From: Prorocentrum cordatum
Lineage: Eukaryota
Assembly (NCBI GenBank): GCA_963575745.1
Contig: CAUYUJ010000245.1
Span: forward strand, 62,001-116,410
DNA length: 54,410 bases
Direction of reading: 5' to 3'
The notes beneath the pieces are model-generated. The model made no database searches, was not told where the DNA came from, and saw only the letters and a program-made list of their open reading frames with translations. Positions 1 to 54,410 of the stretch are shown piece by piece. The position numbers were made by a program, and so were the translations under genes. Position 1 is the first letter of the stretch. Each line of letters opens with the position of its first letter.

Positions 1-434
1 CTTTCAACATCGCCTTCTCAAAGCAGAAACGGGGCTCCCGCTTGATAGTTTCTGAAAACGACGACGCCCCAATTTGTGGGCAAAAAATCAACGAATCGAC
101 ACCGAATGTGGAATCACTCCCGATGGCTTCTTCGGGGGGCCAGTTTCTAGAATTTGGGGCATGGCATGGCACTGGAAAAAACTTCTCCAGAAGGCACGAG
201 AGGGCTTCTGAAAGTCTGGCCGCCTTCGGAGAAGGCCCTCTCCTCCTCACTTCCCCCCTGGGCGCCCCGCCGAATATGTTTTTGGGGTCGGAGCTCGGTT
301 CTCTGGCGGTCCTTCGGGACGATCCGGGCACCCCTGCGGCGAGGCGCAGCTGCTGGAACGCATCCCGATTTTGGAAAACCGCCGAGACCTAACGGAAACG
401 TCCGAGAAACTCAAGCCTCGAGCCTCGACAATTA

Positions 435-745
435 CGCAACATGAATACTACTCTCCTCTCTCCCCTGATGACGTCCAGAAGATGTCCCGCTCCCTCCGCT
501 CACTGTTCTTTGAAACACAAGATTCCCGGGAATTGGGCTTTCGCTGGGTTTGTGTTCAAACTGGTGCTCCCGCGAACGCGTTGGCCTCATTTTCGGGCTT
601 CCGCTGGTTCCGAATCGTGCTCCCGCTGCAGCGTTGGTCTCATTTCCGCGCTTCCGCTTGTTCCGAATCGTGCTCCTGCTGCAGGCCTCATTCTGCGCTT
701 CCGCTCGTTCCGAATCGTGCTCCCGCTGCAGCGCTGGCGTCATTG
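435..745 (+). repeat. Dispersed repeat with ~53-bp tandem subunits (second copy ~34000-34320)
   Basis: ttccgaatcgtgctcc(c/t)gctgcag recurs at 608, 661 and 708. The same subunits and the upstream atgaatacta..tcccctgatgacg segment recur at 34008-34320. Confidence 0.85.
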
Positions 746-852
746 TTTCCCAACCATCCTGTGGTGTTGGGTCCTCGTTTTGAAGAGACAGCACCCCGCG
801 TCCCTCCTCCTTCCTTCCTCCTCCCTTTCCTCCCTCCTCCATCTTCAGCAGT

Positions 853-1630
853 TTTCCCCCGCCCAGTACAGCGCTTCGTGGCCCCAGAGGGGGCTCCAAC
901 CACGGTCCCAGTAGCGCAGTCCGCATGCCCCAGAGGGAGCTCCACCGAAAGTCCCAGTGGCGCAGTCCGCCTGCTGTTCCCCCCACCCAGTACAGCGTTT
1001 CGTGGCCCCAGAGGGAGCTCCTCCCGAGGCCCCAGTGGCGAAACTCGCATGCGGTTCCCCCGCCCAGTGCAGCGCTTCGTGGCCCCAGAGGGAGCTCCTC
1101 CCCGGGTCCCATTGGCGCAGTCCGCATGCGGTTCCCCCGCTCAGTACAGCGTTTTGTGGCCTCAAAGGGAGCTCCAACGAAGGTCCCAGTGGCGCAGTGC
1201 GCATGCGGTTCCCCCACCCAGCACAACGCTTCGTGACCCCATAGGGAGCTCCACCGAAGGTCCCAGTGGCGAAACTCGCATGCGGTTCCCCCGCCCAGTG
1301 CAGCGCTTCGTGGCCCCAGAGGGAGTTCCACCGTAGTTCCCGGTGGCGGAATTCGCATGCGGTTCCCCCGCCCAGTGCAGCGCTTCGTGGCCCCAGAGGG
1401 AGCTCAATCGAAGGTCCCAGTGGCGGAATTCGCATGCGGTGCCCCCGCTCGGTACAGCGCTTCGTGGCCCCAGAGGGGGCTCAATCGAAGGTCCCAGTGG
1501 CGGAATTCGCATGCGGTTCCCCCGCTCAGTACAGCGTTTCGTGGCCCCAGAGGGAGCTCCACCGAAGGTCCCAGTGGCGGAACTCGGATGCGATTCCCCC
1601 CCCCAGCACAGCGTTTCGTGGCCCCAGAGG
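853..1630. repeat. 77-bp tandem array, ~10 copies
   Basis: Unit ttcccccgcccagtgcagcgcttcgtggccccagagggagctccaccgaaggtcccagtggcgaaactcgcatgcgg; period measured 1286->1363. Confidence 0.95.
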
Positions 1631-3566
1631 GATGTCCCCCCCTCGGTCGCCGCCGAGACGACGGAGAGCATGCAGACGAGAATGGCATGCAGACAAGAGT
1701 AGACGGGGGGCGGCATTGCAGCCACTGCCGAGACAGCAGTCCCGCTTCCATCAGATGCCGAGGGCAGGTGCAGGAAGTCCCCTTTTTCGGATCGTAAGTG
1801 CATGTAGGACCAAGGTGTGTTCCTGGAGGTGCGTTGTCAAAAAGAGTTGCTTACTTGGAGCTCCACGGGCTTGCACGGAACGAGATCCTAGAGGCCACAG
1901 CCAGTCACTTTGGGACCCGAGTGAAAACCCCTTTTTGCGAGCATTGGTTTGGGGGACACGGCGCAGGTTCGTCAATCATGTGTGGGACAAGGGAGTTGAT
2001 TCGAAGGAAGAGTCACGGGAGGGACAGCACACAAACATTGAGAAGTGCCATGACGCAATATTTATACCGTTGGGGTTGTTCTTCCGGTACTAACGTTGGT
2101 GCAGCAAGGTTGCAGTGGTTGAGCGTACCAATTCACCTTTATACATCGTTCATTGATTCCTTGTATAGTTTGCCTCTGCTGTTTGAGTTTCTGCCCTTCC
2201 AAATTGTTTTGATCAAACTCATGAAGCTAACAAAGTCAGCACGGAGAGAAGGGCATGCCACATTTCGACAGTCAGAGAAGTGTCTTCGAACGCACATGGT
2301 GCACACGCTGGCTCCCTTATGCCAGGGACGTGGCACGGACAACGCGGCCTGCGGTACGAGCTCAAACTACTGGTGTTGCCGCCAGTGTGTGGATGATCAC
2401 GGATGCAAAGGCTGGAGTGGGAGTTGGGGGTGTTGCTCGTGCAGAGACATGATTGTGGAGTCGTTGGACAGCATCGGGCGGGTTGCGAGTGTGCAGCAAC
2501 ATACAAGCATGATGCAACGGGGGATGTCATGGTGGACAGGTTGCCAACGATAGATACGTTGTGACGGAGGCGGTCCCGTGGAGCAGACTCAAGCGTGGCG
2601 TGTTCCCTAGTCGGCGCAAAAATGTTAGACGCTTCGCGTAACCCCACCAGCTGCCTCGGACCCCCCTCTCGGCGACAGCTTCACGCGTCTGCCCGCGACC
2701 GAAAAAGTAACCCCACCAGCCCATCCAGAAACGGTGCCCAGAGGAAGTGCCTCGATCAGGGAAGTGGGCAACACAGAGGAAGGGTCCCCCAGTGGAGGCC
2801 TCTTGGAGCGTCTTGGGGGCCTCTTGGCGGTCCCGGACGCCTCTTAGAGCGTGTTGGGTGCCTCGGAGAGCGTCTTGGGTCCTCCTGGGGGTCTCTTGGG
2901 GGCCTCTTGGAAGCCTCTGGGGCGCCTGTTGGGGCCTCCTGGGGCCTCCTGGGCGCCTCTTGGGGCCCTCCTGAAGCGCTCTTGGGAGCCTTGGGAGCGC
3001 TCTTGGAGCCCCCTTGGACCATCTTGGAGTCATCTTGTAGCCTCGAATGGCCATCGGAAGCGAAAAGGCTAGAAAGCCCAAAACATTGAGTTTCCTGAGG
3101 TTTGGGAAGAATTCTGGCCTCTTCGGAGCCTCCTGGGGGAGCTCTTTGGCCACTTGGAGCCGTCTTGAAGCGGTCTTGGGGCCTCTTGGAGCATCGTGGG
3201 AGCCATCTTGAGGCATCTTGGGATATCTTGAGCCATCTTGGAGGTCATCTTGGGCTCCCCCAGGCGCTCTTGGAGTCATCTGAAGCAGACCCCCCCCCAG
3301 CAGCCCCAAATGTGGCCAAAACCGTGCTAAAATCAATGAGTTTGGCGGTCTCGCCGAGGCCTCTTGGAGCGTCTCGGGTGTTTCTGGGGGGCCTTTGGGG
3401 GCCTCTTGGGGAGCTCTTGGGAGCCCCTTGGGGGCATCCTTGGGGCCTCTTGAAGGCTTCTTGGGGCCACATGCGGCCATCTTGGGGCCATCTCGGGGCC
3501 TCCTGGGGCTTTCTGGGCGCCTCTTGGGGCCATCTTGGAGGAGATCGGTCATAGGACGGGGAGGGC

Positions 3567-4681
3567 TAAATCCGTAAGGGCTTCGCCCCCTGCCGCCGGC
3601 CCCCTCTCTCGGAGAATGGGCCATGGAAGAGCTAAGTCATGAGGCTTTGGCGCTGTCGTGCAGCAGTATCGGAACTTCATGCGAGGCTGATTCGCAATCG
3701 GCAAAACCAATTGATCACAAGAGGGGTTACCACACAGGGCGATTGGTAAGACGTGTATAGTTTACGAGCTTGGTTACCACACCTTGGGATTAAAGGGCCG
3801 AGGGAGTATTCGCAGTTTGGGTTACCACGCCTTGCGATGAATGTGCGTGAGGGGTGGCACCGAATTTCAGAAATGTAGCAAATCCCCTGTGCTTTTGGAC
3901 CCTGACCCCGCGGATCTGCGTGAGGGGTGGCACCGAATTTCAGAAATGTGGCAAATCCCATGTGTTTTTGGACCCTGACCCCGCGGATCTGCGTGAGGGG
4001 TGGCACCGAATTTCAGAAATGTGGCAAATCCCCTGTGTTTTTGGACCCTGACCCCGCGGATCTGCGTGAGGGGTGGCACCGAATTTCAGAAATGTGGCAA
4101 ATCCCATGTGTTTTTGGACCCTGACCCCGCGGATCTGCGTGAGGGGTGGCACCGAATTTCAGAAATGTGGCAAATCCCTGTGTTTTTGGACCCTGACCCC
4201 GCGGATCTGCGTGAGGGGTGGCACCGAATTTCAGAAATGTGGCAAATCCCATGTGTTTTTGGACCCTGACCCCGCGGATCTGCGTGAGGGGTGGCACCGA
4301 ATTTCAGAAATGTGGCAAATCCCCTGTGTTTTTGGACCCTGACCCCGCGGATCTGCGTGAGGGGTGGCACCGACTTTCAGAAATGTGGCAAATCCCATGT
4401 GTTTTTGGACCCTGACCCCGCGGATCTGCGTGAGGGGTGTCGATTTCGAGCCCCCCAGCAATTCAGACAACGCGCCCAGGTGAGGCTAAAAGTCTTGTTT
4501 GGGCCTCCCCCCCCTCGCGCGGTCAATCAACTAGTTACAGTAACCAGCAAGAAGTCAACTAGTTACAGTAACCAGCAAGAAGCAGAACTGTAACACTGGA
4601 AACTACAACCTACGACTGGTACAGGAAACTGCGAATCACGCGCCTCGCAGCCTGGTGGCCCCACAAGGGGGCCGGCGGATT
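3567..4681 (-). mobile_element. Complete non-autonomous Helentron-like element (family A2) containing the 73-bp array
   Basis: Perfect 12-bp subterminal inverted repeats ccgccggccccc (3592-3603) and gggggccggcgg (4667-4678). Hairpin gggc-ttc-gccc (3577-3587) lies outside the left subTIR. A partial IR (ggcccc-acaag-ggggcc) overlaps the right subTIR. Ends are aaat / ggatt. Confidence 0.7.
3845..4438. repeat. 73-bp tandem array, ~8 copies, near-identical
   Basis: Unit gcgtgaggggtggcaccgaatttcagaaatgtggcaaatccc(a/c)tgtgtttttggaccctgaccccgcggatct; repeated ORF starts at 3854, 3927, 4000, 4073. Confidence 0.97.
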
Positions 4682-4954
4682 AGCCTCCCCCCTCAGGAGG
4701 CCAAAATGGGGCCAAATCCATAGTAAAACCAATGAGTTTGGCTTCCTAGCCGAGGCCGTTTTGGACGCTCCAACGCGACGCGGTACCCCCCGTCGAGGTC
4801 CAGGGGAGGGGGTAGGGGGAGGGGTCAAGACCCCCTCCCCGTCCGTCTCGCTCACTCCCACCCGCCCCCCCAACACAAACGCAGCACCCGAGCCTGGCCC
4901 GAGCCGCAGCATATTCAGCAGTCGTCTTTGGATGGGCAGCTACTGGGGGCGAAT

Positions 4955-5187
4955 CCGCCGCCGCCTCCGCCGCCGCCGCCGCCGCCCGCCGCCGCCGCCG
5001 CCGCCGCCGCTGTCCGCCGCCGCCGCCGCCACCGCGCCGCCCGCCGCCGCCGCCGCCGCCCCCGCTGCCGAATCGCCGCCGCCGCAGCCGCTGCCGCCGC
5101 AGCCGCTGCCGCCACGGCTGCCGCCGCCGTCGTCGCCACCGCCGCCGCCGCCGCCGCCCCCGCCGCCGCAGCCGCCGCCGCCGCCGT
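4955..5187. repeat. (GCC)n microsatellite
   Basis: Imperfect GCC triplet tract. Confidence 0.95.
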
Positions 5188-6033
5188 CAAGTGGATTCTG
5201 CATTGTTTTTGTTGACAGGGATTGTAGGGGGAGACCGCGTCGGGTTCGCTGCGCATGCTCCGCATGTGGAGGCAGAGTGTGTTTTGAAGTGTTTTGTGTA
5301 TAAGGGGTGGTGGGGGGGGGGCCCTCATTGGCTCGGGTTGGCTTCCAGTCGCCTGGGCGAGGGGGTGTATATTGATAGGGAACAATGAGAATCCCTTTCC
5401 CGAAGAAACGCCCTAAACCCCCTACGCCCAGAGGGCTGGTGGGATTACTAGGTGTGTCGCTGGTGTAGTTATGATGCGACAACCATCACAATGCAGGGCA
5501 CGCGTGACAGATGTTGCACCATACTGTCTTCCAACGAGCCCCCCAAAGCAAATAACCGCAACGACTGCATGCATGCGAATAGCGATTGCTTGGGCTAGAT
5601 GAAAAAGACCATTAGTATCAACGCATGTTGGGCCCTGGTGGCGAACGCCAGCCTTCTTTGTGCCATTGCAACCGCTTCCAAGTTACACAACGTTCTTGGC
5701 GTTTGCACGCAAGTGTGTATACGCTCCTGCGTGTCGCTCGGTCTTCGGCTTATACCAGTCTTGTACATGTACATGTTATTCCCCCCCCCCACCCCGTGGC
5801 ACGGGAATAGAGGTCTGCATGACGCATAGAAGAGTCATGCAAGAGTCGTGTTTCAGGTAGCCGTATGGTGCATCTTGCTAGCACAGACGTGTCGTCACCG
5901 ATTCTCTTCATATCGGCAGTGTGTAGTCATTGCTTGCCGTTTGTCGCTCGGGCACACTCCCCTCTGTCTAGACTTCATTGCTGGTGTTTTTCCCTCCCTC
6001 GCTGCCCCTCCTGCAACTCACCATGCTTCCCCT

Positions 6034-6055
6034 TCCGTAGCCATGCTGGATCAAT
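6034..6055 (+). other. Relict dinoflagellate spliced-leader sequence
   Basis: TCCGTAGCCATGCTGGATCAAT vs DinoSL DCCGTAGCCATTTTGGCTCAAG: 18/22 identical, ungapped, first 11 nt exact. Confidence 0.65.
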
Positions 6056-6528
6056 CATAGTCGGCCGCGTCCTTCCACATTACCACAGTGCCTCGCTTCC
6101 AGAACTGGCGCGCGAGGTGGATCCGTCGACGTCCCGAATACGCTATTTGTTGGTGTGCTGCGGCGCATCAGCACGCAACACCGCACCCTGTTCATCACGT
6201 CGCAAAGGCTGTCGGGCTGGATCGCGTAAGTCGAAGAAGGAAAAACGCCATAAACATAAACTTGTGGCGCTCCGCGCGGATTTCTTGGATCCGCGCTTGG
6301 CCCCCCCGTCGGCGCCTCCGGCGCCGCCCTTGGCGCGCTCCTGGCGCGCTCCACGCGCCAGGGAGGGGGGCCTGGCGCAGATCCAAGAAGTCCGCTTGTT
6401 CAGGTCTGAATAGAGCCGCCACCCCAACATGGATGAGGCACGCGAAGTGCACCCGAAGTTGCACGTTGCGAGGGGCGGCGGGGGCCCGACAGGGACATCG
6501 CGCACGATACCCACGGTAGACCACCTGG

Positions 6529-6649
6529 CATCGCTCGGACGTGTGCATTTTTTCTCGGCGAGAACCATCGAAGACCATCCTGGACCATCGAGCAACAAAA
6601 AGCACGCACGAAACCGAAAAATGCACGGGAAATGGACGTCCGAGCGATG
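6529..6649. mobile_element. ~120-bp MITE-like element (copies 46914-47124 and 49614-49734, inverted)
   Basis: 14-bp TIR catcgctcggacgt / acgtccgagcgatg; internal ttctcggcgagaaccatcga shared with the two reverse-orientation copies. Confidence 0.75.
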
Positions 6650-6751
6650 GCGAGACCATCAAAGCGTTTTTTATGCTGGCTTCCTGCTTCGAGCCCCTGC
6701 GCGCCGCAGGCTGCGGCCGCGCACGCTCCCCCACGACACGCCGGGCTACCT

Positions 6752-6918
6752 TTCAGGAGGGAAAGAAACACACAGACACAATTAATCGTCGATTCCCCCG
6801 AAAAATATGGGAAAATATGGGTACTGGGGGGGAAGACAAAAACCCAGAAATTAGGAAAGAGATGGGGAATCCTTTTATTTGTGTGTGTATTTATTTGTGT
6901 GTCCCAGGGCCCCATTCA
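6752..6918 (+). repeat. Dispersed repeat (copies ~48213-48320 +, ~49070-49198 -, ~54008-54170 -)
   Basis: tcaggagggaaagaaacacacagacacaattaatcgtcgattccc...gtgtgtcccagggcccc aligns by eye to the reverse complement of 54008-54170. Confidence 0.85.
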
Positions 6919-7014
6919 CTCTCTGGGCGGGGGCGGCCAGGCGCCCGCCGGCCCACGCGAGGCGGCCTGGGGCGCCCTCCGCAGGCCGCGCCGCGAGAGG
7001 CCCAAGGCACGGGC

Positions 7015-7236
7015 CTCGGTGACTTCGCCGTCGTCGTCGTCGTCGTCGTCGTCGACGTCGTCGTCGTCGTCGTCGTCGTCGCGGTCGCTCGGGAGATCCA
7101 CCGGGGCTGGCGGCGGGTGCTTGCGAGCGTGCAGCAGGAGGTCCAGCAGCCACAGGGCCAGGGGGCGGCGCGGCGCTGGGGCGTGCGCGCCGACGCGGGC
7201 CAGCCCGCGGGGAGGAGGGCAGCTTCCGCGGGCGAC
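7015..7236 (-). CDS. Candidate exon of an unidentified host gene (VARGSC...LALWLLDLLLHARKH...poly-D...GEVTE)
   Basis: Open frame of 222 nt bounded by cAG|G acceptor and AG|GC donor; protein-like content. Not verified. Confidence 0.4.
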
Positions 7237-7417
7237 CTGCATGCACCGTGTTGCGTCGACGTCCTCCCGAGGCGTTGTCGATCCTCGATCCGGGAGCGGT
7301 ACCGTGCATGGGTTTGCGGTCTTCGGAGCCGCAAAACTATGCACCGCACCGCGCTGGAGTGGGGCCTCTGCATGGGGGTCCAGACACGGCGCGGCGTATG
7401 GGCTTGAAGAAAAAGCA

Positions 7418-7574
7418 TGAACATAAATTGTTGGCGCTGCGCGCGGATTTCTTGGATCTGCGCTGGGCCTCCCTGGCGGCGCCTCCGGCGCCGCCCCTGG
7501 CGCGCTTCGCGCGCCAGGGAGGGGGGTCCAAACAGATTCGAGAAGCCTGCGCGCAGCGCCAAAATTTATGTTCA
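7418..7574. mobile_element. MITE-like element with ~42-bp imperfect TIRs (partial copy ~6245-6398; related segment ~18645-18740)
   Basis: tgaacataaattgttggcgctgcgcgcgg... and ...cctgcgcgcagcgccaaaatttatgttca are reverse complements. Confidence 0.8.
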
Positions 7575-7744
7575 ATGTGGTTGTTTCCTCTTCTAATGGG
7601 CGACGTCCTCACACAAGGCCCACGGGCCCACGGCCCGCTCGGCAGTAGCGCCAGAGCGCCGCCGACGCGCGCAGGCATTCGCGCCTGGTCGCGAGGCGCC
7701 CGAAAGGGTGCTGGTCGCGAGCCCGATGCTGAGAGGGACGCTCA

Positions 7745-7962
7745 GAAGGCCGACGAGGCCGCCGACATGGCCACCGACATGGTCGACAAGACCGCCGACA
7801 TGGCCGCCGACATTGCCGACAAGGCCGCCGACATGACCGCCGACATGGCCACCGACAAGGCCGCCAGCAAGGCCGCCGACATGGCCGCCGACAAGGCCGA
7901 CATGGCCGCCGACCTGGCCGCCGACAAGGCCGACAAGGCCGCCGACGAGGCCGAAAAGGCCC
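7745..7962. repeat. 12-bp minisatellite gccgac(aa/at)ggcc
   Basis: About 18 units; reads AADK/AADM on the plus strand. Confidence 0.9.
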
Positions 7963-8323
7963 GCCGGCCTGGCCGCCGGGGCCCGACAAGCCGCTGAGCT
8001 CCCAGCGCCGCTCCCCGGAGGCGCCGCCGCAGCCGCGCCGCCCGCGGCACGCCGCTGCCGCAAGCGGCGCGCCGCCGCAGCGCGATGCCCTAGGCGCCGC
8101 CGCGCAGCGTGGCGCGCGGGGCCGCGCGGCATCGGAGCGGCCGCCGCCCGCCGCCGCGCCGTCCGGGGGCCGCCCCGAGGGCACGCTCCTGGAGCGCACC
8201 ACGACGGCGCCAGCTGCTGCTGCTGACCGATGTCAGCAGACGTCCGGCGGCGGACCGCCGGAGCGTGCTGGGTGCACCTCTGGTCACCATGGCTTGTTTG
8301 AGGAGGAGGAGGAGGAGGAGGAG

Positions 8324-8358
<35 letters not shown>

Positions 8359-8687
8359 GGAGCACGAGGAGTCGCCCGAGAACGACGAGAAGCAGTTGGT
8401 GGAGGCGGCGGGGGCGTGGAAGGAGCAGGACGGGGGCATGGCAGAGGGGACGCCGGCTCCGCGAAGAGGGAAGACGAGAGGAAGACCCTGGCTTTCCGAG
8501 TGTTGGTGGGTAGCCCGGGAGGGCCACGCGCACCTCCCGTGCACTCTTGAGCGTGGATTCCGGGCCGCCTTGTCGACGACGGCCTGCGTGTCCACGACCG
8601 CTGTTGCTCGGCCTTGGCTGTCAGTGCGGTGAGGGCGCGCCACAATACGCGGAGCTGGACCCCGGATGTTCAGAGAATCCGACGAAG

Positions 8688-8834
8688 GCATCCATACAAC
8701 ACCACCGTGCCAGACCAGGGCCATCCTGGGCCGTAGGATGGTGTATAGACCCTCCTGGCTCGGCCAGGAGGGCGTATACACCATCCTAGGGCCCAGGATG
8801 GCCCTGGCCTGGCACGGTTGTGGTGTATAGATGC
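8688..8834. repeat. 147-bp near-perfect palindrome (foldback/MITE-like)
   Basis: ~72-bp arms gcatccatacaacaccaccgtgccag...ccctcctggc around a 3-nt loop tcg. Confidence 0.9.
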
Positions 8835-8976
8835 TTTCTGCGTAGAGAAACTCGAGGACCCTGCTGATGCGACCGGCGAGTCGGGCCGCTCGGCTGCGTG
8901 CCTCTCGTCTTCAGGCGTGGCAGGCTGCAGCAGAGCAGGGCTGGCGAGGCAGGAGCAGACGGGGACGGACGCTCTG

Positions 8977-9208
8977 CCTCCTCCTCCTCCTCCTCCCTCC
9001 TCCTCCTCCTCCTCCTCCTCCTCTCTCCTCCTCCTCCTCCTCCTCCTCCTCCTCCTCCCTCCTCCTCCTCCTCCTCTCCTCCTCCTCCTCCTCCTCCTCC
9101 TCCTCCTCCTCCTCCTCCTCCCCCTCCTCCTCCCTCTCCTCCTCCTCCTCCTCCTCCTTCTCCTCCTCCTTCTCCTCCTCCTCCTCCTCCTCCTCTTCCT
9201 CCTCCTCC
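8977..9208. repeat. (CCT)n microsatellite
   Basis: Long imperfect CCT tract; a (GAG)n tract is also present at 8299-8362. Confidence 0.95.
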
Positions 9209-10269
9209 ACAGGCCTTCCTTTCACCGATGCGCCTCCCCTTCGCGCTCAGACAAGAGCACGACGGCTACACGCTCCACGACTACCAACGCCGCAGATGAT
9301 GCAGTGCCCGCTCGGCAAAGCCATGCACAGGGCGGCGCCGCTCCCGTGAGCGACGAAAGTGCGGAAGGCCAGGGCACCCCGAGTTTGGAGTCGAGACCGT
9401 TGCAAGGCAAGGGGCTGAGGAAGAGGAGGGGGAGGAGGACGGAGAGGCTCGTGCCCTTGACCCATGTTCCTGTGGCAGCGCTTCGGCTGTATGAGAAGGA
9501 GCGGGGACATACAGGGGGGAGGAGAACAGGTGACGGGGACAGGGTGAGGGGCTCGGAATTGGGCGAGCGCGCGACGCGGCACAGGGGGAAGCACGGATGA
9601 GGACAATTCCAGGGTTGTCTTTGATCGGGGACGCATGTCCGCAATGTCTGGAAACAGAACGCGGGTCGATTGCAGACGACAGAACCGAGAGGTCACACAG
9701 GCCGTCCAAGCGGAGCGTTCAACACAGCATGGCACGAGTTGGGATTAGGCGAGGCACTGGTAGGAGTTCGAGAGGGAGGTAAGTTTTAAGCCACTGCCCA
9801 AAGGGAGGGCTTGAGAAGGGGAGTCCCCCTTCCCGCTCCTTCTTCTCCTCGTATGCAGAATCCTCGCGTCATGTTGTGGTCATCGCCCTGGTCGCCATTG
9901 CGACCTGCCTCGATTGTAGGGTGCGCCGCATATCATCTGCCCATCCCGTGACTTGGCTCGCCCTGCGAGGGCGAGGAGGTCGCCGCCAAGGAGGGGGCGC
10001 CGAATCCCGCGGAGGCGAGGAGGCCGTGGCCCCGCCGTCGGTGGGCGGGGTCGGCGGGGTCCTCCGTCCTTCTTCTCCCGTCGTTACCTCCTTCTCCCGA
10101 GGAGCGGAGGGGCAAGTAGGGGGCCACACGCGAACCTGACCCCTACCCCCCACGATTTCTGAGGAGGAGGGTGGGGTTCACTTCGCGTGTGGCCCCCTAG
10201 CAAGCTGGATGTGCGCATGCCGTGCAGTCGGACCGAGGGATAAGATCGAGCTCGGTTCTGGGAGGGTGC

Positions 10270-10514
10270 CTTGATGCCCTTCGTGTTTGTTGGGTGTTCT
10301 TGTGCACCCTGGGGAGGGTACCCTTGGACGTTCCGTGTGCTTTGGCCGGCGGAGGGTTTCGCGTTCTTGAGGGATGTCCCTGTCCTAGGTCCGATTGCAT
10401 TTGATGTCACACCCCTCACACTCGCGCACACGTCCCTTCCCATCGCGCTGAGAAGTTCTCTATCCGACGATGGGTGTCCTGAGTGGACCGGGTCATGTGA
10501 TGCGCAAGGGGGAC
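10270..10514 (-). CDS. Candidate exon (GPPCASHDPVHSG...EHPTNTKGIK)
   Basis: Unique-sequence open frame with cAG|G acceptor and AAG|GC donor. Confidence 0.3.
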
Positions 10515-11029
10515 CTGTGCACATTGGAGGTGGAGGAGAGGAGGGGGGGGAGGAGGAGGAGGGGAAGGAGATGTCGGATGAGCAGGAGGAACAGCAGCAG
10601 GAAGAGGAGCGGGACGAGCGGGGGCCGGGAGAGGCAGGCGGAGAAAAGAAGGCATTGGAAGGGCGACATCGACGAGGGAGCCGCGGATCCACGAGTGTGG
10701 CCCTCGCCGGGGCGAAGGGCGCCGTACTGAGCGACGGGAGCAAACCGCCAAGCTCAAAGCGAGGCCAGCGCTGCAGCGGGGGCACCGGTTCAGAAGGGCC
10801 GAGGACGTGCGGATTGGAAAAGCACGCGACCGAGCCACTCGCATCCGTCCGGGGCCGGGCTTCCAGGCCCGGAATGCCTTGCCTCAGGGTTCCCTATAGC
10901 CACTGCCATCGCCGTTTGATGTGCGTGCGCGAAGCTGTGGACGGGGGATAATTGGGGGGCTTCCTGAGGCCCTCTGGGAGGCATCTTTGGCCATCTTGGA
11001 CGCCCTTGCGACCCGCGACCCCCCCGTCC

Positions 11030-13850
11030 AGGGAAGTCCCACCAGCTCATCCAGACGCAGATCGCCTGGCGAGTTGCTTTGATCAGGGAAGTGCAGAAGC
11101 ATGCAGTGTAACAACTGCCTTGGAAGTGTTTTCTCGGAGGTCTCTTGGAGCCATCCTGTGTGTCTCTTTTGGGGTCCACTCCTAGGGCCCTATTGGTGCT
11201 CTTTTGGGGGGGTCCAGGGGCCCTCTTGGCGCTCGTTGGGAGGGGGGGGTGAGGCATCTGGAGGCAACCTGGGGCACACTGTTAAAAAAGAGGGAGGGGG
11301 TCCTCAATTCAGATCCCCCCCCCTCGGAGGCTCACAAATGGCGTCTTGGGGCCGTCTTGGGGCGCTCATTGGGCGCTCTTGTGCGCCCCTGGGGCCCCCT
11401 TGGGGCCCTCTTAGGCCCCTCTTGGGGCTCTCTTGGGCCGTCTTGGGGCCATCGTACGCCCTCAAGAGCCCATCGGAAGCGAAAAGGCGAGAAGTCAAGA
11501 AACAGTGAGATCCCCTTGGCTTACGAGCCATTTTGGCTTCTTGGGTGGTCCTTGAAGGGCTCGGAGGGCACTAGAAACCGTCTTGGGGCCGTTGGGCCAT
11601 CTGCGAGGACATCGTGGGCTCTCTGAGACCCTCTTGGAGCCATCTTGGGACGACATCTTGGGGGTTTAGCGCCTCGCGCCCCCCCCCCGCTCCCAGTCCG
11701 CATCAAGCTACCCACCGGCCCGCAAGCCGTCTAGCTCACTCCCACCCGCCCTCCCAACACATAAGTAAAACCCGAGCCTGAGCATGTTCAACGGTCGTCT
11801 TTGGATGGGCAGCTACCAGGAACCAAAGCCGACCCCAGGTACGCGACGTTTGGGCGAGGTGCGCCACGCGTGCCAGGGGCGCCATGCGCGCCAGGCACCC
11901 CTGGGGCCCGAGCGTGCCAGGCACTCCTGGTGCGCCAGATGCGCCACGTGCTCCGAGTGCGCCAGGTGTGCCGTACACTCCAGCCGCTCCAGGTGCGCCA
12001 CATTAGGGGCACGTGCAGAGTGTGCGCCTGCGCACGTGACAGCACATATCGGGAAACATGTCGGCCCCCGCCATCCGCTTCGAAAACCAGTGCCCATCAT
12101 TGTGTCTGGTGGGCCTGCGCACAGCAGGCCACGCGACACCACCCCCGCCGTCCCTGTCAAAAACCACTTGACGGTGATCGCGGGATGGCCGCGCATGATC
12201 CAGATTTAGCCGAGAGGTGTATGCCTTTTTTGTCAGGGGTGGTAGCCCTGCGCACAACAGAATATGCTGACACCCCCGCCGTCCCCATCCCTGTCAAAAA
12301 GAATAAAAGTGATCGCGGGCTTCACCAACATGACCCAAGACTTTGCCCCAGGGTGTACTTCGCATTGTTTTTGACAGGGATGGTGGGGGGGGCGCACCGG
12401 GTTGGCCGCGCATGCTTCAAATGTGGAGGCAGAGTGCGAATTGTATTGCTTTTTGACGGATGGTGGGAAGCGAGCCTGCATGGAGTTGGCATGGTTCGTG
12501 GTTGGCCGCCAGCCGGGTGGGGGAGGGGGTGTACATTGATACGGAACAGTGATCAAGCTACTCACCCGCCCGCAAGCCGTCTTGCTCACTTCCACCCGCC
12601 CTCCCAACATATGAGTAACACCCGGGCGTCAGCATATCGCGTAAGAACGCCGCAGAAGCCACGGGTTCCAGATGCACCAGATACCCCTGGAGGCACAAGC
12701 GTGCCAGGCGCGCCAGGTGCGGCACGTGCTCCGCGTGCGCCCAGTGGTCCACGTGCTCCGTCCGCGATAGGGGCTCCACTTGCGTGCGCCGCAACTGCTG
12801 CTACGCCAGCAATTGCGCACGCCCCAGCGCGTGCTTGTGACTGCTGGCCACCGCGCGCGTGGGGCGTTCTTCGGGCCGGTTTGGAAGCCTCTTGGTCCCG
12901 GCTTGGAGCGTTCCTGCCCGATTTGGGAGCCACTTGGAGGCTTCGAAAATCCATCGGAAACGAAATGGAGAGAAGGCAGCAGCCATTGATTTGTCAAAGC
13001 AGTCGGTCGACCACATGTGCCCAGAAGGCAGGTGGGATCTGCTGGCACCCCGGCCGTCCTTGTAGAAAACCAATACAAAGTGGTCGCGGAGCGGCCGCGC
13101 ATGCTCCAAATGTGAAGGCAGAGTGTGTTTAGTATTGTTTCTGACAGCGATGGTGGCGGGGGTGATCATGGGGTCGGCATTGTTCCGGGTTGGCTGCCGG
13201 CCGGGTGGGGGAGGGGGTGTATAGATATATAGATATATGTTCCCCAATCAGAGCTTGCCTCTGTAGGGGTCCTAGCGGATTCATATGTTTAGGTGAGGTG
13301 CGGCGCTGATTTGATGGCCGGCGGCCGGGTGCCCGAGGGTGCCCAGAGGTGCCCGGGTGCCCGATTTCAGTGGCCGGGCCCGGGTGCCCGAGGGGCCCAG
13401 GTGCCCGGGGGTGCCCAGGGGTGCCCGGGTGTCCGGGTGCCCGTGTGCCCGGGTGCCTGGGTGCAGGTCCAGGTGCCCAGTAGCTCTATATAGCCCTATA
13501 GATCTGTAGCCCTATAGCCCCAATAGCCCTATAGCCTTATAGCCTTATAGCCATATAGCCCTATAGCCCTACAGCCCCATAACCCCATAGCCCAATAGCC
13601 CTATAGCCCTATAGCCCTATTGCCCTGTAGCCCTGTAGCCCTATAGCCCCGTAGCCTTCTCGCCCTATAGCCTTATAGCCCCATAGCCTTAAAGCCTCAA
13701 AAAGATTATGATTGGGATTTTTCTCCGGTCTCATATTTATACATGGAACAGTGATGAACCCATCCCCCGAACAGGGGAATGAGGGGTTTTCGCAGAGCTG
13801 ACAGAGAGAAGGCCAGAATCCGTCAAACCACCCACGCCCAGAGGGCGGGT
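11030..13850 (-). mobile_element. Degenerate family A element with duplicated internal modules
   Basis: cccaccagct..gatcagggaagtg at 11038-11093; ggcctcttgggg arrays; ctcactcccacccgccc and gcatgctcc..gtggaggcagagtg modules shared with 4845-5390; degenerate end acgcccagagggc at ~13834. Confidence 0.5.
13322..13692. repeat. Adjacent short-period arrays (gggtgccc)n and (tagcccta)n
   Basis: 9-10-bp gggtgccc repeats at 13322-13480; 8-bp tagcccta repeats at 13488-13692. Confidence 0.9.
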
Positions 13851-14025
13851 ATGGTGCCACGCCCGATCATTCGTGAGCAAATGGAAGCAGAGCGACACGC
13901 TGCCAGTTTGCAAAGCATGGAGTCGCAGGGGACGCCACAACGACACGCTAGGAAAAGTTCCTGATCGTAGACATGAGGCGTTTGGCCACATCCTTCTCAG
14001 CGCCAATTGCTGCGTGGTGTTGGTT

Positions 14026-15220
14026 CATTGTCGACGATTCGCGTCCCCCCACCAGGCCCATACAGAGGCGATGCCCAGGCGAGTGGCCTCGATCAGGGAA
14101 GTGTAAGAACATGCGGTGAAACAAAGAAAGGGGTAGCCGTCAAACTGAAGCATGGGGTCAGCTAACCAGAAAGGCAGTCGCGGATCTTTCGATGTGTGAG
14201 TTTCTTATCGGTTTATTGTAACAATGGGTTGCCGTTGTTGGGGCCACGATGGAAGCCTTCGGGACTCTTCTTGGGCCCCTTGTAGAAGCCGTTTGGGCCC
14301 GTCTTAGGCCAGATTGAAGGACATCGGTGAACAGTAGTGGCGCCACTAAGACACTCTTGGGGCTTTCTTGGGACGCTATTGGAGCGCTCTTGCGGCCGCA
14401 TTGTGGCATTCACGGGCACCTTATTGAGGGTCCCGTGGGCGATTTCAGAGGAGCTTTGGAGACTTCAGAAGGCCATCGGAAACCAAAGACGTGAATGCAA
14501 CGGCACGCAAAATGTAGTTGAAGGATGCTGGCTTCTCAGGGGGCATAATTGGGCGGCTCCGAGGCCACTCGGAGGCTTTTTTGTAGGCCACGCTGAGCCA
14601 AATTGGACCAGCGTACGCCAGCCTTACGTAAGGCACACGGGTGCACAGTGCAACAGTATCCCAAGGACAAGGATGCCCCCTGAAAAGAATTGCATGTCAT
14701 CAATACAGTGTTCAATGATTATGCTTGTGATCGGAAAAAGAAGTCTGTGATGATTGAAGCCCCTACTCTGTTGGAGCCAGAAACGTCACTTATTGGGGCC
14801 ATCGTGGGGCGCTCTTGGAGCGCTAGTTTGTGACCATCTTGATGCCATATGGCTTCCACGTTGGGCTATCTCATGCGATCTTGGAGGTAGCGTGATCACA
14901 AGCCCACCAGAAGCGAAAAGGCGAGAAGGCAAGAACAGAGAAACAACCTCTGATGTTTTTAGGGTGTTGGACGGTCTTGGAGGCGATTGGAAGAATGCTC
15001 GAGGCCATTTGTTTGGCTACCTTGTGCCAACTTGGAGGCCATCTTGGGCTATCTAGAGCCTTCTTGGAGCCATAGTAGGCCACCATGGACGCTCTAATGG
15101 GTCGCGCCCCGCCCCATCCATACCCAGGGGAGGGGGGAGCCCCTTCCCCGAAGGGGACAAGAAGGGGGTTGAAAAAGGGAACGCGCTAAGCCACCTCCGC
15201 TCAGAAGGCTGGTGGGACTT
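14026..15220 (-). mobile_element. Full-length degenerate family A element (~1.2 kb)
   Basis: Left end gacgattcgcgtc + ccccaccag...gatcagggaagtg; right end gctcagaaggctggtgggactt; internal aagcgaaaaggcgagaa module. Confidence 0.6.
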
Positions 15221-15499
15221 GTCTCGTTTCCCTGCTTCTCGCCCCTTCTCCCCTGCTCCTTTCCCGCATCTCTCGACGATACCGGCGCGAGCCACCTGTC
15301 ACGCCATGCAAGGCGGGACGCCTCGGTGTGCCTTGTGTTCGCTGCCTCCCTCCCCGACGACCCGCATCCCCTCCCCTCCCCTCTGCTCGCGGGCAGTGCC
15401 CAGGGGGCCACCCATACAGACAGCCCCGTAAGTTGGTATGATGTGAGAATTCGGCCAAAAGTTTCAAATCGCACGAAGGTGCCAGACTGTCGGTCAGAG

Positions 15500-15720
15500 C
15501 CCCACATCATCAGGGGTAACTCGGGTCAGGGCTAACTCGGGTTCGTGTTTCGGGAATCCGAACCCGACTTACCCCGGACCCGAGTTACCCCGGATAATTC
15601 GGGCGTCCAGAACCCCACATCATCAGGGGTAACTCGGGTCAGGGCTAACTCGGGTTCCTTTTTCAGGGATCCAAACCCGAGTTACCCCGGACCCGAGTTA
15701 CCCCGGATAACTCGGGCGCC
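15500..15720. repeat. Tandem pair of ~113-bp self-complementary units
   Basis: Each unit, ggggtaactcgggtcagggctaactcgggtt...aacccga(c/g)ttaccccggacccgagttacccc, folds into an ~80-nt hairpin. Confidence 0.9.
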
Positions 15721-16477
15721 CAAGTCGGTCCAGCCAAGCCAGGGCCAGGGGCCGTCGGCCCAGCCAGCCTGGCAGAAGGGAGTCTGGCGGCAGGTCGCAG
15801 ACGATGGGCGCAGCGCAGGGCGCCCGAGAACGAGCGCAGGGGCACCCGCAGACGTTGACGACGGTCCCCGCTCGGGGGTGTCAACCTCGCCTCGGGCGTC
15901 GCATCCGGGCCTGGATCCGCTACGGATCCCATGCGGATCCAGCGCTTGTTGGACGGATCCGATGCGAATCCGATGGGTGTGGGACGGATCCGAGCGGTCG
16001 GGAAATAGCATGTTTGGCACGGGTTCTGTCGGACCGCCATGTCCTTGTATATGATTAACTAGGGCAGCGAAGGATTCCGAGATCGATCTACGCAGGGGCA
16101 CGAAGCGGGCGCGACAGGGGGGGAAGGCGCCTGCCAGAGTTTTATTCTGGCGTTCCTTCCAAAGCTTTATTCGGGCGGTTCCTTCTAGAATTTTCCTACG
16201 GTGGCTCCTTCTAGAACTTTACCGAGTTGCCCCTCTGGATTCCGACGTGTTGGCCGTCGCGCGTTCTGCTCACTGGACCTCGCCGTCGCCAGCGTCGTCG
16301 CCGCCGCCGACGTCGCCGTTGCCGTCGCCGTCGCCAAAGTTGCCGTCGTCGTCGCCGTCGTCGCCTTCACCGCCGCCGTTAGACTCGGTGTCTGTCGCAT
16401 CGCGGTCGCCACCGCCGTCGACATGACATCGCCTTCGCCCTCGCTTGCCGAGCCTGGGCGCGCTGGCGCACGTGCGC

Positions 16478-16657
16478 CTTCTTGAGGTTCAGACCCTGGT
16501 CACGCGTCGATTCAGTCACGCTTCCAGGCCAGGCAAATCGTACCGACTTCATTTGACTGCTTGTAGGAGAGTCACCACATCCTTTGGGAAATCGAAGATC
16601 GAGGAGGAGGGAGATTGAGGAAGTGGTGTTGGACGTTACCGGTCGTCCATGGGAGTC
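16478..16657 (-). CDS. Candidate exon (DSHGRPVTSN...DQGLNLKK)
   Basis: 180-nt open frame, cAG|G acceptor, AAG|GC donor, phase 0/0. Confidence 0.3.
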
Positions 16658-17414
16658 CTGAGGGGAGCTCTGGGGTGCCCAGCGGGGCCCGGCTCCTTGA
16701 CAGGGCGGCGACCCCGTGGTGGTGGCCCCCCTTGGCATTGCCTTGTCCTCTCTCTCTCCCTGTCTGCCCTGCCCTTCCCGCTCCCCCCTGCCGTCTCAGT
16801 CCCCCTCCACTCCCCATATCCTCTCCCTCCCTTCCTCCCTCTTGCCGGCCCCCCATCGGCCTTCCCACCGCGCAGGCTGCGGACGACGGGGGCGGCGGCG
16901 ACGAAGATGACGACCCAGAGCCGTACGACTGCTCTGTGGGCACCGACGAAGGCCTGGACCGCCAGCACGAGGTGGAAGAGGGGAAGGAGACATGGGAATG
17001 AGGGGACAAGAGCGGAGGACGGAGGGAAGGAAGAAGAGACCGAAGAGAGGAGGGGAGCGGAAGGGGGTGGGAGAAGCCAGGCGCGTTCGCGCCACGTTTG
17101 ACCTCGTACCCCCCTCCCGCCCATCCCCTCCCACTGCGCTGAAGTCCGGTGTATCGGCCGACCTGGGTGTCCTGGAGGATTTCGAGTCCAAAACACGACC
17201 GCATCGCGTCGCAAACTGAAGGGCAGAATGGGGGCGCTTGCACACCCGAGGAGGAGGGGAGGAGGCAGAAGCAAATGAGCGGGAGTGCCAACAGGGGAAA
17301 GGGAGGAGGATGAAGAAGAATGAAGACCAGGAACACCAGGGGAAGGCGGAGGAGGGGCGGCAACAACGATTGGAATTGGATCCAGAATTACGGCCAACAC
17401 CGCAGCGAGAGCAC

Positions 17415-17629
17415 CTTGACCGGCTTGAATGACCGAGAACGTCTCAATCGAAAACGATATGGAAAACCAGTTTGAGGAGAAAGTTGGTGTGCGCGTGTGT
17501 AAGCAACATACGCACGCGCGAGAGAAACGAGGCGGCTGCAATCCTGGACATGACCGCGGGCAGAGAGCATCATTCGTTGTAGGTCAGACGAGGCGTTGCG
17601 AGCAAACATCACCTCAAACAGGGGCTTAC
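17415..17629 (-). CDS. Candidate exon (KPLFEVMFARNASSDLQRMMLSARG...RSFKPVK)
   Basis: Open frame with cAG|G acceptor and AAG|GT donor; ends in phase 0, compatible with 16478-16657. Confidence 0.35.
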
Positions 17630-17884
17630 CTGCCCTTCTTTTGAGTTTGTGGCGAAAAGAGAGGAGGGAGAAGAGAGTCGTATTCAGATTGGGCACCTGT
17701 GGAGGAGGAAGGGCCGAATGGAGGGAGCAGTTCAGGATCGAGGGTGGAAGACGGGAGGGGAGCAAACGCGGAAGACATCTGGGCGGAGCGACCGGTCGGC
17801 TGCCCAGGTGTCGAAGAGTTTTGCTGAAAGTGCCCCGGGGTGGGGGGGCTCAGAGGAGGCGGGGGACCCGTGTAAATTCAAGAT

Positions 17885-18520
17885 TCACCAACGATGTTGC
17901 AATGAAAAAATCCCCTCCAACTTCCTGCCTGGCCCCAAACTGCGGGGAGTGCCCCGTTGGAAGGCACCCGTTTGAAAATCTTGAACCGCGCCCTAACACC
18001 ATCCCTGCGACTTCAACGCCGCGAATCAACGTGACAGTTGCATCCTGACGATCTTGAAAAGTGCCAGAACGCTGTCCCTGGGACTGTAACGCCGCGAATC
18101 AACGCGACTGTTGTACCCAGACAGTCCTAGATCGTGCTAAAACAGCAACGTCAGACATGAAAACCCTTGAAGCTGTTGTGACCATTTAAAACGACTTCGC
18201 GCTGCGCTAAGGCGAGAGCCACATCTTGAAAAAAAACTCGACCTCCAACCGCGAAGTTCTTGTCAGTTGTTGAGACGAGTTTGCGAGGAGCCAAGTCGAG
18301 AGCAACATTTCGAAAACGGCCCGACCTCCATCCATGAAAACCTTGCAAATTTTTAAGACGCATGGGCGCGGCGCTAATGCGAGAGCGACATTTTGAAAAC
18401 GGCCCGCCCTCCATCCGTGAATCGTTTCCAAACTTCAAGCTCATGGGGTTTGAACGGTGAGGAAGTTTTAAGCGAAACGCCCGGCCCGCCCTGCCGACAC
18501 GTTTCGGGGTGCGACGGGGA
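17885..18520 (+). repeat. Dispersed repeat with ~83-bp tandem subunits (second copy 51125-51965)
   Basis: caacgatgttg...cacccgtttgaa...caacgcc(g/a)cgaatcaac and gcgagagccacat(c/t)ttgaaaa modules occur in the same order in both copies. Confidence 0.85.
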
Positions 18521-19344
18521 GGAGTTCTTTACAAGGAACAGGAATGGAGGAAGCAGTTCTCTGGGTTTCTCGGCGTCAGGAGTCCGACTTGGGGCCCCGC
18601 GACCGTGAACTGAAGAAACAATTGCATAATCATACGCTTTCGGAGGTCCGCACGGATTTCCTGAGTCACGGCACCGCCTATGGTGTGGTTCGCGCGCCAG
18701 TGGAGGGGTCCATCGCCGACCCAAGAAATCCACGCGGACCTCCGAAAGGAAAGGCTCATGCAGCGGCGCGTCCCTCCAATGGAAGCCGTTTGGGAGGCCC
18801 GCGACCGTCCGGTAATTGCCCGAGGCGGAAGACGACTCCTGTAGAAAGGGTCAAAAGCTCCAACGGGTACGTATTTTCAAAAAAAGCACGACGTCAGAGG
18901 TTTGTTTGTCAGGACGTGGTGTTTTCCTCACCAGCTGGCGTAAGAAATTACCGACGAGATCATGCAGATTCATGGGAAATGTGCGGGACATTCTCATCAC
19001 ACGGTCGTCAGCGGTGATGTCGCAAAACCATGCTCCAGACTGCGCAAAGGCAAGCTCTCGGGACCTTTCCTCACCGAGCTGCGGCAACCAGTTCTCCTGA
19101 CGAGGTTTCCTGTGCCACGCTCACTTTGCGAGGAGGCCGATGTAGTCCTGTTGCCGAGTTAAGCATTGACCGAGTCATTCTGGAACCGTCCCGTAATCTC
19201 CAATTATCCCGCGCATCCCTGTCTCTATTGACCAAGCATTTTTCGTTTCCTCCTGATTCGGCCACCGCAGATTGGAAGACAAACAAGAAGCTCTGGTGCT
19301 GTGTGATCAGGAAGGTCGGCTGCGAGGAGACGCAGGCGAATGCG

Positions 19345-20592
19345 GCCAGGGCAGTGTATGTTGATGTGTCTGTGTGTGTCTGCGTCTGTGCTTGTGTCTC
19401 TGTGTCTCTGTGTCTCTGTGTCTGTGTCTCTGTGGTGTTGCTGTTGCGTCTCTGTCGTGTCTCTGTGGTGTCTCTGTGGTGCCTCTGTTGTGTATATGTG
19501 GTGTCTCTGTGGTGTCATTGTGATGTTTCAGTGGTGTCTCGGTGGTGTCTCGGTGTGTGTGTGTGTGTGCATGTGCGTGTGCGTGTGCGTGTGCGTGTGC
19601 GTGCGCGTGCGCGTGCGCGTGCGCGTGCGCGTGCGCGTGCGCGTGCGCGTGCGCGTGCGCGTGCGCGTGCGCGTGCGCGTGCGCGTGCGCGTGGGCATGG
19701 GCGTGGGCGTGGGCGTGGGCGGGGGCGGGGGCGCGGGGCGGGGGCGGGGGCGGGGCGTGGGCGTGGGCGTGGGCGTGGGCGTGTGCGTGTGCGTGTGCGC
19801 GTGCGTGTGCGCGTGCGTATGTGTGTGTGTGTGTATGTGTGTGCGCGCGCGTGTGCGTGCGCGTGCGCGTGCGTGTGCGTGTGCGCGTGCGCGTGCCCGT
19901 GCGTGTGCCTGTGCGTGTGCGTGTGCGTTTGCGTGTGCCTGTGCGTGTGCGTGTGCGTGTACGGGTGCGGGTGCGGGTGCGTGTGCGTGCATTTGCGTGT
20001 GCGCGTGCGCGTGCGTGTGCGTGCGTGCGTGTGTGCGTGCGTATGCGGGGTGTGTGCGTGCGTGCGTTCGTGCGTGTGCGTGCGTGCGTGTGTGTGTATG
20101 TATGCGTTGGTGTGTGCGTGCATGAGCGTGGGCGTGGACGTGGGTGTGGGTGTGAGTGTGAATGTATATATGTGTGGTGCGTGCGTGCGTGCGTGCGTCG
20201 AGCTTGCGCGCGCGTTTATGTGTAAGCGTGCGGGTGTTTGTGTGTGTTCGCGTACGTGTGCGCGTGTGTGCGTGTGTGCGTATGTGTGCGTGTGTGTATG
20301 TGTGTCTGTGTATGTGTCTATGTCTGTGTATGTGTCTGTGCCTGTGTCTGTGCCTGTGTGTACGTGTGTGTGTGTGAAATGTGTGAGTGTCGGTGTGTGT
20401 GTGTGGGTGTGTGGGTGTGTGGGGGTGTGTGGGGGTGTGTGGGTGTGTGTGGGTGTGTGTGTGTGGGTGTGTGGGTGTGTGGGGGTGTGTGGGTGTGTGT
20501 GGGTGTGTGTGGGTGTGTGTGGGTGTGTGTGGGTGTGTGTGTGTGTGTGGGTGTGGGTGTGGGTGTGGGTGTGTGTGTGTGGGTGCGTGTGC

Positions 20593-20624
<32 letters not shown>

Positions 20625-20652
20625 GTGTGCGTGTGTGTGTGTGTGTGTGTGT
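19345..20652. repeat. Compound (TG)n/(CGTG)n/(GCGCGT)n/(GGGTGT)n microsatellite
   Basis: ~1.3 kb of mostly alternating purine-pyrimidine repeats. Confidence 0.97.
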
Positions 20653-21132
20653 TCGTTCGTTCTCCCGCCTAATGCGGGACGCCGTATCTTCACACCGTCT
20701 CAACCCAAACCACGCGCCAAGGCAAACGATGCAAGCGGCGGTGGGTGAGGGGGAAGTACGTGGGTGGGGCACGGTCCGCTGTGCAGCCACCCAACACCAA
20801 AATACGCACCCCGCACGCCTCTCTTGAAAGCACCCAACCGCCAGGACCAGCCCCTTCCCCGCACTGGTGGAGCCAACCTACGCACAAACACACGCGACGC
20901 AAGACAACCACGGAGCTGCAGCCGGCGCTGCATGCAACCCATGCTGTGTGCGCGCTGTCTCGGCGTGGAAAGCTGTCAGTCGGTTCCGGGTGGCGTGATG
21001 GGGCGCACCTGCACCGCGCGACTCCGCACAAGGCTCACGAGAGCATGTGGGAACGCTGGTGGGTGAGAGCGCGTGTTTGAGCCACCCATGTGTGTATGTG
21101 TGTGCACCAGGAGGCACCCATGGATACGAGTT

Positions 21133-21850
21133 CGTGTGTGTGTGTGTGTGCGTGTGTGCGTGTGTGCGTGTGTGCGTGTGTGCGTGTGTGCGTGTGTGCG
21201 TGTGCGTGTGCGTGTGCGTGTGCGTGTGCGTGTGCGTGTGTTGTGTTGTGTTGTGTTGTGTTGTGTTGTGTTGTGTTGTGTTGTGTTGTGTTGTGTTGTG
21301 TTGTGTGGTGTGGTGTGGTGTGGTGTGGTGTGGTGTGGTGTGGTGTGGTGTGGTGTGGTGTGGTGTGGTGCGGTGGTGTGGCGTGGCGTGGCGTGGCGTG
21401 GCGTGGNNNNNNNNNNNNNNNNNNNNNNNNNNNNNNNNNNNNNNNNNNNNNNNNNNNNNNNNNNNNNNNNNNNNNNNNNNNNNNNNNNNNNNNNNNNNNN
21501 NNNNNNGTGCGTGGGTGTGGGTGTGGGTGTGGGTGTGGGGGTGTGGGGGTGTGGGGGTGTGGGGGTGTGGGGGTGTGGGGGTGTGGGGGTGTGGGGGTGT
21601 GGGGGTGTGGGGGTGTACGTGTGCGTGTGCGTGTGCGTGTGTGTGTGTGTGTGTTCGCCTGTGTGTGCGTGTCTTTGGCTGTGTCTGTGTCCGTGTCTGT
21701 GTGTGCGTGTGTGTGTGTGCATGTGGTTGTGGCTGTGGCTGTGGTTGTGGCTGTGTCTGTGTCTGTGTCTATGTGTGTTTGTGTGTGTGTGCGGTCGTGT
21801 TCTGTGCGTGTGTGTTTGTGTCTGTGTCTGTGTGGGTGTGGGTGTGGGTG
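21133..21850. repeat. Compound TG-rich microsatellite spanning a 100-N assembly gap (21407-21506)
   Basis: (TG)n, (GTGTT)n, (GTGTG)n and (GGGGTGTG)n tracts around the N run. Confidence 0.95.
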
Positions 21851-21899
21851 TAGGGAGGAGGAGACAGCGTGGCGGAGGGGAAGGGGGGACCATCACAGG

Positions 21900-22430
21900 C
21901 TAATGAGGAAGGCTAAGGTTAGGCCGACCCGACCCTAACCGAAACCTTAAGGTTACATCCGCTCACCACTTACGCTCACATGTATCCTGCCTCGCCGCTC
22001 CCTCCTTGAGGAGCTGGGCAGCAGGAAAGGGCAGGGCAAGTCGGGGGCGGGCCTTCATACTGCTCTTGGGATGTCGGCCGCCTGACAGAAGAGACCACGC
22101 ACCTTGGGAGAACTTGCTTCGGAAGCGCTCCTTACATTCACCTTTGAGCCCTTTGAGGTTGCTTTCCGTATATCGGCCGCACCTCTTGCACACTACAATG
22201 AAGGACTCAATATCAAGGTAATCACATATCATAAGTTGGTGCTTCTGGGGGTCTCTAATTAATTGTGAGAGAGTCGCCGAGTTGCCTGGGCACGGCTCCG
22301 CCGTGCGGGCTTTCTTGGTGGCGTCGGATCTAGCTTTAGTATGGCATAGCAGGCACAGCCAGTGACCGTTCAACCAGCCCCAAGTGTGCCTACTGGCATT
22401 GTCGCGTGCTCTCGCACGCCTGGGACCCGC
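21900..22430 (-). pseudogene. 3'-terminal remnant of a non-LTR retrotransposon (Cys/His C-terminal domain + short 3' UTR)
   Basis: Translation HTWGWLNGHWLCLLC...PC...HQL...VVCKRCG...LKGLKGEC...GRHPK parallels the C-terminus of the 27970-30726 ORF (WRCKRC...HC...HQM...FCSLC...LRGLEKRC...GLHPR). Confidence 0.7.
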
Positions 22431-22989
22431 AGCAGGGGGTGGGGGGGTAAGCCACTCATGGACCGCACCCGCTGCCCCCACAGGGGGATAGAGGCACTGG
22501 CGAGGGAGGGGAAGGGGGGAGCAGGGGCAGGAAGGGAGGGAGGGAAGGAGGGAGAGGGAGGGAGGGAGGGAGGGCGGGAGGGAGGGAGGGAGGGAGAGAG
22601 GGCGGGAGAGCGGGAGGGAGGGAAAGAGAGGAGGTGGAGGAGGAGGAGGAGGAGGAGGAGGAGAAGGAGAAGGAGAAGGAGGAGGAGGAGAGTGGCGGAG
22701 GGGAAGGGGGGAGCAGGGGGAGGACGAGGTGATCAGGGGAAGGAGGAGGGGTAGTTGAGGACGATGAGGAGGGGAGGCGCATCGAGCAGGGAGGCAGTGC
22801 CGTTCACAGGACCAGCAAGAGCAGCATGCGCACCGGCCAGCTCGCCATTCGGGGAGAGGCACAGGGGGGACGCATCGACCCCCAATCGTCCACTCGTCGC
22901 CGATGGGGGTCCGATGGCCCCATGCTGCCCAGCGGGGGGGTCCGATGGGGGTCCGATGGGGGTGGGAGGCCGACATCGAACAGCTTCAG

Positions 22990-24300
22990 GACAGCACTAG
23001 ATCGGACCAAGCGGCCATCCACATCACATGGGGCATGACGGGTGAACATATCGGGTACTACATCGGCATAACGAATCGTGGGAGAGGCCGCTTGACAAGT
23101 ACGCCAGTCGTCTGGGTGATTGGCGCTGGAGCGAACTCGGCCTGAACATGGCGCCCATTGCCTACAATGTCTACGTCTTACCAACGGTCTTGTTTATCGC
23201 CCAGCTTGAAGCCCCGCCTCAGGAGGTCATCGACAGGGAACGGGTTGCTGTTCGGCGAGTGGCGCCTGGACCAGGTTTTTGGTATTCTTCAGCTGACTTG
23301 CACCATGGTCTGGATCTCGAGCTTGCTGCGCACCTACGCCCGCGGGAGATCTCTTGCCGCGCTTCGATTCTCCGCATGCACGCGTGGGGGGAATCTCGAC
23401 AGGACGGCGGCATTGACTGGAAGGGAATGGCTGATGAGCTCGTCGCAGCGAGAGGCAGGCCGCGCCGATCGAATGATGAAACTTGCCCGGTTCTCTGTGT
23501 GGTTTGATCGGCTCATCCCCACGACGGTGCTGGCGGAGGTCGACCGGCAGGCCAAAAGCGGCGCGCACATCCACGCAGCAAGGGCCGCGCTCGGCGGCGT
23601 CGCCATCGGACCGCTCACGGAGCAGAAGGAGAGGCAATGCAGAAAGGGCACTCAGAGATGGTTCGCCGGCCGCCTCCTTGCTCGCGACGGCTACTGCGTG
23701 GAGCGACGTCTCCGGGCGCGCCTGGCCAGGTGGAGTCTGCCAGAATTGCCCGGCCGTGCGGCCCGGCGGGTGGCACAGCATCTACGGCGCCTCAGACACC
23801 TTGTTCCGCCCCGGATACGGGCCGCTATGATCAGCACCGTCTTCAACCGATGGACAACGAACCGTCGAATGCGGTCTCGCCGGGAGGGCCGCCGGGTCTG
23901 CGTGCTCGGGTGCTCCTGTACAGCGGACGACTGTGTGGAGCACCACATGCGCTGCCCCGTGGGCCAGACATGGTACAGAAGACGGCTGGGATGGGCTCTG
24001 ACAGAGCAGCCTCTGACGCAGGGAATGCTGGCATCGGTCATGACAGACAAGCAATTGCAAGCAACAGGCGGTGACCAACTACTTTCTGCACCGCGCGGTG
24101 AAAGATATGCGTAGGCGTCAGATACAGCCGTGTGCGGAGCGCCGAGAGACCGCCGACGCGGTCATGGACCAGCTCTTGCACGAAGCCACCAGAGACGACG
24201 GTCGACTTCGGCGAGTTTGCCAACCACACTGGGACAGGGGCGCCGTTCGACGCCGTGCTGGGGGAGACGCGGGACGCCGACGCGTGCAGCCGACGTCGTG
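22990..24300 (+). pseudogene. Frameshifted 3' part of an L1/Tx1-like non-LTR retrotransposon ORF2
   Basis: Post-RT segment AYNVYVLPTVLFIAQL...RRVAPGPGFW, then in another frame a CCHC-type knuckle TVFNRWTTNRRM...CVLGC...DCVEHHMRC. Confidence 0.75.
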
Positions 24301-25904
24301 AGCGACACCTTCAACGATAGGCTCCCCATCCTCGAGCACGAGACGCCGTTGCAGGTGAGGGCTCCTCTCTCCTCCGTTTCTCGTCCTTCCCTCCTCGCCC
24401 TCGCTCCTCTCCCCGCGCGTCCCGGCCGCGCGGCAGGTATCTGACCGACCACAGACCGCGGCGTGCTACATCTCCGCGGCTGGCAGCCAAGCGGCGCCAA
24501 TCACACGCCTCCCCCTGGGGGGGCCGCGGGGGGGCAGGGGACCGCCCCTTTCCCTTCGTCCTCGTCGCGGCTACTCTCCGCCCTCCGTCCCCCTCCCCCC
24601 TCGCCCTCCGTTTCGTGTGGCCGATTCTGCGGGCTGCGCCGGCTGGGCGGCGATGCGGACGGTTTCGCCCACAATCGAGGATACGACGCCGCATGGGTTC
24701 GTATCTTTCTGGTCTGGGGACTGGCTGGAGGCCGGGGGCAGGCCCGAACTTTCCAGCACTTGTTGGGTCGATATCTCTTGGGCCTCGCCAAAGGACAGCG
24801 CGGTCTGTCTCGACTCTTCCTCCTCTTCCCCCCCTCCTCCGCACTCTTGCCCATCATGGGTGGGAGGAGCGCTCGTTTCACGGACGCTGCTGGCGATGGC
24901 GTCGTTTTTTTGGTGCGATGTATTATTAATCCTCCTCCTCATGCATGTTCCGTTGTAGGTTGAGCTGTTCTTCACGTCTCTTCGACACTGGGTCACACGT
25001 TCGCCATTTGTCGGCCCGGGCTGGCACGGCAAGCGACGGTCGCCCATGCAGGCGCCTGGCCGCTCTGGTCGGCTGTTATGAATGGTTTCGGTCCCGTCGC
25101 CATACCTCAAAGAATTTGTCGTGCCTTGTCATGGGTGTCCTCGGACCCTTTACTGCTTATGCTCGTAGCGCGCTGGGCAGTTCGATTCGCGGAGCCTCCT
25201 GGCTGTGAGCGTGTCGCCGCCTTGTCCGCCAAATGTTTCAACCAGCCGGTTCTCCCATCCTCCGTTTACCGCGCTAGTTTTTCCCGTGAGGGCAATTTGT
25301 GCGAGTACCGCTGGAGGTATCCTATAAAGGTGTACGCACGCGCGCGTTTTCTGAGCATGGATATTCCGTTATTTCTTCCTGTTTCTCGCCTTTCTCCCCT
25401 CTCTTCCTATTCCTCCTTGTTTTGCACGGGTACTGTTGCGTGGCACTTTTGGCTCCGATTGTGGGTGCATTGATTATTTGATGTTGACCTCATGCATTGC
25501 AGCTGAATAGGCCATTGGATTGCATGAGCCACGACTGGACGTCGCAGGCCGCGAGTGGGTGCTTTACGATATGTCGTGTGTTTCCCTTCTCCCATCGCCT
25601 CTTTTTTCCGCCTCCCCCTGTTCTGCTCCTTTTCTTCCGCGCTTTAGTTTTCGTCTCGTCTGGGAGGATCGGGCGATAACGGTCCGGCGGCGGCAAGACA
25701 GCTTGCCGACTCCCCGCTCGGATTTGAAGATTCGAAGCATCCGCCATCAGTTCATGGGGTCATCGTTGCCTGTGAATTATACAACAATATTAAGAATACG
25801 AACAGTGATATATACAGATATAACCAAACAACAAACAAACAAACAAACAAACAAACAAGAACAAAAACGATGGCCCCACCCCGCCCATGGAAGTGGGGAT
25901 TCGC

Positions 25905-25995
25905 TGTGGTGGGGGGCCCATCGCCAATCTATCAGCGATGCATCGCCGATTCCAGGTCGATGTTTCCCCCCCCCTATGCCATTCCCCCCTTGTCG
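25905..25995 (+). repeat. Dispersed atcgccgat-rich repeat (related copies ~22860-22975, ~49790-49955, ~53670-53870)
   Basis: catcgccgattccaggtcgatgtttcccc is the near reverse complement of ggggaaacatcgacctggaatcggcg at 53702-53727. Confidence 0.75.
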
Positions 25996-27044
25996 TTGCC
26001 CCTCGGCCATGGCTCGCCCTGGGCTCGGCACCGCTCGCACGTGCCTCTGGGCCTGGGCGCGCGACGCCCCCAGGAGGAGGTAGCCCCTGGGGGGGCACCG
26101 CGGCGGGGGGCAGCGCACGTTGGCCGAGGCGACCGCCGAGCCGACTCCCTCGCCGTCCACCACGACGAGCATTGCCACCACCACTAGCGAGAAGGCGGGA
26201 GCTGGGAGCCCGGGGGAAAAGGCGAGAGGGGGAGACGGGAGCGGAGTGAGCAGGAGGTGGTGGAGGGCGGGGGGGAACGGAGAAGCGAGGGGAGGAGCAG
26301 CAGCGGGGAGGATTGGGGGGAGCGGGAGGGGGCAAGAGCGAGAGGGGGAGAGGAGCAGCGAGGAGCGAAGAGGTAGACAGTTTTTCTTGCCTCAGGCCAC
26401 GGCAAAGAAATTACCAAAAACCAGAAGCGACACCGAGAGGCACCATATTTACCGAGCCAGTGCAGTATAATGCACCCAATTTCACAGACTCTCGGTCTGG
26501 CAGTCCCCTCGAAGGCCTAAGGCTGGAACATCACGTGTGCTGACCTGCCAGGCACCGCTCACTTAGCAAGAGTGCTACATTTGAGATCGTACCAGCTGCC
26601 ATCAGCCGAGCGGCTGCCCGCTGGGCCCCTGCCTTCGCGACGTTTGTTCTAGCAACTCCGAGAGCGCCGCTTCGGCATGCGCGAAAAACCTTAGCACCGA
26701 GCAATGCGGCATCAGAGCGGCGAGCGGTAGCGCGCGATGCGAGCTGCTAAAGATAGCAACAAGGTGTGCGTCGAGTGCATGGAGCGAGCTGCCAGGCATC
26801 AACGTTTCTGGCGTGATGTGTCATAAGAGATCGTGTACGCATGTAGCGAGTTCTTTGGCATCAACCCGGGCAGAACGATACGCACCGGCCACAGTGGACG
26901 AATTTTCCAGTACATGGTGAGAGCGCCACAGGCAAGTGTGGACTTCATGATTTATTGTGTGTTTGCTTCTTGGCGTCTTCACCCCCAGAGGTAGAAAGCA
27001 AGGCCCTGGCCAGATCTGGGCGCCGTCCGGATTTTTGTTCACAA

Positions 27045-27175
27045 CGTCGATCCCCAGAGGTCTGGACCCCTTCCCCGGGACCGGTGTCTCGTCCTGAGTC
27101 GTTCTTGGACAGTCCCGGGGCCCAGTGAGGGCCCCCCGAGGCCGAGAATAGCCGAAAATTTCCCGTCGTGTGTTT
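27045..27175 (+). repeat. Dispersed repeat (second copy ~47385-47510)
   Basis: accccttccccgggaccgg...tcctga.tcgtt...gagggccccccgaggccga shared. Confidence 0.85.
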
Positions 27176-27382
27176 TTGTCTGCACTGCGAGGTGGATGCA
27201 AGGGAGATGTTGGAGAGAGGAGTGTGGGCGGCTGCTCTGAGCCGCTGGCCGCCCACACGGGTTTTGGCGGGTCGGCCACCGCAGGCAGGGCGGCGGGAGG
27301 CGGTGCAGCAGCGGAGTTGGCGGCAGCACCGAGAGACGGCGAGAGCGCACGATGAGGAGGACAGATTTCGGAAACTATACAT

Positions 27383-27957
27383 CCTCCTCCTCCTCCTCCC
27401 TCCAAAAAAAAAAAAAAAAAAAGAAGCCTCCTCCTCCTTTTCTCCTCACTCTTTTTCCTCCTCCTCCTCCCCTCCTCGCTCCTCCTCCTCCTCCTCCTCG
27501 TCCTCCTCCTCCTCCTCCTTCGTCCTCCATCTCTCCTCCTCCTCCGGCCTCCTCCTCCCCCTCCTCCCCCTCCTCCTCCTCCTCCTCCTCCTCCTCCTCC
27601 TCACCTCCTCCTCCTCCTCCTCCCCTCCTCCTCCCTTCCTCCTCCTCCTCCTCCTCCTTCCTCCTCCTCCTCCTCCCTCTCCTCCTCCGCCTCCTCCTCC
27701 TCCTCCTCCTCCTCCTCCTCCTCCTCCTCCTCTCCTCCTCTCCTCCTCCTCCCCCTCCTCTCTCCCCTCCCCCTCCCCCTTTCTCCTCCTCTCTCCTCCT
27801 CCCTCCTTCTTCTTCTCCTCCTCCTCGCCTACCTCCTCCTCCTCCTCATCTTCTCGTCCTTCCTCCTCCTCCTCCTCCTCCTCCTCCTCCTCCTCCTCCT
27901 CCTCCTCCTCCTCCTCCTCCTCCTCCTCCTCCTCCTCCTCCTCCTCCTCCCCCTCCC
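27383..27957. repeat. (CCT)n microsatellite, 5' flank of the LINE
   Basis: ~570-bp imperfect CCT tract; accounts for the spurious poly-P/S/L N-terminus of ORF 27352..30726. Confidence 0.97.
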
Positions 27958-30886
27958 TTTGACCACAATATGGAGGCGGAGGCTGCTACGGCGGTTGGGG
28001 AGTACTCTGTGAGCGTGTTCTTGGACATGTTTAAATGTTATGAGTGTGTAATCGTGGAGCGACTGTTTGCCGAAGCCAGGCAGGTTGGATACCCGCCTCG
28101 GATGATGTGGATGGTCTTTGCATCCTATCGGTGCCCTAGGGTGATTCAGGCGTTCGGTTCGGTGTCGCGGCAGGTCGTGACAAATCAAGGCATCCTTGCT
28201 GGATGTAGCCACGCCAACACTATGATGCATGTGCTCCTCCACCGTGTGATCGTTAAGATGAGGACCCTATACCCTACGGTCTGGCCCAGGGTCCTCATGG
28301 ACGATTCCAGCTTTCAGTGGGTTGGTAAGCTGTTTAAGTTTAGTGAGATTTTACTCGCCGCGGTTAGATGGTATTGTAGCCAGGTCCTCAAGCTAGGTTT
28401 AATCCTCCAAGCGGCCAAGAGTGGGTATGTGGCTACGGCGGTGAGAGTGTCGTCGAACTTGTCGTCGTCTGCTCGTCTGGTGAAGCTCCGCAGCCACGCC
28501 CATATGCGAAACCTTGGCCATGAGGTTTTTTCTGGAAGGCCTGTGAGGGCCCAAGAGCAGCTACGTCTCAAGAAGTTGCTGCGGCGTCGGGACAAGTTGG
28601 CCTCCCTCCGTCGTGCTGCGTCCAGCAAGGTGAGTCTGTTGTGGCGCACTGGGCTCATGCCCGCTGGGTCGCACGGGGCTGGGGTCTCTGGGCTCACGGA
28701 TCCGACCCTCGGGACCGTTCGAACCGTGGCGGGAACCTTAGTGGGCGCGAAGCGGTCTGGGTCCTTGACGACTTGGCTTGCAATTCAGCCCGACCCTTTC
28801 GATGACCCCATTTTCGACGCGACGGTGCCGCTGGTCCAACGCTATGCAGCTGTAATTTGGGACTCGAGGTTCTCGCTAGGCCGACTCCAAAAAGCGTGGA
28901 TGGCCGTCAAGAGTCGAATCCTCGAGCGGCCGACGTGGAAGTCATGCCGCGGCCCAATTAGTGCAGTGCTTATCAGTCTACACCGTGTCGGCTGGTCGAT
29001 GTCTGCTGCGCATGTGTTGGTGGACGACCAAGGTTTTCATATTGATTTGTTGCGAACCGCGCCGCTCGATGTGAAGGCACAGCTGCGGTCGGGGATCCAG
29101 AGGTGGCAAGCTAGGAAGTTGTTGTCCCACCTCCCTCAGGCTGGGTCCGAGCGCCTGTGGCTCCGAGGAGTGCGAATAGCAGTTTTCAAGGTTCGTGACA
29201 ATGCCCGTCGTGCAGCTCTCCGCTGCTTGATAGGCAACGCTTTGTGGTCGCAAGAGAGAAAGTATGAGGCTGGCCTGAGCGACAGCTGCAAGTGTAAGTT
29301 GTGTGGCAAGAATGTTGTAGGCTCTCTTGGTCATCAGATATATGACTACGACGCTGTGCTGAAACATCCAGCGTCCCAGGGCAACTGTTTCCCCGATGCT
29401 ATTGTTTTGCGCAGGTCTGAGCTCAGGGACACGGGTCGGTTCGAGGCGGGAATGCAGGTCTGGGATTCTCTCGAGGCCTTGTATGGCCTCCCGCCTGACC
29501 CCGTCAATCTTGACCCCGTCCCTGACAAGCTCCCTGTGTGCACGTGGGGTGACACCGAAGCGCCATGGGGGCGGCGTGTCTATACCGACGGTTCGGGGCT
29601 GTGCAGCAGCAGCCACGAACTTAGGCGGTGTGGATGGGCCGTGGTCGAGCCGGACCCGCGTGGGCTCCCGATTCGGGCCCGCTTCGGGGGGTTGCCTGGC
29701 GGCACTCAGACGGTGCCTCGGGCCGAGAGGTTTGCGGTTTTCCAGGCGCTTAGAGTCTGCCCCCTAAATGTGCATGTGGTGTCAGACCAGCTGAGCGCGG
29801 TCTTGGAGGGGCAGTCGTGGGACCCTGGCCTGGCGGCCAGCGGAGGGCGTCACGCCGCTGTCTGGAGGCAGACCTCTCAGTTGTATGACCGCCCTGGTCC
29901 CAGGCCGTCGTTCGAATGGACACCCGCTCACCGTGAGTGGGATGTTGTGGTCGCGTCGGGACCCGAGGTCGAGGTGCAAAACTTTTTAGGGAACACGTGG
30001 GCCGACTTTTTTGCGCGTGTCGGAGCGGACTCCCACGCTGCTGCTATGACGCTTGAGAAGGTCCAGAGTGCCGTGATCACACAGACACGGCAGACTTTCG
30101 ATTTTCTGTCCAGATTTGCTCAGAGTATTGGCGCGTGCGCCCAGGAGCTCTCGGCCCCGACTCCCATGCTGCGGCGTGCGCGAGAGCGTGAAGGAGAGAG
30201 CGGGCTGGCGCTGCTCGGGCACGATCTGCTGTACCACTTCCCATCCTCTGGGGAGTGGCGGTGTAAGAGATGCAATATGTATGCCAAGACCCCCTCCTCC
30301 CTCGCCCGGCTCCGTTCTGGCAGCGGCCGCCACTGTGGGCCTAGCGCGTTCCAGGCGTGGCAGGCGCAGGCGGCGTTCGCGACGCGAGATGAGGAGGGGA
30401 TGGTTTTTTCTTCGGCGCCTGCGGCGCTAGAGGCTGCTGCTCGGTCCCTGGGGTCCGTTTTTGACCTGGCCCAGGTGCCGCCGACTGAAACCCTCACCGC
30501 TCGGTTTGTGTCCCTGGGCCACCAGATGGAGCAGGCGGGCCGAGTGGCCTTTTGTTCGTTGTGCTCAGCCCACGTCATCCTCCCAGGAGGTTTGCTCCGT
30601 GGGCTTGAGAAGCGCTGTCTTGGTCGTTCCCTGCACCCGTCAACTCGGAGTTCCCAGGCGACCAAGATTAAGCACGCGTCTCGTGGCCTCCACCCGCGCA
30701 CAGGGAAGCCACTTGAACCGATTTAATGTGGGGGGGGGCCTGTCGGGTGCCGCCTCGACCGCCTGGTCGGGGTGGGCGCCGCAAAATTATGCTAACGGAG
30801 TTCCCCACATAAAGAGATTAACGGTTTCGTGGGACCCATTTTCTTGATGCCCTCCTCACTTTCTTGATGCCCCCCTTCTTGATGCC
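27958..30886 (+). mobile_element. 5'-truncated non-LTR retrotransposon (RT-RNase H type)
   Basis: Contains the RT/RNase H ORF and a ~160-nt 3' UTR ending in three ttcttgatgccc repeats that run into (CCT)n; starts abruptly inside the RT. Confidence 0.9.
27970..30726 (+). CDS. Reverse transcriptase (partial) + RNase H + Cys/His-rich C-terminus, 918 aa uninterrupted
   Basis: RT motifs FLDMFKCYE, QGILAGCSHA, LMDD, RNLG; knuckle CKLC...GSLGH; RNase H motifs VYTDGS, QTVPRAE, VVSD, EWTPAH, GNTWADFFA. Confidence 0.92.
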   Translation: MEAEAATAVGEYSVSVFLDMFKCYECVIVERLFAEARQVGYPPRMMWMVFASYRCPRVIQAFGSVSRQVVTNQGILAGCSHANTMMHVLLHRVIVKMRTLYPTVWPRVLMDDSSFQWVGKLFKFSEILLAAVRWYCSQVLKLGLILQAAKSGYVATAVRVSSNLSSSARLVKLRSHAHMRNLGHEVFSGRPVRAQEQLRLKKLLRRRDKLASLRRAASSKVSLLWRTGLMPAGSHGAGVSGLTDPTLGTVRTVAGTLVGAKRSGSLTTWLAIQPDPFDDPIFDATVPLVQRYAAVIWDSRFSLGRLQKAWMAVKSRILERPTWKSCRGPISAVLISLHRVGWSMSAAHVLVDDQGFHIDLLRTAPLDVKAQLRSGIQRWQARKLLSHLPQAGSERLWLRGVRIAVFKVRDNARRAALRCLIGNALWSQERKYEAGLSDSCKCKLCGKNVVGSLGHQIYDYDAVLKHPASQGNCFPDAIVLRRSELRDTGRFEAGMQVWDSLEALYGLPPDPVNLDPVPDKLPVCTWGDTEAPWGRRVYTDGSGLCSSSHELRRCGWAVVEPDPRGLPIRARFGGLPGGTQTVPRAERFAVFQALRVCPLNVHVVSDQLSAVLEGQSWDPGLAASGGRHAAVWRQTSQLYDRPGPRPSFEWTPAHREWDVVVASGPEVEVQNFLGNTWADFFARVGADSHAAAMTLEKVQSAVITQTRQTFDFLSRFAQSIGACAQELSAPTPMLRRAREREGESGLALLGHDLLYHFPSSGEWRCKRCNMYAKTPSSLARLRSGSGRHCGPSAFQAWQAQAAFATRDEEGMVFSSAPAALEAAARSLGSVFDLAQVPPTETLTARFVSLGHQMEQAGRVAFCSLCSAHVILPGGLLRGLEKRCLGRSLHPSTRSSQATKIKHASRGLHPRTGKPLEPI

Positions 30887-30998
30887 CTCCTCCTCCTCCT
30901 CCTCCTCCTCCTCCTCCTCCTCCTCCTCCTCCTCCTCCTCCTCCTCCTCCTCCTCCTCCCCCTCCTCCTCCTCCCCCTCCTCCTCCTCCTCCTCATCC
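30885..30998. repeat. (CCT)n tract, 3' flank/tail of the LINE
   Basis: Near-perfect CCT run directly after the 3' UTR. Confidence 0.95.
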
Positions 30999-31105
30999 TG
31001 TCCGCTCATGTTGAAAGGGTTTGCCGAGGCCCTGGAGGACCCCTTGGTGTGCACTAGGCTCAGCGACCTTGCAGACATGTAAGGAGCTCCGGCACACAGA
31101 CTCTC

Positions 31106-31140
31106 AATCCCACCAGCCCTCTGGGCGTTGGTGGTTTCCT
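31106..31140 (+). mobile_element. Family A terminus abutting the 77-bp array
   Basis: aatcccaccagccctctgggcgt is the exact reverse complement of 5424-5446. Confidence 0.75.
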
Positions 31141-33078
31141 CGCTCAGGCGGGGCCTCCCTGAAGGGGTGGGAGGGGCACGAAACCGTGTAAAGAGTATGG
31201 TTTTCCGATACCCTCCTCGCTCAGGCGGGGCCTCCCTGGAGAGGTGGGAGGGGCACGAAACCATGTAAATAGTATGGTTTTCGAATACCCTCCTCGCTCA
31301 GGCGGGGCCTCCCTGCAGGGGTGGGAGGGGCACGAAACCATGTAAATAGTATGGTTTTCGGATACCCTCCTCGCTCAGGCGGGGCCTCCCTGGAGTTGTG
31401 GGAGGGGCACGAAACCATGTAAATAGTATGGTTTGCGGATACCCTCCTCGCTCAGGCGGGGCCTCCCTGGAGAGGTGGGAGGGGCACGAAACCATGTAAA
31501 TAGTATGGTTTGCGGATACCCTCCTCGCTCAGGCGGGGCCTCCCTGGAGGTGTGGGAGTGGCACGAAACCATGTAAATAGTATGGTTTGCGGATACCCTC
31601 CTCGCTCAGGCGGGGCCTCCCTGCAGGGGTGGGAGGGGCACGAAACCATGTAAAATAGTATGGTTATTCGGATACCCTCACCTCTCAGGCGGGGCCTCCT
31701 TGGAGGGGTGGGGGGGGCACGAAACCATGTAAATAGTATGGTTTGCGGATACCTCCTCGCTCAGGCGGGGCCTCCCTGGAGGTGTGGGAGGGGCACGAAA
31801 CCATGTAAATAGTATGGTTTTCCGATACCCTCCTCGCTCAGGCTGGGCCTCCCTGGAGGGGTGGGAGGGGCACGAAACCATGTAAATAGTATGGTTTTCC
31901 GATACCCTCCTCGCTCAGGCGGGGCCTCCCTGGAGGTGTGGGAAGGGGCACGAAACCATGTAAATAGTATGGTTTTCGGATACCCTCCTCGCTCAGGCGG
32001 GGCCTCCCTGGAGGGGTGGGAGGGGCACGAAACCATGTAAATAATATGGTTTTCGGATACCCTCCTCGCTCAGGCGGGGCCTCCCTGCAGGGGTGGGAGG
32101 GGCACGAAACCATGTAAATAGTATGGTTTTCGGATACCCTCCTCGCTCAGGCGGGGCCTCCCTGGAGGGGTGGGAGGGGCACGAAACCATGTAAATATTA
32201 TGGTTTTCCGGTACCATCCTCGCTCAGGCGGGGCCTCCCTGCAGGGGTGGGAGGGGCACGAAACCATGTAAATAGTATGGTTTTCGGATACCCTCCTCGC
32301 TCAGGCGGGGCCTCCCTGGAAGGGTGGGAGGGGCACGAAACCATGTAAATAGTATGGTTTTCCGATACCCTCCTCGCTCAGGCGGGGCCTCCCTGGAGGG
32401 GTGGGCGGGGCACGAAACCATGTAAATAGTATGTTTTTCGGATACCCTCCTCGCTCAGGCGGGGCCTCCCTGGAGGGGTGGGAGGGGCACGAAACCATGT
32501 GAATAGTATGGTTTTCCGATACCCTCCTCGCTCAGACGGGGCCTCCCTGGAGGCGTGGGAGGGGCACGAAACCATGTAAATAGCATGGTTTTCGGATACC
32601 CTCCTCGCTCAGGCGGGGCCTCCCTGGAGGGGTGGGAGGGGCACGAAACCATGTAAATAGTATGGTGTTCGGATACCCTCCGGCCCCCCACTCTTGGTCT
32701 AGCCTGAGCGACTCGCGGCATCCGGCGGTGGGAAGCCCTTCCCTGGAGTGTGGGAGGAGGCATAGCGGGAAAAAAAAAGCATGTAAACTAATAGTGGGGT
32801 ATTACCGCGATACCCACAAATCGTCGGCCTTCGCAGGCAGACCCTTGAGCCCTCGCATCACTCCGCTGGAAGGGGTGGGCGAGGCAGTGTGAGGGCCAGG
32901 CACGAAACCATGTAAATAGTATGGTTTTCCGATACCCTCCTCGCTCATGCGGGGCCTCCCTGGAGGTGTGGGAGGGGCACGAAACCATGTAAATAGTATG
33001 GTATTCCGATACCCTCCTCGCTCAGGCGGGGCCTCCCTGGAGGTGTGGGAGGGGCACGAAACCATGTAAATAGTATGG
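31136..33078. repeat. 77-bp tandem array, ~20 contiguous copies plus a degenerate stretch and ~2 more copies
   Basis: Unit ccctcctcgctcaggcggggcctccctggaggggtgggaggggcacgaaaccatgtaaatagtatggttttcggata; ORF coordinates step by 77 (31144, 31221, 31298...). Confidence 0.98.
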
Positions 33079-33499
33079 TATGATATGGTATGGTATTGTA
33101 CTGGAGGTATGTATGGTATGTACGTGTGGATTGGTGTGATATGGGTATGGTATGCTATGGTACGCCATGGTATGGTCATTTGGTAGCATAGTAATAGCTC
33201 CACTGTTATGGTATGGTAATGTGTGGTAGGAACTTATGATGGTATGGTATGGTGTGTGTGGTAGGAATAATATTGTGCTGTATGGGAGATGGAGCGGGAG
33301 GTGGGTGGGAAGGAGAGGGTGTTCTGGGAAAACAAGAACCCCACTCAGGATGTGGGGAATAAATTTGATGGCCTCCCCTCCCCTTTCTGACCAGTGCCGC
33401 GCGTTCCGTCCCAGGCCCTGGTAAGTCCCTCCCCCTGGAGGGCACTCCATATAGTAGCTGCCCGCGCCTCGGATCTCCCGTCGCGCCAGGTGGTGCGCG

Positions 33500-34978
33500 C
33501 CTCCTCCTCCTCCTCCTCCTCCTCCTCCTCCTCCTCCTCCACTCCTCCTCCTCCTCCTCCTGCTCCGCCTGCTCCTTCCTCCCCCTCCCCCTCAGGCTCC
33601 TCCTTCCTCCTCCTCCTCCTCCTCCTCCTCCTCCTTCCTCCTCCTCCTCTGCTCCTGCTGCGCTGCTCCTCCTCCTCCTGCTCCTCTCCTCTCCTCTCCT
33701 CCCCCTCCTCCGTCCTCCTCCTCCTCCTCCTCCTCCTCCTCCTCCTCCCTAGCCCTTCCTACTTCTCCTCCTCCCTCCCCCTCCCCCTCCCCCTCCTCCA
33801 ACTCCCCTCCTCCTCCTCCTCCTCTCCTCCTCCTCCTCTACTCCTCGCTCCCCTGCTCCTCCTCCTCCTCCTCCTCCTCCTCCTCCTCCTCCTCCCCTCC
33901 TCCTCCATCCTCCTCCTCCTCCTCCTCCTCCTCCTCCCCCTCATCCTCATCCTCATCCTCATCCTCATCCCCATCCTCTCCCTCCGCCTCCTCCACAATT
34001 TTTCAATATGAATACTATTCTCTTCTTCCTTCCCCTGATGACGGCCTGGGAGTGTTCGACCCCCCCCGCGTATTGTTTTTTTACACAGGTTTCCCCAGAG
34101 TTGGGTGTTCGCTTGCATTTGTTTCAAAATGCTGCTCTCGCTGAGGCGCCGGCCTCATTTTCGGGCCCCGCTCGTTCCGCATCGTGCTCCCGCTGCAGCG
34201 CTGGCCTCATTTCCGTGCTTCCGCTCGTTCCGAATCGTGTTCCCGCTGCAGCGTTGGCCTCGTTTCCGCGCTTCCGCTCGTTTCGATTTCTGCTCCCGCT
34301 GCAGCGCTGGCGTCATTTCCCGTGCTATGCCACGGCATGCCTTGCAATGCTAGGTTGGTGCTACGCTTTGCAGTGCTCTTCTACGCCATGCCATGCTGTG
34401 CTCTACAACATCGCGTACCCATCATTGCCCTGCTCGACATCCGACTGAGCGAGTAGAGAGGGGATCTGCGCCATGGTAAGGGATGTGAGGGAGGGGTAGG
34501 ATGTCCGATATGACGCGAGCGCACCTAGCTTGTCCCCCTCCTCCTCCTCCTCCTCCTCCTCCTCCTCCTCCTCCTCCTCCTCCTCCTCCTCCTCCTGCCT
34601 CCTCCTCTCCTCCTCCTCCTCCTCCTCCTCCCGCCTCCTCCCCTCCTCCTCCTCCTCCCCCCCTCCTCCTCCTCCTCCTCCTCCTCCTCCTCCTCCTCCT
34701 CCTCCTCCTCCTCCTCCTCCTCCCTCCTCCTCCTCACTCCTCACCTCCCACCTCCTCCTCCTCCTTCTCCTCCTCCTCTCTTCTCCTCCTCCCCCCTCCT
34801 CCTCCTCCTCTCCTCCGTCCTCCTCCTCCTCCTCCTCCTCCTCCTCCCCTCCTCCTCCTCCTCCTCCTCCTCCTCCTCCCTCCTCCTCCTCCTCCTCCTC
34901 CTCCTCCTCCTTCCTCCTCCTCCTACTCCTCCTTCCTCCTCCTCCTCACTCCTCCTCCTCCTCCTCCTCCTCCCACCC
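33500..34978. repeat. Two (CCT)n tracts (33500-33995, 34536-34978) flanking the 53-bp-unit dispersed repeat
   Basis: Direct reading. Confidence 0.93.
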
Positions 34979-35492
34979 CTCCATTTCCTCCGCCCCCTCA
35001 TCCTTCCCCGCCTCCTCGGAGGGCAGAGGGCCACGGCTGCCGCAGCCCTGCAGAGTTGCGTCGGGGGAGGCCGCGACCAGCACCAGCACCGGCAGCACCA
35101 CGACCGCCGAGGACCCTGAGGCGGACGTCGCGCTCCGGTAGCGCTCGGGGCTCACCGGCGCGCTCCGCGACTCGCAGAGTGCCTGCTCGCAAACGTCCGA
35201 GGGGGGGGAGGAAACAAAACAAAAAAAAAAACACGTAGCTGCCTCGACGTAATGGATGGTGCATCCCCCGCGACGGATCCAGACCACTTGCGAGCAGCTG
35301 CTTTTCGCGATTCGTGGAGCGCGCTGGTCTGAGGGCTATTTTGGCGGGTGCCTCGGCGGAAGGGACGAGCGGGGCTGCAGCAGTTGGGCGGGCCCCAGTG
35401 CCCACCTCGCGCTGGCGACCAGTGACCCGCGCGGGTGGGCCCCCCATCCCCTAGCGTCGGAGGCCCCCTCCTCGCGCCAGAAACCCCCCGTC

Positions 35493-35735
35493 CTTCGAGT
35501 AAGGGATCGACTGCAAAGTTGATTTACCCCAAAATTCATTGTCCCGTCGAGTGAAACGTAAAATGTTCGTAGATCTACGGTGGGGGTGTTGCTTAAGGAA
35601 TGTGCCCAGAATGCTTCAGACCCTGGGGGATCTCTCATCTCATGAGGGCGGCGGTGATATCCATGACCAGTCCAATATTGGCGCCCCACTGGTTTCCAGA
35701 CCCTGGGTTCCTTGTTCAATGGTTTATTGAATGCC
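35493..35735 (-). CDS. Candidate exon (AFNKPLNKEPRVWKPVGRQYWTGHG...TFYVSLDGTMNFGVNQLCSRSLTR)
   Basis: Open frame in lower-GC unique sequence (the other two minus frames stop near its start); AG|G acceptor and AG|GA donor. Confidence 0.35.
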
Positions 35736-36639
35736 CTCACCGTACTACGCATTTCTCACGGAGTCGACGAACAAATCAGTTCTGGGGTAAGTCAATTCTG
35801 GAGTCGATCCCCTACTCGAGTCCCTCTTCCCACCTCTCCCCGCCGCGATCTCCCCTGTAGAGAATCGTGCAGACGACCGGAGAGAAATCTCGCCGCCGCG
35901 CCGCCACGAAAAAAAAAACAGGGGAAGAGGAGGTGGCCCGCGACGCTTTGCTGGCACCGGGAGGCGGCGGAGCTCAAAAGGGCCAGCGGGCGGAGCTGCC
36001 AGCAGGCCAGGTCGGAGGCCAGTGGCGGGGGCCAGTGTGCACAGAGTGGGAGGGCGGCGGAGTTCGGCGGGGCCAGCGGGCAGCAAGCCAGGGCGGAGGC
36101 CGGTGGCGGGGGCCCGAGTGCACAGAATGGGAGGGGGAGGAGGGGGAGGAGGAGGAGGAGGAGGAGGAGGAGGAGGAGGAGGAGGAGGAGGAGGAGGAGG
36201 AGGAGGAATCGAGGAGGAGGGGGAGGAGGAGGCCGGGTCGGATGGAGAGGGGATGGGGAATGGAGGGGTGCGAAATTTGCTGCATTCCGTTGGCTTCGGC
36301 CCCGCTGCAGTGCGCCTTCGCGCGCCCCGGCGCCGGGTGGCGCTGGGATAACCAGCTACGTGAGCTGCTTTGCTGGCCCCCGGTTTGGTGTGTTCGCCCC
36401 ACGTGTCCGACCCGGCAGACCTTCGACACCGCGTCTGTTTTCCAGTCGCGCCTTTCTCTGTTATCCGATTCAGGCCTCCAGAGGCCGCTTCAGGGCCGCG
36501 CGCGCGTCATGAGCCAAAAAAGCGGCCCGCGGCGCAAGCCCCAGACTTAGGCAAGGGGTCGAGGCACCTTGCGGACAAGGATAAGGGGAAAAAACACGTT
36601 GTTTGAGGTCTGCAGGGGTTCCTATCATGCGTCAGTGGG

Positions 36640-38830
36640 AGATTCTCCCAATAAGTTGATCGATCGTGGCACGCATCAGTGAGGAGTTGCCCCAATAATT
36701 AGTTGATCGGCAAATCAGAGTTGGGCCAAGTCAGATATCAGCAAATAAGGCATCCACCCCAGTTTTCCAGACCCGACGGGCACATGGTACGGAGGAATAT
36801 TTAGCATCTTGTACAGGCCACCGAGGAGCAAACATAAATGTCATCACTATATTTGGGTGGGCGGCGATACATGCCCGATACAGAACATCATATCCGTTTC
36901 CGGCTCCGGCCGCACATGTTTTGCTAGTTCCGGTAAGACAGCAGCATATCGATCCAAGTCTATGTCGATGCAGCATCGTTGTGACTTGTTGTTGTACGAA
37001 TGGTTGTTTACTGGACGGAATTAATTCCTAGGCATCCCCCTAAGACCTCCTCTCGATGTGGATGGCGATATACGGTGTGCCAACTCACGAAGGCCGTACC
37101 TAACGGACAGCACAGTGGTAGTACATGGACACCTGCGTTTTAGAAATTCCGCATTTATGTGAGGCGCAGCAAATATCTAATGGCCTCTGGAGACATTTTG
37201 GTGTGGTTTGGGAGACCTCTTGAACTGTCTCGGAGTATCGGAGAACCGAAAAGGCGAAAACGCCTGAATTGCTGCGAACACCTAGTGAAAGTCGACCATG
37301 TTTGCCTCTTGGGGCCCTACTGGGAAGCCTCTTGCAGGCCTCTTGGGGCGTTTTGGAGGCCTAGGGGCTCGCGGGAAGCCGCCGAGTTTTCGGAATTGAA
37401 GTCCATGCCTTTCAAACATGTCTCAGGAGTGGGGGGGGGTCCAGGGATTGAGCGAAGGACCTGAGGACACGCCAACCCCGTGCCCACCGACACGGTGGTG
37501 GATTTTCCTCGGACGCGGCACGCTTGTTGCAGAATCGAATTGGTTCCCAAAATTCGTGCATGGAAACAACCCACATGCATTTCCAATGTTCCGATATCGA
37601 ATCCACGTACCGGAAATATATCTCGCCCCATTTTGGACACGTGTGTCCATCCGGAGATCAAGCTTCGCTCGCTTTGGAAAGAGGCGTCGCCCACATCAGA
37701 AATAAGCACCATTTGTCTCAGAACAGAAGGCGCTCATATTTTTTATCTGGCAGCGCCAGATTTTGAATTTGTTGCACAAAGGCTTCGGTATCACCACGAC
37801 TTGTTTCAATATCCATCGACGTTAATTTCAGCGTCCACCAACGCAAGTGAGGTTTTTGTATTATGTGCGTATTGATGTTGGCGATCCTCTATGTATTGAT
37901 GTTGTATGTATGTTTGTTATCATGTATTTCTTCTTGTTTCCCCAGTTCTGAAGCTTTAATGGGCACTCTGCTAGACAACAAAAAATGGGACGCGTTAGCA
38001 ATCAAAGTTTCCAGGCCACTTGAATGCGGAGAAGACGATGCGTCTTGGCAGGAACCAAATACATCATCATTTTCTTCCTCCGCCTCCTCCCCCTCCATCC
38101 CGGCGCGCATTTGGCGCGTCCAGGCCACTTGGGCACGCGTTTGGCGTGCAATCGTCTGTTAATCATATTCCTCCCTCTTCCTTCCGTCCGCTCGGCGCGC
38201 ATTTGGCGCCTCCAGGCCAGGTTGGCGCGCGTTTGGCGCGCGCGTAATCATCTGCTCTCTCGCGCGCAGTTGGCATGTCGCTCTTGTTTTCCTTGCCCCC
38301 GCGCTTTTGGCGTATGGCTGCTGTTTATTATTATGCTCTTTCGCCTTGCGCCTCGCGCGCAACATGCGGCCGTGCGTGCACCATAAATGTGCGTGGATGT
38401 TTTGTTCTTCCTTGTTGGCTTCCATTGATTGCTTGAAATCTTTGAAATCGCGCCCTAGAGCCCGGGAGACCTTCATGACTGGAGCGAGGTAGTCCCGGAA
38501 CATGGTGTTCATCGCCCCCATGGTTATTGGTGCCTCTGCGCTTGGTATTTGTGCTGGAGGTAGTAAGGCTTCATCGTCCATGTTGTTCAGGTCCAGGGCG
38601 CGGGGTTGACAAATTACTTGCAGTTCCGTGGAATTTGGGGGGCACGCGCTGGCAGACGGGAGCTGGCGGAAGCAATTGACTCTGAATTGTTCTTGTCGAT
38701 GGCGATTTCTGTGCACTTGCCAAATCAGCCATCCCGGGGGCCGGCTGTAATGATGTTCTCGTATCGGCATTTCCCAATAATCTACCATTTTGATCGTTCG
38801 TGCCCGGCCGCGGGGTTCCTATTCTGAATT
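36640..38830 (-). pseudogene. Possible heavily decayed retroelement 5' region (ORF1-like coiled coil and downstream fragments)
   Basis: APITMGAMNTMFRDYLAPVMKVSRALGRDFKDFKQSMEANKEEQN looks coiled-coil-like. Downstream frames are broken and interrupted by a family A fragment (37180-37380). No diagnostic motif. Confidence 0.25.
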
Positions 38831-39980
38831 AGTGAATTAATTATGGCGATTTCACAAATTAATGGCAAACCGCGCGGGGCATTCAAACGGAACGATAAGG
38901 CCGAAATGTCAGAACATGATACCGGGACAACCGCATCTTCACTTAGAAGATATACTCCAGCATTGAAAAATGTATGATTGATTCGATCGCCTCTGGCATT
39001 ATGATGAAGCCCACGTCCGAATAAAAGTACTTCTCATTAGCGGGCACCGTGCCTGACAATAGCATGAACCACAAATCGTTACGTGTGTTTCTTTCCTACA
39101 CGAAATGGAAAAGATGTGTTTGTTTATTGTTTCTCTATATGTTGTTGAAAATGTGTGAAATTGTTTTGGTTTTGTCGCATTCCATGAAAATTCCAAGTAA
39201 CAATCAATTCATTCGAGATTAAGCGTCGAGAAAAGCGAAAAATATCGCTGCATTGTTGTTGCCAGCGCTCTTCGTCATATTGTCGACGATGTGGTCGGTC
39301 CCGGGCTATCTATTCAAAGCGATTGCTTGGTTGCGTGATCCAGAAGGGGACTCTATCGAAACCACGGTTTCGGTATCGAAACCATGGTTTCGGTATCTAC
39401 CACACCGGTTTTGGTATCTATCGGCACCGGTTTTGGTATCCATCGACATTGGTTTCAGTATTCATTGACACCAGTTTCGGTATCCACCGGCGGTATCCAC
39501 CAACACCGGTTTCGGTACCCATCGGCATCGGTTTCGGTATCCACCGACACATATGTTTCTTCCTTTCCATTTTGGTTTCCTCCCATTCCGGGTTCCTCCC
39601 ATTCCGGTTGCCTGACATCCCCTCCCATGTCAGTTTCCTCCTATTTCTCTCATTCCCGTTCCTATTCCTTCCCATCCGGTTTCCTCCCATTCTGCAGTTT
39701 CTTTCCATTCCGGGTTCCTCCTATTGTGGTTTTCTCCATTCCTCCCACTGCGGCTTCCTCCTATTTTTCCCACTCCTTTTTCCTCTTTCTTCCTCCTATT
39801 CCTCCTTCTTCTTCTTTCTTCCTCATATTCCTTCTTCTTCTTCTTGTTTTCTATTTCTCCTATTCTGGTTTCCTCCCTTTTTGGTTTCCTTCCAATCTGG
39901 GTTCCTGATGGCTTTCCCCGTTCCTCCCATTGCGATTTCCTCCCGATCTACCCAGTGCTCAATTGATTGCGAACAGTTAC

Positions 39981-40049
<69 letters not shown>

Positions 40050-40879
40050 AATATGTTTTGATGTTTTCACAACTTCCGACAACATTCCGCCGTCGGTTTG
40101 TCATGAACCGCACATATATGCAGAGGCACTTCCGCTGCAGCATCCGATTCGTTTTTGACGCATTCTGAATTTGCGCATATTTCAACATCGCTCTTTCCAG
40201 CAAATTGTGGTTGCACGGTGCTTTTGCCCCAATATGAATTTGTGCATAGAAGGCTCCGCCTCTTGCGGGGCGGTGGCAGAGGGCGCGGAAAACTTCAGGT
40301 TAAAGCAAAAAGAGAATGACAAGAAATTTGGTAAATTTCGATTTCATCGTGCAGGTCCTCGCCATTGGATTCTCAAAGACATTCGTGATCATCCAGCAGA
40401 TGGTCATCATGATAGTCGGGTGCAATTGGGCCGCACAAAACAAACAGCTTTCCCGCTGAAGACCGGTGGCAACCGTTTCAGAAAAAAATACAGCAGTTTC
40501 AGAAAAAGGCCGGTTTCAGAAAAAGGCGTGCCGTTTCAGAAAGGCTGAGCAGTTTCAGAAAAAGGGCGCGCTGTTTCAGAAAAAGCGTGGGAGGTTTCAG
40601 AAAAAGTGCGCGCGGTTTCAGAAAAATGCCCCACCCCCGATTTGTTGCCCGGGCCCCTGGGCCTCGGCCCGACCTTGGACCGCGGGCCCTGGACTTTTGC
40701 ACCCGGACCCCCGCCGTTTTTTTCTGAAACAGTCATTGCCGCAAGGCCGTGCTTGGCTTCGGGAGGAGCGCGGAGGAGGAGGCTGGAGGAGGCAGGAGGA
40801 CGATGGGGGAAGGAAGCGGGCGTGAGTGAGATTGGGAAGGTTGGATTCGGGAGAGGCACGGAAGGAGTTCGCCTCCTAG

Positions 40880-41392
40880 TCTCCGACTCCGGCTCTGGAT
40901 TTTTGTCCGGCTCCGATTCCGATTCGATCTTCCTCCGCTTCCGAGTCCGATTCCGACTCCCGTTCCAGCCTCCTCTGGTACCGGCTCCGGCTTCAAATTT
41001 TCGTCCGGCTCCGACTCCGATTCCCGTTCGGTCTTTTTCCACTTCCGACTCCGATTCCGACTCCCGGGTCCCGTTCCGGCCTCCTCCGGCTCCGACTCTG
41101 GCTCCGGATGTTCGTCCGGCCCCGATTCCGATTCCCATTCGATCCTCCTCCACTTCCGACTCCGATTCCGACTCCCGTTCCTGCCTCCTTTGCTTCTGAC
41201 TCCGGCTCAGGCTCCAAATTTTCGTCCGGTTCCGATTCCGATTCCCGTTCGGTTTTCTTCCACTTCCGACTCCGATTCCGACTCCCGTTCCGGCCTCCTC
41301 CGGCTCCGACTCCGGCTCCGGATATTCGTCCGGCCCCGACTGCGATTCCCGTTCGGTCCTCCTCCACTTCCGACTCCGATTCCGACTCCGGC
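40880..41392. repeat. (ccgatt/ccgact/ccggct)n hexamer-based compound array
   Basis: Hexamer variants organised in ~115-120-bp higher units each containing cacttccgactccgattccgact. Confidence 0.9.
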
Positions 41393-41429
41393 ACTTCTCC
41401 CACCCAGGGCCAAATTTTTCCCATCCTTC

Positions 41430-42470
41430 CAACCTCTTCATCATTCGACGGACTTTTCCACGTGTATCCTAAGTCCCGTAGCGCGCGTGCCCTCCCGCAT
41501 GAGAACGCGCGTCAGCCGGCGGCCACGTCTTTCTGCACCCCGAGCCGCAGCGGGTCCGCCATTTCCATATCGGCCGTCATGAAGAATCCTTCCCCAAGGT
41601 TGGCAAAGATGAAAGTATATCGCGTCCTGGTTTGCATTAAATTAAGAGCACGTCCAGCAACTGAGCCACTTCTTCGGTAATGGCAAGCGCAGCGTTGTCA
41701 GCATGTCTTTCCCGCTCTGGACGACCACCTCGATGTCGTCGTCTTCGTCAATGGGGATCTCGTTGTCGTTGGGGACGCCCTCGCCCGCCAGGGCAAGTGA
41801 GTCCACGTATTCGTACATCACCACTTCCAACTTGCAGTTTGCGTCGATCGGGGTGTCCGTGTACACGACTTCCCCGGTGCCGTCCCTGGTGCCGACGTAC
41901 GCCAGCTCGAGGCACTTAGGTGCCTTGAGAGGGCAGGCGCTTGCATTTCTCATCACGCCCGCGCGCGTTCGCGCGCGGACGTGATAGAGAGACGCGCGAC
42001 TGCCCCGCGCGACCTGGCAAACGTCGTCTCGGCCGTTAAGTTCTCCGCCGCTCCGTCGTAGATCATGCCCGTTGCGCAATCTTTCGGAACGCGCATTGTC
42101 AAGAATGGCCATGGGAGGCCAAGATCCCATGGCATGTATTACTCTCCGCTTCAACGAGGACGGACGGTCTTTTGATTCCCCGCATTTTCGATCAGCACCA
42201 TTGCTGCTGGAGGTAGGGTCGCGTTTTTCCACGGCCGCGGCCTCACCCACTGTTCCCCCGGCATCTGCTTCCGTCGGCATGATCGCGCCATCCAGCACGA
42301 CCACCTCTCCCCCCGCTTCCGCGTCCACGACCTGCGGCAACCCTGCGTGGAACATCCGTCCGCCACCGCCTTCCTTGTGCGATCGCCGTGTCGCGTGTCC
42401 GCTGAGAGTCCGCCGGGTATTCACAAGGGCGTACGGATTTGAATTTGATGAGCAGTGGTACTGCCCCGGA
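41430..42470 (-). pseudogene. Decayed ORF of unknown function inside the foldback-like block
   Basis: Protein-like stretch KAPKCLELAYVGTRDGTGEVVYTDTPIDANCKLEVVMYEYVDSLALAG...DIEVVVQSGKDMLTTLRLP continues after apparent frameshifts (TRYTFIFANLGEGFFMTADME). Confidence 0.45.
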
Positions 42471-43004
42471 AATTGCACGTCCTTTTCCGAAACGGGTAGC
42501 GTTGTTTCTAAAACGAAAGCATTTTTTTCTGAAACGATCTCCGCTTTTTCTGAACCGACGAACGTTTTTTCTGAAACGGTTGTTGCGTTTTGTGAAACGG
42601 CATTTTTTCCTAAACCTGCTGTGTTCTTTTTCTGAAACGGCGGTCGCCCCGCTGAAGACACATGCCGGTGAATGCCATAACCGTTGTCGGTGTATACCGG
42701 AACCGATGCCAAAACCGGTGTCGGTGGATATGGAAGCTGGCGTTGATAGATACCAAAACCTGTATCGATAGATACCGAAACCAATGTCGATGGATATCGC
42801 AACCAGCGCCGTCAGAGGGAAGAAAACTATGCACATGCACCCACCGAGTCTCTGACCAGGCCAATCTTGAGCCCAGGATCGCTGCATACGCCCTTCTACC
42901 TTAGCCAGGAAAGCATATGACAATGGGTTTGCAAGCCGGGGAAGGCTCTCCCCAAGAAATGGAATTTTGCGCGAAACAGGGGCCGCTCGAAATTGCAATG
43001 GGCA

Positions 43005-44025
43005 AATCTCACTGGCCCTCTGGGCGTCGGTGGTTTAGGGCGTTTCCTCTTCCACCCCTCCCTCTTCCCCTTCGGAGAAGCGTTTACCTCTCCCCTTTAC
43101 CCCCACCACTCTGACGTGGACAGGAGGGGCGGGGAGCGGTTAGAGCCTCCAAAATGGCCCAGGACGGTTCCAAGAGGGCCTCAGAGAGCCCAAGATTGCC
43201 TCCAAAATGGCTCCAACACGTTCCAAGACCGCTCCAAGATGGTTCCAAGTGCCCACAAGAGCATCATTATAGTGCCCTCAAAATGCCGAAATACTTCAAA
43301 CCCTAGGGAAAATCAATGTTTTTGGTGTTCTCACTTTTTCGCTTCCGAAGCCCGTCCGAGGCCTCGATAGCGCCAAGATGTCCCAACTGGGCCCCAACAG
43401 GGGCCCAAGAGAGCCTCAAGACTGCCTCAGCAGCGTCCAAGAGCGCTCCAAGAGCGATCCGAGAAGGGTCCAGGAAAGGATTTTAAACAGTCTGGAGGGG
43501 CAACGCTAATTAAAGCTCTGCTCTTCTTTGATAGATTTGCTCCAAGATGCCCCCCCAGAGCGCCCCGATGGCGTCTAAAAGGACCCCAGACGCCCAAACA
43601 CTGCTTCAATTCATACTCCCCTCTTGTTTGATCGATCTCTTCCAGGCCCCAAGAAGTGCCCAAGAGGTCCCAAGATGGCCCCAAGAAGCCCCCAACATGC
43701 CCCCAAGATGCCCCCAACAGACCCCCAAGAGGCCCCAAGAGACCCCGCAAAGGCACACAAGATGCTCCAAGAGGCCTCGGCGAAAATGCCAAATCATTGA
43801 TTTCACTAAGGTTTTAGCCACATGTTGGCCTCTTGGGGGGAGCACTGATTAAGATGACTCCAAGAGCGCCTGGGAGAGCCCAAGATGACCTCCAAGATGG
43901 CTCAACATATCCCAACATGTATCATAATAGCTTCCGCTGTGTGCTGCCCACTTCCCTGATCCAGGCAATTCCTCTGGGCATCGTTTCTGGATGGGCTGGT
44001 GGGGATTCGCGACGCGTCAACAATT
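43005..44025 (+). mobile_element. Full-length family A element (~1.0 kb)
   Basis: Starts aatctcactggccctctgggcgt; ends gatgggctggtggggattcgcgacgcgtcaacaatt; internal ccccaagaggcc arrays are the reverse complement of 2790-3540. Confidence 0.7.
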
Positions 44026-44329
44026 GCGTATAAAACATGATTTCAAACTTCCGATTGAAGGTTGCATGGGAAAAATCAGAATCATCCCGCATCGTCGACC
44101 TCTCCCTCCCCCTCCTTCCTTTTAGTATGCATTTGGCGAAACAGACGCATGATTGCATGCGTTTGGCATGTTCTGTGCCGTTCTGCGCGCGTTCGAGGCG
44201 CCGTGCCGAAGGTTGGCGCATGGCTTCTGTGTGTCAATGTACACCAGAATCTGCCGGCCTTTTCAGCGGCGCGGGGGCAATCGGGTTGAGCTCCCATACC
44301 AATTAACCAAATAATTGCAGTAGAATACG

Positions 44330-46560
44330 TTTCCTTTCTTCTGGTAGTGGGCGGTCGTGGACCCAAAAGTGGTTGTCGCTCTTGTCCGGACATCGTCGAA
44401 TATGGTGGCCGCATCAGCAGGATCAGACATAATGTATATGTCGTTTAAATATGCAATGGTTTCGGCTCCCGCTGGCAACCTGACCCGAATTTGTCGCAAC
44501 GCAGGGTCCAATGCCAGGCAGAACAATGCTGGCGTAAGGCCGTCTGTCCCCTTTTCCCCCCCGTCACCTTGGGCAATCCTGTGCGCAAAGCCTTGGTTGT
44601 TCCGAAATTAGAATTTGGAAGGCACGGCATACCATAGTCGTACGAATGGCGCTAATTCGTGTAAAGACCCATGCGCCATTAATTGTTCAAACAAACAAAC
44701 TCGGCACACATAGTCGAATGCTCCCACACCGTCTATGCTAACTATTACTTTGTCCGAATCCGTGTCGGTCAGGTCAGGTACTGCGTAACATGTATTGCTG
44801 CATTTGTCCCACTTCGGTCGTGTAGCCCAAAGTTAAGAGACCAAATCATGGTTTTGACGGCATCGTGGTATTGTCGTGCATGCGCTTTCGGCACCAACCG
44901 TCTGAACGTGTCCCCTGCTGAAATGCCGCGGACCCGGGAGTTTGGCTTCAAAGTTGCAGGTAGTGAAGGGTACCGCATAAACAACCATCGGTAGTTCCGC
45001 CCGTGCTACACGCAGGGCGACATCATGTAGTCTCCAACGCCATATCATCTGCCAAACAAGTCTTGAAATATTAGTACCGTGCCCTTCTATAAACCACCAC
45101 TGAGTCCTTTCCGTGATTCCCGTAAAACAACAGCGAACACATTTAACAAGGTGGACGGGTTCCGCGGGAACGAATTCTTCAAGAAAATTGCGAGGGTGTT
45201 CTTCCGAAAGATCTTACAGGCGCAACCTTGGATCTGTGAGCTTAGCATAAGTGTTGTCATCTCCTGGTGCGAGTCCGCTGGAGGAAATTACCGGTGCTGC
45301 GTGGCTGAGTTCCCCTTGTTTGATGAGCCCCATTACCTTCTCAATTTGTTTCGCTTCTTTTGTGATCTTATTATTTTGTTGCCGTGTCCCATCATTGTCG
45401 GTAGCACTGGTAGTTTGTTGCGCAAGCCATAATAAATTGTCCCATTCCCCAGCATTGGGTGGGGCAAGGTGGGGCCCTGGACCTAATCTGCTGTTAGTGC
45501 AGTGCGGCCGCGCGTGCCTGCCGGCAGCACGGGCCCGTTGCCTGTGGCCGTGGTGGGCTTTAGCCTGTGCGCCGCAGTAGGGCCGTGGTGGGCTCTAGAA
45601 CGTGCACCGCGGCAAAGCCGTGGTGGTGCCCCGTGCGCCACGGTGGCCTTGGTTGCCCTTTCCCCGTGCGGCTCTGTGGGCTGGCGTGCCAGCATTGCCA
45701 CAGTGCGGGGTATTGTGTGATCGTCCACAGGCGCGCCCACCCGATGTTGGGCAGGGTGACCCCCCCTGGGCCTGCAGTGCTCTTGGTGCAGTGTGGCTGC
45801 GCAGGCATACCAGCAGCACGGGGCCAGTGCTGGTGACCATGGTGGGCTCCTGCCCGTGCACCATGGTGGCATTGGTAGCCCGTACCCCGTGTGTGGCACT
45901 GGGGTCTAGCTTGCCAGCGTTGCCCCGATGCGGGGTGCGCCAGTCCCAGTGTGGTGGCACTGGGCGGCCTGGGCAGGGGTGACCCCTGCGGTACCAGGTG
46001 GCGCGGTAGGCGCCTTCCCTTCGTTGCATCACGCCTACCAGTGGTAAGTGTGGTGGCGCCAGGTCCTCATCCAAGAAATATCACGAAATACTGGAGATAA
46101 ATTTGGGGTTTTGGCATTTCTGAGAACATCCGCTTTATGACGTATCTTGCCAGAGAACACACGGGAATATTGTCCATGAACGCTCGCGCGGCGCGCGGCT
46201 TGCATCATGGGATCCGGCGGGTCGCTACCCTCAATCTGCTTTGCAAATGTGGGCCCAACGGCCTCCAATAAACCATAACCCGAGCTGTGTCACGGGATGC
46301 GGGGGGACGGGGGGGGAGCTGAAGGCCTGGTACGGGTCGACGGAACAACACATATTATTGCTCATGCGCAGGAATTTAAACGTAGGCTTGGATGTGGCAC
46401 CAGATCCGAGGGCTCCGGTAATAACGAACACTCCAACATTTTGATAAGAACCGCGCCAAGGGGCCCGTGACCTTTGGAGCAACTTTGTTTTTCTTGAATC
46501 TTTCTGTTCGCTTCCGTTCTTGTCCTCATGATTGATCACCGCACCCTATCGCGCTTTTGT
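44330..46560 (-). pseudogene. Decayed CRE/SLACS-like non-LTR retrotransposon RT, interrupted by an insertion at ~45480-46075
   Basis: Minus-strand peptides GEWDNLL, LIKQGELSHA...SSGLAPGDDNTYAKLTDP, RVARAELP, RVRGISAGDTFRRLV, NFGL..RSGT, VSIDGVGAFDYVCR, FCLALDPAL, IAYLNDI, with stops and frameshifts. Membership of 46075-46560 is inferred from position. Confidence 0.8.
45490..46070. repeat. GC-rich insertion made of two ~290-bp diverged direct repeats
   Basis: gtgcagtg.ggc.gcgc....a/c.gcagcacgggcc at ~45497 and ~45787; cc.tg.gc.cca.ggtggc.ttggt.gccc in both halves. Confidence 0.7.
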
Positions 46561-46981
46561 CCAACTCATGACCTATTGCTCCTCTGACTTGAAGGGGAAG
46601 GGAACGGTGACCATGACCAAGACTTCACGCGGAGGTGTTGTGTCGATGTCGGTCATCGTCGATCTTGTTCAGCGTCATTTCGCGAATCCTCCTCGCGAGT
46701 CGGCGACGGCCGACATGGGCCATGACCAAGATCGTGTCGACAAAATCCCGCGACACCTTTGTCATGATCCCCGTGCTTCCTCTCTCGATGACCGCCGCCG
46801 CTACGGGTCCTCCTCCTGCTGCCGCCCCCCCTCCCCTGCGGGGCGGCGCCCACTCCTTTTCCTCCAGACCCACGCCCCCTCCGTCTTTTCCCAGGACATC
46901 CCCCCGAACTCCCCATCTCTCGGACGCCCATCCCCCGTGCATTTTTCGGCTTCCTGTGTATATGTGTATATACATATGTAT

Positions 46982-47058
<77 letters not shown>

Positions 47059-47677
47059 CGCAAGGTGACACAACATGCTCCTCGATGCTTCTCGCCGAGA
47101 ACACATGCACACGTCCGAGCCATGCGTGTGTGTGTGTGCATTCGCAAGATGACCCAACAGAGGCGAGGCTCTCCAAGCGGGGCGGCACGCTCGCGAGCAG
47201 CAGCGTCCACAGCGGCGCCCGCAACGCACCCCGCCGCGGGGCATCCTCGCCCGCCCTCCGCCGGAGATCTTCCCCGGCGCGGCGGGCGGGGGAGACAGGG
47301 CATTCCGCGTGGCAGCGGGGTGCTGTGGCGGGGATCGGAGCAGGGCGGTCTGAGACCCAAGCGATGTCCCGATTTTTTCCATACGGGGTCCCGGGAAGAC
47401 CCTACCCCTTCCCCGGGACCGGTTCTTCATCCTGAATCGTTTTACGACGGCCCCGAGGGCCGCCGAGGGCCCCCCGAGGCCGAAAACTGCCAAGAACCTC
47501 CCGTCCTGATCTTTTTCTTTATACGACGCGAGCGTGTCTGGAACTGGGAGCTCAAGATCGGTCCCCGGACCCCTCTCGGGGTCCAAGCGCACCAAAGTTT
47601 CCGCGGTGCGGCCAGCCGTGGCGACGAGAGGGCTCGAACTCCCGGACGGCCAACTGCCAGCGTCTCAGCCGGCCCTC

Positions 47678-47924
47678 CTCTGACCGGGAAGAAGCGGGTC
47701 TTGCGTTCTGTTGCTCCCATCGTACTTACGGACCACATCCTTGAAATAATTTCGCGAGCCCCCAGACAAGTATCGAAACAGTGTCGGACGAGTATCGCCT
47801 CCCAGGGCCCGACACGTGAAAACCCTCAAGTCTCGGTACTTTCTTGGTGCACGAAACTCTTTGTGGTGATCAAGGCTGAAGTCGGTTGGAACACCATAAG
47901 TCTTGCGCACGATTGCACAGCGAC
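47678..47924 (-). CDS. Candidate exon (RCAIVRKTYGVPTDFSLDHHKEFRAPRKYRDLRVFTCRALGG...YFKDVVRKYDG)
   Basis: Strongly protein-like open frame; aAG|G acceptor, AG|GA donor. Confidence 0.45.
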
Positions 47925-48509
47925 CTTGCGCGGTGGCTCGCGCGGGCCGCCGCAGCGAGTCGCACACAGTGGCTGCGGCTGCTGCCGCTCGGTGCTGCCG
48001 CTGCTGCCTCGCCTCCTCCACGCTCCCCCCCTGGCGCCGAGCCGCTGACCCCGCTCACGAGTGCAGGGGCCCACCGGCGCGCGGAAAGGTGGGGGCGCGA
48101 GGCGGCGACGCCGTCCACAGCGACGGCGGCGACGTCGCCGTTTCTGGCCGTCTCTGGGGGGTTCTCGCCGCCGCGGCCGCGCGCGGCTCTCGTGGGCGTG
48201 CCCGGGGGAGGGAGGACAACACACAGACACAAGTAAGCGTCGACTCCCCGGAAAGCATGGGAAACTATGAGACGCGGAGGGGAAGAGGAAAATCGAGAAG
48301 ATCTGCGAACATATGGGGCGTCCATAGGTAAAACGCACGAAGATACAGTAGGCTGGGCTCAGGCCCTCCCGCATAATCACAAAACACAGCAAAATTATAT
48401 CGATTCTTGAAGTATGAAGGCGCTTGACGTAGATTGGGATCTGAGATTCCCCAAATACATACCTTCAACGACTGGCGTGTCCTTGTGTCCCTGGGTATAG
48501 GCCTCCTAG

Positions 48510-48714
48510 ATGGGGTCCGAGAAGATGGGGTCGGAGGATCTCGCCGCATCGCCGATACATCGGCCTTGCATCGCCGATGCATCGGCGATGAGGTGACGAC
48601 GTCGGCGATGCATCGGCGCCATCGGCGTGGAGAAAAGCGGGCCCCACATGGAGCCGCATCGCCGATGCATCGGCGATGCGGCGGGATCCTCCGACCCCAT
48701 CTACTCCGACCCCA
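48510..48714. mobile_element. Palindrome-rich MITE-like element (second copy ~53118-53311)
   Basis: TIR agatggggtcggaggatc(t/c)cgccgcatcgccgat matches 33/34 and is extendable to ~48 bp; internal catcgccgatgcatcggcgatg palindromes. Confidence 0.85.
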
Positions 48715-48861
48715 TAAATGATCAGCCCGACAAGCGGACCCGTTTAGCAAACGCACCCAAGGAAAGAAAGAATCGAAGAGGGCAGGGCTGTCCAGTAAAC
48801 GCCCAAAACCATTTAGAGAAGGTCAATTGTCGGGTCCGGATGGTTTTAAAGGGGTCTACGG

Positions 48862-49078
48862 ACACACACACACAGACACACACACACAGACACACACAGA
48901 CACACACACACAGACACACACACACAGACACACACAGACACAGACACACACAGACACACACAGACACACACACAGACACACACAGACACACACACACACA
49001 CACACACACACACCGCACACACACCGCACACACACCGCACACACCCACACACACACATATACACACATACACACAAAT
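48862..49078. repeat. (CA)n/(CAGA) microsatellite
   Basis: Direct reading. Confidence 0.95.
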
Positions 49079-50791
49079 ACCAAGATTCCATTTCTCAATT
49101 CTTGGGGGTTTCCGTCTTCCCCCCCCACGTCCCATATGTTCCCTCACTGTCCTGGGAATCGAGGACTCGTTGTGCCTGTGCGTCTCTGCCCCTCCTGAGG
49201 CTTCTTCCCTTGAGTCTGGGAGGCCTGGACCTGGGGAGCTGCTGGCGCCACCCTCGGCTGGCAGACAGGGCCGCCGCCCTCCGTGGCCTCCGCCCGCGCC
49301 GCCGCCGCCGCCTCTCGCCCTCCCCGGGGGGCGCCCGCCGAGGTCGCGCCGCGCCGAACGCGAGGCCCCCTCGACGCCTTCGCTGGCAACGCATAGTCGC
49401 TGCCTTCCCCCTCATGGAGGGGGTCCGGGGAGCTGCTGGAGCGGCGCCCGGGCCAGGGGCGGCACCCGCCAGGAGGAGCGCGGCCGCTCCCGGCAGCGCC
49501 GCGGGGGCTGCGCTCGGAGGCGCCGCGGGGGGCCCTGGAGGTTTCCTGGCCGGCGGGGGGCCCTTCGCAGCAGCCCCCTGCCTTCTCAGGCGCTCCCCCG
49601 CCACTTTACTCGCCATCGCTCGGACGTCCATTCCCTGTGTTTTTTTCGGTTTCGTGCGTGGCATTTTCGCCAAATGATCAAGGACGCTCCTCGATGGTTC
49701 TCGCCGAGAAAAAAACGCACACGTCCGAGCGATGCCAGGTTTACGGGGCAACGCAAGGGGGGGGGATGGGCACAGGGGGGGCGGAAGAAGCACGGGCCTG
49801 GAATGGGCGACGCATGGCCGATAGATCGGCGAGAAGCCTCCGATAACATAGGGGGGGTAAAGCAGGCGGGGTGGGGATCTCGGGCCCCCATCGGCGATCC
49901 ATGGGCGATTGGGGCTCGATGCCCCCCCCCCCTATGGCCATCCCCCCTATCGTTGCCCCTGGCCCCCCCTCTTTCGTGTGCGCCGTTGGAGAGGAGGCGA
50001 GGCGTGAGCCAGGGGCCCGTCCTGTCCGAGCGGCGGAGCCAAGCCGCGGATTGTGCACGGGGGCCGCCCCCGCATCCTGGCCTCGGTAGCTCTCTCGCTC
50101 CCCAGGCAGGCAACCTCTGGGCGGTGGGGTCGCGTCTCCCCGCGGGTCTCGTGACTGATTTTTGGAGCCGCGCGCGCCCAGCCGTGGCGACGAAGGCGAC
50201 CCCATGAGGATTGTGTTTCTGGCGCCCTCCCACCCCCACGACCCCGCTCGCTTCAGAGGCGCACCGAATCGTGGAGTGGGCTGCTCAGAACGCGCACCGA
50301 GCCTGCTATGCACGTCTTACTAGGACTAGAACCACCGCGCGCGCGCTCAGCTTCTAGATGCCTTGAATCCTAGCACACGTGGGGGAGCACACGCTACAGC
50401 AACCCGGCCAAACTTTGGCTCAACTTTCGGACACGTCGGTGTTTCCCACATGCCGTAGGGGCGGTCAAGGCGTCCTCGAGAAAGCGCCACAACTTGCCTC
50501 GCCTCTGTGGGAGGATCCGTGGAAGACGCCAAGCCTCGGGCGCTAGGCTAGGCGCAATTCTTGAACCTCGCCCCCCATGGGAAGAACACACAAACACATG
50601 GTCACATGGCTATGGTGCCTGCTCCCTCCGCCCTCCCCGATCTGCCGCCAGAACACCTCGCCCAACCCTGGGCGGCCGTGGACGCGGGTGCAAGCCCTCG
50701 TTCGGGGGTTGTCAGAAGTGTTCCTGGCCCAAGGCACCCGCAACTTTTTGCAACATCTCGGGCACCCTCGAGCCCCGTCGGAGTAGAAGAA

Positions 50792-52322
50792 TGAGGAGGA
50801 GGAGGAGAAAATGGAAGCAGAGGAGGAAGAGGAGGAGGAGGATGAGGAGGAGGAGGACGAGGAGGAGGAGCAGGAGCAGAAGGAGGAGATGGAGGAGGAG
50901 GAGGAGGAGGAGGAGGAGGAGGAGGAGGAGGAGGAGGAGGGGGATGAGGATGAGGATGAGGATGGAAGAAGAGTGAGCGGGCGGAGACGGCGGATGCGGA
51001 TGCGGATGCGGAGGATGCGGAGCAGGAGCACGAGCAGGAGGAGGATAAGGAGGAGCAGGAGGAGGAGCAGGAGGATGAAAAGGAGGGGGAGGAGGAGGAG
51101 GAGGACCAGTGCAAGCACAAGAGTCATCAACGATGTTGGAGTAAACCCCCCCTCCAGACTGCCTCGTGTGAAGTCACCCGTTTGAAGACCCTGACACATG
51201 CCAAAACGTTGTCCTCGGGATTCCAACGCCACGAATCAACCTCACTGCTGCGTCGTGCCGATCCTGCAATTACCAGAACACCATTCCGAAGACTTCAACA
51301 CAAAAGACCAACCTGACTGTTGCACCCGCAGAACCCTGAATCCTTCCAATACGTCATTTCTGGTACGTTGATGATGGGAAGTCCGTGAAACTCTTGAGAC
51401 TTTCGTGAATGAATGTGCGCGGCGCTGCGACGAAAACCACATTTTGAAAAAGAACCGCCCTCAATGCGTGAAACTCGTGCAAATTTTACAAACGAATGTG
51501 CACCGCACCACTCGCCCTCATTCCGTGAAACCTCCTGCAAACTTTTCAGACGAATGTGCACCGCGCTAAGGCGAGAATCACATTTTGAAAACCAGCCGCC
51601 CGCAACTCGTGAAACTCTTGCAAATGTTCAAAATGAATGTGCACCGCGCTAAAACGAGAACCCCATTTTGAAAACCACCCGCCCTCAATCCGTGAAAATC
51701 TTGCAAATGTTTATAATGAATGTGTACCGCGCTAAAGCGAGAACCACATTTTGAAAACCACCCGCCCTCAATCCGTGAAACTCTTGCAAATGTTTGAACG
51801 AATGTGCACCGCGCACAGGCGAGAGCCACATTTTGAAAACCACCCGCCCTCGGTTCGTGAAGCTGTTGCCAACCTTCAATCTTCAGATTCATAGATGGTG
51901 GGGAAGTCTCAGGCGAAACGCCCAGCCCGCCCTAAAAACAGACCTCGGGGTGCGACAGGGAGAAGTTATCTATAAGGAATAGAGGAGGAGGAGGAGGAAG
52001 AGGAGGAGGAGGAGGAGGAGTGAGGTGTGAGGAGGAGGAGGAGAAGCAGGAGGAGCAGGATGAGAAGGAGAAGGAGGAGGAGGAGGAGGAGCAGCAGGCG
52101 GAGGAGGAGGAGGAGGAGGAGGAGGAGGAGGACGGAGGTGGACCAGAGCGCAGACCGAGGTGGAAGGGGAGGAGGAGGAGGAAGTGAGGTGTGAGGTGGA
52201 GGAGGAGCAGGAGGGAGGAGTGAGGAGTGAGGAGGAGTGAGGCGTGAGGAGTGAGGAGTGAGGCGTGAGGAGTGAGGCGTGAGGAGGAGGAGGAGGAGGA
52301 GAAGGAGGAGGAGGAGGAGGTG
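50792..52322. repeat. (GAG)n tracts at 50792-51105 and 51980-52322 (also 36130-36230, 54369-54410)
   Basis: Direct reading. Confidence 0.93.
51385..51860. repeat. ~83-bp tandem array within dispersed repeat 51125-51965
   Basis: cattttgaaa at 51581, 51664, 51747 and 51829. Confidence 0.92.
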
Positions 52323-54410
52323 GAAAGTCTGGGGAACCTCCCTGGGGCAAGGACACCTCTGGCAACACTCGACCGACATACTATACTAAACATAAAAAGC
52401 TCCTGCAGCCGGCCCCGCCCTGGTGGAGCGCGTGCGGGGCGAGGCCTGCTGGAAACGATCGCTAGCACGGGAGACGATCGCTAGCGCGGGGCGCCCTCCC
52501 GGAGCGAAAAAGAAGGCGTGCAATGGAGGCTCGAGCGCGCCCGGCCTTTCAGTCCTGCATGAGGGGGGAAGGGTCCCGAGAGAGGGCGCAGAATGATGGG
52601 GAAGGCGGACTGCCGGGCGCGGACGGGGGGATGCACGGCGCGAAAGATCAGAGCCATCCAGCAAGGGGCGCCGAGCGTCGAGTTCGGTAACGCTGCCTTG
52701 ATGTGGGCGCCCCAGGGCCACGATGCACGACGCCCACTGCGCGAGAATGTGGCTCCTTTCGCGAGGCGGGCTGCGACCGGACGATGAGCTCTCAGGAGCC
52801 CGCGGAGGCGAGGGGAGGGGGAGGGCAGGGAGGATGGGAGAAAGGGGATGGCGGGGGCGAGGAGAGGGAGGTGGAGGATGCGGAGGAGGAGGAGTTCCGC
52901 GGGGGCAGCAGATGCGAGAGCCAATGGGGGGCTCCGAGCTCCAAAACGGCAAGGCGAGGCGCCCTGGTCGACCCAGCGTCGAGCTCAGGTCGACCCAATT
53001 CGAACGAGGCCCAGAGTGGGGCAACGGCGGCTCTCCCGCCAGGGATCGGCCCTCGGACCCCTCCGGTGGCAGGCCATCCGGGCCCGTTTGTAGAGGCCTC
53101 GTAGAGGGGGTCCAGCAGCTGGGGTCGAAGGATCGCGCCGCATCGCCGATACGTCGGCGATGCGTCGCCGATACGTCGGCGCTGCATCGGCGATGCACTG
53201 GCGACGTCGGCGATGCATCGGCGACGTCGGCGCGGAGAGAATCGGGCCCCACATCGAGCCTCGTCGCCGATGCATCGCCAAGGCGATGCGGCACGATCCT
53301 CACACCCCATCTCGGGCGCGGCCTAACCGACCCCTAGCACACCGTCCCCTTCCGTGACGTCATCCTCGCCTTTCGAGCTCCCCCCCGGCCGCATACAGAC
53401 GTCTTGGGGCGGGTCGAGGGGGGCGTCACGGAAGGGGCATGGCTTGCTAAAGGTCGGTCAGGCCGACCCTGACCACCTGCTCTGAACCCACCTACAATGG
53501 AGGCCAATCCACAAGACATCGTCCGCAAGAAACCCAACCCTCAGACCTCAGGACGCCCACCGATTCTTGGCGTGGGAGCGTCGCACCTGCCACAGCAAAA
53601 CCATCGAAGCCCAACGAAACCCAGGGCACCCTGGAGGCAAGCAGGGTGTTTCTTGTCATGGGCCCCCACTTGAGGGGCAACGATAGGGGGGGATAGGGAT
53701 AGGGGAAACATCGACCTGGAATCGGCGGCACATCGCCGATAGATCGGCGATAAGCCTCCGATAGTGAATCCGCACCCTCCTGGGCAGGCTGGGGCTATCG
53801 GGCCCCTATCGGCGATCCATGGGCGATTGGGGGTCGATGCGCCCTCCCCCCTGAGCCGACCCCCCCCTATTCGGGAGCGGCCAAGAGGGGGGTGTCCAAG
53901 AGGGGGGGGTGCAAATCATGACCGGCGGCATGCGCGCGGCCCAGCGGGGGGGGCAAGGGACGTAACGAAACAAGAAGAGGTGCCCTGCACGCCATATCCC
54001 CCCCCCTGTGAAGGGGCCCTGGGACACACAAATGAATACACACAAATCAAAATATCACCCACATGTTCCTACATTTTTGGGGTTTTCTTCTTCCCCCCCA
54101 CTTCCCATATTTTTCCATATTTTCTGGGAATCGACGATCAATTGTGTCTGTGTGTTCCTTTCCCTCCTGACCCTCGTCATCGCCCCCCCTCTTTGCCGCC
54201 CCCGACCTGCCGTTGCCCCCGGCCACTGCAGGAGGCCGAGACTCTGCCGGGGCGGCTCTGGCCGTGGCGACGGGAGGCCTCCCGGATGCCCAACGACCAC
54301 GCGGCCCTCTCTTCCGACCAGCGCCGGGGCCGCGGGCAGGAGCTCCGTGGGGATGGTGCGAGGGTCAAGGAGAAGGAGGAGGAGGAGGAGGAGGAGGAGG
54401 AGGAGGAGGA

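What the first reader, a model, noticed from the sequence alone, without database searches (positions are those of the whole stretch)
3567..4681. Complete rolling-circle-type (Helentron/DINE-1-like) non-autonomous element with a GCGAAGC mini-hairpin terminus and an internal satellite
Seen: on the minus strand the element reads 5'-AAT-CCGCCGGCCCCC-(partial IR)...73-bp array...GGGGGCCGGCGG-cagg-GGGC-GAA-GCCC-ttacggATTT-3'. It has asymmetric perfect 12-bp subTIRs, a terminal hairpin and no evident target-site duplication. Established: asymmetric subTIRs, a 3' hairpin, TT insertion and central tandem repeats define Helentron-associated elements such as DINE-1; d(GCGAAGC) is an exceptionally stable single-stranded DNA mini-hairpin. 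Inference: this is a non-autonomous element mobilised through an ssDNA intermediate by a Rep/helicase encoded elsewhere. I do not know of a description in this lineage but cannot check.
Basis: partly seen in the sequence, partly recalled or inferred. Interest (0 to 1): 0.78.

Follow-up and report, generated by a model that had tools for sequence, protein, structure and literature searches.

The report
Small Helitron2-type transposon carrying a satellite
This 1.1-kb stretch is a complete, non-coding copy of a very abundant family of rolling-circle-type (Helitron2-like) jumping genes of marine dinoflagellate-like genomes; it carries a short satellite and sits inside another such element, so it is a real but fairly ordinary member of a known kind.

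Summary
Window 3571-4679 (minus strand) is one complete non-coding element. It has a 13-bp perfect inverted repeat that is terminal at the 5' end and 21-23 nt internal at the 3' end. It also has a 5' hairpin, a GGGC-GAA-GCCC hairpin after the 3' repeat, and a 73-bp x 8.2 array.

Inside the window these end features are no better than chance. The proof comes from outside. Seventeen of these carry the exact partner repeat 345-1568 bp away. All have the same 5' hairpin and box, unrelated interiors and different flanks. Public run contigs skip the element at this site.

The architecture meets the three terminal criteria of Helitron2 (Bao and Jurka 2013) and the satellite-carrying layout of HINE/DINE-1. 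No Rep-helicase partner was found, so the mechanism is inferred. An invariant AT on both sides leaves three readings open: A|T insertion, T|T insertion or a 2-bp duplication.

The copy lies at the apex of a palindrome inside a second, 2.8-kb element with the same end design.

Earlier notes of this scan describe the same element type on other DNA of this genome. Verdict: new member of a known kind, modest interest.

The parts
3571..4679 (-). Element E, complete non-autonomous copy (1109 bp if it runs from T to A between a flanking A and T; the core without either AT is 3572-4678)
   Evidence: Similarity to metagenome copies starts at 3567-3578 and stops at 4680-4682. Run contigs skip about 3551/3561 to 4679. 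ORFs of 100 aa or more inside it have no Pfam match.
4666..4678 (-). 5' asymmetric terminal inverted repeat, CCGCCGGCCCCCT
   Evidence: Perfect 13-bp pairing with 3593-3605. The first 11 nt are invariant in 17 of 17 aligned 5' ends.
4657..4673 (-). 5' hairpin: the 3' half of the repeat (GGCCCC) pairs with GGGGCC downstream, loop CTTGT
   Evidence: All 18 complete copies fold this hairpin. The inner stem pairs differ between copies yet stay complementary.
4643..4656 (-). Conserved box ACCAGGCTGCGAGG just after the 5' hairpin
   Evidence: Nearly invariant columns in the alignment of 17 5' ends.
4527..4582 (.). 28-bp direct repeat, 2 copies, 100% identical
   Evidence: family D7.
3844..4439 (.). 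Internal satellite, 73 bp x 8.2 copies, 98% matches
   Evidence: Run contigs show forms that lack part or most of the array (joints 3754>3903, 3754>4413, 3684>4398).
3724..3838 (.). Three degenerate repeats spaced 47-48 bp apart, upstream of the satellite
   Evidence: family D6, 75-80% identity.
3593..3605 (-). 3' asymmetric inverted repeat, AGGGGGCCGGCGG, 21-23 nt from the 3' end
   Evidence: Same position in 18 of 18 complete copies.
3578..3592 (-). Spacer CAGG (3589-3592) and mini-hairpin GGGC-GAA-GCCC (3578-3588), which contains GCGAAGC
   Evidence: The spacer is CAGG in 64 of 98 distinct 3' ends. The hairpin was part of the search pattern, so its conservation is not measured independently.
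3571..3577 (-). 3' tail TTACGGA, followed by T at 3570
   Evidence: Tails of related copies: TTAGGAT in 21, TTAAAT in 10, TTAAGAT in 9, TTCAGAT in 7, out of 98. TTACGGAT occurs in 3, including this copy.
3558..3570 (+). Left arm of the host palindrome (GGGGAGGGCTAA) plus A, directly beside E
   Evidence: The consensus of related uninterrupted copies comes from run contigs (loose ends behind 3551) and from the paralogue at about 43500-43530.
4680..4692 (+). Right arm of the host palindrome (T, then TAGCCTCCCCCC)
   Evidence: It is the inverted complement of 3558-3569 with one base missing.
2622..2651 (-). 3' end of host element H1. On the + strand it reads AT, tail GTTAGA, hairpin CGC-TTC-GCG, then repeat TAACCCCACCAGC
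   Evidence: The same layout is at about 44005-44030 on the other strand.
5435..5447 (-). 5' inverted repeat of host element H1 (GCTGGTGGGATTA on the + strand); 12 of 13 positions are complementary to 2639-2651
   Evidence: The same 5' end motif lies at 31105-31130 on the + strand, before the 77-bp array.

Best explanation
Window 3571-4679 (minus strand) is a complete, non-coding, non-autonomous transposon with Helitron2-type ends. It belongs to a very high-copy group found in this genome and in marine metagenomes.

Shown: conserved asymmetric ends, unrelated interiors that often hold tandem arrays, different flanks at each copy, and related host copies without the insert.

Inferred:
1. A Rep-helicase (HUH Y2 plus Pif1-like) encoded elsewhere nicks the minus strand at A|T just before TCCGCC.
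2. It unwinds 5' to 3'.
3. It is told where to stop by the 3' repeat plus the GCGAAGC mini-hairpin. Pairing of the two repeats may open the 5' hairpin at that point, as Bao and Jurka proposed.
4. It nicks again after ...TTACGGA and moves the strand into a new A|T.

This copy landed at the AT-rich apex of a GC-clamped palindrome inside an older element of the same design. The internal 73-bp array is passenger DNA that the element spreads.
For: Ends:
- A 13-bp perfect repeat lies 0-1 nt from the 5' end and 21-23 nt from the 3' end. The 5' repeat forms a hairpin with downstream bases. The 3' repeat is followed by a spacer of mostly 4 nt (3-5) and a hairpin.
- This matches the Helitron2 definition read in PMC3627910.

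Family:
I judged 105 by eye to be family members and 15 to be chance hits in GC-rich contigs.
- Seventeen contigs hold the exact partner repeat 345-1568 bp downstream. Near-exact partners are in L016/L069, L042 and L065.
- All 18 complete copies, the window's included, have the 5' hairpin. The box ACCAGGCTGCG is near-invariant in the 17 aligned 5' ends.
- Interiors are unrelated. Fifteen of 19 complete copies have tandem repeats, and 10 have arrays scoring 100 or more, each with a different unit.

Mobility:
- Flanks differ between copies.
- Contigs of runs X1, X2 and X3 join about 3551/3561 to 4679/4687, skipping the element. X6 contigs begin matching at 3570 with unlike flanks.
- A paralogue of the host repeat at about 43520 is uninterrupted.

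Copy number and coding:
- 42965 contigs of X1 were laid on the 1751-base stretch, flanking repeats included.
- No Pfam family matches ORFs within E.

Comparable elements: HINE/DINE-1 and Cg_HINE. GAA-loop hairpins occur in the Helitron2 ends of Fusarium.
Against: - No Rep, Helitron_like_N or PIF1 domain was found. I scanned 212 of the 305 window ORFs of 100 aa or more; the other 93 were low-complexity and dropped. I also scanned 42 of 124 ORFs from the longer metagenome loci.
- No autonomous copy with these ends was seen, so the link to a RepHel rests on architecture only.
- An AT stands on both sides in 18 of 18 complete copies. This could be a 2-bp target duplication, which Helitrons are not expected to make.
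- Two attempts at an empty site were equivocal: the L073 satellite units and the host paralogue.
- The hairpin's fold energy is no better than shuffles.
- The conservation of the hairpin is biased, because it was part of my search pattern.
- Metagenome contigs can be chimeric at shared repeats. Some loci share a flank yet differ in their interior.
Confidence: 0.78

Rival explanations
1. A miniature DDE-type (cut-and-paste) transposon that makes a fixed 2-bp AT target-site duplication. On this reading the extra 3' hairpin is a family-specific appendage.
For: AT is present on both sides in 18 of 18 complete copies. An 11-13-bp inverted repeat is shared by all copies.
Against: - The 3' repeat is 21-23 nt inside the end in 18 of 18 copies, and the outer tail has no counterpart at the 5' end. 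DDE elements carry their repeats at both tips.
- The duplicated-looking dinucleotide is AT, not the TA of Tc1/mariner (that comparison is recalled). The base before the 5' AT is A in 12 and T in 6 of 18 copies.
- No DDE transposase was found in the window or the loci.
Confidence: 0.07
2. A mobile element moved through single-stranded DNA by a nuclease that is not a Helitron RepHel. Examples would be another HUH enzyme or a so far undescribed one. The Helitron2-like ends would then be convergent.
For: No RepHel was linked to these ends here. The flanking dinucleotide (AT at both ends) differs from the T-rich/TT sites reported for Helitron2 and Helentrons.
Against: All three terminal criteria of Helitron2 are met. 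A Helitron2-like RepHel exists in a dinoflagellate. No eukaryotic HUH transposon other than Helitrons is known to me (recalled).
Confidence: 0.12
3. Not a separate mobile unit: only a segment of the larger repeat (host element H1 or its higher-order satellite) that happens to contain an inverted repeat.
For: The flanks are themselves repeated (3291-3361 against 4687-4757, 80% identity). The end features are not above chance within the window.
Against: The same ends bound 17 contigs with unrelated flanks. Related host copies lack the insert. Copies of the same subfamily (L033, L065, L085) lie in other flanks.
Confidence: 0.03

Closest known systems
[quoted passage not shown]
   Same: - Short asymmetric terminal inverted repeats.
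- The 5' repeat lies 0-2 bp from the end and forms a 5' hairpin with downstream bases.
- The 3' repeat lies 20-30 bp from the end, just upstream of a hairpin.
- Small non-coding derivatives a few hundred bp long.
   Different: - No RepHel partner is shown here.
- The flanking dinucleotide is AT on both sides. The paper reports a 5' T preference.
- This copy has an internal satellite.
- The host is a dinoflagellate-like genome.
HINE / DINE-1 (non-autonomous Helentrons; Thomas et al. 2014, PMC4067079, passages read) and the oyster Cg_HINE (PMC7492417, passages read)
   Same: - Inverted repeats of 11-15 bp, with an IR complementary to the 5' repeat and a 3' palindrome.
- Central tandem arrays.
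- Related ends that carry unrelated satellites.
- Very high copy number.
   Different: - Those elements insert in TT and T-rich DNA. They derive from Helentrons that carry an endonuclease domain.
- Neither point is shown here.
- The 3' distance here (21-23 nt) is shorter than the 38-60 bp of the mite HINEs.
FoHeli1/FoHeli2 of Fusarium oxysporum (Helitron2-like; PMC5148889, passages read)
   Same: Asymmetric repeats that are part of hairpins, stems closed by a GAA loop, and a site that includes an AT (TNAT|T).
   Different: - Those are autonomous 5-6 kb elements whose joined ends were shown by experiment.
[quoted passage not shown]
- Here the GAA hairpin is at the 3' end.
Helitron2-like RepHel element of Symbiodinium microadriaticum (Heringer and Kuhn 2021, PMC8788227; passages read)
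   Same: The only dinoflagellate Helitron2-like element I found in print. It is a plausible relative of the missing autonomous partner.
   Different: The passages I read do not give its termini.
Earlier notes of this scan on other pieces of the same genome (e1-7627319, e1-7694971, e1-7625408, e1-7694655, e1-7694658)
   Same: The same end design (AT, CCGCC-type repeat, subterminal repeat, small hairpin, AT), satellite cargo, and nesting at hairpins of resident copies.
   Different: These are AI notes on other DNA. This report adds this copy, its host element and the metagenome survey.

Membership tests
Helitron2 group (Bao and Jurka 2013) | [quoted passage not shown] | tested here: met
   A 13-bp perfect repeat, 0-1 nt from the 5' end. 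The same holds in 18 of 18 complete copies.
Helitron2 group (Bao and Jurka 2013) | The 5' repeat pairs with downstream nucleotides to form a 5' hairpin | tested here: met
   GGCCCC/GGGGCC with loop CTTGT at 4657-4673. The hairpin is present in 18 of 18 copies, with stem extensions that differ yet stay complementary.
Helitron2 group (Bao and Jurka 2013) | The 3' repeat lies about 20-30 bp from the 3' end, immediately upstream of a hairpin | tested here: met
   Repeat, then spacer CAGG, an 11-nt hairpin and a 6-8-nt tail, giving 21-23 nt.
Helitron2 group (Bao and Jurka 2013) | No target-site duplication as a rule; the element starts with T | tested here: inconclusive
   AT flanks both ends in 18 of 18 copies. 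That fits T...A ends set in A|T, or a 2-bp duplication. The empty-site comparisons were equivocal.
Helitron2 group (Bao and Jurka 2013) | An autonomous relative with the same ends encodes a RepHel that groups in the Helitron2 clade | tested here: inconclusive
   No Rep or helicase domain was found in 212 window ORFs or in 42 locus ORFs. The whole genome is not held.
HINE / DINE-1 (Helentron-associated) | Subterminal inverted repeats of 12-15 bp plus a short palindrome near the 3' end | tested here: met
   compared with the passages.
HINE / DINE-1 (Helentron-associated) | Central tandem repeats or a microsatellite | tested here: met
   A 73-bp x 8.2 array. Fifteen of 19 complete copies hold tandem repeats.
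HINE / DINE-1 (Helentron-associated) | Insertion within a TT dinucleotide, with T runs at the boundaries | tested here: inconclusive
   The flanks read ...WAT|CCGCC and ...GGAT|N. A T|T reading is possible only if the A before the 5' T is a target preference. No T runs were seen.
HINE / DINE-1 (Helentron-associated) | Derived from a Helentron whose Rep-helicase carries an AP endonuclease domain | not testable with these tools
   No autonomous partner is available in the data held.
DDE terminal-inverted-repeat transposons (MITE-like) | Inverted repeats at both extreme termini | tested here: not met
   The 3' repeat is 21-23 nt internal in 18 of 18 copies.
DDE terminal-inverted-repeat transposons (MITE-like) | Target-site duplication of fixed length | tested here: inconclusive
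   The invariant AT on both sides could be a 2-bp duplication.

The most novel reading that the evidence does not exclude
The enzyme that moves this family may pick its targets by DNA shape. It would integrate at an A|T exposed in the AT-rich apex of GC-clamped hairpins and at the nick sites beside the end hairpins of resident elements. That implies integration into extruded or single-stranded hairpin DNA, a target rule not described for Helitrons.

Support so far:
- This copy sits at the apex of a 26-bp host palindrome that is conserved in the host family.
- Twenty of 98 distinct 3' ends abut, through a single shared AT, a CCGCCG-type motif followed in many by a short palindrome; I read this motif as the end of a related element.
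- Earlier notes of this scan report the same nesting.
Probability: 0.25. Interest if true: 0.6.

Novelty: new member of a known kind. Interest (0 to 1): 0.35.

Why it matters
- It shows that small Helitron2-type elements, not only retroelements, are a major repeat class in this dinoflagellate-like genome and in marine metagenomes.
- It shows that they seed dispersed satellite arrays, as DINE-1 and the oyster HINEs do in animals.
- The sharply conserved 33-nt 3' end and 40-nt 5' end give a simple handle for annotating these repeats. They also help in finding the still unknown autonomous RepHel.
- That RepHel is of interest because a dinoflagellate RepHel was reported to branch below the Helitron2/Helentron split.
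- For this single copy, the practical message is annotation. The interval is a nested transposon, not a gene or a regulatory feature.

Tried and rejected
- **Second copy in the window:** none beyond the 13-bp repeat itself.
- **Rfam:** no family in the window.
- **Fold energies of the ends:** within the shuffles. ViennaRNA did not pick the GAA mini-hairpin as the best fold.
- **Viral-contig scan with the terminus:** 0 hits.
- **Look-up of earlier findings by sequence:** nothing.
- **Pfam for a partner:** nothing in 10 long window ORFs, 212 window ORFs or 42 locus ORFs. Only unrelated low-complexity or host-gene matches appeared (Collagen, Laminin_G_3, Ephrin_rec_like).
- **Empty sites by joining flanks across the 120 loci:** swamped by (TA)n matches. 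The two usable cases could not tell one AT from a T|T site: the L073 satellite units and the host paralogue.
- **Far end of L033 and L002:** not found.
- **Motif GCCATTTTGGC:** a weak excess, 5 matches against 1.8 expected, with 5 of 100 shuffles reaching 5. Not pursued.
- **Considered and dropped:** the GTAAG at the + strand left end and the AG near the right end as splice sites of an intron-forming element. Only this subfamily has the GTAAG, and the copy lies in a repeat, not in an exon.

Full report
**What is there**

The window is GC-rich (about 0.55-0.67 per 2 kb) and full of tandem repeats (109 TRF rows). Read on the minus strand, the interval shows the following order.

- Flank ...GGCTAA, then T at 4679.
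- The 13-nt repeat CCGCCGGCCCCCT at 4678-4666. Its last six bases pair with GGGGCC to form a hairpin at 4673-4657.
- The box ACCAGGCTGCGAGG.
- A perfect 28-bp duplication (4527-4582).
- A 73-bp x 8.2 array (3844-4439, 98% matches).
- Three degenerate repeats spaced 47-48 bp apart.
- The inverted partner AGGGGGCCGGCGG (3605-3593).
- The spacer CAGG.
- The hairpin GGGC-GAA-GCCC (3588-3578).
- The tail TTACGGA, ending at 3571, and then T.

The repeat is 13 bp rather than 12 bp. The 5' repeat is terminal. An AT stands on each side.

**Is it more than chance?**

Not by the window alone.

- The 12-mer with one mismatch occurs 5 times against 2.3 expected.
- The hairpin motif occurs once against 3.3 expected.
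- The folding energies of both ends lie within dinucleotide shuffles.
- There is no second copy in the window.
- The whole genome is not held.

The test therefore had to come from outside.

**Outside copies**

One metagenome scan used the 3' hairpin, a 2-8-nt gap and the repeat. By eye, 15 of these are chance hits in GC-rich, mostly long contigs with other spacers. The other 105 share the further tail and flank design.

In 17 contigs the exact partner repeat lies 345-1568 bp downstream in the expected orientation. Printed in element orientation, all 17 and the window copy begin ...WAT|CCGCCGGCCCC. In the 17 aligned 5' ends the box ACCAGGCTGCG follows with little variation. All end with the repeat, a CAGG-like spacer, the hairpin and a tail of 4-9 nt that ends in AT. 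Near-exact partners are also present in L016/L069, L042 and L065.

The 5' hairpin folds in 18 of 18 copies. Its inner pairs differ between copies yet remain complementary: TC:GA, TG:CA, CT:AG and CC:GG.

Interiors are unrelated between families. L033, L065 and L085 share the first 95-145 nt of this copy's interior at 83-91% identity. L065 is a complete 763-bp relative with a different 42-bp array.

Fifteen of 19 complete copies contain tandem repeats. Ten have arrays scoring 100 or more, each with its own unit.

**Mobility at this site**

Contigs of four public runs were laid at 85% likeness.

- X1 alone gave 42965 laid contigs over the 1751-base stretch. That count includes the flanking repeats.
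- Contigs join 3551 or 3561 to 4679 or 4687, skipping the element, in X1, X2 and X3. The sides are 21-41 nt, and the letters between the sides are not known.
- X6 contigs start matching at 3570 after unlike flanks.
- An X2 contig matches up to 4683 and then runs on unlike.

BLAST to the loci gives the same limits, 3567-3578 and 4680-4682. Some contigs also lack part or most of the array (3754>3903, 3754>4413), so array length varies between copies.

**Surroundings**

The immediate flanks are inverted complements of each other: GGGGAGGGCTAA-A and T-TAGCCTCCCCCC. Related uninterrupted copies read GGGGAGC-TTTAATTAG-GGCTCCC in the run contigs (loose ends behind 3551). The paralogue at about 43520 reads ...GCAGAGCTTTAATTAGCGTTGCCCC.... 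The element therefore sits at the AT-rich apex of a palindrome that belongs to the host repeat.

That host is itself an element of the same design, which I call H1.

- On the + strand at 2622-2651 it reads AT, a 6-nt tail, the hairpin CGC-TTC-GCG and the repeat TAACCCCACCAGC.
- The partner GCTGGTGGGATTA lies at 5435-5447.
- H1 spans about 2623-5444 on the minus strand, E included.
- It contains the TCTTGGGGCC-type arrays that flank E.

A second H copy lies at about 43100-44030 on the other strand. Its hairpin is CGC-GAC-GCG and its tail also ends in AT. An H-type 5' end stands at 31105, before the 77-bp x 20 array.

**What it is**

Bao and Jurka define Helitron2 by three terminal features (passages read).

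- Repeats of 8-15 bp.
- A 5' repeat 0-2 bp from the end that pairs downstream to form a 5' hairpin.
- A 3' repeat 20-30 bp from the end, just upstream of a hairpin.

All three are met here.

Thomas et al. describe the non-autonomous HINE/DINE-1 with 12-15-bp repeats, a 3' palindrome and central repeats. The oyster Cg_HINE add an IR complementary to the 5' repeat, and related ends that carry unrelated satellites. That is the pattern seen here. Fusarium Helitron2-like elements even use GAA-closed stems in their end hairpins.

GCGAAGC fits the GCGNAGC 'mini-hairpin' class called extraordinarily stable in the abstract of PMC13037366 (listing only). It reads so only on the strand that starts with the 5' repeat. 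That fits a strand-specific signal. However, the hairpin was part of my search pattern, so its conservation is not an independent result.

**Mechanism**

This part is inferred.

1. A RepHel encoded elsewhere nicks the top strand at the 5' end and unwinds it.
2. It terminates at the 3' repeat and hairpin. Bao and Jurka suggest that pairing of the two repeats melts the 5' hairpin and sets the endpoint.
3. It inserts the strand at a new site.

The invariant AT at both ends can be read in three ways.

- A CCGCC...GGA element set in T|T with a preferred A upstream.
- A 2-bp duplication.

In 20 of 98 distinct 3' ends, a single shared AT is followed directly by a CCGCCG-type motif, in many followed by a short palindrome, which I take to be the end of a related element. 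This is simplest if the enzyme cuts A|T at resident ends and uses them as targets. A further 24 of 98 flanks are AT-rich.

**What is missing**

No Rep, Helitron_like_N or PIF1 domain was found.

- I scanned 212 of the 305 window ORFs of 100 aa or more. The other 93 were low-complexity and were dropped.
- I scanned 42 of 124 ORFs from the longer loci.
- The viral contig scan was empty.

Membership in Helitron2 in the strict, protein-based sense is therefore untested.

**Novelty**

Three literature searches gave no description of these non-autonomous, satellite-carrying families in dinoflagellates: 'Helitron' with 'dinoflagellate', 'Prorocentrum' with 'transposable element' and 'Helitron', and 'dinoflagellate/satellite/non-autonomous/rolling-circle'.

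One Helitron2-like RepHel of Symbiodinium microadriaticum is reported as branching below the Helitron2/Helentron split. Repbase and Dfam could not be consulted.

Earlier notes of this scan describe the same end design, the satellite cargo and the nesting on other pieces of this genome. One of them names Prorocentrum cordatum. I did not check the organism.

This copy is therefore a new member of a known kind. It is well supported as a mobile element, and it is of modest interest on its own.

Noticed in passing
window 2623-5444 (minus strand): Host element H1 is a second Helitron2-like family. Its repeat is TAACCCCACCAGC / GCTGGTGGGATTA, its 3' hairpin is CGC-GAA-GCG, and its tail ends in AT. 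Its interior is a higher-order repeat built of TCTTGGGGCC-type 11/22-bp arrays and a roughly 70-bp unit (3291-3361 against 4687-4757, 80% identity).
   Followed up: partly
window 43100-44030 (+ strand element): A further H-family copy, with hairpin CGC-GAC-GCG and tail TCAACAAT. It holds an uninterrupted paralogue of E's insertion site near 43500-43530.
   Followed up: partly
window 31105-33081: An H-type 5' end (AATCCCACCAGCCCTCTGGGCG) sits directly before a 77-bp x 20 array (31137-32681). A further 2.4 copies lie at 32899-33081. This is probably another satellite-carrying element. Its 3' end was not found with up to 2 mismatches.
   Followed up: partly
loci L020, L027, L034, L043, L053, L055, L056, L077, L082, L093, L107: The same 3' repeat (GGGGCCGGCGG plus CAGG or CGGG) is followed by a long tail of 103-127 nt. 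The tail ends in a CACGCC...GGCG stem that encloses a short palindrome which differs between loci, and it abuts the short-tailed family tail-to-tail through one shared AT. This is either a long-tailed sister family or a recurrent nesting site.
   Followed up: partly
loci L005, L038, L040, L041, L070: The same 25-60-nt flank and 3' end are joined to different interiors. This could be chimeric elements or an assembly artefact at the shared terminus.
   Followed up: no
window 564-744 and 34133-34326; 927-1632: Two copies of a 53-bp array lie 33 kb apart. A separate 77-bp x 9.2 array lies at 927-1632. Their carrier elements were not examined.
   Followed up: no
window 11527-11537, 43148-43158, 43201-43211, 4700-4710: The motif GCCATTTTGGC and one-mismatch forms occur inside the H-family repeats (5 matches against 1.8 expected). 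From recall it resembles the core of the dinoflagellate spliced leader, and the neighbouring arrays have a 21-22-nt period. This was not tested.
   Followed up: no
runs X1, X2, X3, X6: Runs filed under four different organism or metagenome labels, from four studies, all hold contigs 99% or more alike to this stretch (11024, 791, 344 and 108 contigs). The family, or the organism, is widespread in public marine data.
   Followed up: no
window 19365-21851: About 2.5 kb of GT-rich microsatellite (GTGTGC and GTGTG types) with extreme GC and AT skew (bin 20001-22000).
   Followed up: no
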